Shown in pieces: positions 1-64,000 of a stretch of DNA of 64,000 bases (positions are counted from its first letter, which is position 1; every line of letters begins with the position of its first letter). A model generated the notes under the pieces. That model did not search any database, had not been told where the DNA came from, and saw only the letters and a list, made by a program, of their open reading frames with translations. Both the position numbers and the translations under genes were made by a program. This stretch comes from Capsulimonadaceae bacterium (GTDB lineage Bacteria > Armatimonadota > Armatimonadia > Armatimonadales > Capsulimonadaceae): assembly GCA_965215505.1 (NCBI GenBank), contig OZ244065.1, positions 4,832,001 to 4,896,000 of the forward strand, given 5' to 3'.

Positions 1-132
1 AACATTGAGGGCATAAGCTTCGCCGTTTGACAGGTCGATGCGGACGTTGCAAAAGCCGTCCTCTGGATCATCGTCAATCTTAGCCTCCCAATGCTCAAAC
101 TCCAGCCAAAGTGTGAAAGGGGTTGCGTCCAT
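1..132 (-). CDS. Hypothetical protein, 5' part only (runs off the window start)
   Basis: Manual translation from ATG at 132: MDATPFTLWLEFEHWEAKIDDDPEDGFCNVRIDLSNGEAYALNV, open to position 1. A TATAAT lies upstream on the minus strand near 170-175. Not in the ORF track. Confidence 0.6.
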   Translation of the reverse strand, partial: MDATPFTLWLEFEHWEAKIDDDPEDGFCNVRIDLSNGEAYALNV

Positions 133-201
133 AGCTGCTTACACTTACGGGTAGTGAGTTCCAGCAGGGATTATACCGCAACGCCGTCCCCCTGTATGAT
201 G

Positions 202-894
202 TTACTTTCCGGGGAGGCCCAATATGCCTGCCAGTTCCCCGAGCGACCCGATCACATAACCCGGCTCCCCCGCCAGACCCTCCGGCCACGGGTGCCCACG
301 GTGCAGCCAGGCGGCTTTCATGCCCGCCGCCTGCGCGCCTAGAACGTCTACAGCGGGGTTGTCGCCGACGAACAATATCTTGTCGGGCGGGACGCCCAGA
401 TGGGACGCGGCGGCCTCGAAGATGGCGCGGGCGGGCTTCTTGCCGCCGAAGGTTTCGGACACGAACAGGCAGTCGGTGCGGCGCGTCAGCCCCAATCTCT
501 CGATCTTGCGCCCCTGGCGGGCCGATCCGTTGGTGATGACGCCGAAGGGCAGGCCGGCGGCGGCCAGGGCGTCGAGCAGGGTTTCCGTCTCGGCCTCGGG
601 GGTGATGTGGGCAATGAACTCGTCGAAGAAGACGTCAACGGACCGGGCGGGGACATCGGGCAGGGCGGGGTACAGGGCGTGAAGCCGCTCGAAGATGGCC
701 GCCTTGGAGCCGTAGCCGTCGGCGTCCATCTCGGTGATCAGGGCGCGGACGCGGCGGGCTTCGCCTGCGTCCGTCAGGCGCAGGGTGTCCCGCAGGTAGG
801 CGTCGGCCCACCGCCCGAAGGCGGCTTCTCGGTCGTACAGTGTGTTGTCCAGGTCGAACAGGACGGCATCAAAGGGGCGCGGGATTGGGGTCAT
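202..894 (-). CDS. HAD-family hydrolase (YjjG/YfnB-like)
   Basis: Motif I FDLDNTL, ITNG, KKP and motif IV VGDNPAVD. Alternative GTG start at 945 overlaps the upstream stop. Confidence 0.9.
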   Translation of the reverse strand: MTPIPRPFDAVLFDLDNTLYDREAAFGRWADAYLRDTLRLTDAGEARRVRALITEMDADGYGSKAAIFERLHALYPALPDVPARSVDVFFDEFIAHITPEAETETLLDALAAAGLPFGVITNGSARQGRKIERLGLTRRTDCLFVSETFGGKKPARAIFEAAASHLGVPPDKILFVGDNPAVDVLGAQAAGMKAAWLHRGHPWPEGLAGEPGYVIGSLGELAGILGLPGK

Positions 895-941
895 GGGCGT
901 CTTTCTCGCGGTCCAGCCCCTTGTACCCACTTGCGGGCGCA

Positions 942-1475
942 TCACCTGCCCGGCGCGATCTTACGCAGCTCGCGCCGGACCACGGCGTTGCCCGGATAGC
1001 CGTAGGCGGTGAAGCGGACGCCGCCGTCCGGGCCGATGATGACGAGGGTGGGGACGTGATGGACGCGGTAGCGGGCGGAAACCCGGCCCCCGGCGTCGAG
1101 CAGGACCGGGAACGGCACGGTGCTTCCCGTGCGGCGGGCGAACTCGGACAGCCGCGTCCCGTCCACGCTGACGGCGGCTAGGCGGAAGTTCAGCTCCTCC
1201 TGACGGCCCGCCAGCTCCTCCAGCGATGGCATCTCGGCCTTCCAGGTGTCGCACCAGAACGCCCAGAAGTTCAGTATCAGGATATGCCCTTTGTAGTCTT
1301 CCAGATGGACGGGCCGCCCCTGCACGTCCGGCAGGACGAAGGAAGGTGCTTGACTGCCGACGGGCGGCCCGTTCGGCGGCTGGGCGCGCGCTGACCCGAT
1401 GGCACACAGGAGCAGACCCAGCACCATGTAGGGGCGGGGTCCCCCCGCCCTCTTTATCCCTTCTGCTTCTTTCAT
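942..1475 (-). CDS. TlpA/ResA-like thioredoxin-fold protein, exported, with atypical CxxW active site
   Basis: APSFVLPD...LNFWAFWCDTWKAEMP...VPTLVIIGPDG and a hydrophobic signal LGLLLCAIGSARA. ATG 1475 overlaps the A2M stop (ATGA). Alternative start at 1427. Confidence 0.85.
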   Translation of the reverse strand: MKEAEGIKRAGGPRPYMVLGLLLCAIGSARAQPPNGPPVGSQAPSFVLPDVQGRPVHLEDYKGHILILNFWAFWCDTWKAEMPSLEELAGRQEELNFRLAAVSVDGTRLSEFARRTGSTVPFPVLLDAGGRVSARYRVHHVPTLVIIGPDGGVRFTAYGYPGNAVVRRELRKIAPGR

Positions 1476-4400
1476 GGCCGTTCCCCGATCTTCGCGCGGA
1501 CCAGTCCGCTGTTGCCCCGGATTTCGGGGAAGTAGGTCAAGGAGGCCAGGCCCGGCAGGACCTGGTACGCGCCCGGCGTCTCGGCGCGCAGGCGGTAGGT
1601 CAGCCGCGTGCGACCTTTGGGCAGGCTGTCGAAGAAGAAGGCCACGCGGTCGTCGCGTACCTCCTGGCGCGCGTAGCCCGCCGCCCCCTCGGACGAGTCC
1701 AGGGGGTAGCTGCCGTCCTCGTTGCCGCCGGGCGCGACCTCGCACCCGGCGGGGATGGGGTCCTCGATCTGGACATAGCGGTAGTCGGCGTCGGCGGTGA
1801 TTTCCACCTGCACGTCCATCTCGGACCCGGAAGGCTGGGTGTCTGCCTGCGACGGGTCTTCCGCCGACACGCGGTAGACGCGGCGGACGGCCAGCCCGTG
1901 GCTCTGCGGAAGGGCCTGGGCGGGCGGCAGGGTGGAGGCGACGACGCGGCTGACATAGAGGGTGCCCGACCCGGACTTGTCCACGGTGAGGACGCGATGC
2001 CCGGCAAGTTGGGCGGGCGTCAGGGTCAGCGTCAGGGGCGCGTCATACACGCTCCCGGCCGTGGCCGTCAGGCCGGGGAGCGCCGCGCCGTCGAGGGCGA
2101 CGCGGGCCGTGAAGTTGGGCGACAATTCGCCCGTCGTTCCCAGATACTTCGCCAGGGCGAGGACCGCCTCGGCGGTCGTCCGCGTCGTCCCCCAGGCGTT
2201 CCCCTGACGGTTCCCCATCAGCCAGCGCACGGCGGAAACCAGAACGGCGTCATGCGGCCGGACTGCCAGCAGGGCGCGCAGGACATGAGCGGTGACGGCG
2301 GCGTTGTCGCCGCGCCAGCTATAACCGCCCTCCTCGTCGGTCCAGAAGGCCAGGCGGCCCCGGATGGTGGCCTTGTCCGCCAGACCACGCGCGATGATCT
2401 GCGCCTGCGCCGTGCCGCCGGTCTGGGCCAGCGCGAGGCACAGCGACGCCTGCCCGTAGACGTCCAGGTGGTCCCGCTTGGCGAAGGCTTCTTGCAGGAG
2501 CTTGGCTGCGGCCTTCGGGTCCGCGTCCGAGAGGGCCAGCAGCCAGTCCGCCCGGCGGCCCATCTCCCGCTCCCCGGCCAGCAGGTGTTCCAGGCTCCCT
2601 GCCCCGCGCAAGATGCGCTGGTCATCCACCAGGTAGCCCGCGCGCCGGGCGGCGACCAGCCCGGACAGGACGTAGGCCGTCATGTCGCCGTCGGTCTGGT
2701 CGCCCTCCCACCAGTTCCAGCCGCCGTCCGCGTGCTGGTAGCGGTACAGCCGTTGCAGGCCCAGGTTGACCTGCCTGCCCAGCGCCGCCGGGGGCAGGGG
2801 CCTCGTACTGCGCTGCCCCAGGGCCTGGGCGACGGCGACATCGGGCAGGAACGAACTCATGGTCTGCTCCGCGCAGCCGTAGGGGTAGGAGGTCAGATAA
2901 TCCAGGGCGGGGAACAGCGCCGAGGCCAGGGAGGGGGACAGCGTGAGTGTGACCGTGGCATCGGGCGGTAGGGCGCTCAGGTCGAGGCTGTCATGCCCCG
3001 ACGGGTCCGCAAGTGTCGCCGCCGTCGCCGTCACCATCTTCAGGCCCGGCGCCTGGGTGGGCAGCGTCGTCTCGGTCGCGTCCTGCGCCCCCGCCCCGCC
3101 GTCCGCCGTGACCGTGAACCGGACAGGCCCCGTGACCGTCGCCCGCCAGTCCAGCCGCTCCTGCCCGCCCGCCACGATCTGCACCGTGCGCGCCGCGTCC
3201 CCCGTCACCGTCGCCCCCGAGACGCCCAGGGCGACGTGGACCGTCCGCGCCGTGCCCGAGTAGTTCTGGACGATGGCCGAGACGACGGCCTGGTCCCCCT
3301 GGATGTAGAACCGGGGCAGGGCCAGCCGGACCAGCAGGGGCATCGTCGAAACCGCCTCCGCCGTCGCGCTGCCGACCGCCGTCTGGGCCGTGACCCCGCG
3401 CGCCGTCGCCCGCCAGGTGGTCAGGTTGTCCGGCAGGGCGAACGAAACGCGCGCCGTGCCGTCGGCGTCGGTCACGACGAAGGGGTTCCAGTAGGCGGTG
3501 TCGGCGAAGTTGCGCCGGACCCGGATGGCCTCGGCGGGGGGCGGCGCTCCGGGCGCGGGCGCACGCGGCACGGTCTGGTAGGCCCCGCCGCTGTACTGAG
3601 CGGCGAACGAGAACTCCGTCTGGATTCGGACATCCTGACCGCCGTAGAAGACGCTTTCGGGGTCCGGGGCCGCGTCGGGCGCGAGGGCATAAATACTCGC
3701 GTCCACGACGCCGAGCGACAACTCGGCTGGCACGGGCCGGCCTTTGTAGTCCCGCGTGGTGACGACGTAGCCCGCCGTCTCGCCGGGGTGGTAGCTCCCC
3801 TTGTCCGAGGCCACCGTGATGGACAGCTTCTGCTCCCGGCGCACGACCGAAAGCCGCACCTGCTGTTCGTAGACCTGGTGGTCCTGGACGACGGCGACGT
3901 TGACGCTGACCGAGGGGAACTCGCGGTCCGAAAGCGGCACCCGGATCAGCGTCGAGCGCCGGGTCAGGTGCAGCCGCTCGTGACGCCCCAGCCGCTCGCC
4001 TTCCACGGTCACCAGCGCGTAGGCGTCCGGCCGGGCGGCATGGGCGGGGTCGCCGTGGTCGGCGGCGCGGGCGGGCCTTTTGACCAGGGACGTGTTCAGC
4101 AGGATCGTCGCCGTCTCCCCCGGCGCATATTCCGCCTTGCCCGCGACCAGGGCCAGCGTGGGGAATTCGGCCTCGGCGGCCTCCTCCTCCCCGGCCACCC
4201 AGACCGAGCCGTCGGCGGCGACCTTGTCGTCCTGGGCGTCGAACGCCGACGCTTCCAGGCGTAGGTCGCCCGGACGCGGCGATGAAAAAGAAACCGTCCC
4301 CACCCCCGCCGCGTCCGTGTGGATGTCGCGGGGCGTCACGACTTCCTGGGGCCGGTGCAGGCGGTCATACTTGGTTTCGATCAGCCGGACCCGGACGAAG

Positions 4401-5851
4401 GCCGGGACCGGCCTGCCGTCATAGTCCAGGCTGTGGACCGTCACCAGCACCCGCTCGCCCGCCCGGTAGACCTCCTTGTCGGTTTCCAGAGACAGCCGGA
4501 ACAGGCCCGCCGCGACCAGCGTACTGCCGCCCCCGCTCTGGCTGCGGCGGCTCAGGTCCGTGACCGTGGCGCGCACGGAGAGCGTCCGGTCTGCGGTCCG
4601 CTTCTGCGTCGCGATGTCCAGGTGCAGGTGCCCCTGCGCATCCGTGGTGCCCGACCCGTCGTAGGCCGGCTCGGCGTCCGGCCCGTCGAACTCGATGTGG
4701 TAGGCCACCGGGGCGCCGGCGACCGGCTGGCCGAAGTAGTAGCGGGCGGTGATGTCCACGGGCACCTTGGACCCGCCCAAATAGTGCGGCAGGCCGAACG
4801 CGGCGGCGACGGTCATCTCGGGCTTGCGGTAGGCTTCCACGTCGAACGCGCCGTAGTAGCGGTGTTCGCCGAGGACGACGACCGTTTGCCAGTGCCCCAG
4901 GGTCGGCTCCGAGGCGAGCTGGAAGCTGCCCGCCAGCGACCCCGCCGCGTTTGTCGTCACGGTCTGCCGGGACAGCAGGGCGTCGGTGGCGTCCCGCACC
5001 TCCACGACGACCGGCTTGCCCGCCAGCGGCTGGAGCGAGACGCCGCCCGGCACGGCGGCCGGAGTGCGCGTCCGGATGACGGCCTTGTACTGGACGGTCT
5101 GGCCGGGCCGGTAGATGGGCCGGTCGGTGACCGGGTAGACGCTGTACGGGTCCGGCGCGGGCGGCAGGGAGGCCAGGGCGAAGGCAGGGTCGCCCGCCCG
5201 CCCGCCGTAGACCCACACGGCGTCCGGCCACGGCGCGGGGAACTGGCAGACGCCGTCCGCGTCCGTCATCACTTTGCCCCGCGCTCCGCGCCCGTCGTAG
5301 ACCGTCAAGGCCAGGCCCGGCAGTGGCCGCCCCGTCTGGGCGTCCGTGGCCGACACCAATGTCTCCTGCCGGGACCGCTTCGCCAGCAGGGCGACGTCGG
5401 TGATGTCCAGCCACGTCCGCTTCTCCACACCCGGCGCGCGGGCCGCGATGAGGTAGACGCCCGGCATCAGGCGCGGCAGCGTCACCGCCCGCTCGGCCCA
5501 CTGGTCCGGGTAGGTCTTGCCGACCGGGAAGCGCCAGGAGGCGGCGACCCGCAGGCCCGCTAGGGGGAGCGCCTTCAAAGTCTTGCCGAAGTCCGTCAGC
5601 CCCGCGCTGTTCTTCACCACGGCCGGCAGGTCCATCCGGTAGGCCGTGAACTGGGCCGAGGCGATGTTGTAGGCACTGAGCCGGACCTGCACTTTTTCGC
5701 CCGGCACATACGCCCGTCGGTAGATGTAGACGTCAAGGTTCGGTTTGCTCGCCCTGTGCGGAGCGGCAGGGGCGGCGGCCCGTGCAAACGTCAGGGGCAG
5801 CAGCAGCGCGGCGAGAGTCCATCGGCGAATGGCGTGGGCGGTTTCTTTCAT
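1472..5851 (-). CDS. Bacterial alpha-2-macroglobulin family protein with thioester motif
   Basis: TDRPIYRPGQTV (MG2), VRRNFADTAYW, LPDNLTTWR, thioester YPYGCAEQ, WGTTRTTA and a C-terminal receptor-binding-like domain. Sec-type signal without an obvious lipobox. Confidence 0.95.
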   Translation of the reverse strand: MKETAHAIRRWTLAALLLPLTFARAAAPAAPHRASKPNLDVYIYRRAYVPGEKVQVRLSAYNIASAQFTAYRMDLPAVVKNSAGLTDFGKTLKALPLAGLRVAASWRFPVGKTYPDQWAERAVTLPRLMPGVYLIAARAPGVEKRTWLDITDVALLAKRSRQETLVSATDAQTGRPLPGLALTVYDGRGARGKVMTDADGVCQFPAPWPDAVWVYGGRAGDPAFALASLPPAPDPYSVYPVTDRPIYRPGQTVQYKAVIRTRTPAAVPGGVSLQPLAGKPVVVEVRDATDALLSRQTVTTNAAGSLAGSFQLASEPTLGHWQTVVVLGEHRYYGAFDVEAYRKPEMTVAAAFGLPHYLGGSKVPVDITARYYFGQPVAGAPVAYHIEFDGPDAEPAYDGSGTTDAQGHLHLDIATQKRTADRTLSVRATVTDLSRRSQSGGGSTLVAAGLFRLSLETDKEVYRAGERVLVTVHSLDYDGRPVPAFVRVRLIETKYDRLHRPQEVVTPRDIHTDAAGVGTVSFSSPRPGDLRLEASAFDAQDDKVAADGSVWVAGEEEAAEAEFPTLALVAGKAEYAPGETATILLNTSLVKRPARAADHGDPAHAARPDAYALVTVEGERLGRHERLHLTRRSTLIRVPLSDREFPSVSVNVAVVQDHQVYEQQVRLSVVRREQKLSITVASDKGSYHPGETAGYVVTTRDYKGRPVPAELSLGVVDASIYALAPDAAPDPESVFYGGQDVRIQTEFSFAAQYSGGAYQTVPRAPAPGAPPPAEAIRVRRNFADTAYWNPFVVTDADGTARVSFALPDNLTTWRATARGVTAQTAVGSATAEAVSTMPLLVRLALPRFYIQGDQAVVSAIVQNYSGTARTVHVALGVSGATVTGDAARTVQIVAGGQERLDWRATVTGPVRFTVTADGGAGAQDATETTLPTQAPGLKMVTATAATLADPSGHDSLDLSALPPDATVTLTLSPSLASALFPALDYLTSYPYGCAEQTMSSFLPDVAVAQALGQRSTRPLPPAALGRQVNLGLQRLYRYQHADGGWNWWEGDQTDGDMTAYVLSGLVAARRAGYLVDDQRILRGAGSLEHLLAGEREMGRRADWLLALSDADPKAAAKLLQEAFAKRDHLDVYGQASLCLALAQTGGTAQAQIIARGLADKATIRGRLAFWTDEEGGYSWRGDNAAVTAHVLRALLAVRPHDAVLVSAVRWLMGNRQGNAWGTTRTTAEAVLALAKYLGTTGELSPNFTARVALDGAALPGLTATAGSVYDAPLTLTLTPAQLAGHRVLTVDKSGSGTLYVSRVVASTLPPAQALPQSHGLAVRRVYRVSAEDPSQADTQPSGSEMDVQVEITADADYRYVQIEDPIPAGCEVAPGGNEDGSYPLDSSEGAAGYARQEVRDDRVAFFFDSLPKGRTRLTYRLRAETPGAYQVLPGLASLTYFPEIRGNSGLVRAKIGERP

Positions 5852-6474
5852 CGTGCGGTTTCCTTCATGCGGACATCGCGGATCGCGAACCACTGCACCG
5901 GGGCGGTCGACCCGGCCCCCGCCCGGATGCGTCCCCAGAGCGGCAGGTTCTCCCGGCGGGCGGTTTCGCCGGACAGGACCACGCCCCAGCGGTCGCCGTT
6001 CTTGACGGCCAGGCCCTCGCGCACGGGGTCCAGCCGGGCGGCATCGGCGGCCGTGATGGGGCGCGGGCGGCTGACGAAGCTGACGATCAAAGTCAGGTGG
6101 GACAGCTCGGCGGGCCGAAGCGGCGGGAAGCGGCGGTCATGCCCCGCCGCCGCGACCGCGCCGGCGATGATCTCCTCGGCGGCATCAGGCTGGGTCGGGT
6201 ACAGACTCCCCATGCAGCAGCGCGGCGACCCGTCCGCCCGCATGGCGCTGACGAACACGGCGGCCGGCTCTCGGAACAGGACGGGCAGCGGACGGGGCGG
6301 CTCGATGACCTCCCGCCGCAGGGCGTAGGCGTCGAACGCCCGGCGGGCGAGGGCGAGGGCGGCGCGCTGCGCCGCCGGGTCCGCCCAGCGCGGGTCGTCG
6401 GCCTGTCCCTGCGCCCCGGCGGGGCAGGGCAGGGCGGTCAGGACCAAGAGCAGCAGCGGTAATAGACTACGCAT
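5848..6474 (-). CDS. AMMECR1-domain protein with N-terminal signal peptide
   Basis: AVFVS...PRCCMGSL...AVAAAGHDRRFPPLRPAEL...GVVL matches the AMMECR1 pattern (canonical LRGCIG, DPRF). Signal MRSLLPLLLLVLTALPCPAGA. Confidence 0.8.
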   Translation of the reverse strand: MRSLLPLLLLVLTALPCPAGAQGQADDPRWADPAAQRAALALARRAFDAYALRREVIEPPRPLPVLFREPAAVFVSAMRADGSPRCCMGSLYPTQPDAAEEIIAGAVAAAGHDRRFPPLRPAELSHLTLIVSFVSRPRPITAADAARLDPVREGLAVKNGDRWGVVLSGETARRENLPLWGRIRAGAGSTAPVQWFAIRDVRMKETAR

Positions 6475-6480
6475 GTCGTC

Positions 6481-6509
6481 AGTATAGCACGAACCTTCAA
6501 GGTAGTCAA
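6481..6509 (-). promoter_or_regulatory. Sigma70-type promoter giving a leaderless transcript for the AMMECR1-A2M operon
   Basis: Minus strand TTGACT, 17 bp, (TGc)TATACT, 6 nt, then ATG at 6474. No Shine-Dalgarno. Confidence 0.7.
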
Positions 6510-6755
6510 CATCGCTGAGACGCGGCCCGCAAATAATTTTTCCGGCGCAGGGAGGATAACACCGTCAAGTCACCGAACAGGCAGGCAGCGCCTCGAAAAC
6601 CCTGACGCATCACGCGCCGGACCGTGTCCTAAACCTCCCGCAAAACTTTTTTCACGAAAACCGAACCGTTTCCCGCCTCGCATTCGTACTAGCACCAAAG
6701 GCACCTTCCTGTCCCGGCACTCGCCGGACCGACCTCGCTCCACCCCAACACCGCC

Positions 6756-8351
6756 ATGATCGCTTCTATTGCCAGCAAGCCAAGTGTAAGCCAGCCCGAA
6801 ACGCCCGCCGCCGTCCTGAAGGACGGGTTCGAGTGGGTTGACCTGGAAGACGTCAAGCCGAGCGAGGCCGCCCTCCGGCTCGCGCCCGGCGACTTCGCGC
6901 TCAAACAGCAGGTGCTTCCCCTTGAAATCGAGGGGGAAGTGCTGGTCGTCGCCATCGGGGCACCCGAGTCGCTGGCCGCCGCCGACGACCTGGGCGTCCT
7001 GCTGCACATGCCGACGCGCGCCGTGCTGGCCTCCCCCATACTGGTGCGGGAGAAGATCGAGGAGATCTTCCTCGAACGCATTCTGGCGGGCCTGCCCGGT
7101 CAGAACGAGGAAGGCGGGCTGTCCGCCGACATTGACGAAACCACGGACCTTGCCGACCTGCAAAAAATGGCGGGCGAAACCGCCGTGGTCCAGATGGTCA
7201 ACCTGATCTTCGCCCAGGCCGTCCGGGACGGGGCCAGCGATGTCCATGTGGAGCCTTACGAGCGCGAGGTCAAGATCCGCTACCGGGTGGACGGGATGCT
7301 GCGCGACATCATGAGTCCGCCCAAGCGGATGCACGCCGCCCTGGTCTCGCGCCTCAAGATTCTGGGCGAGATGAACATCGCGGAGCGCCGCCTGCCCCAA
7401 GACGGCCGCATCCGCATCGTCATCGCCGGGCGCAACGTGGACGTGCGCGTCTCCATCGTGCCCACCGTCTACGGCGAGCGGGCCGTCATGCGTATCCTGG
7501 ACAAAGGGACGGCGATGCTCGGCCTGGAAGAGCTTGGGATGCGCCCCGACACCCTAGAGCGGTTCCGGAGCATGATCCGCGTCCCCTACGGCGTCATCCT
7601 GGCGACCGGCCCGACCGGCTCGGGCAAGTCCACGACGCTCTATGCCGCTCTGCAAGAGATCTGGTCGGCCACGACCAACATCCTGACCATCGAGGACCCC
7701 GTCGAGTACCAGGTCAAGGGCATCGGCCAGATTCAGGTCCGGCCCCAGATCGGGCTGACCTTCGCCAACGGCCTGCGCTCCATCGTCCGCCAGGACCCGG
7801 ACATCATCATGGTCGGCGAGATCCGCGACCACGAGACGGCGGAGATCGCCATCCAGGCCGCCCTGACCGGTCACCTCGTCTTCAGCACCCTGCACACCAA
7901 CGACGCGCCCGGCGCGGTGACCCGCCTGCTGGACATGGGCGTCGAGCCGTACCTCGTCGCCTCCTCGCTCACCGGCACGGTCGCGCAGCGGCTCGTCCGG
8001 CGCGTCTGCCCCTTCTGCGCCGTGCCGTCCGCGCCCGATGCGCCTTCGTTAGAGGCGCTGGGCATCACGCCCGCCGACTGGCCCGGCGAGGTGCCCTTCC
8101 GCGAGGGGCGCGGCTGCGACAAGTGCCTGCACACCGGCTACAAGGGGCGTGTCGGCCTCTACGAGCTGTTCCTGGCCGACGAGGCGATCCGCCGCATGAC
8201 CGTGGACCGGGCCGCCTCGTCCGCCATGAAAGAACGGGCCATCAAGGACCAGGGAATGCGGACACTGCTGGGCGACGGCAAGCTCGCCGTGCTGGCCGGG
8301 AAGACGACGCCCGAGGAAGTGATGCGCGTCTGCGCGCGGGAGTCGTATTAA
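6756..8351 (+). CDS. gspE: Type II secretion ATPase GspE/PilB family
   Basis: ASDVHVEP, ERRLPQDGR, Walker A GPTGSGKS, TIEDPVE, RQDPDIIMVGEIRD, STLHTNDA and CxxC...CxxC. Confidence 0.95.
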   Translation: MIASIASKPSVSQPETPAAVLKDGFEWVDLEDVKPSEAALRLAPGDFALKQQVLPLEIEGEVLVVAIGAPESLAAADDLGVLLHMPTRAVLASPILVREKIEEIFLERILAGLPGQNEEGGLSADIDETTDLADLQKMAGETAVVQMVNLIFAQAVRDGASDVHVEPYEREVKIRYRVDGMLRDIMSPPKRMHAALVSRLKILGEMNIAERRLPQDGRIRIVIAGRNVDVRVSIVPTVYGERAVMRILDKGTAMLGLEELGMRPDTLERFRSMIRVPYGVILATGPTGSGKSTTLYAALQEIWSATTNILTIEDPVEYQVKGIGQIQVRPQIGLTFANGLRSIVRQDPDIIMVGEIRDHETAEIAIQAALTGHLVFSTLHTNDAPGAVTRLLDMGVEPYLVASSLTGTVAQRLVRRVCPFCAVPSAPDAPSLEALGITPADWPGEVPFREGRGCDKCLHTGYKGRVGLYELFLADEAIRRMTVDRAASSAMKERAIKDQGMRTLLGDGKLAVLAGKTTPEEVMRVCARESY

Positions 8352-8360
8352 GCCTCCTGC

Positions 8361-8386
8361 GTAGGGGCGAACCTCGTGTTCGCCCT
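8361..8386. repeat. GTAG-type REP palindrome between gspE and gspF
   Basis: GTAG GGGCGAAC ctcgt GTTCGCCC hairpin. Confidence 0.7.
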
Positions 8387-8430
8387 TCCTTCGACTTCGT
8401 TCCCCTCCCAGCTCGTTAGGAACCCGGCAG

Positions 8431-9651
8431 ATGCCCCAGCAGACATTCGCATATACCGCCCTCGACGCCACCGGCGCGCGCCGGGCCGGGGCCATCGAGG
8501 CCGAAAGCCGCGAGGCCGCCGTCGCGCGGCTGGCCGGGGAAGGGCGCTTCGTGCTGGAGATCGGCGCGGCCGACCGCCGCGCCCAGCCGGAACCGGGCGC
8601 GGCCCGCAGCGGCAAGCAGCCCTCCCGGCAAGATCTGGCCCTCTTCACGCGCCGATTGGCAGACCTCGCCTCGGCGGGCCTGCCCCTGGACCGCGTATTA
8701 CAGGTCGTCGCCGACCAGTCCGAGAGCGGGGCTTTGAAGCGCATCTCCGAGGAGGCCCTGACCGATGTGCGCTCGGGTATGCCGATCTCCCAGGCCCTGG
8801 CGAAGCACCCGAAGTACTTCAACAGCGTCTTCACGCAGACCCTGCGGGCCGGTGAGGCCAGCGGCCAGTTTGGGGAGGTGGCGAGCCGGCTGGCCGACTA
8901 CCAGGAGAAGGAAGTCACGCGGCGCGGCCAGGTCACCAGCGCCCTGGTCTACCCTGGCGTGCTGGCGACGACCTCGCTGGGCGTTATCATCTTCCTGATT
9001 ACATTCGTGCTCCCGCGCCTTTCGGGTGTATTCGCCGAGATGGGGGACGACTTGCCGATGACCACGAAGGCGCTTTTGGGAGCGTCCTCGTTCGTGACGC
9101 AGAACTGGATCGTTTTGGTCCTCCTCATCGGCGGCGTGACCGTCGGGGTGCGCGCCTGGCTCGCCACGGCTGCCGGGGCCGAGTCGCGCGACCGCTTCCT
9201 GCTGGCCGCGCCGGTCATCGGCCCGGTCGTCCAGAAGGCGACCATCTCCCGCTTCGCCCGCGTCCTCGGAACGCTGGTCTACGGCGGCGTCCCGATCTTG
9301 GAGGCCCTGGAGATCGCCGGGCTGTCGGCCAGCAACCGCGTCTTCCTCCGCAGCGCCCAGGCCGTGGAGGGCGAAGTCCGGGCGGGCCGGGCCATCGCCG
9401 AGGCGATGCGCGACGCTGGCGGCTTCCCGCCCGTGCTGACCCACATGGTCGGGGTCGGCGAGGAGATCGGCGACCTGCCCAAGATGCTCGGGCGCGTCGC
9501 CGACAGCCTGGACTTTGAAGTGGATACCGGCATCCGCCGCCTGGTCGCCCTGGTCGAGCCGGTGATCGTGCTGTCCATGGGGACTGTCGTTGGCTTCGTC
9601 GTCCTGTCAGTGCTCCTGCCCATCTATCAGGCGCAGAATTTGGTCAAATAA
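8431..9651 (+). CDS. gspF: Type II secretion inner-membrane platform GspF/PilC
   Basis: FAYTALD start, LASAGLPL, GEASGQ, ALVYP, GVPILEAL, GEEIG, LVEP and three TM segments. Confidence 0.95.
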   Translation: MPQQTFAYTALDATGARRAGAIEAESREAAVARLAGEGRFVLEIGAADRRAQPEPGAARSGKQPSRQDLALFTRRLADLASAGLPLDRVLQVVADQSESGALKRISEEALTDVRSGMPISQALAKHPKYFNSVFTQTLRAGEASGQFGEVASRLADYQEKEVTRRGQVTSALVYPGVLATTSLGVIIFLITFVLPRLSGVFAEMGDDLPMTTKALLGASSFVTQNWIVLVLLIGGVTVGVRAWLATAAGAESRDRFLLAAPVIGPVVQKATISRFARVLGTLVYGGVPILEALEIAGLSASNRVFLRSAQAVEGEVRAGRAIAEAMRDAGGFPPVLTHMVGVGEEIGDLPKMLGRVADSLDFEVDTGIRRLVALVEPVIVLSMGTVVGFVVLSVLLPIYQAQNLVK

Positions 9652-9653
9652 GT

Positions 9654-10085
9654 ATGAACATGAGAATCCCTAACCGGTCCCGGCGCGGCTTCACCCTGAT
9701 CGAGATGCTGGTCGTCATCCTGATCCTTGCGATCCTGGCGGCCCTGATCATCCCGCGCCTCATCGGACGCACCAGCGACGCCAAGATCGCGAAGTCCAAG
9801 GCCGACATCTCGACTCTCAGCAGCTCCTTGCAGGAGTACCGGCTGGACAACGACCGCTACCCGACCACCGAGGAGGGCCTGAACGCCCTGCGCGTCCGGC
9901 CCAGCAGCGCGCGCGGCTGGAAGGGGCCGTACACCACCAAGGACATCCCGATGGACGCCTGGGGCAACCCCTACGTCTACCAGTCCCCCGGCCCCGACGG
10001 GCAGGACTTCCTGGTCACCTCCTACGGGGCCGACGGGGCGCCGGGCGGCGAGAACGACGCCGCCGACATCACCAGTGACCAATGA
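9654..10085 (+). CDS. gspG: Major pseudopilin GspG
   Basis: GFTLIEML N-methylation site, YRLDNDRYPTTEEGLNAL, WKGPY, DAWGNPY, SYGADG. Confidence 0.95.
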   Translation: MNMRIPNRSRRGFTLIEMLVVILILAILAALIIPRLIGRTSDAKIAKSKADISTLSSSLQEYRLDNDRYPTTEEGLNALRVRPSSARGWKGPYTTKDIPMDAWGNPYVYQSPGPDGQDFLVTSYGADGAPGGENDAADITSDQ

Positions 10086-10614
10086 ACCGCTCCCGAAGCG
10101 TCCGGGCTACACGCTGATCGAGCTGATCGTCGTCCTGTTCGTCCTCCTGCTGATGACGACTGCCGTCGTGCCGCGCGTCATCGCCCTGCAAAAGACGCGC
10201 CGCCTCAAAGACGTGGAGGCGCGCGTCATCCGCCTCCCCGCCGAGGCCCGGAACGAGGCGGTGCGGACCGGGAAGCCGGTTCGGTTGCGCGTGGAAGGTG
10301 CCGATATGGTCCTGGACCGGGTGCCGCTGAACGGCTCGCCCGAAGAGGTCAAGCGCGTCCCGCTCGGGGCGGGCATTCAGGTAGACGCCGTGGAGCAGGA
10401 CAGTCGGCCCGCCAATACCGGGTCTTGGCAATGGACGGTCTACCCCGATGGCACCGCCGAGGCGGGCGGCATCGAGTTCACCGAAGGCGCGGCCCGGAAG
10501 TCCCTGGCGCTGTCCTCCGACGGCGGCTCCCAATGGGTGCTTGGGGACCTGCCGGACGCCACGCCGGAAAGCTGGCCCGCCGGTCGGCTCCAGCAGCGGA
10601 CTTCAGGCGGCTAG
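10075..10614 (+). CDS. gspH: Minor pseudopilin GspH/FimT-like
   Basis: GYTLIEL, ARNEAVR, YPDGTA and position after gspG. Confidence 0.8.
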   Translation: MTNEPLPKRPGYTLIELIVVLFVLLLMTTAVVPRVIALQKTRRLKDVEARVIRLPAEARNEAVRTGKPVRLRVEGADMVLDRVPLNGSPEEVKRVPLGAGIQVDAVEQDSRPANTGSWQWTVYPDGTAEAGGIEFTEGAARKSLALSSDGGSQWVLGDLPDATPESWPAGRLQQRTSGG

Positions 10615-10628
10615 GAAGGTTCATCCCG

Positions 10629-11024
10629 TTGAAACGCGGCTTCACGCTGATCGAGGTGCTGGTGACGGTCGTACTCGTGTCCGTCGCGGTCGTCGGCGTT
10701 CTGGGCGGCATCCGCTCCATCCAGGCCGCCGGGGCGCGGGCGCGGGACGCCGACCTCATGCAGAAATTGGTGGCCGAGAAGGTGGGGGACATCCGCCTGC
10801 TCTCGGACCCGACCACGGGCGGGAACGCGGGCGACTTCTCCGACCGGGGCCACGCCGAGATCACCTGGACGGCGGATGTCGAGACGACCGCGACCACCGA
10901 CATGGACAAGGTGACGGTCACGGCGACGCGCGGCGGCCAGTCGCAGGCCTTGACCACGCTGGTGTTCGTCCGCCCGTCCGGGGGGTCGTCTTCGGGATCG
11001 TCGGCGGGGGGCCTGTCGCCATGA
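10629..11024 (+). CDS. gspI: Minor pseudopilin GspI-like
   Basis: TTG start giving (M)KRGFTLIEVL, short pilin body. Stop overlaps the next ATG. Confidence 0.75.
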   Translation: MKRGFTLIEVLVTVVLVSVAVVGVLGGIRSIQAAGARARDADLMQKLVAEKVGDIRLLSDPTTGGNAGDFSDRGHAEITWTADVETTATTDMDKVTVTATRGGQSQALTTLVFVRPSGGSSSGSSAGGLSP

Positions 11025-11845
11025 ACTCTCCCGTGAAACGGCGGCGGGGCGTGACCCTCATCGAGCTGCTCATCGTCCTGGTCATCACGGCGATCCTGGC
11101 CTCGGCCATCGGGTACGCCTTCACCGCCGAGCTGACCATGCAGCGAATCGAAGAAAGCCGCCGGGCGGACATGGACCGGAGCGACGCGACCGAGCGGCGC
11201 ATCGCGCGGCTGCTGCAAGGGGCGAAGCTGCTCGGCCTCGCCGTCCCCGGCGCGGTCCCCATCCCGACCGCAGCGGGGGCCTCGCCGGCCACGGCGACCG
11301 CGGTCGCCGCCGCCGGTCAGACCACCTACTTCGAAGGGCTGACCGAGGGCGGCGCGAGCGACCTGGGCAGCGACCGGCTGACTTTCACCACGACGGCCCC
11401 GGCCCTGCCGCTGGCCGCACTCGACGGCACGGACGACTTCGAGACGCAGCAGGGGGCGCGCGGGCCGGTCGGCGGCCTGGCCGAAGTCTCCCTGAGCGTG
11501 ACGGCCGTGGGCGATCCGGGCGGGCGCGTCGGCCTGTTCGAGCGCATCCAGCGGCCCAGCGACGCGGATCCGACGCAGGGCGGGACCGAGTCCCTCATAG
11601 ACGCGCGGATCGCGCGCGTCGGCTTCCAGTTCTGGGACGGGGCGCAGTGGGACACGTCCTGGGACGCCGGCACCCCCCCCCGTCTGCCCCAGGCTGTCCG
11701 CGTCAGCTACACGCTGCGGGGCCACCTGGACAGCGACGTCCGCGTCTTCGACGTGCCCATCCCCGCCAGCGATGTGGACGCACAGGCACCGCAGGCCACT
11801 AGTGCAGACGCGGCATCGCCGCAGGGCGCGGGGGCCGGCCAATGA
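11021..11845 (+). CDS. gspJ: Minor pseudopilin GspJ-like
   Basis: RRGVTLIELL and C-terminal FQFWDGAQWDTSWD...LPQAVRV typical of GspJ. Confidence 0.8.
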   Translation: MNSPVKRRRGVTLIELLIVLVITAILASAIGYAFTAELTMQRIEESRRADMDRSDATERRIARLLQGAKLLGLAVPGAVPIPTAAGASPATATAVAAAGQTTYFEGLTEGGASDLGSDRLTFTTTAPALPLAALDGTDDFETQQGARGPVGGLAEVSLSVTAVGDPGGRVGLFERIQRPSDADPTQGGTESLIDARIARVGFQFWDGAQWDTSWDAGTPPRLPQAVRVSYTLRGHLDSDVRVFDVPIPASDVDAQAPQATSADAASPQGAGAGQ

Positions 11846-11858
11846 AAAGAACGCGGCG

Positions 11859-13097
11859 ATGAAAAGAATGCGGCGCGGATACATCTTGGTGCAGGCCCTC
11901 GTCGTCATCGCCGGGCTGCTGGCCCTCATGGCGATGCTGGCCGCCGACCAGCGCACCTCCAACCAGGGGGTGCAGGACCGCCTGCGCCTGCGCCGGGCCG
12001 AGGACGCCGATGATGCCGCCGTCGCCCGCGCGCTGGCCGCCGTGCAGGCCGCCGACACCAGTGTCGTCACCGTGAACGACGACTGGGCCTTGGTGGGCGA
12101 CGGGGGCGGCGAGGAGTTCGACCTGGGCGACGCCACCTTCCGGGTGCAGCTCGTTGACGCCGGGGCGCTCGTCAACCTCAACAGCGCGCCCTCCGCCCAG
12201 CTTGAGCGCCTGCCGGTCACGCAGGAGCAGGTCCACTGCCTGCTCGACTGGCGCGAGCCGCAGTCACAGCCCCAGCCGGACGGCGCGAAGGACAACTACT
12301 ACAACGAGCTGCCGACGCCTTACAATGCCAAGCTCGGCCCGCTCGCCGCCGTGGATGAGCTGCTGCTGGTGAAGGGCTGGACCGGCCAGACTCTCTACCA
12401 GGCCCCCCCCTCGGCGGCCTCGGGCGACCTGCTGACCGACGCCGACGGGACCTCCCTGCCGCTGGCCTCTCTGTTCACCGTAGACAACGGGACGCCGAAC
12501 ACGCGGGCGGACGGCACGGCGCGCATCAACCTGGGACAGCCCGGCGCGGACCCCGAAACCCTGACGCGGGCGGGCGTCAACCCTCAGCTCGCCATGCAGG
12601 TCGCCTCGGGCGCTCCCTACACGTCTTTCAGCGCCCTGCTCGCGCTGCCGGGCATGGAAGCGCAGTCGGCCGGGGCGCTGCTGGACGTGGCGACGTTCAC
12701 GAGCGAGAAAAGGGTCGAAGGGAAGATCAATCTGAACACAGCCCCCCAGGCCGTCCTGCGGACCCTCCCGGACATGACGCCCGGCATCGCCTCGTCCATC
12801 GTGTCCAAGCAGTCATCAGGGTTTCACAAACTGAGCGAGTTGGCCGACCTGCGCGGCGTGGACCTGCCCCGCCTGACGAAGCTGGCCGACAGCTTCACCG
12901 TCGGCAGCGACACCTGGATCGTCCGCGCTTATGGCCGCAGCGGCGGGGTCGGCGTCCCCGTCGAGGCGGTCATCGGGGTGCGCGAGGGCCGCGCCGTGGT
13001 GCTGACGTGGACGCGGCTGAACACGACCGGCATCCCCCTCTGGTGGGGCTGGCCTTCGCAGACGACCTCAACGGCACAGGCGGGGGACGCGCCGTGA
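11859..13097 (+). CDS. gspK: Pseudopilin GspK with HhH repeats
   Basis: RRGYILVQAL (no Glu5), DAGALVNLN, LLDWRE, DELLLVKG, RINL/KINLNTAP. Confidence 0.85.
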   Translation: MKRMRRGYILVQALVVIAGLLALMAMLAADQRTSNQGVQDRLRLRRAEDADDAAVARALAAVQAADTSVVTVNDDWALVGDGGGEEFDLGDATFRVQLVDAGALVNLNSAPSAQLERLPVTQEQVHCLLDWREPQSQPQPDGAKDNYYNELPTPYNAKLGPLAAVDELLLVKGWTGQTLYQAPPSAASGDLLTDADGTSLPLASLFTVDNGTPNTRADGTARINLGQPGADPETLTRAGVNPQLAMQVASGAPYTSFSALLALPGMEAQSAGALLDVATFTSEKRVEGKINLNTAPQAVLRTLPDMTPGIASSIVSKQSSGFHKLSELADLRGVDLPRLTKLADSFTVGSDTWIVRAYGRSGGVGVPVEAVIGVREGRAVVLTWTRLNTTGIPLWWGWPSQTTSTAQAGDAP

Positions 13098-13121
13098 GGA
13101 CGACCACATGAGAATGACCAG

Positions 13122-14453
13122 ATGAGAGTAAGCAAAATCCTTCAGTCCCCCGTCCACGTCGAGTGGACGCCGGGCGGCGTCCGCGCGGTCAACATCGCGA
13201 CCCGCGAGACCGCGCAGGGCCTCCGGCTGTCCGACATCGGGCCGATCCTGAACGGGCACGGGCACCCGCTGGTCGGGGTCGGGCGGCGCGACGTGTTCCT
13301 GAAATCGGTGCGCCTGCCCAAAGCGGACCCGGAGGACCTGCGGCGCATCCTGGGAGTCCAGCTCGGCCAGCTCTTCCCGCTGCCGCCGGACCAGCTTTCG
13401 TTTGACTTCTTCCAGACCGCCGACCAGACCGCCGAGGGCTGGCTCACCGTCATCGCCGCCATGCGCGGGGAGGACCTGAAGCGGCTCCAGGCCGACCTCA
13501 AGGCGGCGGGCCTGACGCCCGCCCGCATCCTCCCGGTCGCCCTGGCCGCGCCCGCCGTGGCGGCAAGCGCGGGCAAGGCGGACGCCCTCGTCCTCGAATC
13601 CGGCGCGGCCGGGCTGGCACTGGACGTGGTGCGGGGCGGGGTACTCGTCTTCAGCCGGGTCGTCCCCGGCGCGTCCGACCCGGAGTGCGAGGCGACGCGC
13701 ACCCTGGCCGCCGCCCAGGCCGGGGCGCTGCCGGTCGTGACGGCGGGCGAGGCCGTCGCCGGGTCCGCCCTGGCGGGCGCGCTGCCCGGCTTCGGCACGT
13801 CCCTCAGCCTGCTGCACGAAGCGCCGCCGTTCTCCTTCCGGCTGGCCGAGGACCGCGCGCGGGACCTGAAGAGCCTGGCCGGGGACCGGACGCGGCTGGC
13901 CATCCTCCTGATGCTGTCCGCCCTGCTGCTGGTCGCCCTGGTCTGGGCGGACCGCCAGCAGGCCGCGGCGGCGGCCAAGAAGCGCCAGGGCGTCCTGGCC
14001 CGGCAGCTCACCGTCCTGCGGTCCACCCAGGACGCCGCCGCCGCCGAGGCCCAGAAGGTCTACGGCGTCCAGGACGTGCTGGGCCGCGCCTTCGGCCCCG
14101 CCCAGCCGCTCGGCGACATCGTCTCGGTGGTCGGCGACGGCCTGCCGCCCGGCACCTGGCTGACCGGGCTGGGCGTCGAGCGCGGCAAGCCTCTCCAGAT
14201 CCGGGGCACGGCGACCTCGCCCGGCGACGTGCCGCGCATCGTCCACGCCCTGGGCGCAAGCCCCCGGTTCCGGGACGTCCGGCTGGTCTTCGCCAACAGC
14301 GTCACGATCGGCAAGGCGAAGCTCGTGGAGTTCGACGTGAGCGCCGTCTGCGTCGGCAACCTGCCCCTGTCCGAGCCGGACAAGGCCGGCGGGGTGAACG
14401 CGAGCGCCGGGCAGGCTTCGGGCGACACGGCCGCCCCCGCACCGGGAGAATAG
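13122..14453 (+). CDS. GspL / PilM-PilN-like fusion
   Basis: N-terminal actin-like region, one TM (LAILLMLSALLLVALVW) and C-terminal PilN-like LPPGTWLTGL...IRGTA. Confidence 0.7.
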   Translation: MRVSKILQSPVHVEWTPGGVRAVNIATRETAQGLRLSDIGPILNGHGHPLVGVGRRDVFLKSVRLPKADPEDLRRILGVQLGQLFPLPPDQLSFDFFQTADQTAEGWLTVIAAMRGEDLKRLQADLKAAGLTPARILPVALAAPAVAASAGKADALVLESGAAGLALDVVRGGVLVFSRVVPGASDPECEATRTLAAAQAGALPVVTAGEAVAGSALAGALPGFGTSLSLLHEAPPFSFRLAEDRARDLKSLAGDRTRLAILLMLSALLLVALVWADRQQAAAAAKKRQGVLARQLTVLRSTQDAAAAEAQKVYGVQDVLGRAFGPAQPLGDIVSVVGDGLPPGTWLTGLGVERGKPLQIRGTATSPGDVPRIVHALGASPRFRDVRLVFANSVTIGKAKLVEFDVSAVCVGNLPLSEPDKAGGVNASAGQASGDTAAPAPGE

Positions 14454-14465
14454 GAACAGCCACGA

Positions 14466-15062
14466 ATGATCAGTTTCCAGCGGCGTGAAGACGTCGTGCC
14501 CAGCGTCCTGATGATCCTCTCCCTCCTCGTCCTGGCGGGGACGCTGGCCTACATGCTCCTGGTCCCGAAGCCCAGCGCGGCGGCCGGGGCGCGGGCCTCC
14601 ACCAGCAGCCGCCGGAGGATGGTGGACGACATCGCCGACACCCGCAGGCAGACGCGCCTGGCGCGGGCCGCTGTCCAGCCGCGTCTCTGGCACGGCGACC
14701 CCGAGGCCGTCACGGCGACCGTTCTGTCCCATCTCACCGCCCAGACCGGGCACCGCGCCCTGAAGCTGGCCGCCTTCCGCCCCGACCGCCCGCGCGCCTT
14801 TGAACAGGTGACCGAGCTGCGGTTCGACGCCCAGGTGTCCGGGCCTTATGCGGGCCTCCACTCGCTCCTGGACGGCCTGGACGCGGCCGACAGCAAGGTG
14901 GTCCTGCGCTCGGTCCAGATCACCCTGTCCCAGACGGCGGGCAACACGGTGGCGGCGACCCTGGGCCTGTCGGCCTTCGTCGCGACCGGCCCCGCGCTCT
15001 CGGAACCCCCCGCCGGTGCCACCGCCCAGGAAGTACCGGAGAAGGGAGGCGGACGTGGCTAA
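14466..15062 (+). CDS. GspM/PilO-like protein
   Basis: N-terminal TM, coiled region, VSGPYAGLHSLL ferredoxin-like pattern and operon position. Confidence 0.65.
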   Translation: MISFQRREDVVPSVLMILSLLVLAGTLAYMLLVPKPSAAAGARASTSSRRRMVDDIADTRRQTRLARAAVQPRLWHGDPEAVTATVLSHLTAQTGHRALKLAAFRPDRPRAFEQVTELRFDAQVSGPYAGLHSLLDGLDAADSKVVLRSVQITLSQTAGNTVAATLGLSAFVATGPALSEPPAGATAQEVPEKGGGRG

Positions 15063-15669
15063 GATCAGCCGGCCCGCCGTCTATACCGCCGTGGCCGCCG
15101 TCGCCGTCTACGCGGTCGTCCTGCTGACGCAGCCGGACGCGCCCGCCCCGGCCCACAAGAAGCACCCCGCGCGGCGCGCGCGGGCCGACGCGGACGCCTT
15201 TACGGCCGCCGACCTGTCGGCGCACTTCGCCCGCTACCTCGGCAGCAAGCGCAACCCGTTCCTGTCCAAGCTGCCCGCCGCCAAGCCCCCGCCCGGTGCT
15301 GGCGAGCGCGGCGAGTGGAACCTGACCGGCATCAACATCATCAACGGCGTCCCGAACGCGCTTGTCGAGAACAGCGCGACCGGCGACAGCGTGTTCCTGA
15401 AGCCCGGCGACCGCTGGCGCGGCCTGCGCGTGATCTCCATCGGGACCGACGCCGTCGCCTTCCTGAACGCCCTGGGCCAGCAGACGCACCTCGCCTTCCG
15501 CCCGCTCGAAGCCGTCCCGCCCGCGCCGGGCGGCCGCGAGCCGGGCGGCGGCTTCCACCTCCAGGGCCTCGGCACCGTCGCGCCGCTCGCCCCGATGCCG
15601 GTCGGCCACCTGCGCTCGATCCCGGTCCTGCCGCCTTTGTCCTCGCCCCCCGGCATGCAAGGAAGATAA
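15055..15669 (+). CDS. GspC/PilP-like membrane-anchored protein
   Basis: GTG start after a GGAGG SD, TM, RNPF, WNLTGI...ALVEN...LKPGD. Lies just before the secretin. Confidence 0.6.
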   Translation: MAKISRPAVYTAVAAVAVYAVVLLTQPDAPAPAHKKHPARRARADADAFTAADLSAHFARYLGSKRNPFLSKLPAAKPPPGAGERGEWNLTGINIINGVPNALVENSATGDSVFLKPGDRWRGLRVISIGTDAVAFLNALGQQTHLAFRPLEAVPPAPGGREPGGGFHLQGLGTVAPLAPMPVGHLRSIPVLPPLSSPPGMQGR

Positions 15670-15675
15670 CACACT

Positions 15676-18408
15676 ATGAAGTCATTCCGCTATTGGACGA
15701 TCCTGCTTGCCCTGGCCGCCATCGCCGCCGGGACGGAGGGCGACGCCCCGCCCGCGTCCGCCCAGACCGCCCCGGCCGCCGCGCCCGCCGCGGACCCTGC
15801 GCCGCCGCCGGCCCCCCCGCCCACCGCGGACCCTGCGCCGCCGCCGGCCCCCCCGCCCACCGTCACCGTGACCGTCACTCCGGCTGCCCCGGCGGCAACG
15901 CCCGCCGCGACGCCCGCGCCTGCCGCCGCCCCGGCGACGACCCCGCCCGCGACTCTCCCGCCCGCCCCGGTCATGGTGCGCCAGCCTTACCGGCCCGCCG
16001 TGAAGGCCGTCCCCAAAAAGGTGGTCCCCAAGCCCAAAAAGCCCGCCGTCAAGAAGGCCGCAAAGCCCATCCCCAAGCCGCCGCCCCCGTGGACGACCTT
16101 CAACCTCAACCCGAACACGCGCGTCAAGCTGGACTTCCGCAACGCCAACGTGGACGCCGTGATCCACTTCTTGAGCCAGGCCAGCGGCATCGCCATCATC
16201 AAGGACCCCGCGCTGGCCGGGGGCGTGACACTCCAGAGCCCCAAGCCGCAGTCGCTCAACGAGGCCTTCGCGCTGTTCGACGCCCTGCTGCATCTGAAGA
16301 ACTACGAGATCACCAAGGAAGGAAACTTCCTGCTGGTCGCGGCCCGCACGCCCGGCGGCGCGGGCGCTCCCGCCGGCGCGTCCGTCGCCGGGAAACCGGG
16401 CGGGATGCCCATGATGGGTGTGCAGGGAGGCCCCCCCGGCGGCATGCCTGGAGGAATGCCCCCAGGCGGGATGCCCGGTGGGATGCCGGGCGGCATGCCC
16501 CCCGGCGCGATGCCGGGCGGACCCGGAAAGCCCGGCGGGCCGGCCAGCACGGAGCCGGTGCTGAAGGTCTACCTCATCCACTTCGCCAGCGCCACCGAGG
16601 TCGCCCGCGTCGTCACCGAGGTGTTCGGGGCCGCCGCCCCGCCGGCGAACCCGTTCTTCCAGCCGCAAGGCCCCCCCGCGCCGACGGGGAACAAGCCGGT
16701 CATCAAGGCCTCCGCCGAGGACTACAGCAACTCGGTGGTCGTCTACGCGCCCGCCGCCCAGCAGGCCGACATCGCCCTCTTCATCGCCCAGATCGACAAG
16801 GCCTCGGACGAGCCGCAGATCCCGCGCGTCTTCAAACTCCAGTTCGCGCTGGCTTCGGACCTCGCGACCGTCATCCAGGGAGTCCTGAACGACAGCGCCC
16901 CACTGGGCCGGGGTGGGTCCACGACGGCCAAAAAAGACCAGAACCGCAACCAGAACTTCTTCTTCTTCGGCGGGTCGGACAACTCGCAGAACAAGAACGG
17001 GACGGTCATCGCCGACTCGCGCACCAACTCGCTCGTCGTCACCGCGACGGTCGAGAACCTGGACCACATCGCGACCGTGCTGAAAGAGCTGGACCAGCCC
17101 GCCGCCTTCCAAAGCACGACCTGGGTGTATGCCTTCAAGAACGCCCGCGCCGACGTGGTCGCGAACCTGCTCAATCAGTCCTTCGGCAACAAGACCACGA
17201 ACGGCCCCGTCGGCGGGTCGCTGACGAATACCGGCCTGAACCAGAGCAGCGGCAGCCAGGTCGGGCAGACCAGCGGGAACGGCGGCAGCAGCCAGCCGCC
17301 CTCCCTCCAGGGCAACAATGGCAACGGCAACAACGGCAATTTCAACAACGGCAACGGCAACCCGCGCCAGGACAGCGGCCAGTTCGGTTCGAACGGCTCC
17401 AGCCCCGCGACGACCGGGTTTGACAGCCAGGGCCGCGTCGTCAACGTCCGCAGCCTGGTCGGGCTAGTCCTGCTGGTGCCGAACATCGACACCAACAGCG
17501 TCATCGTCGTCTCGCCGCCCGAGGACCGGCCCGTCGTCCAGTCTATTCTGGAGCAGATGGACGAGATCCCCAAGCAGGTGATGATCGAAACCCTGGTCGT
17601 CGAGGCCAACTTGGACAAGGCGCACCAGCTCGGCATCGAGTTCAGCGGGACCCAGAACAACCCCTTCGGCGGCTTCCACGGCACCCAGACCGAGTCGCAA
17701 AACTTCGGGCTGCAAGCCAACACGGCCCAGCCGCAGGGCCTCCGCTACACCCTGGGGGCGGGGCAGTACCAGGTCTTCCTCAACGCCGTCCAGACCGACT
17801 CGCGGTTCAACGTCCTGAGTACGCCGCGCATCTTCACGACCAACAACGCGACCGCCCAGATCAACATCAGCCAGAGCCTCCCCTATGTCACCAACCAGAC
17901 CGTGACCACGACCGGGACCATCCTCTACAACTACAACTTCCTGAGCGTCGGCATCGTCCTGACCGTCACCCCGCGCATCACCTCCAACGGCTATGTGACC
18001 ATGGACGTCACCCAGACCGCCAACGACTTCGTCAGCTACACCAGCTTCAACGCCCCCATCGTCAACCAGCGCGAGGCGCAGACGACCGTGAGCGTCAAGG
18101 ACGGCGAAACGGTGGTCCTGGGCGGCATCATCAACAACTCGGTCTCGCGGACGGTCAACAAGATCCCGTTCCTGGGCGACCTCCCTATCGTCGGCAACCT
18201 GTTCCGGTCCACCAGCAAGACCGACAACAAGACCGAACTCCTGGTCTTCCTGACCCCCCACGTCGTCCGCGACCCGACCGAAGCGCGCCGCCTCCGCACC
18301 CAGACCGAGCAGGAACTCGGCAAGACCACCCAGCAGATGATCCCCCCCGCCCAGAAGCCATTGGGCGGGGAGAAGGCGGACATGGTGGGCGGAGACGGGC
18401 TGAAATAG
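15676..18408 (+). CDS. gspD: Type II secretion secretin GspD
   Basis: LDFRNANV (N0), repeated N domains (ADSRTNSLVV), QVMIETLVVE, LSTPRI, VKDGETVVLGG, IPFLGDLPIVGNLF, TELLVFLTPHV. Confidence 0.95.
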   Translation: MKSFRYWTILLALAAIAAGTEGDAPPASAQTAPAAAPAADPAPPPAPPPTADPAPPPAPPPTVTVTVTPAAPAATPAATPAPAAAPATTPPATLPPAPVMVRQPYRPAVKAVPKKVVPKPKKPAVKKAAKPIPKPPPPWTTFNLNPNTRVKLDFRNANVDAVIHFLSQASGIAIIKDPALAGGVTLQSPKPQSLNEAFALFDALLHLKNYEITKEGNFLLVAARTPGGAGAPAGASVAGKPGGMPMMGVQGGPPGGMPGGMPPGGMPGGMPGGMPPGAMPGGPGKPGGPASTEPVLKVYLIHFASATEVARVVTEVFGAAAPPANPFFQPQGPPAPTGNKPVIKASAEDYSNSVVVYAPAAQQADIALFIAQIDKASDEPQIPRVFKLQFALASDLATVIQGVLNDSAPLGRGGSTTAKKDQNRNQNFFFFGGSDNSQNKNGTVIADSRTNSLVVTATVENLDHIATVLKELDQPAAFQSTTWVYAFKNARADVVANLLNQSFGNKTTNGPVGGSLTNTGLNQSSGSQVGQTSGNGGSSQPPSLQGNNGNGNNGNFNNGNGNPRQDSGQFGSNGSSPATTGFDSQGRVVNVRSLVGLVLLVPNIDTNSVIVVSPPEDRPVVQSILEQMDEIPKQVMIETLVVEANLDKAHQLGIEFSGTQNNPFGGFHGTQTESQNFGLQANTAQPQGLRYTLGAGQYQVFLNAVQTDSRFNVLSTPRIFTTNNATAQINISQSLPYVTNQTVTTTGTILYNYNFLSVGIVLTVTPRITSNGYVTMDVTQTANDFVSYTSFNAPIVNQREAQTTVSVKDGETVVLGGIINNSVSRTVNKIPFLGDLPIVGNLFRSTSKTDNKTELLVFLTPHVVRDPTEARRLRTQTEQELGKTTQQMIPPAQKPLGGEKADMVGGDGLK
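15788..15862 (+). repeat. Exact 36-bp tandem duplication inside gspD (ADPAPPPAPPPT x2)
   Basis: ccgcggaccctgcgccgccgccggcccccccgccca begins at 15788 and again at 15824. Confidence 0.9.
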
Positions 18409-18439
18409 GCTGGCAGAGGTCGGGCAGCGGAAGAAGAGG

Positions 18440-18496
18440 GTAGGGGTGAACCCTACCCTTACGTCCTGCCTTGTAGGGGCGCCGCTTGCCGCGCCC
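18440..18496. repeat. Two GTAG-type REP palindromes between convergent gspD and HNH genes
   Basis: GTAGGGgtgaaCCCTAC at 18440 and GTAGGGGCGccgcttgccgCGCCC at 18473. Confidence 0.6.
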
Positions 18497-18517
18497 TCTT
18501 CTCTTGCCGCGCCCCCC

Positions 18518-19372
18518 CTAGGCTTTCGCCAGGTGAACGTCAAGCGCGAGCTTGTCCCGGAACTTGCCGAAGTCAAGGCTGAGATCCAAGTAGTCGAGCG
18601 GCGCGTCGCACCGGTGTACGGCGGTGTGGTGGTTTGGGCAGAGCAGCATTAGGTTCTTCAAATCATCGTCCCCGCCCCGACTGAGCCAGTGGATGTGGTG
18701 GCCGTGGCAGAGGCTGTAACCGTAGATGTCGCGCGGGTCCCAGCGGCAGAGTTGGCAGCGCCCGTCATAAAGCCGCTGTAACTCGTCTACCAACTCGCGG
18801 TTCCGCGTGGGCGCTTTGCTGAACAGGTATTCCTGACGCGCCTCCGCTATGCAGGGGTGTTCCTCATGGAGCAGATCAATGACGGCCTGCGCGTCGCCCA
18901 GCAGCAGAGTCGCCTCTAGACGTTCTTCGGGCAAGAGGCGGGCGCGCGGCTCTTTCGGCAGTGCCCGAGCCGCCGCCGCTAGAACCTGATGGTCGGCAGC
19001 CGTCAGGGGGCGGACGGCGGCATTCCCTTGGAACGACTGGGACAGGATGGCGGCGTCGGACTTGGGCGAGAGATGCCGGATGACCTGCTCCATGTTGGGC
19101 TGCTGCTCGATCTCGAAATACCGAGACCGCGTGAGATCGCCCCAGACGCGGTAAGGCCCGTAGCGGTAGCCGGGCGGGTTCTTGGTCTTCGCGTGGACCA
19201 CCAATTCGGCGGCCAGCACGAAGCGCTTTCGGCTGTTGCGCGTGAAAGCCCACAGGCTGTCGCCGATGCTGAGGTCGTGGAGCAGTCTGTTATTGGAGTT
19301 CAGGTGGAAGCCGACACCATAGTCCAGGTCGCGCCGGTAGTTGTCGCTCCGCCAGTAGTAGAGTAGTGGCAT
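18518..19372 (-). CDS. HNH endonuclease with uncharacterised N-terminal domain
   Basis: C-terminal CQLC...HGHHIHWLSRGGDDDLKNLMLLCPNHH. Confidence 0.85.
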   Translation of the reverse strand: MPLLYYWRSDNYRRDLDYGVGFHLNSNNRLLHDLSIGDSLWAFTRNSRKRFVLAAELVVHAKTKNPPGYRYGPYRVWGDLTRSRYFEIEQQPNMEQVIRHLSPKSDAAILSQSFQGNAAVRPLTAADHQVLAAAARALPKEPRARLLPEERLEATLLLGDAQAVIDLLHEEHPCIAEARQEYLFSKAPTRNRELVDELQRLYDGRCQLCRWDPRDIYGYSLCHGHHIHWLSRGGDDDLKNLMLLCPNHHTAVHRCDAPLDYLDLSLDFGKFRDKLALDVHLAKA

Positions 19373-19444
19373 GGGGATAGGCCGGGAATCGGCTCGAAGT
19401 ACTCCTCGAGGCCACCGGCGTGTCAGCAGAGGACGAGAAGGCGG

Positions 19445-19480
19445 AACAGAGTCCCGGCCTTGCGGCAGGGACTCTGTTTT
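19445..19480. terminator. Stem-loop / intrinsic terminator
   Basis: aacagagtccc...gggactctgtttt inverted repeat downstream of the 77-aa gene. Confidence 0.6.
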
Positions 19481-19530
19481 GGGCGATTGAAAGGATGGAT
19501 GCTGAAGAACGGGATGCTTCCCGGCCAGTT

Positions 19531-19764
19531 CTAGTACCCGTGGTGCGCGGCGGAGCGCAGGCGCGCGGCGTGGGCACGCAGCTTGGCGGCCTTGACGCGG
19601 TGGCCCATCATGGCGGCGTGGGCGGCCTTGCGGTCGAGCTTCGCGGCGTGCCTCATCTGGTGGTGCAATGGGTGGAGGACCTGTGCGCCTGCCGGGGCAG
19701 CGAGCGTGCCGAAAGCGAGAGCTGCCAGCCCCAACGCGGCCACAGACTTCTGAAGAATGTTCAT
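19531..19764 (-). CDS. Small exported His/Ala/Lys-rich protein
   Basis: GAGG SD, signal peptide ending APAGA-Q, mature part with repeated HAAK/AAH. Confidence 0.7.
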   Translation of the reverse strand: MNILQKSVAALGLAALAFGTLAAPAGAQVLHPLHHQMRHAAKLDRKAAHAAMMGHRVKAAKLRAHAARLRSAAHHGY

Positions 19765-19795
19765 CGTCGTTTTCCTCTACTGCTAGTCCTATGTT

Positions 19796-21069
19796 TCAGT
19801 ACCGTACACTTTTCGCATGAGTCTTACTGACGGCGGCTGAGGTTGCCGCCTGGGGTATTCTTTGTTCCTACCACAGACCAAAGAAAGGCTCCCCATGAGC
19901 GACAACCTCAAGCGCTATTGTGCCACACTCCGTCACCTAAAGCAACTGTATCCGGAGGAGCCGACGGGCAATCTGGCCCGCCACCTCTGTACCCTGGCCG
20001 CCCTGGTCAGCGGCATCGTCGGCAGCAGGAGTTGCCACCTGCCGCAGATCGCCAGGAAGGTGCCCGACGGCAGCAAACACGAGAGCCGCAGCAAGCGCTT
20101 CGCCCGGTTCCTGCAAAACAAGAGCGTCACGCCGGAGACGTTCTTCCTGCCTTACGCCCAGGTACTCGCCGAGAGCCTGCCGCCTGGTCCGCTCGTGCTC
20201 ATCATGGACGGCAGCCAGGTCGGGCGCGGGTGCATGGCCTTGATGCTCAGTGTGCTATACGAACACAGAGGCCCGCAAGGCGACCGGAAGCGGGGCTTCG
20301 AGAAGATGCGGGCCTTGCCCCTGTGCTGGCTGGTCGTCCGGGCCAGGAAAGGCCACTTCTCGCAGGAGCGCCATCAAGAACTGCTGGCCCAGGCCAAGCA
20401 GATCCTTCCGCCACACCGGGCGGTGATCTTCCTGGGCGACGGCGAGTTCGACGGGCCGAGCCTGCTGGCGGATGTCTCGGCAGCCGGGTGGCGCTACGTC
20501 TGCCGCACGGCCAGGAACGTGCTCCTCTCGGAAGCCGACTGGCCCGACGAGACGTTCACGCTCTCGCAGATGATGGCCGACGGCGGCCTCAGACCCGGCG
20601 ACTGCGTAGAGTTGACCGATCTTCTGTTCAGCGCTCAGGGCCTGGGGCCGGTCTTAATGGGCGCGGTGTGGGAGCCGGATCAGGACGAGCCGCTGCTGCT
20701 GGTGACCAACCTTGAGTTCCTGCATGAAGCCCGCTTCTGGTACAAGAAGCGCTTCGGCATCGAGACGCTGTTCTCCGATCTGAAGAGCCGGGGCTTCCAC
20801 CTGGGCCACAGCCATCTGAGTGATCCGCCGCGCCTCTGCCGGCTGCTGATCGCTACTTGTTTGGCCTACTACTGGATGGTCTGTCTGGGCGTCGAGGTCC
20901 TGCGGCGCGGCTGGCAGAAGATCACTCACCGCGCCGACCGGTGCGACCTGAGCCTGTTCCAGATCGGCTTGACTTGGCTAGAACACTGCCTGGATGAAGG
21001 GCGTACTGTTCCCGTCAGGCTACAAGTGCGGGCAGCAAGTGAGACTTGAAGAAAGATGTACGGTAGTGA
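19796..21069 (+). mobile_element. Complete IS4-like insertion sequence, 1274 bp
   Basis: Terminal IRs TCAGTACCGTACA and (revcomp) TCACTACCGTACA. Flanking 11-bp direct repeat AGTCCTATGTT at 19785-19795 and 21070-21080. Confidence 0.9.
19895..21049 (+). CDS. DDE transposase (IS4 family-like)
   Basis: LIMDGS, FLGDGEF, YKKRFGIETLFSDLKSRGF (YREK-like signature). GAAAGG SD before ATG 19895. Confidence 0.9.
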   Translation: MSDNLKRYCATLRHLKQLYPEEPTGNLARHLCTLAALVSGIVGSRSCHLPQIARKVPDGSKHESRSKRFARFLQNKSVTPETFFLPYAQVLAESLPPGPLVLIMDGSQVGRGCMALMLSVLYEHRGPQGDRKRGFEKMRALPLCWLVVRARKGHFSQERHQELLAQAKQILPPHRAVIFLGDGEFDGPSLLADVSAAGWRYVCRTARNVLLSEADWPDETFTLSQMMADGGLRPGDCVELTDLLFSAQGLGPVLMGAVWEPDQDEPLLLVTNLEFLHEARFWYKKRFGIETLFSDLKSRGFHLGHSHLSDPPRLCRLLIATCLAYYWMVCLGVEVLRRGWQKITHRADRCDLSLFQIGLTWLEHCLDEGRTVPVRLQVRAASET

Positions 21070-21322
21070 AGTCCTATGTTACGGAGATCGTCAGCGGCCC
21101 CGAACATTTCGGGAAGCGATGCGAGTATTAAAAAAGTTCCGTCTCGGCGGGTTCGTACAAATAATGAATGAAGATTTATGGGTTAAGGGTGGTGCTTGGG
21201 AGAACCAGTGATGTCCATCCGCAACAAAAACGGGTGAAATCAAATTGGGAGAGTTCCGACAAGAGCCTATCGGAGCGTTCCTGGTGTCATAACCACAAAC
21301 CAATGCCCGGAGGAAATAGATA

Positions 21323-22201
21323 ATGTCCACTATGACGTCCACCACACTGCCCGGAGGCACGTTCACGCTTGCCGATGATCTCACCCTGACCCGCGTGGGC
21401 TATGGGGCCATGCAACTCGCCGGGCCGCACGTCTTCGGGCCGCCCGCCGACCACGACGGCGCGCTCGCGGTCCTGCGCGAAGTCGTTGCGCTCGGGATCA
21501 ACCACATTGACACCAGCGACTTCTACGGCCCGCATGTCACCAATCAGCTCATCAAAGAGGCGCTGCATCCCTACCCGGAGCAGCTTCGGCTCGTCACCAA
21601 AGTCGGCGCGCGGCGGGACGCGGAAGGCGGTTGGCCCAGGGCGCTTGCACCCCACGAGCTGCGCCAGGCCGTCCATGACAACCTCGCGAACCTCGGCGTC
21701 AGCGCGCTCGACGTGGTCAACCTGCGGGTCGGCGGGCTGGACGCGCCCGCGCCAGGCTCACTCGCGGAGCCGTTCGAGGTGCTGGCCGAAATGCAGCGGG
21801 AGGGCCTGATCAGGCACCTCGGGGTCAGCAACGTCAGCGCCGAGCAGATCGCCGAGGCGCAGTCCATCGCGCCGGTCGTCTGCGTCCAGAACTTCTACAA
21901 CATCGCCAACCGTCGAGACGATTCGCTGATTGACTCCCTTGCCGAGCAAGGCACCGCCTATGTGCCGTTCTTCCCGCTCGGCGGCTTCTCGCCGCTGCAA
22001 TCCGATACGCTCTCCGGCGTCGCCGCCCGGCTGGAGACGACCCCCATGGCCGTCGCCCTGGCCTGGCTCTTGCAGCGCTCCCCGAACATCCTGCTCATCC
22101 CCGGAACATCGTCCGTGAAGCATCTGCGGGAGAACGTCGCCGGGGCGGCCCTGCATCTGCCCGAGGACGCGCTTCAAGAGCTGAACGGCATTGCCGGATA
22201 A
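21323..22201 (+). CDS. Aldo/keto reductase (YdbC-like)
   Basis: RVGYGAMQLAG, IDTSDFYG, TKVG, LGVSNV, IPGTSSVKHLRENV. Confidence 0.92.
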   Translation: MSTMTSTTLPGGTFTLADDLTLTRVGYGAMQLAGPHVFGPPADHDGALAVLREVVALGINHIDTSDFYGPHVTNQLIKEALHPYPEQLRLVTKVGARRDAEGGWPRALAPHELRQAVHDNLANLGVSALDVVNLRVGGLDAPAPGSLAEPFEVLAEMQREGLIRHLGVSNVSAEQIAEAQSIAPVVCVQNFYNIANRRDDSLIDSLAEQGTAYVPFFPLGGFSPLQSDTLSGVAARLETTPMAVALAWLLQRSPNILLIPGTSSVKHLRENVAGAALHLPEDALQELNGIAG

Positions 22202-22208
22202 GCATCCG

Positions 22209-22248
22209 AAAGCCCCTGCCATTCCTCTCGTGGCATGGCAGGGGCTTT
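22209..22248. terminator. Bidirectional intrinsic terminator
   Basis: aaagcccctgccat...atggcaggggcttt between convergent genes. Confidence 0.75.
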
Positions 22249-22292
22249 CCTGTGGCTTCTTTATCGGCCGGAGAAAGGATCAAAAAACAGGA

Positions 22293-22868
22293 TCAGGCAG
22301 ACGCCTTCACATTCGCCTTCTTCCGCCGGACCGCCAGGATCAGCCCCGCGAGGCCCAGGGCACCGCAGGAAAAGGCGGCCATGGAGGACGGCTCGGGGAC
22401 GGCGGCAGGAAGGGCACCCGGCCCCACGGTGGAACCGCCCCTGCTGTCGCCGTTGTCGGCGTTCCGCACCAGGAAGGAGTCGGTGCCGGCGGGGGCCGTC
22501 GTCTGGAAGCTGAAGCCGCCCAGGGTCTGCCCCGTCCCGATGTCGGTCGAGGGGTCCGTCGAGAGCCACTGGACGAAGGTGTCGCCGGTCGTATAAAGGT
22601 CAATGAAGCCCGTAGGGGCCGTGATGTTGGTCAGCGCGCTGGTGGTCGGGACGGCGAGATCGAACTCCCCGATCGTTTCCGTGCCGGTGTTGGTCAGGGT
22701 GTAGGTGAAGGTGCTGGGCGTGCCCGGCGTGAAGACCGGGAGGATGGTGACATTGACCTGGGCGCGGGCCGGCCCCGGCAGCCAGACGGCGGCCAGCAGC
22801 GCCAGCGCTAGGGTGATCGTTTTCAACAGGGTGCCCTGTTTCGAGCCGGCAGATCGTAGAAGCAGCAT
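22293..22868 (-). CDS. PEP-CTERM sorting-domain surface protein
   Basis: Signal peptide, Thr-rich beta domain, C-terminal VPEPSS + TM + RRKK. Confidence 0.9.
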   Translation of the reverse strand: MLLLRSAGSKQGTLLKTITLALALLAAVWLPGPARAQVNVTILPVFTPGTPSTFTYTLTNTGTETIGEFDLAVPTTSALTNITAPTGFIDLYTTGDTFVQWLSTDPSTDIGTGQTLGGFSFQTTAPAGTDSFLVRNADNGDSRGGSTVGPGALPAAVPEPSSMAAFSCGALGLAGLILAVRRKKANVKASA

Positions 22869-22904
22869 GGAAGTTCCTTTCAGTAGCGAAATGAGACCTA
22901 ACCC

Positions 22905-24170
22905 CTAGTGCGGGACACCCACATAGGGGAACACGTTCAGCGTGTCGCGGTGCGGCCCGACGTTGTCGGTCTCGAACTGCGGCTTTTCTTTTCCGTCGTC
23001 GGGGGCCAGGCCCAGGGCGGGGATGACGGGGCCGAAGATCGTCATCAGGTCAATGTCCACGACGTCGTCGGTCAAGGCCCGCCCGCCGAATGTCCCGCCG
23101 GTGAAGCCCCCGGTCTCCACGCCGAGGTAGGACGCTTTGCCCGGCTGCGACAGGTCGGCGACCAGCACGTCGGGGATGAGCACCGCCGCCGCCACGTTGC
23201 TGATGGCGGCGGACCGGCCCGCCGGGAAGTTGAAGAAGCCCAGGAAGTCGCTTTTGGACTGGCCGGCGTCGTCCGTCGGATTGTCCATGTCGTACACCTG
23301 ATGGCGATTGTTGGTGACCGTGGACAGGATCGTCTTGATGAAGGGACGCCCCTCCCGGTCCTGCTGGGTGTAGCTGAAACTGGGAGCGCCGGTGGGCAGG
23401 CTCGTGGTCTCCCAGAGTCGCACCACGCCCCCGCCGAGCCTCGCCTTGGGCAGCTCGACGACGATGGACAGCACGTTGAGGTTGGCGAAGAAATCCACCG
23501 CCGGGGTGGAGTCGAAGCCCGAGCCGGACGGGAAGCCCCGGAATCCGTTGATCTGCGGCGTGTTGGCGGCCATGATGCCGGCCGAGTTCACCTGGCTGCC
23601 GGTCAGCGGCGTCATGCGGTCCGGGAAGATGCCGTAGAAGCGGTTCAGGTCGAAGAAGAATGGGTCCGAGCGCGCCCCGGCGAAGACCTGCATCCCCGGC
23701 GTCGGCGAGAACGCCTGGTTGATCGTCCCCGTCACAGCGTAGGGGCGGCCCGTCAGCGTCGTGGTCCCGGTTTGAAGGGGCTTGGAGGGGCCTGAGATAA
23801 TAACGCGCTGGCTCGCGCCGGTGCCGGTGAACCGGGCCTGGATGACCAGGTCCTCGACGTAATCGCCGGTGGTGTCTATCTTAAACTGGTACAGGACATC
23901 GGGGTCGAACGAGACATTCCCTCCTTGTCCGGCGGGGATCAGGGCATGGACATCCATGACCAGGACCACGTTGTTTGCGTTGGTAGGACTGGGGAACAGA
24001 TAAGCGTCGGCGATGTCCGCGCCGATCCGGTTGACGTTCGCCGCCGTGTCGGCGGCATCGGCGGCCCGTGCGGTGCCGGAGCTGAGGAGGGGGGACAGGC
24101 AAAGCGAAGCCGCTGCCAGAAGCAGCGCTGCCTTTGTCCGTGTCCGTTTGACGAGGGGCGGGAATGTCAT
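22905..24170 (-). CDS. DUF4331 family exported protein
   Basis: ADIADAY, FDPDVLYQFKIDTTGD, VFAGARSDPFFFD, GRALTDDVVD, FPY. Confidence 0.85.
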   Translation of the reverse strand: MTFPPLVKRTRTKAALLLAAASLCLSPLLSSGTARAADAADTAANVNRIGADIADAYLFPSPTNANNVVLVMDVHALIPAGQGGNVSFDPDVLYQFKIDTTGDYVEDLVIQARFTGTGASQRVIISGPSKPLQTGTTTLTGRPYAVTGTINQAFSPTPGMQVFAGARSDPFFFDLNRFYGIFPDRMTPLTGSQVNSAGIMAANTPQINGFRGFPSGSGFDSTPAVDFFANLNVLSIVVELPKARLGGGVVRLWETTSLPTGAPSFSYTQQDREGRPFIKTILSTVTNNRHQVYDMDNPTDDAGQSKSDFLGFFNFPAGRSAAISNVAAAVLIPDVLVADLSQPGKASYLGVETGGFTGGTFGGRALTDDVVDIDLMTIFGPVIPALGLAPDDGKEKPQFETDNVGPHRDTLNVFPYVGVPH

Positions 24171-24482
24171 CGTGATGCTCCTTGAAGGTAGAGTGCCTAG
24201 CCGCCCTTTGGGCTCGGCCGTTTCACTGCTACGGAGTCATTATCCTCGCCCTGCGTAACTCAAAGCGTAACCAAAACGAAGGATTCTGGGAGAAATTTCA
24301 CAGCATGGATCTCGGCGGCAATGACCTGGAGGCCAGCGGCAGCCTGGGCCGGCGCTTTCCTGGCATCAATGTCGCTGGTATTCGTCTATGTGATTCAAGG
24401 ACTCAACGGCATCGCCGGTTAGGACCCAGGACAGACCAGAACCGCCCGACTGTCACAATCGGGCGGTTCTCCCGTCTCCCGC

Positions 24483-25676
24483 TTACGCGCCGTTCCTCAA
24501 CCCACCGCCCAATGCGAGGTGCGTGAACATGCCGACGCCGTGCGCCAGCGCGCCGTCGGAGAAGTTGTAGGTCGGCGTGTGCAGGGCCGTCACGTCCGTG
24601 CCGACGCCGAGCCGGAACATCGCGCCGGGGACATCGCGGAGGTAATAGGCGAAGTCCTCCCCGCCCATCGAGGGCGTCTCCAGGAAGGCGACGTTGTCCG
24701 GCCCCAGCAGAGCGCGCCCGACCGCCTCGATGCGCGCCGTCACATCGGCGTCGTTGACGACCACGGGCGGGCCGGGGTCATAGGTGAAATTGTACTCGGC
24801 GCGGAAGGCCGCGCACAGGCCCGCCGCGATCCGCTCCATCTTGCCGGGCATCGAGTTCCGGAGGGTATTGCTGAGGCAGCGCACCGTCCCCTTCAGCTCG
24901 GCAACGCCGGGGATGACGTTGTAGGCGGTCCCGGCGTGGAACTGCGTGACCGAGACGACCACCGAGTCGAGCGGCGAGACCTCGCGCGAGGCTAATGTCT
25001 GGAAGGCGGCGACGATCTGCGCGCCGATGACGACCGGGTCCACGGTCGTGTGGGAGTAGGCCGCATGGCCGCCCTTGCCCCGGATGGTCAGGTCGAAGCG
25101 GTCCGCGCTCGCCATCATCGGGCCGGGCCGGTAGCCGATCTGCCCGATCTCCAAGTTCGGCCAGCCGTGCAGGGCGACGATGGACTCGACCCCTTCCAGC
25201 GCCCCTTCGGCGATCATCGCGTCCGCCCCGCCCGTCGTCTCCTCGGCGGGCTGGAAAAGGAACTTGACCGGTCCGGGCAGGTATTCTTTAAGCTGTGCCA
25301 GGGCGTTGGCCGCCCCCAGCAGGGTCGCCGTATGCCCGTCATGCCCGCAGGCGTGCATGACCCCCGCGCTGCACGAGGCATACGCCAGCCCGCTGGTCTC
25401 CTGGATCGGCAGGGCGTCCATGTCCGCCCGCAGCGCGAACATCGGGCCATCTTTAGACCCCCGCAGTATGCCGGTGACGCCGTGCCCGGCCAGCCCCGTC
25501 CGGACGTCTTCCACGCCCCAGCCGCGCAGCCTCTCGGCGACCAGGGCCGCCGTCTGCGCCTCGGACCCGCTCAGTTCCGGGTTCCGGTGCAGGTGGTGTC
25601 GTGTTTCCACCACTTCGGGTAGAATGCGTTCAATGACCGCGCCAACGGCGGTTGTAAGAAAATCAGTGTCGGGCAT
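24483..25676 (-). CDS. M20 family amidohydrolase
   Basis: HRNPELS, LRADMDALP, MHACGHDGH, FQPAEE, GGEDF. GAAAGG SD before ATG 25676. Confidence 0.93.
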   Translation of the reverse strand: MPDTDFLTTAVGAVIERILPEVVETRHHLHRNPELSGSEAQTAALVAERLRGWGVEDVRTGLAGHGVTGILRGSKDGPMFALRADMDALPIQETSGLAYASCSAGVMHACGHDGHTATLLGAANALAQLKEYLPGPVKFLFQPAEETTGGADAMIAEGALEGVESIVALHGWPNLEIGQIGYRPGPMMASADRFDLTIRGKGGHAAYSHTTVDPVVIGAQIVAAFQTLASREVSPLDSVVVSVTQFHAGTAYNVIPGVAELKGTVRCLSNTLRNSMPGKMERIAAGLCAAFRAEYNFTYDPGPPVVVNDADVTARIEAVGRALLGPDNVAFLETPSMGGEDFAYYLRDVPGAMFRLGVGTDVTALHTPTYNFSDGALAHGVGMFTHLALGGGLRNGA

Positions 25677-25742
25677 GATGCCAGGCCTTTCCGAGACGAG
25701 GGATACGCTCTTAATTCGCCGGGAGGGCGGCGGGTTCCTGCC

Positions 25743-25923
25743 TCCTATCCCCGGCGCGAGCGCCGACCCTTCCCTCGGAGGGAAGGGTGGGTAAATAGGG
25801 GCCAGGGCACCTCCCCTTTCCAGCCTCACGCGCTCGGTAGGCCACTCGATAAAACAAACCAAACCCTCCATTTACCCACCCTTCCCTCCGAGGGAAGGGT
25901 CGGCGCTCGCGCCGGGGATAGGA
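25743..25923. repeat. Perfect 54-bp inverted repeat pair (REP doublet / MITE-like)
   Basis: 25743-25796 is the exact reverse complement of 25870-25923. Each arm contains an internal hairpin ACCCTTCCCTC-GG-AGGGAAGGGT. Confidence 0.9.
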
Positions 25924-25933
25924 TCAGAAAAGC

Positions 25934-26899
25934 ATGTCATCATCACTCCCCATCGCCATCTACTACGAACACCCGGACTGGTTCCGGCCCCTCTTCGCCG
26001 AACTCGATCGGCGCGGCACGGACTACGTCAAGCTGGACGCCCGGCGGCACTTCTATGACCCGGCACAAGCGACGCGCGAATACGGCGTCCTGTTCAACCG
26101 CATGAGTCCGTCGGCCTATCTGCGCTCGGACCATCCCGGCATCTTCTACACCCTGGGCTACCTCGCCCACCTGGAGCGGCTGGGGACGCGCGTCGTCAAT
26201 GGGACGCGGGCGTTCACGACCGAGACCTCTAAGGCCCTGCAACTGACCCTGCTGCAAGGGCTGGGCCTGGCCTACCCGCGTGCGCGCGTCATCGGCGACC
26301 CCGCCGCCGCGCCCGCCGCGTCCGGGGGCCTGCGCTTCCCGGTCGTCGTCAAGGCCAACATCGGCGGCAGCGGCGCGGGCGTCGTGCGCTATGACTCGCT
26401 GGAAGAACTGGCGCGGGCGGCGCAGGCAGGCAGCATAGACCTGGGCATTGACAAGACCGCCTTGGTCCAGGAGTTCGTCCCCGCCCGCGACGGCCGCATC
26501 ACCCGCGTCGAGACACTGGGCGGCAAGTACCTGTACGCCATCCACGTCTACACGCCCGGCGACAGCTTCAACCTCTGCCCCGCCGACATCTGCCAGACGA
26601 CGGACGGCGTGGAACTGGCGCGCGGCGCGGCTCCTGCGGACGCGCCCAAGAACAGAATGCGCGTGGAAGGCTACACGCCCCCGGACGAGGTCACCAATGC
26701 GGTCGAGCGCATCATGGCGGCGTCGGGAATAGATGTCGGCGGCATCGAGTACATGATAGACGACCGCGACGGGAGCCTGGTCTACTATGACATCAATGCC
26801 CTGTCCAACTTCGTCGCCGACGCCCCGCGCGTCGTCGGCTTCGACCCTTTCGCGCGCTTGGCCGATTATCTGGAAGAAGCCAGCTCGCGTTTTTCATAG
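25934..26899 (+). CDS. RimK-like ATP-grasp protein
   Basis: FPVVVKANIGGSGAGV, LVQEFVP, GGIEY, YDINALSNF. Confidence 0.85.
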   Translation: MSSSLPIAIYYEHPDWFRPLFAELDRRGTDYVKLDARRHFYDPAQATREYGVLFNRMSPSAYLRSDHPGIFYTLGYLAHLERLGTRVVNGTRAFTTETSKALQLTLLQGLGLAYPRARVIGDPAAAPAASGGLRFPVVVKANIGGSGAGVVRYDSLEELARAAQAGSIDLGIDKTALVQEFVPARDGRITRVETLGGKYLYAIHVYTPGDSFNLCPADICQTTDGVELARGAAPADAPKNRMRVEGYTPPDEVTNAVERIMAASGIDVGGIEYMIDDRDGSLVYYDINALSNFVADAPRVVGFDPFARLADYLEEASSRFS

Positions 26900-26973
26900 C
26901 GCAACTCACCGGTAACAAATGGGTGTGTGCCAGACAGTCAAGACGAGATGATTGGATGTAATCAGGCATAGCA

Positions 26974-27234
26974 ATGCGATACCCGATTTTAAGACAAAAA
27001 GAAGTAGCGGAAGCACTGTGGGCATATCGGAATGCCGTGGTGGAAGAGGCCCATACCGACATGCGTATGGAGGCCTTTCTGAGCGAGGCGAGTGACCCCG
27101 CCGTGACGAAGCGGGAGCTGGATGCGCTGGGCGAGCGTTTTGAGGCGGCAAGCGAGCACGCGATAGCGGCAGTCAAGTCAGCCTACGATGCGCTGGAAAT
27201 AGCCCTTCAGGCAACAAAAGACCGGCCTTCGTGA
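26974..27234 (+). CDS. Hypothetical helical protein in a lower-GC patch
   Basis: 86-aa ORF whose stop overlaps the next GTG. No recognisable family. Confidence 0.5.
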   Translation: MRYPILRQKEVAEALWAYRNAVVEEAHTDMRMEAFLSEASDPAVTKRELDALGERFEAASEHAIAAVKSAYDALEIALQATKDRPS

Positions 27235-27554
27235 AAAGGATCGGGAGATCGGTTACTATGAAAGATGAGCTGTATACTGGCATATGGACGCTCAATGATA
27301 AAGACTCCGGCCTTTTGTTCGCAGCGGTCGGCGCGTTCGGGCCTCCAGATCGAACCGGCATAGTCCGTTTGACTCTGAATAGCGGTCGTGTCAAATGGGA
27401 GGTGGATGAAGAAGGGGTCGTGTCCATTGACTTCCCAGAGCAACAAGCGCGTCAACTGGCGGAACAGCTCTTTGTGGTTGCCGTTAAACTGGAGCATCTG
27501 CGGTTATTGGACCGTAATCGTGTGCGGGATGGGGAAGCTACACCCGAAGGCTGA
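27231..27554 (+). CDS. Hypothetical protein in a lower-GC patch
   Basis: 107-aa ORF. Alternative ATG at 27258 after a GGGAG SD. Confidence 0.5.
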   Translation: MKRIGRSVTMKDELYTGIWTLNDKDSGLLFAAVGAFGPPDRTGIVRLTLNSGRVKWEVDEEGVVSIDFPEQQARQLAEQLFVVAVKLEHLRLLDRNRVRDGEATPEG

Positions 27555-27590
27555 ACCGCCTGCGATCTGACGTGATTAGAAGAGGAATGA

Positions 27591-28613
27591 ATGCGCTACG
27601 GCTACTGGATGCCCGTCTTCGGCGGCTGGCTGCGGAACGTGGAAGACGAGAACATGGCGGCGACCTGGGACTACGCCAAGCGGCTGGCCGTCCGCGCCGA
27701 GCAGATCGGGTTTGACCTGACGCTGATCGCCGAACTCAACCTGAACGACATCAAGGGCACGGACGCCCCCTGCCTGGATGCCTGGTCCACGGCGGCGGCC
27801 CTGGCCGCCGTCACCCACAAACAGGAATTGATGATCGCCGTCCGCCCCGCCTACCATGCCCCCGCCCTGCTCGCCAAGCAGGCCGCCAACATTGACAACA
27901 TCAGCGGCGGGCGGCTGTCCCTCAACGTCGTTTCCTCCTGGTGGGCCGACGAGGCGCGGCAGTACGGCGTGACGTTCGACCAGCACGAGAGCCGCTACGC
28001 CCGCACCGAGGAGTGGCTGGCCGTCGTCAATGGCCTGTGGACACAGGAACGGTTCACGCACTCGGGCGCGCTGTACCAGGTGGAAGACGCCATCTTGTCG
28101 CCCAAACCCGTCTCCAAACCGCGCCCGGTCGTCTACGCGGGCGGCGAGTCCGAGGCGGCGAAGGAACTCATCGCGCGCACCTGCGACGCCTACGTCATGC
28201 ACGGCGACCCGCCCGAAAGGGTGGGGGAAAAGATCGCCGACATGCGCGCCCGCCGGGAGCGACTAGGCCTGCCGCCGATGACCTACGGCGTAGCCGGCTA
28301 TGCCATCGTCCGCGACTCCGAAGCCGAGGCCGAGGCGGAGCGCGGGCGCATCACCGACGTGCAGCAGAACGCGGCGGGCTACTCCAACTACCAGCAGTGG
28401 CTGTCGGGAACGAAGCTCGAACAGCAGGTGTCGCTCGAAGACTACTCCGTCTCCAACCGGGGCCTGCGCTCGGGCCTGGTCGGGACGCCCGCCCAGGTTC
28501 AGGACCGCGTCGGCGCGTTTGAGGCCGTCGGCGTGGATCTATTGCTGCTCCAGTTCAGCCCGCAGTATGAGGAGATGGAGCGGTTCGGGGAGACGGTGAT
28601 CGGGGCGGTCTAG
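27591..28613 (+). CDS. LLM-class flavin-dependent monooxygenase (SsuD/SfnG-like)
   Basis: [50 protein letters not shown]. Confidence 0.9.
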
Positions 28614-29293
28614 TTGCCTTTGCAGGCAGCCGCATTGTCCGGATCAGTGCAGAACCACTTGTCCGGCGGCGTCTGGCCGACGTAGAACTGCTCCATCCGC
28701 ATCGCCTTCTGGTGCCCGTCCATGAAGGCCACGTTGACCAGGCCATTGTGGCGCGCGGCGGGCCGGGCGTCGTACTGGTCGTTCATGTCAACGTCCGGCA
28801 CGTTCAGCTTGTAAGCGTCGGTGACGGGCGAGGTCAGATCGCTCGGGTTGCCGATCGTTCCCACCCCCAGTTCCCCCAGCATGATCGTATTGGAGGGGGA
28901 CTGGAACGCCGCCAGAGTCTGTACCGGGGCATGTGCGGGGTCCGTCAGGTCCGGGAAAGTCAGCTCGTCCAGGCCATACGAATTGGTCTTGTCCGTGCCA
29001 TCGGACGGACAGAGGCGAATCTGGCTGTTTTTGACGAACGAATTGATTATGTCAGGCCACAGGATCGTGTTCCCCGTGGTCAGGTCGGTCACCGCCGTAC
29101 CGGGATATGTCTCGTCATAGTCCTGCGTATACATCAGCACTCCCAGCGCGAGCTGCTTCTCATTAGAGCCGCATGAGGTGCGGCGGGCGTTCTCGCGGAC
29201 CTTCTGGAAGACCGGGAACAGGATGGCAGCCAGGACCGAGATGATGGCGATGACGACGAGCAGTTCGATCAGCGTAAAGGCACGGCGGCTCAT
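28610..29293 (-). CDS. Prepilin-type DUF1559 / H-X9-DG-CTERM protein
   Basis: [52 protein letters not shown]. Confidence 0.9.
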
Positions 29294-29382
29294 TCTGGTC
29301 TCCTGATGAGAGTGACGACAATCACCGGCATATTGTTCGTGATTGTGGGTATTATGTTCCAGACATGACTAAGGAGGCGAAC

Positions 29383-29847
29383 ATGAACAAGCCACTCTCC
29401 CTGCTCCTCGCACTCGGCGTCGGCGTAGCCCTGAGCGGCTGCGGGAACACCCTGAATGGGGCGAAGCAGGACGCCGCCACCGACACACAGAAGACCCAGC
29501 AGGCGGCCTCGGACGCCGCCCAGACCACGAAGGATGCCGCCGACAAGGCCGCCCAAAGCACCAAAGCCGCCGCCGACAAAGCCGGTCAAGCCGTGGCAGC
29601 GGTGCCGGAGGATGCGGCGGCGAACACGGTGGTCCGGCCCGCCGTCAAGACCGCGATCATCCGCGACCCCGTTCTGGCCCAGCCCAGCAACCTGATCAAC
29701 GTCAACGCCGCCCCCATGGCGATCACCCTGACCGGCCACGTCACCGACGCCTCCATGAAGCAGCGCGCGACGGAGGACGCCCAGGTGGCTTTGAAGAAGC
29801 ACCCCGGCTATAAGCTGACAAACGACCTCGTCGTCGGCGGGCAGTAA
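29383..29847 (+). CDS. BON-domain lipoprotein
   Basis: AAGGAGG SD, lipobox LSGC, Ala/Lys/Thr-rich linker, ITLTGHV...NDLVV. Confidence 0.8.
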   Translation: MNKPLSLLLALGVGVALSGCGNTLNGAKQDAATDTQKTQQAASDAAQTTKDAADKAAQSTKAAADKAGQAVAAVPEDAAANTVVRPAVKTAIIRDPVLAQPSNLINVNAAPMAITLTGHVTDASMKQRATEDAQVALKKHPGYKLTNDLVVGGQ

Positions 29848-29848
29848 A

Positions 29849-30778
29849 ATGAGCGACGCCGCGCAGGAGCATCTGGCGAGCGCCATGGCCCTAGCGACAG
29901 CCGGGCGGCAGGATGAGGCCGAGGCGGAATACCGCGCCGCCCTGTGCCTGTCGCCCGATCAGGCGGGCGCACACTTCGGCCTGGGCTGTCTGCTCCTGCG
30001 TCAGCAAAAGTCGGAGCAAGCGGTTGTCGAGTTCCGTGCGGCCGTCCGTTCTGACCCGCACCTGCGGGGCGCCTTCAGCATGCTCGGACAAGCGCTCAAG
30101 CGAGTCGGTCGCCACGACGAGGCCGTCGCCGCTTATCGGGCGGAACTGGAGTTCGAGCCGCAGTGCGCGCCGGTCTACTCCAACATCGGCCTCGCCTACC
30201 AGGCAAAGGGGGACCTCTTCATGGCCGTCGCTCACTTCCGCAAGGCGATCGAGTTTAACCCCGAATACGCGACCGCCCATGTCAACCTGGGCAGCGCGCT
30301 TCTCCTGCAAGGCGATACCGATGCCGCCATCGCGGAACAGCGCGAGGCGGTGCGCCTGGACCCGACATTTGCGAAAGCTTACTTCAGCCTCGGCAATGCC
30401 CTGAGCTGTCAGGAAGACTGCGAACCCGCCCTGGGGGCGTTCCATGAGGCTGTCCGACTTGCCCCACAGGTGGCGGTGGCCCACAGCCGCCTCGCCGACC
30501 TCCTTGCGGCTGCGGGGAGGCAGGATGAGGCCATCGCCGAGTACCGGCAGGCCATCCGCCTTGACCCGGAGTACGCACAGGCCTGGGTGAGCCTGGGCGC
30601 CAACCTTTTCCTGCGGGCGGCGGCCGAGGCATCCCCCCACGCGGCAGAGGCCGCGAAAGAAGCATTCGAACAGGCCCTGAAACTCGACCCACAGAACCAG
30701 GACGCAGTCGCGCTGCTGCACGATGTCAACAAAGCCTTGCGGCCAAAGATCAAATTCCCGTGGCCCAGGCGGAAGTGA
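29849..30778 (+). CDS. Tetratricopeptide repeat protein
   Basis: About eight 34-aa repeats (AH.NLG...A...A..L.P). Confidence 0.92.
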   Translation: MSDAAQEHLASAMALATAGRQDEAEAEYRAALCLSPDQAGAHFGLGCLLLRQQKSEQAVVEFRAAVRSDPHLRGAFSMLGQALKRVGRHDEAVAAYRAELEFEPQCAPVYSNIGLAYQAKGDLFMAVAHFRKAIEFNPEYATAHVNLGSALLLQGDTDAAIAEQREAVRLDPTFAKAYFSLGNALSCQEDCEPALGAFHEAVRLAPQVAVAHSRLADLLAAAGRQDEAIAEYRQAIRLDPEYAQAWVSLGANLFLRAAAEASPHAAEAAKEAFEQALKLDPQNQDAVALLHDVNKALRPKIKFPWPRRK

Positions 30779-30796
30779 ACACTTAGGACCTCGCGC

Positions 30797-32347
30797 ATGA
30801 CCTACCTCCTCCTGCCCGGCCGGCAGATCGTCAACACGCGCTACCAGGAAGAATACCTGAGCCGCATCCTGGGCCGCGACCTCGCCGCCCTCCCCGAAAT
30901 GCTCGGGGACGCGCCCGCCGGGAAGGTGACGGCCCTGGTCTTCGCCGTCACCTCCTGCAACCGCAGCAACAGCCGGTACAACCCGCTGCCGTTCGAGACG
31001 CGGGCCATTCTTGTCTATGAGTTTGCCCGGCGGCTCAAGGCCGACTTCGGCGTGGACTTCCATGTTCTCGGCATCCCGCACTATCCGCCTTCGGAAAAGT
31101 TCGCCGGGCTGGTGCTGAAAGAGGCCGCCGAGCAGACGGAAGGGCGGCTGACGCTGACGCCCGGTAACACGGTTGTGTTCTCCTCCACGCCGCCGCTCAT
31201 CGCCGACTACCGGGGCCTCGGCTTCGCGGTCCTGCCCGGCGAATATGACCCGGACACGAAGACGTTCAGCCAGCCGACACCCAACGTCATCGTCCGGCAG
31301 ATCGGCGAGGAGACGGCCCCGCTCGAAGAGGTCCCCCTGAGCAACAGCACGCGGACCGTCTTCCGGGACTTCCCCGACGCATTGACCCAGATACGGCGTC
31401 TGTTCCATGACCCCATCCTGACCGAGCAGGGCGACCTGACCGAGACGCGCAACTACAGCACCTACACGCGGGACATGGCCGGGGCGATTGACCTCAAATA
31501 CGACGAGATCAGTCCCTTCCTGCGGCCCGGCAAGATCGTGGACGAGGGCTGCGCGGACGGTGCCCTGCTCCAGCGCGTCGCGCACGACTTCCCGGACAGC
31601 GACCTGATCGGCGTGGACCTGTCGGCGGAGATGCTGGCACGCGCACGCGAATCCCAGCGGGCGGGGGCCTTCGGCGGTGCGTTCGTCTTCTTCAAGCAGC
31701 AGAACCTGATGACGCCGGTTTCGGAGGCCCAGGCGGACCGGGCCGACACGATCATCTGCAACTCCACCCTGCACGAGCTGTGGAGCTACGGGGCGGGCGA
31801 CGAAACCGCCCGCGCCTACCTGCACGGCAAGCGTCGCCAGCTCCGGCCCGGCGGCTGCCTGGTCATCCGCGACGTGGTCGGTCCCGATGACAAGGACCGG
31901 CTGGTCCTGCTGGAATGCCTCGCCGACGACGGGCTGGCCGAAGACGACGGCGCGGCCCCGGTCGCTTCTCTCTCCACGCTGGCCCGCTTCAAACGCTTCC
32001 GCCGCGACTTCCGCCCGCATGAGCCTCACCCGGACGCCCAGCCGGTGACGCAGGAGGGCCGCACGCTTTTCCGCCTGCCACTGGGCTACGCCATGGAATT
32101 CGTCGCCAAGATGGACTACGCCGACAACTGGCTGTCCGAGATGCACGAGGCATTCTGCTTCTGGAGCTTCGCCGACTGGACGCGCGAACTTGCCGACGCG
32201 GGCCTGACCGTCCTGCCCGGCTCCCACGCCTACGTCAACGAGTGGCGCGTTCAGCACTCGTTCCAGAAGCGCGTCCGCCTGTATGACCTGGGCGGAACGC
32301 CGCTGCCCTTCCCCGTCACGAACATGGTGCTGGCGGCGGAGAAATGA
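30797..32347 (+). CDS. Class I SAM methyltransferase fused to an N-terminal nucleotidyltransferase-like domain
   Basis: C-terminal half IVDEGCADG, IGVDLS, STLHEL, LRPGGCLVIRD. N-terminal half PGR...VFAVTS.N.SNSRYNPLPFETR resembles the NMNAT/cytidylyltransferase fold. Confidence 0.7.
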   Translation: MTYLLLPGRQIVNTRYQEEYLSRILGRDLAALPEMLGDAPAGKVTALVFAVTSCNRSNSRYNPLPFETRAILVYEFARRLKADFGVDFHVLGIPHYPPSEKFAGLVLKEAAEQTEGRLTLTPGNTVVFSSTPPLIADYRGLGFAVLPGEYDPDTKTFSQPTPNVIVRQIGEETAPLEEVPLSNSTRTVFRDFPDALTQIRRLFHDPILTEQGDLTETRNYSTYTRDMAGAIDLKYDEISPFLRPGKIVDEGCADGALLQRVAHDFPDSDLIGVDLSAEMLARARESQRAGAFGGAFVFFKQQNLMTPVSEAQADRADTIICNSTLHELWSYGAGDETARAYLHGKRRQLRPGGCLVIRDVVGPDDKDRLVLLECLADDGLAEDDGAAPVASLSTLARFKRFRRDFRPHEPHPDAQPVTQEGRTLFRLPLGYAMEFVAKMDYADNWLSEMHEAFCFWSFADWTRELADAGLTVLPGSHAYVNEWRVQHSFQKRVRLYDLGGTPLPFPVTNMVLAAEK

Positions 32348-35322
32348 TAACCCAAATGATACCCATGCGCTACGCCGCGCTTCCCATTTGCCTTGCCGCC
32401 TGTGCGCTCCTCCCTCACGCGGCACACGCCCAGACGCCCACCGCGCCGCTCGCCGTAATCGTCAAGATGGACCGGCCCCTGCTGTTCGCCTACGGGACCT
32501 GGGACAAGAAGGCGCACGTCGAGAACGGCGCGGCTTTGCTGGATGCCGACGGCATGACGCCGAAGGGCGGTGCGGGCGTCAATCTGGAACCCGTCCTCGA
32601 CCTACACGCCGAGGCCGATGACAGCCCCGCCCTGCGCCTCCGGGTCGGCCCGCGCAACACGCTCAAGACGCTGAAGCTGATGCTGAACGACACGCAGGGG
32701 CATTCGGGGACGTGGCAGTTCGCGTTAAGCGCCGCCCCAGGCGGCTTTGTGGTCGTGACGCCCGCCGATGGCGCTCCGTTTGCAAAGCCCAATGAGAATG
32801 GCAAAACCGGCCCGCCTGACCTGTCCCACATCATGCAGTGGCAGCTCTTGGGCGACTGGGGCGGGGATGGGCCGGTGGACGTGCAGGTGGGCGCGATCCT
32901 CGCCGTTGCGCCCGACGCCGCTATCACGCAGGCGCGGCAGGCTCTAGCCCGGATGGACGCCGACGCACGAGCGCAGGCCGCGAAAGACCGGCAGGCCGCC
33001 CGCGCGAAGTACGGCAAGGTCAGCGCGCTGTCGCCCGTGGTCGAGGCCGTCTATGCCGCCGCTCCGGACGTGCTGGCCTTGCAGGTCCACACAGGCAAGA
33101 TCACGCCCGCGCACCTCAGCGCCTATGTCCCCCGGCCGGGCGATGTGCAGAAGAAGGGCGACAATGCGGTCCTGCTGGTGCGCGGCGGGTCGGAGGTCGG
33201 CTACCTCATCGGGCCGAAGCACGACGGCCTGGACACGCCGGAGGGCTTCGTGGGTGACCCGCTGCTCACCGCCGAGGCCGACGACCCCGCCAACTACGCC
33301 GTTCGGTCCGCTGACGATCCCGCCTACGCCGAGGCCGTCCGCCCGCTGGCCGTGCATCGCAAGTCCAAACCCGATGACTGGCAGCAGCCCAAGAGGGCGG
33401 GCCTGACCTGGCGGCACGTCGTCTACCTCAGCCTGCCCAGACCGCTGACGCCCGGTAGGACTTACACGGTGACGATAGGGAACGTCAACGTCCGGACGCC
33501 CGCCGCCACTCTGAACTTTGACCCGGCGAAGGCCTGGAGCGAGGCCGTCCACGTCAACCAGGTCGGCTTCCGGCCTGATGACCCGCGCAAGCGCGCCTTT
33601 CTGTCGCTCTGGATGGGCGACGGCGGCGGGTACGACTTCGCCCCCGGCCTCGGATTTCATTTGGTCGCCGAGGCGACCGGGAAGAGCGTCTACACCGGGC
33701 GGGTGGGGGAAGCCTGGGCATCGGACAAGCCTGAGAAGATGCACACGACGCGCAATTTCAACGGCACCTCGGTCGCCCCGCTGGACTTCTCCGACTTCCA
33801 CACGCCGGGCCGCTACCGCCTCGTTGTGGACGGCGTCGGCTGTTCCTATCCCTTCGAGATCGGCCCCGACGCTTGGGCCAAAGCCTTCCAGGTCCAGATA
33901 AAGGGCTTCTACAACCAGCGCAGCGGCATTGCCCTCGGCCCGCCCTATACCAGCTTCATCCGGCCCGCAGACTTCCACCCCGGCGTCCCGGACACCGTGC
34001 CCGTCACGCAGTCTACCTACTCCATCCTGGACGGCGGCGACCCGCAAAAGGACCTGGCGAAAGGCGACACCGGCCGGCCCGTGCCCGAGGCCTGGGGCGG
34101 CTACCACGACGCCGGGGACTGGAACCCGCGCCGCATCACGCACATGCGGACGACGACCTTCTGGCAGCTACAGCTCCTGGAACTGTTCCCTGCCTACTTC
34201 AAGACGCTGCCGCTGCAAATCCCGAAGGACACGCCCGCGCCGGACCTGCTGAACGAGTGCCGGTTTGAGTTGTCCCTGTTCCACCGACTCCAGAAGCCTG
34301 ACGGCGGCGTCCCGTTCGGCATCGAGACCAACGGCGACCCCATAGACGGAGAGGTGAGCTGGAAACAATCAATGCCCGCCTACGTCTACGCCCCCGATGT
34401 GCAGTCGTCCTACCTCTATGCCGCCGTCGCCGCCCGCATGGCCCGCGTCCTCGCGCCGTACAGCCCCGCCGAGGCCAAGACATACCGCGCGAGCGCCTTG
34501 AAAGCCATCGCCTGGGCCGAGGCAGACAGGGTGAAGCGGCAGTCAAGTGGGACGTGGGCCAAATTACCCGCCGAAGTCACCGATGACCGCAACCTTGCCG
34601 CCGTCGCGGTTTACACGCTGACGCACGACAAGCATTGGCACGATGTCTTCCTTGAAGACACCCCGCTCAAAACTGTGCCTGCGCCGCCCTTCTACGGCAG
34701 CTTGGAGCGCCGTGATGCCGCCTTTGCGTATGCCCTCCTGCCCGCCACACTAGCCGATCCCGCGCTTAAAAAAGCCGCCCTCACCGCCCTGCTCGCCGAT
34801 GCCGACGGCGCTCTCGCCTATCAGCAGAACAACGCCTGGGGCATCGCCTCGGACGACCCCGGCAAGCCGCAGTTCCTCGGCTTCTACAGCACCCCGCACG
34901 GCGCGGTCTCGCTCCTGCGCGCCTACCACCTGACCCACAATGCCAAGTACCTGGCGGGTGCCGTTCAGGCGTGCCTCTTCCCCGCCGGCGCGAACCCCGC
35001 CAACCTGGTCTACACCTCGGGGGTGGGCGCGAACCCCGTCCGCCATCCCCTGAACCTGGACAGCCGCCTGACCGGCCAGCCCGCCCCCGCCGGCCTGACC
35101 GTCTACGGCAACGTGGACCTCACCCGGTGGGGCGACCAGAACTGGATCACCTGGCCCATCACCTACTACTTCGGCGCGCTCTCCGACCCCAACCCGCTCC
35201 AATGGCCGACAAGCGAGGCCTACTTCGACGTCTTCTTCATGCCCGGCCTCGACGAGTTCACCATGGACCAGACCATGGGGCCGAACGCCTACGTCTGGGG
35301 CTATCTGGCGGCGCGGAAGTAG
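32344..35322 (+). CDS. Secreted glycoside hydrolase family 9 (Ig-like + catalytic) with extra N-terminal domain
   Basis: VHVNQVGF, DFSDF..PGRY, GFYNQRSG, GGYHDAGD and C-terminal D...EFT. Signal peptide. Start may be 32356 or 32365. Confidence 0.85.
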   Translation: MITQMIPMRYAALPICLAACALLPHAAHAQTPTAPLAVIVKMDRPLLFAYGTWDKKAHVENGAALLDADGMTPKGGAGVNLEPVLDLHAEADDSPALRLRVGPRNTLKTLKLMLNDTQGHSGTWQFALSAAPGGFVVVTPADGAPFAKPNENGKTGPPDLSHIMQWQLLGDWGGDGPVDVQVGAILAVAPDAAITQARQALARMDADARAQAAKDRQAARAKYGKVSALSPVVEAVYAAAPDVLALQVHTGKITPAHLSAYVPRPGDVQKKGDNAVLLVRGGSEVGYLIGPKHDGLDTPEGFVGDPLLTAEADDPANYAVRSADDPAYAEAVRPLAVHRKSKPDDWQQPKRAGLTWRHVVYLSLPRPLTPGRTYTVTIGNVNVRTPAATLNFDPAKAWSEAVHVNQVGFRPDDPRKRAFLSLWMGDGGGYDFAPGLGFHLVAEATGKSVYTGRVGEAWASDKPEKMHTTRNFNGTSVAPLDFSDFHTPGRYRLVVDGVGCSYPFEIGPDAWAKAFQVQIKGFYNQRSGIALGPPYTSFIRPADFHPGVPDTVPVTQSTYSILDGGDPQKDLAKGDTGRPVPEAWGGYHDAGDWNPRRITHMRTTTFWQLQLLELFPAYFKTLPLQIPKDTPAPDLLNECRFELSLFHRLQKPDGGVPFGIETNGDPIDGEVSWKQSMPAYVYAPDVQSSYLYAAVAARMARVLAPYSPAEAKTYRASALKAIAWAEADRVKRQSSGTWAKLPAEVTDDRNLAAVAVYTLTHDKHWHDVFLEDTPLKTVPAPPFYGSLERRDAAFAYALLPATLADPALKKAALTALLADADGALAYQQNNAWGIASDDPGKPQFLGFYSTPHGAVSLLRAYHLTHNAKYLAGAVQACLFPAGANPANLVYTSGVGANPVRHPLNLDSRLTGQPAPAGLTVYGNVDLTRWGDQNWITWPITYYFGALSDPNPLQWPTSEAYFDVFFMPGLDEFTMDQTMGPNAYVWGYLAARK

Positions 35323-35328
35323 CATGAT

Positions 35329-35405
35329 GGCGGGGGACCCCGCCTCTACGGAGTACGGCGGGGCGTTATGGTAGGTCTTTGTAGGGGCGGGGTCCCCCCG
35401 CCCTC
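35329..35405. repeat. Two oppositely oriented GTAG REPs between convergent GH9 and M60 genes
   Basis: ggcgggggaccccgcctCTAC (35329-35349) and GTAGgggcggggtccccccgccctc (35381-35405). The second is identical to 1428-1452. Confidence 0.8.
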
Positions 35406-35429
35406 CTTCTTATCGTCTGGAACTCTGGT

Positions 35430-37574
35430 CTACCGCCCCGCGCTCGGAAAATCTGCCGGCATCCACGCCGCCAGCCCTGCGACCGAGGCCCGCGCCTCCG
35501 GCGTCGTCGGCACACCCCAAGCCTGGAAGAAGGGGCCTAAGTTGCGGCCCGAGGCCCGCGAGAAGCGCACCATCCACTGGTCGCGCTTCTCCTGGTCGGT
35601 CTTGGGCCGTTCCCCTTCCGGCAGGCGGCGGTACTCGGCGAAGACTTTCTTATAGGTATCCCAGCCGAAGCCCTGCTGCAACTCGATGTATAGGGTCAGG
35701 GCCAGAAACGGGTCGGACTTCCACTGGTCGTACTTCGCGCCGCCGTCCACATACTTCTGGAGCCGTGCCTGCCGCGCCGCCGGCTCGATGGCCGGGTGCG
35801 TGTGGGCCGTGACGCCGCAGATGGTGTCTAAAATGTAGAGCGCGAAGACGTTGTTGGTCACCTCGCCGGTGCCGTCAAACGTCCAGTCGGACTGCTGGTG
35901 GTTGTGGCCCATCTCGTGGAAGAAGCCCCAGGATTTCGTCTTGCCGTCCCCGTTCGTCAGGATGACGTGTGTGCTGACGAAATCGGAGGCAACATCTAAG
36001 CCCGTCATGATTGGGTAGCCGCTGTGCATGTACCCCGCGCTGATCTGCCTGTCGGTGCAGTAGCGTTCCGGGCGCGGGCGGCGGCGGGGGATGCCGGCGA
36101 AGTCTGCGTAGCCGTCCAGTATCCGGTCCCAGAGCGTCATCAAGGCCTCGGGGTCGTCCAGGTCCCGGACGACACGCGACGGCAGAGTTAGGATGACGCT
36201 GTTCCCCTGGAGTTCCGCCCACGGCGCGGGCGCATGCCGAATGGTCTGCCGCCACTGCGTCAGGTCCGTCTGCCCGCGCACGAATAGGGGTGCCTCGACC
36301 GCATGGGCGATGGTGACGGAGACGACGCCGGCCTTGCAGCCGGGCGGGACGACGACATAGACCGGCCCGCCGAAGGCGTTCGCGGCCGGCGTATCGGCTG
36401 CCCGGATGGGAAAGGCGCGCGTGATCTCCGGCGCGCGCTCCCACTTCGCGAGCTGCCAGAGCGGGTCCGTGTGCGCGCCGATGCGGACCTGCAAGCCCAG
36501 CCGGGCGGCGTCGGCAGGGACCGTCACTGTGATTGTCTCGCCCGGCGCGGCGTACAGGCCCGTGCTGTGCCAGTCGGGGATGCTGGTATCAAGCACCACC
36601 GTGCGTGTGACGCGCGGGGCCGTGTCCGGCACCAGACCGGGGAACGTGGCGGCGGCGGGGAGCGCCCGCACCTGGTCGGTGGGCAAGTGCATCGCCCTCT
36701 GGACCTCCAATGTCAGCAGTAGCCGTTCCAGCGGCTGGGCCTGCGTGATCGGCTGCTGCAACGCCAGCAGAGTAGTTTCCACCGCCTGCGGCATCCCATC
36801 CCCGACGCCTGCCAACACTGTGTCTAAAGCCGTCGAGGCATTATAGACGGTGCCGGGCGGTATCCCCGCAACGTAGCCCTGCGCCGAAGTGCGGTCCAAA
36901 GTGCCGTCCGCCCAGAGCAGACCCGCCGGTCTGAGGAGCCGGTCACCGCCGTGCTGCGTCAAGTTCTTGCCGGGGTTGAGCTGGAGCCAGCCCCAGCCGA
37001 GTTCCGCCGCCAATAGGCCGCCCCCGCCGCGCGTATATCGGCCCAGGGCGGCGGTCTCCGCCGGTGCAAGGTCCGCCAGCGGGCACGAGACGACGGCATC
37101 GGCCCCCATCCTAGCCGTCCACCCCGCCCCGTCCAGCGAGTCCACGGCGACCTGATGCGCGCGCAGGAAGGCTGCTAGTTCGGGCCGGTTCCGGACGCCC
37201 ACGCGCAGCACCCGTCCCGGACGGGCCAGCCAATGCACCGCGTTCAGGACGAGTACGCCGGTGTCTGCCGTCTCCAGCGCCTCCTTGTCCAGATAGCTCG
37301 GGTGGCCGAAGGCAACGACTTTCCCCTGACCCAGCCGGCTCGCCGCGACGACCGGCGCGGACAGCCCCTTGCCGACGCGCCCGACGACCACAGCGAACGC
37401 CCGCGGGCCGAAGACGGCGACCGGTCCGGGCAGGCCCGGCGCGGCGACCTCCGCCACCCCCAGCCGCAGCGCCGCCTGATCCGCGCCCTGCGCCCATGCC
37501 CCGCAGTGGCTCATGGCCCATGCCAGGCCGAACGCCGACAGCCCCGTCCGTGCCACTCGCCCCATGTTCAACAT
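35430..37574 (-). CDS. M60/enhancin-like metallopeptidase
   Basis: WHSTGLYAAPG, PWAEL, GYMHSGYP, WGFFHEMGHNHQ, GEVTNN. Signal-like N-terminus. Confidence 0.9.
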   Translation of the reverse strand: MLNMGRVARTGLSAFGLAWAMSHCGAWAQGADQAALRLGVAEVAAPGLPGPVAVFGPRAFAVVVGRVGKGLSAPVVAASRLGQGKVVAFGHPSYLDKEALETADTGVLVLNAVHWLARPGRVLRVGVRNRPELAAFLRAHQVAVDSLDGAGWTARMGADAVVSCPLADLAPAETAALGRYTRGGGGLLAAELGWGWLQLNPGKNLTQHGGDRLLRPAGLLWADGTLDRTSAQGYVAGIPPGTVYNASTALDTVLAGVGDGMPQAVETTLLALQQPITQAQPLERLLLTLEVQRAMHLPTDQVRALPAAATFPGLVPDTAPRVTRTVVLDTSIPDWHSTGLYAAPGETITVTVPADAARLGLQVRIGAHTDPLWQLAKWERAPEITRAFPIRAADTPAANAFGGPVYVVVPPGCKAGVVSVTIAHAVEAPLFVRGQTDLTQWRQTIRHAPAPWAELQGNSVILTLPSRVVRDLDDPEALMTLWDRILDGYADFAGIPRRRPRPERYCTDRQISAGYMHSGYPIMTGLDVASDFVSTHVILTNGDGKTKSWGFFHEMGHNHQQSDWTFDGTGEVTNNVFALYILDTICGVTAHTHPAIEPAARQARLQKYVDGGAKYDQWKSDPFLALTLYIELQQGFGWDTYKKVFAEYRRLPEGERPKTDQEKRDQWMVRFSRASGRNLGPFFQAWGVPTTPEARASVAGLAAWMPADFPSAGR

Positions 37575-37623
37575 CGCGTATGCCCCCTGATGCGAGTATA
37601 ATACCTCCAATGAGTACAGACCG

Positions 37624-39417
37624 ATGAACACACCCGGCGTCTTTCAGGAATACCCAACGCGGCTCGCGCTCCGGCAGGCCGAGCGGGACGCGCTCGCCCG
37701 CTTGGACAGCCGGCTGGCCGATGTCCGCCTGTACGTCGTCATCGCGGCGGGCATCGCCGCCTATCTGGCCTTCGGGCGGCACTGGTTCTCGCCCTGGCTG
37801 CTCCTTTTGTTTGCCGCAGCCTTTGCCGCCCTGATGGTCCGGCACGAGCGGGTCGCCTCCCGGCTGGCGCGCGCCAGGCGGCAGGTCGCCTTCTACGAGC
37901 AAGGAACGGCACGGCTGGAGGACCGCTGGCAGGGGAAGGGGACGGCGGGGACGCGCTTCCTGGACCCGGAACACCCTTACGCGATTGACCTGGACCTGTT
38001 CGGGGCGGGGTCACTTTTTGAGCTGCTCTGCACCGCCCGGACGAGCCTGGGCGAAGAGCGCCTGGCCTCCTGGCTGCTGGCCCCCGCCGACCCCGCCGCC
38101 CTGCGCGCCCGGCAGGCCGCCGTCGCCGAGCTTGCGCCCCGGCTGGCCCTGCGCGAAGAGCTGGCCCTGCTCGGCGGCGATCTGCGCGGCAAGATCCAGC
38201 CGGGTGCCCTGGCCGCGTGGGGCGAAACGCCGGCCCGGCTGCCCTCCCAAAACCGGCGGTGGATCGCGGGCGGTCTGGCCGCCGCCACTGTGTTAGCCGG
38301 GGGCGTGTGGGCGCTGGGGCTTGGTGCCATCCCCTTCTATGTCTGCGTGGCCCTGGGCCGCGTCTTCGACTGGCCCCTGCGCGGGCCGGTCAAGTCGGTC
38401 GTCCGGGACCTCGACGGTCCCCTGCGCGACCTGAGCCTGCTCTCCGAGATGCTGGCCCGTCTGGAGCGCGAGGCGTTCCAGTCGCCGCGCCTTCAAGAAC
38501 TACAAAAGTCCCTGCGCGTCGGCGGCGACCCGCCCTCCGCCCGTATCGCCCGCCTCCAGACGCTGGCCGGCTCGGTGGAAGTCGCCAAAAACCAGCTCCT
38601 TGCCCTGCCCGCGTCGTTTGTCTTGTGGACCACCCAGCACGCCTTCGCCATCGAGGCATGGCGCGCGTCTAACGGCCCGGCCCTGCGCGGCTGGCTGGAC
38701 GCCCTGGGCGAGTTCGAGGCCCTGAACGCCCTGGCCGGCTACGCCTACGAGCGCCCCGCCGACCCCTTCCCCGACATCGCCGACACGGGGGCGCTCTTCG
38801 AGGCCGAGGGTCTGGTCCACCCCCTGCTCCCCGCCGCCCAAGCCGTGCCGAACGACGTGACCTTGGACCGTGACCGAACCGCCCTACTGGTCGTCAGCGG
38901 CTCCAACATGTCCGGCAAGAGTACCCTCCTCCGAGCCATCGGCGTCAACGCCGTCCTCGCCTACGCGGGTGCCCCCGTCCGCGCCAACGCCCTGCGCCTG
39001 ACTCCCCTGCGGCTGGGCGCGTCCCTCCGCACCCAGGACTCGCTGCAAGGCGGCATCTCCCGCTTCTACGCCGAGATCCTGCGCCTCCGCCAGATCGCCG
39101 GTCTTGCCGAGGGCGAGCCGCCCCCGCTGCTGTTCCTGATCGACGAGATCCTGCACGGCACCAACTCCCACGACCGCCGCGTGGGGACGGAGGCCGTCGC
39201 CCGCGCCCTCGTCCGGCGGGGCGCTTTGGGCCTCATCACCACCCACGACCTCGCCCTCGCCGCCCTGACCGACGACCCCGCCCTGCGCGCCCAAAACGTC
39301 CACTTTGAAGACCAGATGACCGAGGGCCGCATGACCTTCGACTACCGCCTGCGCCCCGGCGTGGTCACCCAGAGCAATGCCATCGCCCTGATGCGCGCCG
39401 TCGGGCTGGAGGTGTGA
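37624..39417 (+). CDS. MutS-related ATPase (domain V) with TM segments
   Basis: HPYAIDLDLFG, HPLL, SGSNMSGKSTLLR, SRFYAE, DEILHGTNS, TTHDL. No mismatch-binding domain. Confidence 0.88.
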   Translation: MNTPGVFQEYPTRLALRQAERDALARLDSRLADVRLYVVIAAGIAAYLAFGRHWFSPWLLLLFAAAFAALMVRHERVASRLARARRQVAFYEQGTARLEDRWQGKGTAGTRFLDPEHPYAIDLDLFGAGSLFELLCTARTSLGEERLASWLLAPADPAALRARQAAVAELAPRLALREELALLGGDLRGKIQPGALAAWGETPARLPSQNRRWIAGGLAAATVLAGGVWALGLGAIPFYVCVALGRVFDWPLRGPVKSVVRDLDGPLRDLSLLSEMLARLEREAFQSPRLQELQKSLRVGGDPPSARIARLQTLAGSVEVAKNQLLALPASFVLWTTQHAFAIEAWRASNGPALRGWLDALGEFEALNALAGYAYERPADPFPDIADTGALFEAEGLVHPLLPAAQAVPNDVTLDRDRTALLVVSGSNMSGKSTLLRAIGVNAVLAYAGAPVRANALRLTPLRLGASLRTQDSLQGGISRFYAEILRLRQIAGLAEGEPPPLLFLIDEILHGTNSHDRRVGTEAVARALVRRGALGLITTHDLALAALTDDPALRAQNVHFEDQMTEGRMTFDYRLRPGVVTQSNAIALMRAVGLEV

Positions 39418-39440
39418 CGCGGGCCGCCCTCACCGGACGC

Positions 39441-39470
39441 TTGACAGGAGCCGCGCTCCTGTGTTATATT
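39441..39470 (+). promoter_or_regulatory. Sigma70-type promoter for the orphan secretin gene
   Basis: TTGACA, 18 bp, (TGt)TATATT. Confidence 0.6.
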
Positions 39471-39569
39471 GCATCCGTGGCGGCAAGCAGTCCCCGCGCC
39501 ACGTTCTACCCTGCACGACCATAAGACATGACTCAAAGACCTGCTCTGCCCTCTGCATGAAGGGAACAG

Positions 39570-41861
39570 ATGGTTACCAAAAATCGCTTTTTCCTGCCCG
39601 CCCTGGCCCTGACGGTCTGCGCCGGGGCTTGCCCGGCGGCGGGCGGCCCGGCACAGGCCAGGGTCAGCGTGAACAAGAGTGCGCGTGCCCGCTCGGTTCA
39701 GGCCGAAGCCGGGCCGTTCGTACTCTTCAAGACGGCGGCTAAAGAGGCCGGGAGGCACGAAGCGCCGACGGACCGGGATGGGAGGACGGACCGAGATGAG
39801 AGCGGCCCGCTCACCTCCTTGCTCCAGGCCATCGTCCCGCCGCCGATCCGGGTGGAGGTCCGGCCCAACCCCGTGGACGCAGGCCGCTACGTCGCGGTCC
39901 TGACCTCCCCCGGCCCCCAGGACACGGCGGAAGTCGTCGGCATCGTGAAGAAGGCGCAGGCCGCCGTCGGGGACAGGGTGTTCGTCGTCAGCAACATCAG
40001 GCCGCTCGCCCCGGCCATCCTCGCGCCGGCCGCCGCGCCGGTGACACTCACCTACACGCTGCGGTTCCTGCGCGGCACACTGCCCAGCGTCTCCGCGACC
40101 GACCCCGGCACCTCCGACATCACCGGGATCGGGACGGACACCGCCGCCGCCGCCCTCGCCACCTTCCTGGGTGGCGTCTTTCCTGGCGGAGATACGACCG
40201 TGACCGCGCACGAGAACCGCCTGGTCCTCGTCGGCCCCGCCGCCCACGTCAGCGCCCTGCGCCAGATGCTGGCTCTGTCTCTGGACATCCCCTCCCCGCA
40301 GGTCAGGGCCGACATCTACACCATCCAGGTCAACACGACCCCCCGCAACCGGGATCAGGCGCAGGACAAGATCGAGGAGATCGCGGCGGGCATCCAGATC
40401 GTCCGCGACTTCATCCACGGCTCCGAGGGCGGGCTTGGGGCCTACCTTGCCACGGACCGGGCGCACGTCCCGTCCGACCCCGCCGACACCGCCGAGGCCG
40501 CCGCCTTGCGGAAGAATCTCTTCGCCAAGATGGCGCTCGCCGGTTATGACAGGTCCCCGGATCGTCCCCTCAGCCTGATAGACATGCTGATCCTGCTGAC
40601 CGTCTCGGACCGGGGACGGCTCCGGCAGGAGTTGACGCCCCGCATCGGCCCCCCGCCCGCCGACCCGAAGGACTATCATCTGATAGACGGCCTTGAAGCC
40701 TCCCTGCATAACGTGGGCCGGGGGCTTGCCGCTGGGGACGGCCGGGAGGGGGTCGTCTACACGCGCCACGGCGCACAGCTCGGCAGGCTGATCGCCCGCA
40801 TCCAGGCCCAGATAGACATGGCCCGCCGGGCGGGTACGCCGGTCCCGCTGTTCAGCCGCATGGCGCGCGTCTACGCCGCGGACCCGCGCGCCAAGGCGGG
40901 CGACATGCAGGGCATGTGCGACTTCCTGGACGCCTGGCATGACTGCCAGGGGGCCTTCCTCACCGGCCCCCAGCCCGACCCGGACCACCCGGAGGTTGAC
41001 CCGCGCGAATACCCGGACCGGCTTTCGCGCCAGAGTGCGGCCACCGACCTTCTGCTCAAGGAGGCCATGGACGCCCTGACGGCGGACCTCCAGACCGTCT
41101 ACTTCCAGCCCCTCCTGGACTGGATACGCGAGGACGTGCGCGGCGGCCACGCCGGCAGCACCGGCATTGACCTGGTGGGAATGACGAGCCTCACCGTCCG
41201 CGACCGGACGCTGGGCGAGACGAAAGGGACTGCCGAGTCCTATTTCAAGTTCACGCCCATCCCCCATTTGACGATGGACTCGCTGACCGGGGCCAAGACC
41301 CTCGCCGGCAGCACGCCCGCCACCGCCCTCGGCGCGCTGACCCCCCTCCAAGCGCTCGCCCTCGAGGCCGCGCTCAGTGAGGACGCCGCCGTGCCCTCCT
41401 ACCGCAAGATCGCGCCGGGCACGAGCCTCGCCATCCGGCCTTTCGTCCTGCCCGACGGCGGCTCGGCCCGCGTCCAGATGAGCCTGTCCTCCACCGCCGC
41501 CGCCGACCCCCCGGCGGCGGGCGGGCGCGACATCCCCTTCGACGGCATCACGAGCCACACGGTGACGACCGAGGCGACCATCAGCGCCTTCGACCTGCAA
41601 ACGGTCTCCTCGTTCGGCGTCCAGACCAGCGCGCCGGGGGACTACTCGTGGCGCATCCCCCTCCTGGACCAGCTCCCCCTCCTGGGCGAACTGTTCCACG
41701 GCCCGCGCGGCCGGGACACGGAGCGCCAGGACAGCATCGCCATCGTGAGCCTGACCATCCTGCCCCGCTCGCTCGACCTCGTCCCCTACTATGTGGACCA
41801 GGCCGCGATCAACAAGGCGGCGAAGGACAGAGCGGCGGCAACCGGGGGGGCCGGCCGGTAA
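39570..41861 (+). CDS. Divergent secretin-like protein
   Basis: Signal peptide, N-domain-like NRLVLVGP...LDIPSPQV, C-terminal LAIRPFVLPDG...WRIPLLDQLPLLGELF...SLTILP. Confidence 0.65.
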   Translation: MVTKNRFFLPALALTVCAGACPAAGGPAQARVSVNKSARARSVQAEAGPFVLFKTAAKEAGRHEAPTDRDGRTDRDESGPLTSLLQAIVPPPIRVEVRPNPVDAGRYVAVLTSPGPQDTAEVVGIVKKAQAAVGDRVFVVSNIRPLAPAILAPAAAPVTLTYTLRFLRGTLPSVSATDPGTSDITGIGTDTAAAALATFLGGVFPGGDTTVTAHENRLVLVGPAAHVSALRQMLALSLDIPSPQVRADIYTIQVNTTPRNRDQAQDKIEEIAAGIQIVRDFIHGSEGGLGAYLATDRAHVPSDPADTAEAAALRKNLFAKMALAGYDRSPDRPLSLIDMLILLTVSDRGRLRQELTPRIGPPPADPKDYHLIDGLEASLHNVGRGLAAGDGREGVVYTRHGAQLGRLIARIQAQIDMARRAGTPVPLFSRMARVYAADPRAKAGDMQGMCDFLDAWHDCQGAFLTGPQPDPDHPEVDPREYPDRLSRQSAATDLLLKEAMDALTADLQTVYFQPLLDWIREDVRGGHAGSTGIDLVGMTSLTVRDRTLGETKGTAESYFKFTPIPHLTMDSLTGAKTLAGSTPATALGALTPLQALALEAALSEDAAVPSYRKIAPGTSLAIRPFVLPDGGSARVQMSLSSTAAADPPAAGGRDIPFDGITSHTVTTEATISAFDLQTVSSFGVQTSAPGDYSWRIPLLDQLPLLGELFHGPRGRDTERQDSIAIVSLTILPRSLDLVPYYVDQAAINKAAKDRAAATGGAGR

Positions 41862-41938
41862 CCACGGCCGCGAGGCGGCCCCCACTCTTCTGCTCGGCTG
41901 AACGGCGGCCCAGGCCGCGAGGAACGGTGACAAATCCC

Positions 41939-44884
41939 ATGGCTGTTTACATTGAACCCGTCAAGTCCGGACCCAAGAAGCTTGATCCGCTCGCCCGGTT
42001 TCGCGGCCCGCAGTGGCGGCACGGACTCTGGCTAGTGGCCCTCCTCCTCTGCGCCCTCGCTTTCGTCTGGGAGTGGATCTGGCTCGATAACCTCCCCACG
42101 GCGCTCACCGAACTCCAGTACGCGGGAAACCAGAACACGGCGCGTCAGGTCATGGACGCCTGGGCGGAGGTCGGCGTCACGCCGGACCGCATCCTGTACG
42201 CCGTCCTGCTGGATATCCCCGGCCTCCTGCTGACCGGGGCCGCCCTGGCCTGGGCCGCCAAGCGCGCCGAGCCGTACTTCCGCGACGGCGCCCACGAGTG
42301 GAAAAACTACGTCATCGGCGGTGCCGTGTTCGCGGCCGGCTGCGGGCTGATCGGCGACCTCACCTTGTGCGTCTTCCTCTCGGACCCCTTAAAGCACCCG
42401 GCGGCCCTCCCGTGGGTCTTCTTCTGGATCACCCTGAAGACGTTCCTGTTCAGCGCCGCCGCCCTCTACGCCGCCTCCGGCTTCGGACAGTCCTGGCGGG
42501 CGGGCGGCTTCCGGGACGCCACGCGCGCCTGCGGCTTCAGCCTCTTCGCCGCCCTGGTCGGGCCGGGGCTGCTGGCGTTCGGGCACCAAGGGACGGCCAT
42601 CTTTGACTCCGTCACCAGTCCCATCCTGTACCGGTCGGCGCTGCTGGCGACCCTCTTCTTCTCCCTGATGTGCTGGGGGGCGGCCCGATATGCCGTCACC
42701 TACAAAGAAAAAGAAAAGGCAAAGATCGGCGGCGCGGGCGACCGGACCCCGAGGGCGGAAAAAGTCTCTTCCTTCTTCCGTTCACTCGTCGTCCCCACGG
42801 AGACGACCGGGCGGAGTGACCCAGGAGCGGGCGGCCGGCAGGCTTACGACCGGAAGAAATACGTCCACGAAGCGGGACGGGAAGAGGAGGGCGCGGCGGC
42901 ATGGAAGAAAGGGTGGGCGGAGGGCGAAGACTGGATTCCCCGCTTCTGCGGCCTCGCCCCCTCGCTTTTAATCATCCTGCTCATCCTGCTCGCCGATCCC
43001 ACCGAGCTTCAGAGCAAAGGCAGCGCCAAAGGCGTGGCCGCCGTCGGCGCTCTGGTGGCGCTGATCCTCTGGATTCATGCGTTCGTCCGCAAAGGCCGTG
43101 CCGGCAGAGCCGGAGTCAAGCGCCTCGCGCTGTTTGATTTCTACTTCTACCGCGCAACCGTCTTCCTCGGGGCCGTGTTTATCCTTTCGGGCTGCTTCGG
43201 CAGCCGGGCTTTGACCTATCTGACACTCGATCTCCTCGGCGGGACCGGACCCCTGGCGGCCTGGTTCTTCAGTTTCTCCCTGCTCGTGCCCGGCTTCACC
43301 TACCTCGTCACGGCGGGCCGGAGATACGGCAAGCCGTTCCTGGCCCTGGTCCTGGCCTACGGGTTCCTGATCAACGCCGCCGACCTCAACGACGACCACG
43401 GTGTGCGCTACAAGGAGCTTCCGTACACGCCGCGAGCGGACGGCAGTACGGCCCCGCCCGACCTGAAGGCGCTCAACCGGGCCTTCGACGACTGGCTCGG
43501 CTCCGACCAGAGAGTGGCGCGCTGGAAGGAGCGTCATGCCGGCCAGCCTTACCCGGTGGTCTTCGTAGCGGCGGCGGGCGGCGGCATCGTCGCCGGCGGC
43601 GTCCTGACCGCGACCATGGCGGAGCTGAGTCGGAACAAGAATACTCCCGGCACCGAGGACCATCTGTTCGCCATCAGCGGCGTCTCCGGCGGCAGCCTCG
43701 GAGCGGTCACTTATGCCTCCCTGCGCGGGATCAATGCCAAAGGCGCCGCCCGCTACGATTTCAGCGCGGACGCCAAGAACGTGCTGACCAGCGACATGCT
43801 CTCGCCGACCGTGGCGGCGCTGTTCGGCCCCGAGATGGTCCAGCGCTTCCTCCCCTTCGCCGTCCCGAACTTCCGGGACCGCAGGGACGGCTACAAGAAC
43901 GGGTTCGCCCTGGACCGGGGGCGCGACCTAGAACTGGCCTTCGAGCAGGCCCTGGACCGGCAGACGCCCGGCGTGGCCTCGGCGCGGGCGGAGTCGATGC
44001 TCTCGGCCTATCCCCGCCCCTGCGAGGCGAGCCACCTGCCTGCACTGTTCCTCAACACCACCTGCGTCGAAACCGGGCAGCGCATGGTCATCTCCACCCT
44101 GCACCCCGACGCGGTTCCGGACGATCTGCGCCGGCTGGACGGCGTACCGGCACCCGGACCGGACGGCGACTGGCCCCTCCCGTTCGAGACGCTCTACGAC
44201 GTGAACCCGCTCGTGGACCTGCCGCTCACCACGGCGGCCTGCCTCTCCGCCCGGTTCCCGGTCGTCTCCCCGCCCGCCTCCCTGCCGCAGTGGCGCAGCC
44301 AGCCGGTCCAGGGCGCGGCCGGCGACTCGCTCTACCCACTGACCGTCAAGCGCCGCTATGTGGACGGCGGCTACTATGAGAACAGCGGCGTCGAGACGGC
44401 CATGGATGTCATTGACGCCCTACAGCGTCAGGATGGGTTGCGGAAGAGGGCGGCCCGGCACCTCGACTGGCGGCCCGTGCTGCTCTCGGTCCATATGAAC
44501 GGCACCGACAGCGCCGGCCAGTTCGCCCGCGACGACCTCTCCGGCGGGGCCGTGGACGGGCTGAAGGGGACTGCCCTCAGCCCGCGCCGCGCCGCCGGAT
44601 TCGATGAGGTCCTCGGCCCGGCGAACGCCTTCTTCAACGGGTGGGGCGGCCCCGCGCGCCCCCAACTGATGCGCGCCCGCCGCCGCCTGCACGCGCCGAA
44701 CGGCAAGAGCGACTTCATCGAGATGCCCTTTCCCCACCCGGTTATCCTGAGCTGGTATCTCTCCAAGGCACAATACGGCACCCTCCAGACGCAGGCCCGA
44801 GTCCTGCTGAACGGCCGCCAGGGCCGCCGCCTGCGCGACATCCTGGCGACCCCGCCGGCGGAAGGACCGGCGGCGCGTCCCTAG
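41939..44884 (+). CDS. Polytopic membrane protein with C-terminal patatin-like phospholipase domain
   Basis: About ten or more TM segments, then VAAAGGG, AISGVSGGSLG, NTTCVETG, SARFP, YVDGGYYENSG. Confidence 0.8.
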   Translation: MAVYIEPVKSGPKKLDPLARFRGPQWRHGLWLVALLLCALAFVWEWIWLDNLPTALTELQYAGNQNTARQVMDAWAEVGVTPDRILYAVLLDIPGLLLTGAALAWAAKRAEPYFRDGAHEWKNYVIGGAVFAAGCGLIGDLTLCVFLSDPLKHPAALPWVFFWITLKTFLFSAAALYAASGFGQSWRAGGFRDATRACGFSLFAALVGPGLLAFGHQGTAIFDSVTSPILYRSALLATLFFSLMCWGAARYAVTYKEKEKAKIGGAGDRTPRAEKVSSFFRSLVVPTETTGRSDPGAGGRQAYDRKKYVHEAGREEEGAAAWKKGWAEGEDWIPRFCGLAPSLLIILLILLADPTELQSKGSAKGVAAVGALVALILWIHAFVRKGRAGRAGVKRLALFDFYFYRATVFLGAVFILSGCFGSRALTYLTLDLLGGTGPLAAWFFSFSLLVPGFTYLVTAGRRYGKPFLALVLAYGFLINAADLNDDHGVRYKELPYTPRADGSTAPPDLKALNRAFDDWLGSDQRVARWKERHAGQPYPVVFVAAAGGGIVAGGVLTATMAELSRNKNTPGTEDHLFAISGVSGGSLGAVTYASLRGINAKGAARYDFSADAKNVLTSDMLSPTVAALFGPEMVQRFLPFAVPNFRDRRDGYKNGFALDRGRDLELAFEQALDRQTPGVASARAESMLSAYPRPCEASHLPALFLNTTCVETGQRMVISTLHPDAVPDDLRRLDGVPAPGPDGDWPLPFETLYDVNPLVDLPLTTAACLSARFPVVSPPASLPQWRSQPVQGAAGDSLYPLTVKRRYVDGGYYENSGVETAMDVIDALQRQDGLRKRAARHLDWRPVLLSVHMNGTDSAGQFARDDLSGGAVDGLKGTALSPRRAAGFDEVLGPANAFFNGWGGPARPQLMRARRRLHAPNGKSDFIEMPFPHPVILSWYLSKAQYGTLQTQARVLLNGRQGRRLRDILATPPAEGPAARP

Positions 44885-44909
44885 CGGGACATGGCCCCCG
44901 GCGGGGGCC

Positions 44910-44939
44910 TTGACAGCCCCCGCCCCCGCGCGCTATAAT
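44910..44939 (+). promoter_or_regulatory. Consensus sigma70 promoter
   Basis: TTGACA (44910-44915), 18 bp, TATAAT (44934-44939). Confidence 0.85.
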
Positions 44940-45059
44940 CACCCCATCTTCCGAGGCCGCGACCGCCTCCGCCTTGGCCGCAGAAAGGAGTGCCCACCCG
45001 TCCCGCGCCGATTACCTCGACACGCTTCATCCCCGCACTGACCCGTCCGCACGACTCGC

Positions 45060-45102
45060 GCCGACCCTTGCCTCCTGTGGCGACCGGGCCGGCTTTTTGT
45101 TT
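45060..45102 (+). terminator. Terminator-like hairpin within the 5' leader (possible attenuator)
   Basis: gccgaccc-ttgcc...ggcga-cc-gggccggc followed by tttttgttt, about 60 nt before the CDS. Confidence 0.6.
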
Positions 45103-45162
45103 GACTCCCTCCGGCGGGGCCGCTGACGCCCCAGGGGCGCTGAGACCGCCCTACCACTCCCC

Positions 45163-46002
45163 ATGACCACTGTTATTTCCCCGCTCGCGCCGCGCGTCAA
45201 GACCTGGGAGGACGCCCGGCTCCAGTCCGTCCGCGCCCTCGGCAGACGGTCCGAGCGCGACCGCACACAGACGTTTTTCGCCGAGGGCCTGCGCTCCGTC
45301 GGCCAGGCCGTGGCCCAGGACGCGCAGATCGAGGCCGTCCAGGTCGTCCCCAAGACCCTGGATCACCCGTTCGGGCTGCGCCTGTGGAGGCAGCTAGAGC
45401 GGAAGGGCGTTCCCATCTGGGAGGTCACGCCCGAGCTTTTCCTGCGCCTGTCCCGCGCCGAGGAAGCCCAGTGGATCGGGGCCGTCGTCCGCCAGAGGTG
45501 GGACACGCCGGAGCGCGCGGCGGCCTCAACGGGCCTATGCTGGGTCGCCCCCGACGAGGTCCATTCGCCCGGCAACCTGGGGACGATCCTGCGGACGGGC
45601 GACGCCGTGGGCGCATCGGGACTGATCCTGATCGGCGACGCCGTGGACCCCTACGATCCCGCCTGCGTCCGCGCGACGATGGGGGCGATCTTCGCCCAGC
45701 GTCTCGTCCGCGTCTCGCCGCGTGACTTCGCCGCCTGGAAGCGGCGGGCCGGATTTCACCTGGTGGGCACGTCCCCCCACGCCGCCCTCGACTATCAGGC
45801 CGTTTCCTATCCGGCCGGGACCGTCCTGCTGATGGGCGGCGAGCGGAAAGGGCTGTCGGAGGACCGGCAGCGGCTGTGCGACGATCTGGTCCGCCTCCCG
45901 ATGGTCGGGCAGAGCGACTCGCTCAACCTCGCCGTCGCGACCGGCGTCCTCTTGTACGAGGTCTTCAGCCGGCGGCGCGGCAATGGCGGGCAGAGTGGGT
46001 AA
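45163..46002 (+). CDS. TrmH/SpoU family RNA 2'-O-methyltransferase (TsnR/AviRb-like architecture)
   Basis: FFAEG, PGNLGTILRT, RATMGA, MGGERKGLS, LPMVGQSDSLNLAVATG. Confidence 0.92.
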   Translation: MTTVISPLAPRVKTWEDARLQSVRALGRRSERDRTQTFFAEGLRSVGQAVAQDAQIEAVQVVPKTLDHPFGLRLWRQLERKGVPIWEVTPELFLRLSRAEEAQWIGAVVRQRWDTPERAAASTGLCWVAPDEVHSPGNLGTILRTGDAVGASGLILIGDAVDPYDPACVRATMGAIFAQRLVRVSPRDFAAWKRRAGFHLVGTSPHAALDYQAVSYPAGTVLLMGGERKGLSEDRQRLCDDLVRLPMVGQSDSLNLAVATGVLLYEVFSRRRGNGGQSG

Positions 46003-46039
46003 GAGGGGGTGAGAATTTAACACAGGAGGGCCACGCCCC

Positions 46040-46354
46040 ATGCCGGCAGACGCGGAAACACGGGAAAGGATCGAGGAGATCCTGACCGACACCTATGACG
46101 AGTACGAACAACTGAGCGCCTGGGAAGTGGCGTTCCAGGATGAGGTCCAGACGCCCTTCCCCGCCACCCTCTCCGGCACCGCCGTCGAGGTACAGGGGTT
46201 CCAGGCCGAGGATGAAGGCACCCTGCAATGTCTGGTCGTCGGCCAGGGAAAAAAGCGCTGGATCGGCATCGAAGACCTGGACCCGAAGGGGCTGCCGGAC
46301 GACTTCGCGGACATCCTCGGCCTGTACCAGATCTGGCTATCCCAGGACTATTGA
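46040..46354 (+). CDS. Acidic small protein, CcbP/calcium-binding-like
   Basis: AGGAGG SD and IEEILTDTYDEYEQ..W......PFPA pattern. Family call from memory. Confidence 0.55.
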   Translation: MPADAETRERIEEILTDTYDEYEQLSAWEVAFQDEVQTPFPATLSGTAVEVQGFQAEDEGTLQCLVVGQGKKRWIGIEDLDPKGLPDDFADILGLYQIWLSQDY

Positions 46355-46516
46355 GCGAAAACGCGCCGGTGCCTCAGTTCACACGCGGGGTGTGTCCTTT
46401 GTCACACAAGGCGGCCCCTCTACGGCGTATACTAGGGACAACCGGGCGCGCAGCGCCACCCGACAGCGGGCCGCCCGGAATCCCAAGTCTCGTTCACGCC
46501 CAAGTGGAGGATTTTT

Positions 46517-46867
46517 ATGGCACTACAGTTGACTCTGGAGCGGATCGCTTTCAACAACGACACCGATGCATCCGGCCTGTGGCAATATGAGGGCGGCAGG
46601 GCGCTCGACCAGGAAAAACGGCACGTCGCCGACTACGCCGTCACCCGGCGCGTCGCCAAAGGCGGCACCGACGACCAGAACACCGCCATGCTGACGATGA
46701 CGCTGTTCTTCCTCGGCAAAAATCCGCCCGAGAACGTCACCGTGCAGGGATCGCACGACTTCAACTCCGGCGGCGAAACCGGCAGTGCCAGTGCCGCATC
46801 CCCCGCCTTCGCCGCCCACATCGGCAAGCCGTTCACCCGCACCGGCAATACCGTCACCATCGGCTGA
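46517..46867 (+). CDS. Hypothetical beta-rich protein
   Basis: Strong GGAGG SD, 116 aa, typical codon usage. Confidence 0.7.
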   Translation: MALQLTLERIAFNNDTDASGLWQYEGGRALDQEKRHVADYAVTRRVAKGGTDDQNTAMLTMTLFFLGKNPPENVTVQGSHDFNSGGETGSASAASPAFAAHIGKPFTRTGNTVTIG

Positions 46868-48137
46868 CCAGCGCGCGCGTCCCGCCGTCGGCGTCCCAGC
46901 GGCACTCCGCCGCCATCCACGGTGGTAGAGGCCCGAGTGACAGAAGCAACTCAACTACGCTGCCCCGGCAGAGCGCACAGCGCCCGCGCTCGTAAAGTGC
47001 CAGCAGCGTTGGCACGGCTTCGGGTGATGCGTTCACTTTGATGAGTTCGCGGGCTAGTATGCCGAGTGAATGAAAGTCATCGGCGGGCATGTCCGGGTTG
47101 ACCAGCCGTTCGACCCGCGCGTAGTCGCCCGGCGCGAAGTTGTTCCGCAGCAGATGGAACGCCACTGAGGGCGGCTCCTCGGCCTCCATCAGTTCCAGCG
47201 CAAGGGTGCGGACGCGCGGGTCGGTCAGGTTGCCCAAAAGCCAGCGTGATGCCTCGGCCACTTCCTCGTCACGCGCCCGTGCCAGGCTCAGAAGCCGGTC
47301 AATCGGGAGCGGGAAAGGCCGATCGCGGAACATGTGCAGTCGCTTAATCAGTGGCACACGGTCGGTTTCCGCCAGCAGGTCCTGCGCCAGCCTCGCCAGC
47401 GTGTCACCGTCCAGACGCCTGGCCCAGCTCCGCCACTTCGGCCAGCGCGTCGTCTGCTTCGGGTCGGCAATCCGTTCCACTATCTCGTCGTAGGTCGGAA
47501 CGGCGAGGGGCCTGCGGCTGTCGCGCCATTCATGCCACTGCACCCGCTTCTGCTCCACCCCGGTCAGGTAGTCCGCGAGTTCCGGCCTCCCCTCAGCCGC
47601 CCGTCCGAGCGCCTGCCGCGCTCCTTCCCGCCCGATCTGCTTCTCCAACTTCTCCAGCAGCCATGCCTCCTGCCAGTGTTCTTCCTCCGGCAGCAAATGC
47701 CTCTGCCACTGCTCCGCGACGAACAGATTGCCGGCGAGGCCGTCCAGTGCGACGAGGTCCTCCGCGCCGGTCGTGTCCTGATGGACCGCGTTCCGCGCGA
47801 AGCGGTCGCACATCACGCTCCGCGCTTCTCCGCCGCTATTCCGAGCGAACCGCGCGGCCAGCTCATAAAGCTGGCCGTAGCTGTAGCCCTCACCGTCCGT
47901 GCCCAGCGCCGCGCGGATGTGGGCGGCGTAAGACTCCGGCTCGCCCGTAGCCTCCACTATGTCCAGCAGGTACTCAGTCCTGTAGCCTTCAGCCTGCCCG
48001 TCGAATGTGCGGTCATACAAACACGAGTCGAGGATGGCCTCCCGGAAGGGCGCGGCGTCGTTCCCGCGCAGGAAGAGGACCACCCGGCCGAAGCCGCAGG
48101 CCAGCTTGTCCAGGAACGTCTTGGCATCAATCGGCAT
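46854..48137 (-). CDS. Hypothetical alpha-helical (HEAT-like) protein
   Basis: Long ORF downstream of the kinase-like gene. Start at 48137 (ATG) or 48158 (TTG). Confidence 0.7.
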   Translation of the reverse strand: MPIDAKTFLDKLACGFGRVVLFLRGNDAAPFREAILDSCLYDRTFDGQAEGYRTEYLLDIVEATGEPESYAAHIRAALGTDGEGYSYGQLYELAARFARNSGGEARSVMCDRFARNAVHQDTTGAEDLVALDGLAGNLFVAEQWQRHLLPEEEHWQEAWLLEKLEKQIGREGARQALGRAAEGRPELADYLTGVEQKRVQWHEWRDSRRPLAVPTYDEIVERIADPKQTTRWPKWRSWARRLDGDTLARLAQDLLAETDRVPLIKRLHMFRDRPFPLPIDRLLSLARARDEEVAEASRWLLGNLTDPRVRTLALELMEAEEPPSVAFHLLRNNFAPGDYARVERLVNPDMPADDFHSLGILARELIKVNASPEAVPTLLALYERGRCALCRGSVVELLLSLGPLPPWMAAECRWDADGGTRALVSRW

Positions 48138-48170
48138 GTGTGTGAAGTCTGTCGGCAACCGGCGGCCCCT

Positions 48171-49367
48171 TCAGCGGAACGGCGGATAAAGCGGCATGTC
48201 TTCCCCGTCGGCCCACAGTCCGCGCAGCTTCGCTTCCAGGGCGCGGGCGGTCGCGGCGAGTGCGGGCAGGACATGGTACTGCTCGCTGACCTCCGCGAAG
48301 TTCGCCAGACGCAACGGGGGCCGCTGCCGCTCCGTCGAGAGGCCCCACGGACTGTCCTCTTTCAGTGCCTCCTCCAGACTCCAACTGACCGAGGCGATGG
48401 CCCAATAGGCATTCGCATGGACCAGGGCCGGGAAGAAGAGCGCGTCGTCGCCCGCTTCGGGGCAGCCCCGGACGAGTTCCGCCCGGTACGTCTCTTCCAG
48501 GCGCGGCGGCAGGTCGGGCGGCAGGCGGTTGACGCACCAGCAGGTCGGGAACGGCAGGCGCAGGTAGGCCGCGTCCAGGAGCGCGTGGCGGAAATCGCTG
48601 AACTCGAAATCAAAGAAGCACAGGGCATCCTCGGCCACGAATCGGTGGTTGTCCGGGCAGGTGTCGCCGGGACTGAAGGCGAGGAACGGCCCCGGCGCGT
48701 ATATCGCAGCCTGTACCTGCGCGGCCTCGGCCTCGAACCCGGCGGCGAGGGGGACCCCCAGCGCCTCGCACTGCGCCCGGAACGGGGCGACGTTCTCCCG
48801 CAGCCAGCGGACGCCCTCCCGTTCCCGCTCCTGCCCGGCGGCCCCGAACGAGTTCCTGCGACGCATCCACTCCGCCTCGCGGCCCATCGTCGCCGTGTGC
48901 AAACGGCCCAGCGAACGGGCATAGGCGAACAGGCCCGCCTCCAGGGCTGCCCGGTCCGTCCCCTGCATCCGGTCAGCCAGACAGCCGCCCGCACCGAGGT
49001 CTTCGGTGATGACAAGCCCGGCCTCCCGGCTGGCGGCATAGAAGCGCGCGCCGAGGGCGGGGACCACCTTTAGGCTCCCGACCAGCTCCGCCCCGGCCCA
49101 CTCGTTGTAGAAGCGCTCGGCCGGGCTTTCGGAGTCGTCACCAGTCGGGTCAAAGGCTTCCTCGCCCTTGCCGACGGAAGCCTTGACGATGACGCTCCCA
49201 GGGGAGCCGCTCGGAGCCTCCCCGACCGGGCAGCGCAGGACGCGGTTGCGGCCCTTCTCGCGCAGGACTTCCGCGTCGCCGAGCCGGACCGGGCCGCCCC
49301 AGGCGTGTGCTAGGGCGGCGGCCGCCGCCGCCACGAACTTAACGACTTCCGCCTCATTGCTGCTCAT
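48171..49367 (-). CDS. APH/choline-kinase-like phosphotransferase
   Basis: VIVK, ITEDLG, LGRLH, GDTCPDN (catalytic loop), FFDFE. Confidence 0.75.
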   Translation of the reverse strand: MSSNEAEVVKFVAAAAAALAHAWGGPVRLGDAEVLREKGRNRVLRCPVGEAPSGSPGSVIVKASVGKGEEAFDPTGDDSESPAERFYNEWAGAELVGSLKVVPALGARFYAASREAGLVITEDLGAGGCLADRMQGTDRAALEAGLFAYARSLGRLHTATMGREAEWMRRRNSFGAAGQEREREGVRWLRENVAPFRAQCEALGVPLAAGFEAEAAQVQAAIYAPGPFLAFSPGDTCPDNHRFVAEDALCFFDFEFSDFRHALLDAAYLRLPFPTCWCVNRLPPDLPPRLEETYRAELVRGCPEAGDDALFFPALVHANAYWAIASVSWSLEEALKEDSPWGLSTERQRPPLRLANFAEVSEQYHVLPALAATARALEAKLRGLWADGEDMPLYPPFR

Positions 49368-49451
49368 GTGTTCTCCTCTTCGGGCGCATTGCATCACACC
49401 CTGATATCGCCCACATGACGCCTGTTACTAAAGTGCCCTGCCGATTCCTTC

Positions 49452-49480
49452 TTGACACCCTCCCTTAAACCTGTTACACT
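49452..49480 (+). promoter_or_regulatory. Promoter for a leaderless GNAT transcript
   Basis: TTGACA, 17 bp, (TGt)TACACT, 7 nt, then ATG 49488. Confidence 0.7.
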
Positions 49481-49487
49481 ACCTGGA

Positions 49488-49991
49488 ATGACCCTCCGAG
49501 AAGCCACGCCCGACGACGCGGAAGAACTGGTCGCCTACATCCACCGCCTCGACGATGAACCGGACAGCATGCTGCCGCGCGCCCCCGGCGAGTTCCTGAT
49601 GACGCCCGAGCAGGAGCGGGCACTGCTGGCGGAGTACGCCGCCTCGGACAACGCGGTCTACCTCGTCGCCGAGGCGGAGGGCCAACTGATCGCCAGCCTG
49701 AGCTGCACCGGCGGCAAGCGCCGGGCCACCCGCCACAACGCCGCCTTCGGCATGTCCGTCGCGCAAGAGTGGCGGAACAAAGGGGTGGGAACTGCCTTGC
49801 TGGGCCGCCTCGTCGAGTGGGCCGAGGGCACCGGCGTCATTCGCCGCCTTGAGCTGGAAGTCTACGCCCACAACGAACCCGCCCTCCACCTTTACCGCAA
49901 GTTCGGCTTTGTCGAGGAGGGCCAGCGCCAGCGGGCGTACTTCCAGCACGGGCGCTTCATTGACGGCATCCTCATGGCGCGGCTGTTCTAG
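49488..49991 (+). CDS. GNAT N-acetyltransferase
   Basis: WRNKGVGTALL, LEVYAHNEPALHLYRKFGF. Confidence 0.92.
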   Translation: MTLREATPDDAEELVAYIHRLDDEPDSMLPRAPGEFLMTPEQERALLAEYAASDNAVYLVAEAEGQLIASLSCTGGKRRATRHNAAFGMSVAQEWRNKGVGTALLGRLVEWAEGTGVIRRLELEVYAHNEPALHLYRKFGFVEEGQRQRAYFQHGRFIDGILMARLF

Positions 49992-50036
49992 CCACTTCTT
50001 GACAAACCCCCCGCCGCCCCGCCATACTGAAAGGGT

Positions 50037-50804
50037 ATGCTCACCGCGACATTCATCCATGCCCCCGGCGTCGGCCCCGTCACCGAACAGGCCCTGTGGG
50101 CGCAGGGCGTGGCCTCGTGGGAGGATTATCTGGAACGGGCCGAGGCCCTGAAGATCGCCCCGCGCCACAAGGGAGTCCTGCGCGGGACGGTGGAAGACAG
50201 CGTCGCCGCCCTGGAGGAAGGGCGGACGGACTACTTCGCGCGCAACCTGCCCGGCCGCGAACACTGGCGGGCGGTCTCGCACTTCCCCAAGATCGGGTAT
50301 CTGGACATCGAGACGAACGGCGGCCTCAGCGCCGACTCGATCACGGTGATCGGGCTGTATGACGGCGACGAGACGCACTTCTATGTCAAGGGCGAGAACC
50401 TGGCGCAGTTCGCCTATGAGGCGCAGGACTATGACGGCTTCGTGACCTTCTTCGGCACCGGCTTCGACGTACCGTTCCTCAAGCGCCGCTTCCCCGTGCT
50501 GGAATCCGTCTTCGCGGATCGTTTTCATGTGGACCTGTGCCCGCTGCTCAAGCGGCTGGGCCATACCGGCGGGTTGAAGCGCATCGAGTCGGCCCTCCGC
50601 ATCGCCCGGACGCCCGAGACGGACGGCCTGGGCGGCATGGACGCCGTCCGCCTGTGGCGGGCCTGGCGGCGGGGCGGGCGGGATGCCGAGGAAGCCCGCC
50701 GCCTGCTGCTTCTGTACAACCAGGAGGACGTCGTCAACATGCAGGCGCTGCTCCGGTACGCCCTGCCGCGTTTGCAAGCGCGGGCCGGGTATACTGGCGT
50801 ATAA
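50037..50804 (+). CDS. RNase H-like (YprB/RNase_H_2) exonuclease
   Basis: N-terminal HhH GVGP, YLDIET, FDVPFL, GGLKRIE, YNQEDV. TTGACA-18-CATACT just upstream. Confidence 0.85.
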   Translation: MLTATFIHAPGVGPVTEQALWAQGVASWEDYLERAEALKIAPRHKGVLRGTVEDSVAALEEGRTDYFARNLPGREHWRAVSHFPKIGYLDIETNGGLSADSITVIGLYDGDETHFYVKGENLAQFAYEAQDYDGFVTFFGTGFDVPFLKRRFPVLESVFADRFHVDLCPLLKRLGHTGGLKRIESALRIARTPETDGLGGMDAVRLWRAWRRGGRDAEEARRLLLLYNQEDVVNMQALLRYALPRLQARAGYTGV

Positions 50805-50842
50805 TCCAAGGATCAAATCAAGTTCGGAAGGAGACTCTTCTT

Positions 50843-51109
50843 ATGGCAGAGCAGGAGACAGGCGGCGGCACGGGGAAACCCAGTCTGACCGAAGAAGTGC
50901 AGGCGCAGCCGGAAACGACGAACGAAGCCGGGACCGAAATGCCGGCCCTGAACCGCGCCGAGCGGCGCGCGCAGGCGAAGGGCAAGAAGACGGGCGGCGG
51001 GGCGGCTACGGGCCTGCCCGCGTCCGGCGGGCTGCGCGGGCCGAACCCGCGCACGACCGGCGCGGCCACCCCGGTCCGCGTCAACCGGACCGGCAGCCGG
51101 TCCAAATAA
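50843..51109 (+). CDS. Small disordered protein with NRAERRA motif
   Basis: AAGGAG SD, 88 aa, followed by a terminator. Confidence 0.65.
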   Translation: MAEQETGGGTGKPSLTEEVQAQPETTNEAGTEMPALNRAERRAQAKGKKTGGGAATGLPASGGLRGPNPRTTGAATPVRVNRTGSRSK

Positions 51110-51122
51110 CCGCGCGATCACG

Positions 51123-51158
51123 AAAACGCCGAACCGTTTTGACCCGGTTCGGCGTTTT
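51123..51158. terminator. Intrinsic terminator
   Basis: aaaacgccgaaccg...cggttcggcgtttt. Confidence 0.8.
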
Positions 51159-51179
51159 GAGTGTGAAAGGAGATCTTCC

Positions 51180-52412
51180 ATGTCTCTCCCATTTAGGCGT
51201 CTGTCATCCTTCAGCCGTCCGCTCGGCGTGGCCGCACTCGGCCTGAGCCTGCTCGCCGGCCCGCTCACGGCCCGCGCCCAACTCGGCGTCCACATCGACC
51301 CGCAGGCGCGCACCCTCCTTGATGAGATGGTGGCCTCGCAGCAGGCATTGACCGGCCTCAAGGCCACTGTCACCGTCCGGGACTTCGCGGCGGCGGGCGA
51401 GCGGGACCAAACGATCACCCTGGCGTTCCACCGGCCCAACCAGGCCCGCGTCGCCCTCGGCGACCATGCCGGTCCCCTCGCACAGTTCAGTGCCGACGGT
51501 AAAAACCTCGTCATCTACTCGGTCCGCGACAAGAAATTCACCCGGCAAGCCGCGCCCACCGGGCCAGACGCCATCGCCGGGGTCCTGAGCCTGTCGCGCG
51601 CCCTGCTGCCCGCCCTGCTGTCACGGCCCGCCATCCTTACCCGTCTCCTGGTCCAACCCGGCGTCCAGGTGGCCGGCGCGGGCGCGGACACGGTGGGCGG
51701 CGTGCCCGTGGACGTCGTCAACGTCACGCCGGCCGCGAAGCCCGGTGCTCCCCGACTGACACTCTCCCTCGCCGTGGGCCGCAAGGACCACCTGCTGCGG
51801 CGTCTGACCGAGCGCACGTCCGCTTCCCAGGCCGGCCCGAAGTCGCTGCACACCGAGACCGTCACCCTGCTGACGGCGGACCCCCGGCTGACCGCGCGGG
51901 ACTTCGCCTTCACGCCCCCGGCGGGCGTCACGAAGATGGCGCAGCAGTCCCAGCCGACGATGCACGACCCGCGCCTCGTGCCGGGCGCGCGGCCCTTCCC
52001 GATCGTGGCAAAAGACCTGAGCGGACAGCCGCTCTCGCTGGCGCAGTACCGGGGGAAGGTGGTCCTGATGGACTTCTGGGCGACCTGGTGCGGGCCGTGC
52101 GTCGGCGAGATGCCGAACGTCATCGCCGCCTACAGGAAGTACCACGCGCAAGGCTTCGACGTGGTGGGCGTCTCGCTGGACTCGGACCACGCGGCCCTGA
52201 CATCGTTCCTCAAGCAGAACCAGATGCCCTGGCGTCAGGTCTACGACGGCAAAGGGTGGGAGAGCGCCGTCCCGAACCAGTACGGCGTCCGCTCCATCCC
52301 CTTCGCCCTGCTGGTCGGGCGCGACGGCAGGATCATCGCCGTCGGGGCGCGCGGCCCGGACCTAGGGACGGCGATCCAGCACGCGCTGGCCCAGAAGACG
52401 GCGGCCCGGTAG
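51180..52412 (+). CDS. Exported LolA-like (DUF2092) + TlpA disulfide reductase fusion
   Basis: Signal peptide, DPQARTLL...RPNQAR...DGK...DFAFTPP, then DFWATWCGPC and SIP. Confidence 0.8.
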   Translation: MSLPFRRLSSFSRPLGVAALGLSLLAGPLTARAQLGVHIDPQARTLLDEMVASQQALTGLKATVTVRDFAAAGERDQTITLAFHRPNQARVALGDHAGPLAQFSADGKNLVIYSVRDKKFTRQAAPTGPDAIAGVLSLSRALLPALLSRPAILTRLLVQPGVQVAGAGADTVGGVPVDVVNVTPAAKPGAPRLTLSLAVGRKDHLLRRLTERTSASQAGPKSLHTETVTLLTADPRLTARDFAFTPPAGVTKMAQQSQPTMHDPRLVPGARPFPIVAKDLSGQPLSLAQYRGKVVLMDFWATWCGPCVGEMPNVIAAYRKYHAQGFDVVGVSLDSDHAALTSFLKQNQMPWRQVYDGKGWESAVPNQYGVRSIPFALLVGRDGRIIAVGARGPDLGTAIQHALAQKTAAR

Positions 52413-52413
52413 A

Positions 52414-52591
52414 TCCTCTCCCCCGGCGCAAGCGCCGTCCCCTCCCCTCGGAGGGAAAGGGTGTAAGTAGAGATTGGGGCAGTCTTATCGCAAGCCTGAC
52501 CGTGACCGGCAGCCGCATGACAAGAAGTGCCTTGGCCCCCACCACACCCCCTTCCCGCTTCGGGAGGGGCAGCGGCTTGTCGCGGGGTGGG
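52414..52591. repeat. Degenerate copies of the CCCTCGGAGGG REP family
   Basis: ccccggcgcaagcgccgtcccctcccctcggagggaaagggt resembles the 25743 arm. A second, looser hairpin lies near 52546-52591. Confidence 0.6.
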
Positions 52592-52592
52592 T

Positions 52593-52718
52593 TCAGTGTT
52601 CGTCCGTGTTCGACGCCTGCTGCCGCTTCTCGCGGCTGAAGATCCCGATCATGATGCTCCCCGTGACGAGCAGGGACAGGCCGGCGACGGTCATGAGGAC
52701 GATTGCTTGGTGTGGCAT
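52593..52718 (-). CDS. 41-aa single-pass membrane protein
   Basis: Manual translation MPHQAIVLMTVAGLSLLVTGSIMIGIFSREKRQQASNTDEH with an AAGGA SD, directly after the folC stop. Confidence 0.6.
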   Translation of the reverse strand: MPHQAIVLMTVAGLSLLVTGSIMIGIFSREKRQQASNTDEH

Positions 52719-52733
52719 GGTGAATGGTTTCCT

Positions 52734-54047
52734 TTAGGAAGTCGGAGTTTCGGAACTCAAGTCGGACCAGAAGGCGGGCGGCACGTCGCCCACCGTGTAG
52801 AACGAGCCGGTGACGCAGACCAGGTCGTCCGGCCCGGCCTGGGACAGCGCCAGCCGGACGGCGTCGGCGACGCCCGTCTCGACCGTCTGTACATTCGGAA
52901 AGCCGTGGCGGCGGGCGGCCTCCGCCACGTCGAGGGCCGGGCGCGGGCGGAAGGCCGGCTGGGTCGCGACCAGCAGGGCCGGCCTCAGCGCGGCCAATGG
53001 GGCCAGGAACGGGCCAGGGTCGTGGTGCCGGGACAGGCCGACCACCAGAGTCAGCCGCCGCCCGTCCGCGCCGTACTGGTCGCGCAGGGCCGCCGCCAGC
53101 ACCAGGGCCGACAGCTCGTTGTGCGCCACGTCCACGACGACCGTTGGGCTTGACCGTACCTGTTCCAGACGGCCCGGCACCCAGGCCGTCTCCAGGCCGT
53201 GCCGCGCGACCTCGTCGGAAACCGGGGGCAGCTCAGACGGAGCGACGGCGTCCAGGGCGCAGAGCGCCGCCGCCGCGTTGACCGCCTGGAACGCGCCCCG
53301 CAGCTCCAAACGCACCCCGGCCAGGGTGCGTTTCGGCGTCGTCAGCGTCAGCCCGTCGGCACCGAGTTCCGGGGAGGGAACCGGAATCAGGGGAGCGCCC
53401 CGCTCCTTGCAGATGCGCGCGATCACCTCCCACGCCTCGCCGCCGACCGGAACGCCGGTGACGCACGGGACGCCGGGCTTGACGATGCCCGCCTTCTCCG
53501 CCGCGATCTCCCCCAAAGTCTCGCCCAGCAATTCGGTGTGGTCCAGCCCGATGTTCGTGATGACCGTCATCAGCGGGCGCGTGACGACGTTCGTCGCGTC
53601 CAGCCGTCCGCCCAAGCCCACCTCCAGCACGGCATAATCCACGGCCCGCTCGGCGAAGTAGCACAGGCCGACTGCTGTCTTCAGCTCGAACTCCGTGGTC
53701 GCCCCGTGTTCTGTTTCCTCTAAAGCCACCACATGCGGGCGGATGTCCGAAACCCAGCGGGCGAAGTCCGCCCGCGAGATCATCTCGCCGTTGATCTGGA
53801 CGCGCTCGCGGACGTCGTAAACATAGGGCGATAGGTACATCCCGACTGTATGGCCCGCCTCCCGCAAAACATTGGCCGCCATCGCCGTCGTGGACCCCTT
53901 GCCTTTCGTCCCGGCGATGTGGATGACGCGCAGACACTCCTGCGGGTCCCCCAGCCGGTGCAGCAGGGCGAGGAACCGCTCGTTCCCCAGCTTCATCCCC
54001 AGCCGCAGCCGCCCCTGCATGTATCCCAGCGCCTCATCAAAATCCAT
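52734..54047 (-). CDS. folC: Folylpolyglutamate synthase / dihydrofolate synthase
   Basis: HIAGTKGKGST, EVGLGGRLDATNV, IGLDH, EKAGI, PGRLE, DVAHN, VTGSFY. Confidence 0.96.
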   Translation of the reverse strand: MDFDEALGYMQGRLRLGMKLGNERFLALLHRLGDPQECLRVIHIAGTKGKGSTTAMAANVLREAGHTVGMYLSPYVYDVRERVQINGEMISRADFARWVSDIRPHVVALEETEHGATTEFELKTAVGLCYFAERAVDYAVLEVGLGGRLDATNVVTRPLMTVITNIGLDHTELLGETLGEIAAEKAGIVKPGVPCVTGVPVGGEAWEVIARICKERGAPLIPVPSPELGADGLTLTTPKRTLAGVRLELRGAFQAVNAAAALCALDAVAPSELPPVSDEVARHGLETAWVPGRLEQVRSSPTVVVDVAHNELSALVLAAALRDQYGADGRRLTLVVGLSRHHDPGPFLAPLAALRPALLVATQPAFRPRPALDVAEAARRHGFPNVQTVETGVADAVRLALSQAGPDDLVCVTGSFYTVGDVPPAFWSDLSSETPTS

Positions 54048-54118
54048 AGGGGCCTTAGTATACCCGACCCACGGAGCGCGCGGATATGTTATAATGGAGC
54101 CATTCAGAGGAGAATACC

Positions 54119-54958
54119 ATGAACACGACGCTTCCGACGCAGGCCACCGAGTTCGACACCGCCGCCCTCATGGGCGGCCTCTATGGGGACGGCATCCTCG
54201 GCCTCAAAGGGGCCTTCGACCGCCGATGGGTGCAGGACCTCCGCGAAGACATCGACGTGCTGTTCCAGGAGGCCCTGGCCCGCCCCGGCGGGGCCGTCGG
54301 GCGCGGGCCGAAGCGCTACTACGTCGAGATCCACCCGGAGCGGGTGCGCGGGTTCGTCCACCTCGCCACCCACCCTTGGGTGACATCGGTCTGCGAGGCC
54401 GTCCTCGGCCCGGACTACCAGATCGTGGAGATCGGTTTTGACGTGCCCGGTCCCGGCGCGGTCAACCAGCCCTGGCACCGCGACTTCCCCGCCCCCGAGG
54501 AGACACTGACCGGCCGGCGGCTGACCTCGCTCGCGTTCAACGTCACCGCCGTGGACGTGTTCGAGGACATGGGGCCGTTCGAGATCGCCCCCGGAACCCA
54601 GTGGGACGCCCCCGACGGCTTTGAACACGGCATGTTCGCGCCCAAGTCACTCTACCCCCGGTACGAGGGCCGCGCGCAGCGCAAGATGCCGCAGATGGGC
54701 GACATCTCCGTCCGCTCCGCCCTGACCATGCACCGGGGCACGGCGAACCACTCGGACAAGTCCCGCCCCGTCCTCGTCCTGGGCGTGGATGCGCCCGGAG
54801 CGGGCAATGCCGAGCGTCACGACTTGCAGGCGACGCCTGCCTTCAACGAAACCCTGCCCGCCGCCCTGCGCGCACACATGACTTACCGCGTGGTGGACGT
54901 TTTGGAACCCATCGTGCAGGCCCACACCATCGAGGGCCTGGTCATGGGCGAGGCGTAG
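54119..54958 (+). CDS. Phytanoyl-CoA dioxygenase (PhyH) family 2OG-Fe(II) enzyme
   Basis: QPWHRD, MGPFEIAPGT, HRGTAN...R. Extended -10 TGtTATAAT at 54087-54095 and GAGGAG SD. Confidence 0.88.
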   Translation: MNTTLPTQATEFDTAALMGGLYGDGILGLKGAFDRRWVQDLREDIDVLFQEALARPGGAVGRGPKRYYVEIHPERVRGFVHLATHPWVTSVCEAVLGPDYQIVEIGFDVPGPGAVNQPWHRDFPAPEETLTGRRLTSLAFNVTAVDVFEDMGPFEIAPGTQWDAPDGFEHGMFAPKSLYPRYEGRAQRKMPQMGDISVRSALTMHRGTANHSDKSRPVLVLGVDAPGAGNAERHDLQATPAFNETLPAALRAHMTYRVVDVLEPIVQAHTIEGLVMGEA

Positions 54959-54980
54959 GGCGGGGAAACCCCGCCCCTAC
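54955..54980. repeat. GTAG REP hairpin containing the PhyH-family stop codon
   Basis: GTAGggcggggaaaccccgcccCTAC, with TAG 54956-54958 as the stop. Confidence 0.7.
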
Positions 54981-54982
54981 GT

Positions 54983-56170
54983 CTACCACCCGCGCAGCCG
55001 TTTCAGGTCCTTGTAGGCCAGGACGATCTCCTGCATCTCGGCGTTCGCCCGCTCCCTGACGTCCGGGCCGTCCACGCGCACCCGGTCCGGGTGGTGGATG
55101 AGGACGAGTTTCCGGAACTGCCGGGTCGCCTCCGCCTTCGTGCAGGACGGCAGCAGGCCCAGCCGCCCGAAGCAGTCCTCGGACGGCGCATCCGACGGCG
55201 GCATCTCCCCGTCGGTCCGGCGGAAGCGCTGGAACGCCCGGAACAGGGCGGCAAACTGGTCCGCCGCCCCGACCGAACTCACATGGAGCGTCGCCTTCAG
55301 TTCTGACTCCGGCAGAGAACCCGGCTCGGGTGTCGAACCAGGCTCGGGCGGCGCTTCGACCTCCAGGACCCCGTACTGCGCGATGGGGATGCCCTGCGTC
55401 CCGCCCGAGGCCGTCCGCCGCAGGGGCCGGCCCACGACCTGTGCGTCCCGAGGCACCTGCTCCTCCTCGATGAACCGTGTCGTCCCCGCCGCCACCTTCA
55501 GGCGCGCGTACTCGATGGCCTCATACTCCCCGTTTTGCAGCACATACAGCCGGTCCGGGAGGAACAGCCACCGTTGCGTGCCCAGGTGCAGGCAGTACGG
55601 CATGATGCTGCTGGTCAGCCCCATGGGCGTCTCGCGGCGCAGGGAGGCGCGCACCCGCGTCACCAGCGCCTCCTTGTCCTGCTGCCGGCCCGCAGTGCGT
55701 TCCCGCGTCTCGATCCGCCAGATTCGCTCGGTCCGCGTGAGCGCGTCCAGCGCGTGGTTCAGCAGAGTCCAGCGCTCCCGCGCGTCGGCATCCAATTGGT
55801 ATATCAGGTGGAAGCGCTGCCGCTGCGCGTCCGCCGCCCGCGCGTAGTGGAACGCGGCCACCGTCAGGGCCGCCACCAGCGCACACAGGAGGAGGCGGAC
55901 CCAAGACGGCAGCGGGAGCAGGAAAAACACAAAGCCGATGGCCGCGCCCCCTACCGGCACCATCCCCACCCACTGGGCCGGACGCCAGGCCGCATTCATC
56001 TGATTCAGTGCCGCGCGGGACGACCGCAGGGGAGTCTGATCGGCCTCACCCTGTTCCGAGTGCGGCGTGGTCCGCCCCTGCCCATTCGTTTGCCGGTACT
56101 GTCTCCCCTCGGCGCTTATGGCGATCTGCATCCCGCCGACCTCGACTGATTTCCGCTCCGCAAATGCCAT
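54983..56170 (-). CDS. Membrane protein with C-terminal J domain and DUF4236-like N-terminus
   Basis: Two TM segments and C-terminal LGL...FRKLV..HHPDR...EI..AY. Start uncertain (56170 vs 56266). Confidence 0.75.
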   Translation of the reverse strand: MAFAERKSVEVGGMQIAISAEGRQYRQTNGQGRTTPHSEQGEADQTPLRSSRAALNQMNAAWRPAQWVGMVPVGGAAIGFVFFLLPLPSWVRLLLCALVAALTVAAFHYARAADAQRQRFHLIYQLDADARERWTLLNHALDALTRTERIWRIETRERTAGRQQDKEALVTRVRASLRRETPMGLTSSIMPYCLHLGTQRWLFLPDRLYVLQNGEYEAIEYARLKVAAGTTRFIEEEQVPRDAQVVGRPLRRTASGGTQGIPIAQYGVLEVEAPPEPGSTPEPGSLPESELKATLHVSSVGAADQFAALFRAFQRFRRTDGEMPPSDAPSEDCFGRLGLLPSCTKAEATRQFRKLVLIHHPDRVRVDGPDVRERANAEMQEIVLAYKDLKRLRGW

Positions 56171-56320
56171 GTGTTCCGCCGGACCCACTTTCCTCTTCGC
56201 TCCGCGCCTCTTCCGCCGCGCCGCCCTCTTTGTTCCCCGTGTGGCGGGTGTTTCCCTGCTTCCCACGCCTCACGCGGGATATTATCGGCTAAAACGGCGG
56301 CGTGTGGTATCCTTGCATGC

Positions 56321-57571
56321 ATGACACTCGCCCGCACACCCCTAGTGATGCTGTCCCTCGCCCTGCTCTTCACCCTGTCACCGCCGGGCCGGGCCGCGCC
56401 GCCTCCCACGGCACGACCCGTGCCAAAACCGCGCCTCCTGATGGCCCACTACATGCCCTGGTTTGCGGCCAAGCCGACCAGCAAAGGGTGGGGGTGGCAC
56501 TGGACCATGAACCACTTCCAGCCCGACCGTGTGACCGGCGGGCGGCGCGAGGCCGCCTCCCACTACTACCCGCTGATGGGGCTGTACGACTCCGGCGACC
56601 CGGACGCCCTGGACTGCCACGTCCTGCTGATGAAGTTCACCGGGATCGACGGCGTGCTGGTGGACTGGTACGGGAACGACGACTACAACGATTACGGCCT
56701 CCTCCACCGCAACACGCTCGCCCTGGTCCGGGCCGTCAAGAAGGCGCACCTGCGCTACGCCGTCGTCTACGAGGACCAGACGGTGCCCAAGCTGATCGCC
56801 GGCCGCGTCTTCCCCGAGGCGGACGCCGTCCCGCACGGGCGGCGACTGATGGCCTGGCTCCAGGCGCACTGGTTCTCCGACCCTTCTTACCTGACCCTGG
56901 ACGGCCGCCCGGTCTTCCTCGTCTTCGGCGGCACCTACTACACCGGGGACCAGTGGGGCCGGATGTTCGGGGGCCTGCTGCGCCTGCCCCTGTTCTTCAC
57001 CGAGGAGGACCGCCGCGCCCCCGCCGTGGGCGGCTTCGCCTGGCCCCAGCCGCAGGGCGGGGACGCCCAGAGCGTCCGCGAGCTGGACCGCTTCTACGCC
57101 GCCGCCCCGGCCTGGCCCCTCTCCCTCCCCGCCGCCTGGCCGCGCTTCCATGACATCTATGGGCAGGCCGGCGTCCAGCCGTCCTACGGCGTCATTGACG
57201 ACCGGGACGGCCTGACCTACGCCGGGACACTGGACCGCGCCCTGAAGAGCGATGCCGCGATCATCCAGCTCGTCACCTGGAACGACTGGGGGGAGGGGAC
57301 CCAGATCGAGCCTTCGGTCGAGACGGGATACCGCGACCTCGAAACGACCCAGAACAGGCGTCGCTCCCTTGATCCCGCCTTCCCCTACAGGGCGCAGGAC
57401 CTGCGGCTTCCCATCGCCCTCTACGCGCTCCAGAAGAAGGACGGGAATGACCCCGCCCGGCGGGCGAAGCTGGACACGATTTCCCGCCTGCTGTTCGCCG
57501 GGCGTCCGGCGCGGGCGCGGGCATTGCTGGCCGCCTATCGCGCCGCCCCCACCGGCCTCAGTCCGAAGTAG
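56321..57571 (+). CDS. Secreted GH99/GH71-like glycoside hydrolase
   Basis: Signal peptide, AHYMPWF, YPLMGLYDS, GIDGVLVDW, YED, TWNDWGEGTQIEP. TGgTATCCT sits 7 nt before ATG 56321. Confidence 0.82.
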   Translation: MTLARTPLVMLSLALLFTLSPPGRAAPPPTARPVPKPRLLMAHYMPWFAAKPTSKGWGWHWTMNHFQPDRVTGGRREAASHYYPLMGLYDSGDPDALDCHVLLMKFTGIDGVLVDWYGNDDYNDYGLLHRNTLALVRAVKKAHLRYAVVYEDQTVPKLIAGRVFPEADAVPHGRRLMAWLQAHWFSDPSYLTLDGRPVFLVFGGTYYTGDQWGRMFGGLLRLPLFFTEEDRRAPAVGGFAWPQPQGGDAQSVRELDRFYAAAPAWPLSLPAAWPRFHDIYGQAGVQPSYGVIDDRDGLTYAGTLDRALKSDAAIIQLVTWNDWGEGTQIEPSVETGYRDLETTQNRRRSLDPAFPYRAQDLRLPIALYALQKKDGNDPARRAKLDTISRLLFAGRPARARALLAAYRAAPTGLSPK

Positions 57572-58647
57572 CCGCCGTCCGCGTCATAAAGGTAGTCGAA
57601 CGCCGAGAGCGCCCGCAGCCCCGTATTCACGAACGCGCCGTGCGTCGGCGTGATCCACGTCACCCGGCGCGGCGTCAGCGGGTCGGCACTGTCGCCCGCC
57701 TTGAAGTCGTAATGCAGCCTGCCGCCCAGCAGGGCGACCGTCACCTTCTCGCCCGGCGGCACCTCGCCCGCCGCCGGCCCGCCGGGGACGGCCAGCATCA
57801 TGTTCGTCAGCCCCGTGTCCATCAGCACCGTGCCCGCCGGCCCGCTCACCGCCCCGACCGTCACCCCCCCCGGCGGCGTCGCCCAGTCTTTGAGGCCGGG
57901 CCGCAGCGCGGCCGTCCCCGGCGAAACCGGGTTGGCCGCCAGCTTCTGGAACACATAGCCCGGCCCCACACCCGCCGCCGTCAGCCCGAGCGTGAAGCCC
58001 GCGCGGGTGATCGTGTAGCCGCGCCGCATCGTCCCCGCCTGCATCTCGCTCAGGTTCACGAAGGGGTTGTTCTCGGGGTGCGCCGCTCGGCCGCGCCCGA
58101 ACCCCACGCCGAACATGTACACGCGCGGGTTCAGCACCGGCGCGTGCGCCACGGCGTTCACGCCGACGCCGGAAAACCTTTTTTCCCGCACGGCCAGCAC
58201 CGGCACGACCGCCGTCGCCACCCGCCCCTGCGCGTCCTTCGAGTCCGGGAACGTCACCGTCGCCGTGGTCCACACGCCGTCCTCTTCCACGCCGCTGCTG
58301 GAGTATTTGATCTGCCCAGGCCGCGCGTTCGGATCGATGTTCGGCACCTCGTCCGCCGACGCGACGATCCCCACCGATCCCGTGTCCACCTGGAAATTCC
58401 GCACCGGGCCGCCGTTCAGCGACGCCCGCACCGTCATCTCGGTCAGGTGTTTGAAGTCCACCGGCCGCGCGAAGGGGACCGAATAGCTCTGCTTGTAGGC
58501 CGCATAATCCGGCGCAGGGTCATCCGCTTTGGCGACGCCCGCCGCCGCACCCAGCAGGGCGCCGGTCAGGCACAGGACCGACTCGCACCAGGAAAGGAGC
58601 CGCCCCCGCCGGCCGCCTGAACGTGCCTCCTTTCTTCGTCTCAGCAT
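57535..58647 (-). CDS. Secreted pepsin-like aspartic protease
   Basis: Two catalytic motifs VDTGS and MDTG, YSSSG flap, FGVG and NTG...YD closing motifs. Confidence 0.7.
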   Translation of the reverse strand: MLRRRKEARSGGRRGRLLSWCESVLCLTGALLGAAAGVAKADDPAPDYAAYKQSYSVPFARPVDFKHLTEMTVRASLNGGPVRNFQVDTGSVGIVASADEVPNIDPNARPGQIKYSSSGVEEDGVWTTATVTFPDSKDAQGRVATAVVPVLAVREKRFSGVGVNAVAHAPVLNPRVYMFGVGFGRGRAAHPENNPFVNLSEMQAGTMRRGYTITRAGFTLGLTAAGVGPGYVFQKLAANPVSPGTAALRPGLKDWATPPGGVTVGAVSGPAGTVLMDTGLTNMMLAVPGGPAAGEVPPGEKVTVALLGGRLHYDFKAGDSADPLTPRRVTWITPTHGAFVNTGLRALSAFDYLYDADGGYFGLRPVGAAR

Positions 58648-58768
58648 GACTGACCTCCCATATCCGTGTAGGATTGATTTTGCCGCCGCAGTATGAAAAC
58701 ATTATGGCCGATGTCTTGACATAAGCGCGCGTCCCCCATGCGGCCCCGAAATAATTTCTCCCCTTCCC

Positions 58769-58826
58769 TTGACAATCTCGGGGCCAGTGGGTATCATCAA
58801 CATATCACGATATATCGTGATATGTT
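58769..58826 (+). promoter_or_regulatory. Promoter plus perfect 28-bp palindromic operator
   Basis: TTGACA, 17 bp, TATCAT, then AACATATCACGATA|TATCGTGATATGTT (58799-58826) over the predicted start site. Confidence 0.85.
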
Positions 58827-58848
58827 AGCAACTGAAAGTGAGACATCC

Positions 58849-59535
58849 ATGCGAGACGAAGCACTACGACAACACCACCAGCGCGGCCATCACCACCATG
58901 AGGGGGGGCATGACCACGGCGGCCACCACGACGGGGGCTTGCCCGGCCACGGCCATCGGGGCGGGCGTCACGGGCGCGGCGGCGACGGCGGGCCGGGGCG
59001 GGACCACTTCGGCGGACCGCGCGGCCGGGCGCGGCGGGGCGAGGCGCGCACCATCCTCCTGGATGCCCTGCGCGACGGCCCCAAGCACGGCTACGAGATC
59101 ATCAAGGCCCTGGAAGAGCGCTCGGCAGGCCGGTACGCCCCCAGCCCCGGCACGGTCTACCCGACGATGCAGCTTCTGGAAGACCAGGGGCTGGTGCGCG
59201 CCGACCAGGGAGCGGAGCGGCGCGTCTACAGTCTGACCGAGGCCGGGCGTACCGACCTGGAATCCCATGCCGAAGAAGTGGCGGACTTCTGGGCGCGCTT
59301 CGCGGGTCCCGCCACCTCCCCGGCCAGCCGGCCCGAAGTGGGCTTCCTGCGGGACGAGATGGACGACCTGGCGCGGACCGTCTGGGGCGGGCTGCGGGAC
59401 GCCCTGGAACGGGACGACCCGGAAACGGTCCGCTCTGTCCGGCAGGCCCTGGCGCGTTGCCGGGAGGAAGTGCGCGCGCTCATCGCCGCCGCGACAACAG
59501 AGACCGGAGCCGCCGCCGAGGAGATCAATCTCTAG
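58849..59535 (+). CDS. PadR family regulator with His/Gly-rich N-terminus (YqjI-like)
   Basis: HGYEIIK, PSPGTVYP, RRVYSLTEAG and a His-rich leader. Confidence 0.92.
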   Translation: MRDEALRQHHQRGHHHHEGGHDHGGHHDGGLPGHGHRGGRHGRGGDGGPGRDHFGGPRGRARRGEARTILLDALRDGPKHGYEIIKALEERSAGRYAPSPGTVYPTMQLLEDQGLVRADQGAERRVYSLTEAGRTDLESHAEEVADFWARFAGPATSPASRPEVGFLRDEMDDLARTVWGGLRDALERDDPETVRSVRQALARCREEVRALIAAATTETGAAAEEINL

Positions 59536-59654
59536 AAACCTAATGACGCAACAGACCACACAAACCGTGTGATGAGATGTGGAGAATTGGCCTCAGCCCT
59601 TCGTCCACTTTTGTTCACATCTTCTTCATCTCTGGCTGTTATGATGCACTAACG

Positions 59655-61244
59655 ATGAGATTCATGACCGACATACAAGCCGAGGCCCCGGACACGGACG
59701 GGCCACCCGCGGACGGATTACTCCGCTCCCCGCCGCGCCTGACGCCGGATCTGGCGCGGCGGTTCCAGACGGACTACTACGCCCGCATCCGCCCCGGACT
59801 GCGCCTCGTGTCGCTGCTGATGGCCGGGGTGTCGGCCGCTCACACCCTGCTGCCGTCCGACGGCCCCACGTTCATTGACCTGGCGGTCGCCGTGCCGACG
59901 CTCCTCTTCTGGCTGTGCGTCTTCGGCCTGACCTGGGGGCGCGGCTTTGGCCGCGCGTGGCAGCCGGTCCTGGTCCTCCTGGGCTGGGCCACGGCGGTGT
60001 TCGTGCTGGGGAGACTGGGCCACACCCTCAGCGGCCCCCCCGCCGGGGGGGGCTTGCCGCACCCCCCGCCCTCTGGGGGAGGGCCGCCGTCTTCCGTCCC
60101 GATGCGGTTCTCCTTCGTACTCCAGATGTCGGTCCTGATGGTCACCCTGTCCACGCTGCGGCTCCAGTTCCGGTGGGCCGCCCTGCTCCAGAGCGGCATA
60201 CTCACGGTCGGCCTGTGGAGCTTCGGCACCAACCTGCCGCCCGACGCCGACGCCCTGCGCGACCTGCACTTCATCCTCCTGCCCGCCCTCGTGCTGCTCC
60301 TGGCGCTCCTGCTGGCGGCCTTCACCCAGGAGCAGCTCGCGCAGGGTGCCTTCTACGCGAGCCACCTGCTGGCCGAGGAGCGCGACGGCGAGCGGCGCGA
60401 GCGGGAGCAGACTCAGGGCCAGCTCCGGGTGCTGGCCCAGGCCATCGGCGGCATCGTGCATGACCTGGGCAACCCGCTGACGGTCGTGCAGATGGGGGCG
60501 GAACTCGTCGAGATGCAGGCCGACTCCGGCGACGCCGCGGCCATCCGGGAGACGAACGGGGCTGTCCTGGAGGGAGCGCAGATGCTCAACGCCCTGCGCC
60601 TGTCCCTGATCGAGCAGACGCGCGTCCTGGAGGGCAAGCCCATCCCCGTCAATCTGTGGGCCGAGCCGCTGCGCTCCATCTTGGAGGCGGGCACCCGCTT
60701 CCAAAGCCCCCGGTTCGCCAGCGGACGCGGGATCTCCCTCGTCGGCGAAGACCTGGAGGTGTATGCCGACCGTCCGAAGCTGGTCACGGTCTTCATGAAC
60801 CTGATCGGTAACGCCCTCAAGTACAGTGATGGCGAGGTGCGCGTCGTCTGGCACGCGGAGGGAGGAACCGTACTCGTGGGGGTTCTAGACCGGGGCATGG
60901 CCGGGCGGGGCATCTGCGCGGCCCAGGCGGGGCGGCTGTTCGCCCCGTTCGGGCGGCTGGAGATGCACGCCGCCGTCGAGGGCACGGGCCTGGGTCTGGT
61001 GTCCGCCCGCAAGATCGTGGAGGCCCACGGCGGCGAGGTCTTCGTCGAGGGCCATACCGGGGGTGCGCCGGCCCCGCCGCCCTTCACCACGGCTCAGGGC
61101 CGCTACCCCTCTCTGCTGGTGCCGGGCTTCCTGACCGCCTTCGTCGTCGCCTGCCCGGCACCCCCGGCGGAGGCCATTGATGGTGAAAGGATGCCCCGTG
61201 AGACGAACCGAATCACCGCTAGGTCTGCGGCGTTGATGCGATGA
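59655..61244 (+). CDS. Membrane sensor histidine kinase
   Basis: About six TMs, H-box VHDLGNPL, N-box NLIGNALKY, G boxes DRG and GTGLGL. Confidence 0.88.
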   Translation: MRFMTDIQAEAPDTDGPPADGLLRSPPRLTPDLARRFQTDYYARIRPGLRLVSLLMAGVSAAHTLLPSDGPTFIDLAVAVPTLLFWLCVFGLTWGRGFGRAWQPVLVLLGWATAVFVLGRLGHTLSGPPAGGGLPHPPPSGGGPPSSVPMRFSFVLQMSVLMVTLSTLRLQFRWAALLQSGILTVGLWSFGTNLPPDADALRDLHFILLPALVLLLALLLAAFTQEQLAQGAFYASHLLAEERDGERREREQTQGQLRVLAQAIGGIVHDLGNPLTVVQMGAELVEMQADSGDAAAIRETNGAVLEGAQMLNALRLSLIEQTRVLEGKPIPVNLWAEPLRSILEAGTRFQSPRFASGRGISLVGEDLEVYADRPKLVTVFMNLIGNALKYSDGEVRVVWHAEGGTVLVGVLDRGMAGRGICAAQAGRLFAPFGRLEMHAAVEGTGLGLVSARKIVEAHGGEVFVEGHTGGAPAPPPFTTAQGRYPSLLVPGFLTAFVVACPAPPAEAIDGERMPRETNRITARSAALMR

Positions 61245-61305
61245 ACACTGAACAGCCCTCCGCATCACACCAGTCGACTAACCAACATAGATGGGAGAAA
61301 CGCAG

Positions 61306-62505
61306 ATGAACAAACGTGCCCAATTTGCCTTTGCGGCTGCGGCTGTGACGCTGCCGATAGGCCTGGTCGCGGCCTACCACGCTCCCGCCGCGCCCCACGC
61401 CGCCGCTCCCGCCGCGCGCGCAGCCTTGCCCGACCCGGCCCTGCCCCCATCGCCGGGCGCACCCGCCGTCGTCGACGCCGCGAACGCTTTCCTGGCCACG
61501 CTCTCGGACAAGCAGCGGACGGTCGCTCAGATCGAGATGACGCCCCAGAACGCCGGACGGTGGTCGAATTTCCCCGCCGGATTCGTCCCGCGCAACGGTA
61601 TCTACTTCCGGGACATGAACCCGGCGCAGACTGCCGCCGCCCTGAAGGTGGCCCGCCTGGCTCTGAGCCAAGAGGGCTTCACCCGGTTTCAGGAGGTCCG
61701 CGCCGGGGATGACGCCTTCGCCAAGCAGGACAGAGGCCCCGGCGGGCGCGGCCCCGGCGGACCAGGGCGTGGAGGATTTGGCGGCCCGCCGCCCGACGGA
61801 CCGGGCGGGCCCGGTGGCTCCGGTGGCTTCGGTGGACCGCCTCCGGGTGGCCCTGGTGGGTTTGGGGGAGGCGGTACTCTCTTCGGCCACGGCAACTACA
61901 TCATCGCCTTCCTGGGCAGGCCGTCGAAGACCACGCCTTGGCTTCTCCAGATCGGCGGCCACCATCTCGCCTTCAACATCTACTACAAAGGCGGGGTCGG
62001 TGCCGCCACTCCCTACTTCGTGGGCGTGCAGCCGAACATCTGGAAGGATACGGACGGCAAGACCCACGCGCCGCTCGCGCCGATGCGCGACGCCTTGTAC
62101 GGCCTGGCCCACTCCCTTGCGCCGGAGCAGCTAACGCAGGCGCGGCTCGACACGAGTTTCAGCGACGTGTACGTCGGCCCCGGTCGGGACGGCCAGTTCC
62201 CCGCCCGCAGTGAGGGGGTGGCAATCTCCGGGCTTTCCGCCGCTTCGAAGAGACTGGTCAAGCAGGCGATCATGGCTTGGACGGGTGACTCCGTCCAGGG
62301 CGCTGCCTACCGAAAGCTTTACTACGCCGAACTGGGGCGGACGAAGGTCGCCTACTCTGGCACGACCGCCCTCAACACGGAAGGCGACTATATGCGGATT
62401 GACGGGCCACACGTCTGGATCGAGTTCTGCTGCCAGGGCAGTGACCACTACCACACGATCTGGCGCGACCGGGCCACCGACTACGGCGCCGAATTCTCCT
62501 TCTGA
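61306..62505 (+). CDS. DUF3500 exported protein with Gly/Pro-rich insert
   Basis: FLATLS, WSNFP, GGHHLAFN, RIDGPHVWIEF, HYHTIWRD. Confidence 0.85.
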   Translation: MNKRAQFAFAAAAVTLPIGLVAAYHAPAAPHAAAPAARAALPDPALPPSPGAPAVVDAANAFLATLSDKQRTVAQIEMTPQNAGRWSNFPAGFVPRNGIYFRDMNPAQTAAALKVARLALSQEGFTRFQEVRAGDDAFAKQDRGPGGRGPGGPGRGGFGGPPPDGPGGPGGSGGFGGPPPGGPGGFGGGGTLFGHGNYIIAFLGRPSKTTPWLLQIGGHHLAFNIYYKGGVGAATPYFVGVQPNIWKDTDGKTHAPLAPMRDALYGLAHSLAPEQLTQARLDTSFSDVYVGPGRDGQFPARSEGVAISGLSAASKRLVKQAIMAWTGDSVQGAAYRKLYYAELGRTKVAYSGTTALNTEGDYMRIDGPHVWIEFCCQGSDHYHTIWRDRATDYGAEFSF

Positions 62506-62512
62506 GGCATCC

Positions 62513-63847
62513 ATGCAACGGCTATCCCTCCTGCGGCGGCTACTGCTCGTGCTGCCATTCTTGGTTACGGTTTGCCCTGCACGGGGTCATCCGATGCCCA
62601 GTTCGAACGTCATCCTGCGCCTACACCGGGGCGGGGTTGACGCCCGGCTGGTCCTGCCCATCATCGAGCTGAAACTCGGCTGGCAGAAGCCGCTGCCGAT
62701 GGATGCCGCTCGGACCATCCAGCAGTATGGGGGCGCTCTCAAGGAGTACGTCCGCGCGCACGTCCGCCCCGTCGCCCCCGACGGGCGGCCCTGGGCGGTG
62801 ACGGTCCGGTCGCTGACGCCGGTCGCCGCCTCGGCACCGAACCCGTTCGTGGCCTCCAGCCCCGATGTCCAGGTGGACCTGACGATGACCCCGCCGCCGG
62901 GGGCTCCCGCCGACCGGCTCACTCTCCGCTATGACGTCATCTTCCACCGGCTCATCACCCACACCGCCATCGTCTCCATCGCGAGCGACTGGCGCAGCGG
63001 CCTCGTAGCCGGCCCGCCCGTCCTGCTCGGGACGATGCGGGACACCGAGCCGTCCATCGCCATTGACCGCTCCCAGGGGAGCTGGTTCCGAGGCTTCGCC
63101 GCCCTCTTCCGGCTCGGGGCGCGGCACATCGCCGAGGGCACGGACCACCTGCTGTTCCTGCTCGCCCTGCTGCTCCCGGCCCCACTCGTCGCCGCCGGAA
63201 AGTGGTGGGGGAGCTACGTCGGCGGGCGGGCGGCCCTGCATCGGATCGTGAAGATCGTCACGGCCTTCACGGGCGGCCACTCGGCCACGCTGCTGCTGGG
63301 GGCGCTCGGCTGGGCGCGGCTGCCGGGCGCGTTCATCGAGTCGGCCATTGCGCTCTCGATCTTCGTCTCCGCCCTCCACGCGCTGGTCCCGATCTTCCGG
63401 GGCCGGGAGGTCTTCATCGCGGGGGGCTTCGGGCTGGTCCACGGCCTGGCGTTCGCCGAGACGCTGACGGGGTTCGGCTTCGACCCGGTCACCCTGGCGT
63501 CGAGCGTGCTGGGGTTCAACCTAGGCATCGAGGCGGTCCAGCTCCTGGTCATCCTCGTGACGATGCCGTGGCTGCTGCTGCTGGCCCGGACTCCTGTCTA
63601 CCCGCCGTTCCGCGTCGTGGGCGCATGCCTCACCGGGGTCGCCGCCTGCGCCTGGTTCTTGGAACGGGCGCTGGGGTGGAGCAACCCTGTCGCCCCCCTG
63701 GTGGAGCGGGCCGCAGCCCATGCGCTCTGGATCGTGGCGGGACTGGCCGTGTTTTCCCTCACCGCATTCTTGGCCCGCAACCAAGGGTCCGACCGGGAGC
63801 CTGACCAGCATCTGAAGCCGGTGCTATCGGATTGGACAATGCCCTGA
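62513..63847 (+). CDS. HupE/UreJ family membrane protein
   Basis: Signal then H, LGARHIAEGTDHLLF, TAFTGGHSATL, FGLVHGLAFA, FNLGIE. Confidence 0.9.
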   Translation: MQRLSLLRRLLLVLPFLVTVCPARGHPMPSSNVILRLHRGGVDARLVLPIIELKLGWQKPLPMDAARTIQQYGGALKEYVRAHVRPVAPDGRPWAVTVRSLTPVAASAPNPFVASSPDVQVDLTMTPPPGAPADRLTLRYDVIFHRLITHTAIVSIASDWRSGLVAGPPVLLGTMRDTEPSIAIDRSQGSWFRGFAALFRLGARHIAEGTDHLLFLLALLLPAPLVAAGKWWGSYVGGRAALHRIVKIVTAFTGGHSATLLLGALGWARLPGAFIESAIALSIFVSALHALVPIFRGREVFIAGGFGLVHGLAFAETLTGFGFDPVTLASSVLGFNLGIEAVQLLVILVTMPWLLLLARTPVYPPFRVVGACLTGVAACAWFLERALGWSNPVAPLVERAAAHALWIVAGLAVFSLTAFLARNQGSDREPDQHLKPVLSDWTMP

Positions 63848-63867
63848 GAGGGCGGAAAGAGAAGACG

Positions 63868-64000
63868 ATGACTGAGCCGGACACGACGACGCACGACTAT
63901 GACCAATACATCACCCGGACTTTCGCCGAGGAGGATGACGCGCTGCGCGGGGCGCGCGAGGAGATGCAGCGCGAGGGGCTGCCGAGGATCAATGTCTCCG
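63868..64000 (+). CDS. O-methyltransferase, 5' part only
   Basis: MTEPDTTTHDYDQYITRTFAEEDDALRGAREEMQREGLPRINVS matches the N-terminus of caffeoyl-CoA-type O-methyltransferases. Confidence 0.7.
   Translation, partial: MTEPDTTTHDYDQYITRTFAEEDDALRGAREEMQREGLPRINVS

Follow-up and report, generated by a model that had tools for sequence, protein, structure and literature searches.

An AMMECR1, alpha-2-macroglobulin and one-cysteine thioredoxin-fold gene cassette in Armatimonadota

Genes for an AMMECR1-like protein, an alpha-2-macroglobulin (A2M) and a one-cysteine thioredoxin-fold protein (Trx), which we examined in a 64,000-nucleotide stretch of a Capsulimonadaceae genome (the window), form a real, self-contained cassette that is widespread in Armatimonadota. 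Bacterial macroglobulin operons of two kinds are known, and the arrangement differs from both; we found no description of an AMMECR1-A2M-Trx operon in the literature. The reading we favor, at a probability of roughly 0.45, draws on an analogy with A2M-PbpC: the cassette may be a periplasmic defense operon that combines a protease trap with an accessory pair acting on the cell wall.

Organization of the locus

Four open reading frames lie on the minus strand, with gene families called from Pfam matches above the gathering scores.

6481..6509, minus strand: sigma-70-like promoter, TTGACT-17-TATACT with extended TG, read directly, 6 nt upstream of the AMMECR1 ATG (6474)
5848..6474, minus strand: exported AMMECR1-like protein, 208 aa (PF01871, 80.1 bits)
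5848..5851, minus strand: ATGA stop/start overlap of AMMECR1 and A2M, read directly
1472..5851, minus strand: alpha-2-macroglobulin, 1459 aa (Pfam MG2, bMG3, A2M_BRD, A2M, TED, bMG10)
1472..1475, minus strand: ATGA stop/start overlap of A2M and Trx, read directly
942..1475, minus strand: one-cysteine ResA/TlpA-like thioredoxin-fold protein, 177 aa (AhpC-TSA/Redoxin; AhpC-TSA 84 bits)
202..945, minus strand: HAD-IA hydrolase (Pfam HAD)

A sequence-only reading had described four same-strand genes joined by 4-bp overlaps behind a leaderless-type promoter, with RCCMG, CAEQ and CDTW motifs and signal-like N-termini in the first three proteins. All of these features are present, including a GTGA at the HAD/Trx boundary (942-945). 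The TTGACT-17-TATACT element is the sole promoter-like match in 7 kb, with 0.3 expected from shuffles. Since only 6 nt separate it from the AMMECR1 ATG, we infer a transcription start that would probably make the mRNA leaderless. A matching arrangement, TTGACT-17-TATAAT-GACGAC-ATG, is found in one locus of the same genus (L045) and is absent from the remaining relatives examined. The close junctions recur more broadly: judged from candidate start codons, the start codon overlaps the stop at 13 of 41 AMMECR1/A2M junctions in relatives (at most 30 nt in 14 more) and at 30 of 55 A2M/Trx junctions (at most 30 nt in 17 more).

The GTG start of the HAD gene is doubtful, since by our reading the DxDxT motif (DLDNT) sits 31 residues from it, whereas a start at M18 gives the usual spacing. 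No terminator-like site was found between Trx and HAD in a sequence scan, so the HAD gene is probably co-transcribed with the cassette in the window. Its proposed membership in the module did not hold up, as downstream homologues are confined to the window and a decayed same-genus locus (L017/L030). A proposed link to the T2SS fared no better, since GspE adjoins the cassette solely in that decayed locus with the HAD gene. With shadow ORFs that overlap cassette genes excluded, at most 7 of the 68 loci described below have any one non-cassette neighbor family in common; the cassette is thus self-contained, and no further gene belongs to it.

Conservation across Armatimonadota

The earlier claim of a dedicated, conserved module is borne out by the neighborhood survey. 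Among 68 loci found by a Trx-motif search, 44 carry all three genes; in 15 more a contig end interrupts A2M (L063 is among those cut), and another 3 are too short for a decision. The A2M gene lies between its partners' genes in 44 loci, with the order AMMECR1-A2M-Trx in 42. The search pattern required WCDTW, so invariance of the motif in this set is circular and can be tested solely in sets found through AMMECR1. One such search matched 9 of 41 relatives, each with A2M next and then Trx where the contig reaches, and all six intact Trx ORFs read among them have WCDTW. In a phylum sample of 401 genomes, 59 gave an AMMECR1 match of at least 179 bits; 20 were hand-picked from these top matches, with the trio in 19 and WCDTW in all, while the cassette is present in 1 and absent in 19 of 20 lower-scoring matches. 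The motif is seen in 20 of 20 cassettes found via AMMECR1. These genome-sample loci overlap the Trx-motif loci in many places, and related genomes are not independent samples.

Could the adjacency be chance or history, with the genes functionally unlinked? Within the genus the cassette has a scattered distribution, being present in 5 of 23 other species, and it has decayed in L017/L030 and L013/L020. However, in another family of the order, where protein identity is down to about 29-39%, the gene order persists; judged by record titles it also spans class-level groups, while the flanking genes vary between loci. Furthermore, a hydrophobic N-terminal segment is found in 19 of 21 cassette AMMECR1s compared to 1 of 19 AMMECR1s that lie outside cassettes in the phylum. 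We therefore disfavor this explanation as highly improbable.

Features of the three proteins

Judged by eye and with a hydropathy window, the N-termini of AMMECR1 (approximately residues 1-23), A2M (1-25) and Trx (1-31) each combine basic residues, a hydrophobic run and an AxA-like site. In AMMECR1, RCCMG spans residues 85-89 (DNA 6208-6222) and aligns with RGCIG of PH0010; C87, the cysteine kept throughout the family, is invariant in the 43 rows aligned. The predicted structure (pLDDT 92) has a TM score of 0.71-0.73 to 1VAJ. To our knowledge the AMMECR1 family has no biochemical activity assigned to it, so its role in the cassette is a guess, and the biochemistry of AMMECR1 and Trx together is something that we infer.

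The A2M carries its thioester motif, CAEQ, at residues 993-996 (DNA 2864-2875) and matches human A2M at 6e-26. Its TED and C-terminal region match E. coli YfhM (6e-19), and its N-terminal two thirds are nearer to YfaS, with 28% identity over 759 aa (2e-56) to the yfaS region. Among 45 full-length cassette A2Ms, CxEQ is retained in 21 and absent in 24, and both partners are kept in all 22 of the latter for which the AMMECR1 ORF was read.

In Trx, WCDTW (residues 74-78, DNA 1242-1256) stands in place of CxxC. ResA (4NMU) matches at 1e-19, with CDTW aligned to CKPC/CEPC. W74, C75, D76, T77, W78 and P142 are invariant in 59 rows, most of which came from the motif-requiring search. Because CDTW replaces CxxC, the protein lacks a second cysteine of its own there with which to resolve a disulfide.

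These cysteines raise the alternative of a thiol-redox or stress module, in which Trx is a 1-Cys peroxidase or a thiol-retention or sensor protein, AMMECR1 is its client and A2M is merely a co-regulated envelope stress gene. The AhpC-TSA/Redoxin membership of Trx, its lone invariant cysteine at the nucleophilic position of CxxC and the invariant AMMECR1 cysteine would fit. However, the PxxxTxxC context of peroxiredoxins is missing, as by our reading A72 lies three residues before C75. The position of A2M between the other two genes exceeds loose co-regulation, and the fusion partner of Trx described below is a deacetylase rather than a redox enzyme. We consider this module improbable.

Two variants of the cassette

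The cassette occurs in two variants. The first, found in the window, combines a thioester A2M, an RCCMG AMMECR1 and a stand-alone Trx, whereas the second has a thioester-less A2M, a GCRG AMMECR1 and a Trx fused to a CE4 deacetylase (PF01522). The fusion is present in 29 of 68 loci, and for the L051 fusion the best-scoring proteins are PdaB, PgdA and NodB. All 24 fused rows retain the FDD motif of CE4, and 19 retain HxxxH; the five rows that lack HxxxH are all labelled Abditibacteria. In L047 and L051, Trx-CE4 is followed by AMMECR1, and A2M is missing from the 4.6-6 kb upstream. This A2M-less form has a radical SAM gene beside it in one lineage only, with weak similarity to the AmmeMemoRadiSam enzyme discussed below (31 bits, cut-off 220).

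The sequence-only reading had centered on the thioester. In a form restricted to the window variant, the vicinal-Cys AMMECR1 and monothiol Trx would mature, protect or reset the A2M thioester or the free thiol left after activation. Among the 45 full-length A2M loci, RCCMG/VCCMG is confined to the CE4-less clade and paired with CxEQ in 17, and one locus (L028) has lost the extra cysteine together with the thioester. This correlation follows one clade, however, so it may reflect shared ancestry. One locus without the thioester keeps RCCMG (L045), and three have a thioester A2M alongside a single-Cys AMMECR1 (L060, L061 and L062). The thioester of the A2M/C3 family forms spontaneously during folding, which also counts against such a service. 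A thioester-centered role is thus not supported, given CxEQ in fewer than half of the cassette A2Ms, a same-genus relative with GNAEA at the thioester position that still holds the trio, and the A2M-less L047 and L051; we regard it as decidedly unlikely.

A different alternative is that AMMECR1 and Trx are non-catalytic subunits that stabilize, anchor or gate the periplasmic A2M, the part that MagA, MagB and MagF play for MagD. MagD has no thioester; it traps a protease but requires partners from its own operon (PMC5764988). The YfaS-like N-terminal two thirds of A2M, the tight or overlapping junctions usual for fixed-ratio subunits and the retention of the trio with or without a thioester are consistent with this model. 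However, the Trx(-CE4) and AMMECR1 pair is found without nearby A2M, no homologue of a Mag or Yfa partner turned up, and the invariant reactive-type cysteines in both partners and the mostly intact CE4 catalytic motifs suggest chemistry over scaffolding. Export signals are also missing from both partners in some lineages. A hydrophobic N-terminal segment is shared by both partners in 31 loci of a further set of 41 (35 counting borderline values), and the Trx-CE4 ORF lacks it in 6; in 4 of these 6, AMMECR1 lacks it as well and A2M retains its own. Such partners may be cytoplasmic there, out of reach of mature A2M. Taken together, we find a Mag-like complex somewhat unlikely.

A model for the cassette

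In the defense operon that we favor, a single, probably leaderless promoter would give rise to an exported AMMECR1-fold protein, an exported A2M acting as a periplasmic protease trap, and an exported monothiol Trx-fold protein. AMMECR1 and Trx would form an independent unit of two proteins, since Trx-CE4-AMMECR1 occurs without nearby A2M. A CE4 peptidoglycan/polysaccharide deacetylase is joined to Trx in about half of cassettes, and the unit would have the cell wall or envelope as its target. Trapping of proteases would in this way be coupled to hardening or repair of the wall. Support for the wall link comes from the CE4 fusions with their mostly intact motifs and from a second, different exported AMMECR1, which occurs in a PBP-transpeptidase-SpoIID-AMMECR1 operon in four of four genomes of another family. 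The invariant cysteines of AMMECR1 and Trx probably cooperate, for example through a mixed disulfide that Trx would be unable to resolve because tryptophan replaces its second cysteine. An important caveat is that the window variant, with its thioester-bearing A2M and vicinal Cys pair in AMMECR1, has no CE4, so the putative cell-wall link rests on relatives. The loci whose partners may be cytoplasmic and the CE4 rows without HxxxH also weigh against this reading.

Comparison with known systems

Like the type I A2M-PbpC systems (E. coli YfhM/ECAM, Salmonella Sa-A2M), the cassette has an exported A2M with multiple MG domains, a CxEQ thioester in the window and a YfhM-like TED and C-terminal region, in one operon with plausibly cell-wall-acting protein(s). 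The idea of periplasmic defense plus repair is also shared, having been proposed for A2M-PbpC (PMC5764988). In contrast to type I, the window A2M has no adjoining pbpC, no lipobox cysteine in its signal peptide by our reading, and a length of 1459 aa compared to 1653 aa for YfhM (computed from the yfhM coordinates). Its N-terminal two thirds point to YfaS, half of the cassette A2M family lacks the thioester, and AMMECR1 and a monothiol Trx(-CE4) take the place of PbpC as partners.

The type II systems, encoded by the six-gene mag/yfa operon (P. aeruginosa MagD, E. coli YfaS), resemble the cassette in the yfaS match, in the thioester missing from many members and in an A2M set amid small accessory genes of its own operon, which for MagD encode physical partners (PMC5764988). 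However, searching the genome and the loci gave no homologue of yfaA, yfaT, yfaQ or yfaP, apart from a weak yfaQ-like match in the unrelated L119; the window A2M has CxEQ; and the cassette has two accessory genes with quite different folds. The locus therefore stands, as had been claimed, outside both known A2M contexts, with the lone pbpC-like gene at 2.99 Mb and the cassette at 4.83 Mb.

The AmmeMemoRadiSam system (AMMECR1-like protein A, Memo-like protein B and a radical SAM enzyme) shares the AMMECR1 fold and family Cys motif. Its context was correctly reported as absent: neither Memo (protein B) nor the AmmeMemoRadiSam radical SAM gene was found in the genome. The window AMMECR1 also falls under the TIGR04335 cut-off (72.4 versus 99), and cassette AMMECR1s have an export signal that is missing in 18 of 19 AMMECR1s found outside cassettes in the phylum.

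With the ResA/TlpA/CcmG oxidoreductases, the cassette Trx shares the fold, signal peptide, cis-Pro and placement of the N-terminal cysteine. It differs in the invariant CDTW, in scoring under the ResA subfamily cut-off (90.5 versus 170) and in its CE4 fusions, and no cytochrome-maturation genes were seen among the Pfam-scanned cassette neighbors.

A conserved AMMECR1-A2M-Trx cassette

The sequence-only reading proposed that four minus-strand genes form a module that matures, protects or resets the thioester of an alpha-2-macroglobulin (A2M). ORFs, translations and Pfam matches confirm all four genes and a divergent secretion cluster, as follows.

202-945, minus strand: HAD-IA hydrolase (Pfam)
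942-1475, minus strand: AhpC-TSA/Redoxin thioredoxin-fold protein (Trx), 177 aa; AhpC-TSA 84.1 bits, Redoxin 55.9 bits
1472-1475, minus strand: ATGA overlap at the A2M/Trx junction, read directly in the sequence
1472-5851, minus strand: alpha-2-macroglobulin, 1459 aa; MG2, bMG3, A2M_BRD, A2M, TED and bMG10 domains
5848-5851, minus strand: ATGA overlap at the AMMECR1/A2M junction, read directly in the sequence
5848-6474, minus strand: AMMECR1-domain protein, 208 aa; PF01871 80.1 bits, cut-off 25
6509..6481, minus strand: sigma-70-like promoter TTGACT-17-TATACT, ending 6 nt before the AMMECR1 ATG
6756-13097, plus strand: type II secretion (T2SS) or pilus-like cluster with GspE, GspF, GspG, GspH-like, GspJ-like and GspK-like genes (Pfam), divergent from the cassette

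Two of the three overlaps claimed between these genes are the ATGA junctions listed. The third, between Trx and HAD, is GTGA, and it is doubtful that HAD starts there, since its DxDxT motif agrees better with a start at M18. Other features hold as described: signal-like segments open AMMECR1, A2M and Trx (by reading and hydropathy), and the motifs RCCMG (AMMECR1), CAEQ (A2M, residues 993-996) and WCDTW (Trx) are all present in the translations. The promoter is the sole sigma-70-like site within 7 kb, against a chance expectation of 0.3, and its layout, including GACGAC-ATG, is also kept in one same-genus relative.

A first-round AMMECR1 protein search of 41 related genomes gave matches in nine: the window's own, five of 23 other species of the genus and three of 16 genomes of the sister family. 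A2M comes after AMMECR1, in the same order, in every locus fetched, and the Trx gene then follows A2M wherever the contig extends that far. This order persists to 29-39% identity, and chance adjacency is a scarcely credible account of it. A scan for the Trx motif [WCV]A[FL]WCDTW across prokaryotes, each species represented by one genome, gave 68 loci. Almost all are labelled Armatimonadota-type (Capsulimonas, Capsulimonadaceae, Chthonomonadaceae, Armatimonadia, Fimbriimonadales, Armatimonas, Abditibacteria); a few are labelled Vulcanimicrobiota, and a few labels of metagenome-assembled genomes seem out of place. All three cassette genes are present in 44 of these loci. The contig ends inside A2M in 15 (locus L063 counted as cut), three are too short to judge, four have Trx and AMMECR1 without A2M, and two have Trx alone.

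Because the motif scan demands WCDTW, we repeated the analysis from the AMMECR1 side. A profile built on 43 cassette AMMECR1s and run against 401 genomes of the phylum matched 225, with scores of at least 179 bits in 59. Twenty of those 59 were hand-picked for a locus check, and AMMECR1-A2M-Trx was found in 19, with WCDTW in every Trx; the twentieth has an A2M 4 kb off and no Trx in the stretch fetched. Among 20 hand-picked lower-scoring matches, the cassette is present in one and absent from 19. Many of these loci coincide with motif-found ones, so the two sets overlap, and related genomes are non-independent samples.

The start codon overlaps the preceding stop at 30 of 55 A2M-Trx junctions and 13 of 41 AMMECR1-A2M junctions, as judged from unverified predicted starts, and all three products look exported in most cassette members. 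The three genes are probably transcribed together as one compact unit, and we consider it very probable that the cassette is a real functional unit.

The HAD and T2SS genes do not belong to that unit. Besides the window, only one decayed same-genus locus (L017/L030) has a HAD homologue after the cassette, and it is also the only other place where GspE adjoins the cassette. We rejected both as members because this neighbourhood is confined to the window and that one locus. When the ORFs from all 68 loci were clustered, and cassette genes and the shadow ORFs overlapping them set aside, no further common neighbour emerged; the largest other cluster covers seven loci. Thus, what stands of the proposed dedicated module is a conserved AMMECR1-A2M-Trx trio outside both known A2M contexts, and what falls is its HAD gene, its T2SS link and, as detailed below, its focus on the thioester.

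Several loci are of interest in their own right. In L017/L030 the AMMECR1 N-terminus runs straight into the final ~120 A2M residues, and a frame change with a TGA interrupts AMMECR1 in a second decayed same-genus cassette, L013/L020. Four loci labelled Burkholderiales, Bacillota, Synergistia and 'archaeon' (L034, L046, L049 and L070) have cassette proteins that nest among Armatimonadota and Vulcanimicrobiota ones, and their contigs may be mis-binned. A search for longer AMMECR1 relatives gave one candidate for a natural AMMECR1-A2M fusion, the 514 aa metagenome protein P0124, which we rejected: its AMMECR1 ORF continues in frame through the A2M signal peptide into A2M but terminates in another frame, so it is probably an assembly artefact or a pseudogene.

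Two variants differ in the A2M thioester

The thioester cysteine column is C in 21 of 45 full-length cassette A2Ms, with CxEQ intact in all 21, and no cysteine is invariant across the 45. As the alignment indicates, the thioester is optional in the cassette. In the first variant (17 loci, the window included), a CxEQ A2M goes with a vicinal-cysteine AMMECR1 (RCCMG or VCCMG) and a stand-alone Trx. In the second (20 loci, plus two with no AMMECR1 ORF read), a thioester-less A2M goes with a single-cysteine AMMECR1 (xGCRG) and a Trx fused to a CE4 polysaccharide deacetylase domain.

A few loci break this pattern. In L060 and L061 a thioester A2M occurs together with CE4, and the gene order is A2M-Trx-CE4-AMMECR1. 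L062 pairs a thioester A2M with a single-cysteine AMMECR1. In L020 the thioester is intact but a frame change splits the AMMECR1 gene, and in L028 the extra cysteine and the thioester are both gone. L045, from the window's genus, has GNAEA at the thioester site and keeps RCCMG. This last locus and the 21/45 count run against a module centred on the thioester. A servicing role for AMMECR1 and Trx restricted to the first variant, where vicinal cysteines and CxEQ go together, is the form in which the idea could survive, and we consider it improbable.

An unrooted tree of cassette AMMECR1s separates a CE4-type clade (23 rows, support 96/87) from a vicinal-cysteine clade (21 rows, 100/99). Its backbone is open, and cassette membership takes three changes on it. 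A single origin of the cassette AMMECR1s is therefore unsupported, and the unrooted tree gives no order of events.

The cassette resembles both known A2M contexts and belongs to neither

Bacterial A2Ms have two described contexts, one pairing a thioester A2M with PbpC and the other a thioester-less A2M with mag/yfa genes. The cassette A2M is a clear family member, with matches to MG2 (102.6 bits), bMG3 (43.4), A2M_BRD (54.2), A2M (79.9), TED (59.2) and bMG10 (84.6), all above cut-offs. Among solved structures it is closest to human A2M (6e-26), followed by YfhM (6e-19, C-terminal half), and for its N-terminal two thirds the E. coli yfaS region (28% over 759 aa, 2e-56) beats yfhM.

The window's A2M shares CxEQ with the YfhM type, but it has AMMECR1, Trx, HAD and T2SS genes as neighbors instead of an adjacent pbpC. 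The sole pbpC-like match in the genome lies at 2.99 Mb and the cassette at 4.83 Mb. With a thioester but no pbpC, the cassette is not type I. The absence of CxEQ that marks the YfaS/MagD type is seen in the CE4-type relatives but not in the window's A2M. Using tblastn (E <= 1e-3), we found no match to yfaA/T/Q/P (magA/B/C/F) in the genome or beside any cassette locus; the E. coli queries are distant, and very diverged homologs may escape such a search. Thus, despite its YfaS-like sequence, the cassette is not type II either, because CxEQ is present and the yfa/mag partners were not found. These results agree with the earlier claim that neither A2M context is present. The cassette resembles both and belongs to neither, and by its gene content it is a third genomic context of bacterial A2M, spread through a poorly studied phylum. 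It also crosses the thioester divide, as the same partners occur with both kinds of A2M. Full-text searches of mostly open-access literature found no report of it.

The one PbpC-like neighbor among 111 loci searched is a class-A PBP-like gene with 27% identity to E. coli PbpC (L062:9129-10658), convergent ~0.7 kb after a thioester-type cassette. The window's genome, contig C1, also encodes two A2M paralogs. The one at C1:4395285-4400285 (minus strand) has 1666 aa and no CxEQ, and the other, at C1:3705935-3710575 (plus strand), has 1546 aa and carries CFEQ; tblastn found neither AMMECR1 nor a WCDTW Trx near them.

An apparently exported AMMECR1 and a monothiol thioredoxin fold

AMMECR1 proteins are conserved across life, archaea and humans included, and to our knowledge no biochemical activity has been assigned to them in any domain of life or to the human AMMECR1 gene. 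Work by Burroughs and colleagues (JBC, 2019) reportedly linked Memo-AMMECR1 systems to modification of nucleotide bases or isoprenoids. The cassette protein belongs to this family by its PF01871 profile, its fold and the cysteine of the RGCIG-type motif, with RCCMG aligning to RGCIG of solved AMMECR1 proteins. C87, G89, D113 and four further positions are invariant over 43 AMMECR1 rows. The predicted model (pLDDT 92.1) matches PH0010 (1VAJ) at E 1.6e-15 and TM 0.71-0.73, and a fold search with it recovered only three AMMECR1 structures, all structural-genomics entries without an assigned function.

It differs from AmmeMemoRadiSam protein A, scoring 72.4 against the TIGR04335 cut-off of 99. No match to TIGR04336 or TIGR04337 was found in the window's one-contig genome (96% complete), whereas control genomes did match; the claimed absence of the AmmeMemoRadiSam context and its partners thus stands. 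Our full-text search for AmmeMemoRadiSam papers listed none on the function of the system.

An N-terminal hydrophobic segment is found in 19 of 21 cassette AMMECR1s versus one of 19 non-cassette ones of the same phylum. The exception, L119, represents another type of exported AMMECR1, whose gene shares an operon with those for a PBP transpeptidase (PF00905) and SpoIID (PF08486) at L119:5426-8639. This operon occurs in four of four genomes of another Armatimonadota family (L119, L129, L130, L131), at identities down to 42-50%.

The nearest solved relatives of the cassette Trx are ResA, TlpA and CcmG-type proteins (ResA 4NMU, 1e-19), and it has the thioredoxin fold with its cis-proline, P142, invariant over 59 rows. 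However, it is not a CxxC oxidoreductase like ResA/TlpA: CDTW aligns with CKPC/CEPC, W78 is invariant over the same 59 rows, and the NF002854 score is 90.5 against a cut-off of 170. Since the second cysteine is always tryptophan, Trx lacks a resolving cysteine at the CxxC site. The peroxidatic cysteine of 1-Cys peroxiredoxins lies in a PxxxTxxC context. The cassette Trx instead reads LNFWAFWC up to C75, with alanine at -3, and peroxiredoxin NCBIfam models reach only E 2e-4 to 5e-3. We regard a redox or stress module as very unlikely.

The fused CE4 domain scores 24-110 bits with PF01522 in four fusion proteins, and its motifs are FDD (24 of 24 fused rows) and HxxxH (19 of 24). The L051 fusion scores highest against PdaB, PgdA and NodB. 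Pfam finds no CE4 domain in the window's own Trx gene.

A model for the cassette

We hypothesize that the operon combines a protease trap with wall hardening or repair, a logic proposed, with other proteins, for A2M-PbpC. A2M would be a putative periplasmic protease trap, by analogy with known systems (PMC5764988). AMMECR1 and Trx(-CE4) would form a unit of their own, because the pair occurs without A2M: in one Vulcanimicrobiota-labelled lineage, AMMECR1 directly follows Trx-CE4, with no A2M within 4.6-6 kb. This unit may act on the cell wall, as its company suggests: in the second variant Trx is fused to a CE4 domain resembling PdaB and PgdA, and the exported AMMECR1 paralog shares its operon with SpoIID and a PBP transpeptidase. 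The absence of CE4 from the window's variant counts against a wall role. The monothiol Trx and the invariant AMMECR1 cysteine would probably form a mixed disulfide. We put the probability of this model, a protease trap plus a wall-acting AMMECR1/Trx pair, at about 45%.

Export signals also bear on the pairing. Trx-CE4 has no hydrophobic N-terminus in six of 41 loci, and in four of those AMMECR1 has none either. Such joint loss suggests that AMMECR1 and Trx work together, not necessarily on mature A2M. Individual Trx-CE4 ORFs without the segment are those of L060, L061, L066, L073, L075, L076 and L083, where the start overlaps the A2M stop or lies within a few bases after it; in L060, L061, L075 and L083, AMMECR1 also lacks the segment and A2M retains its own. 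Complex prediction of AMMECR1 (24-208) with Trx (33-177) gave 0.00 in both runs, in a set for which control complexes were not folded, and the score weighs neither way on binding. Alternatively, AMMECR1 and Trx could be partner subunits of A2M in a Mag-like structural complex. The YfaS-like A2M sequence is consistent with this, the pair's occurrence without A2M counts against it, and we think it rather unlikely.

A bolder extension of the trap-and-wall model is that exported AMMECR1 and monothiol WCDTW thioredoxin constitute a new two-component envelope enzyme system, which would use both invariant cysteines on peptidoglycan or a wall-linked substrate and be wired to A2M in Armatimonadota. We offer this tentatively, as somewhat unlikely. 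If true, it would make the cassette a third type of bacterial A2M system and the first setting in which the function of the AMMECR1 fold could be approached by experiment. The gene content places a predicted AMMECR1-fold protein outside the cytoplasm, among partners whose general chemistry is known, namely a protease trap, a thioredoxin fold with a single thiol and a CE4 deacetylase. As AMMECR1 lacks an assigned activity, a bacterial operon whose envelope phenotype can be assayed would offer an entry point. In addition, the invariant CxxW is a natural counterpart of thioredoxin substrate-trapping mutants, so the Trx partner might be recoverable directly as a mixed disulfide.

Three further observations concern AMMECR1 and Trx. 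In the A2M-less lineage (L051:4655-7724 and L047 only), Trx-CE4 and AMMECR1 are closely preceded by a radical SAM gene, whose product is weakly like the AmmeMemoRadiSam enzyme (31 bits, cut-off 220). Elsewhere in the window's genome, the cassette Trx has eight thioredoxin-fold paralog matches, one of them in the window at 52002-52355 (28% identity). Finally, in Pyrobaculum and Thermoproteus the S-layer gene adjoins AMMECR1-domain and thioredoxin-like-fold genes, according to a preprint (bioRxiv 10.64898/2026.08.21.746120), and the AMMECR1-Trx pairing may thus be wider, beside large surface proteins.
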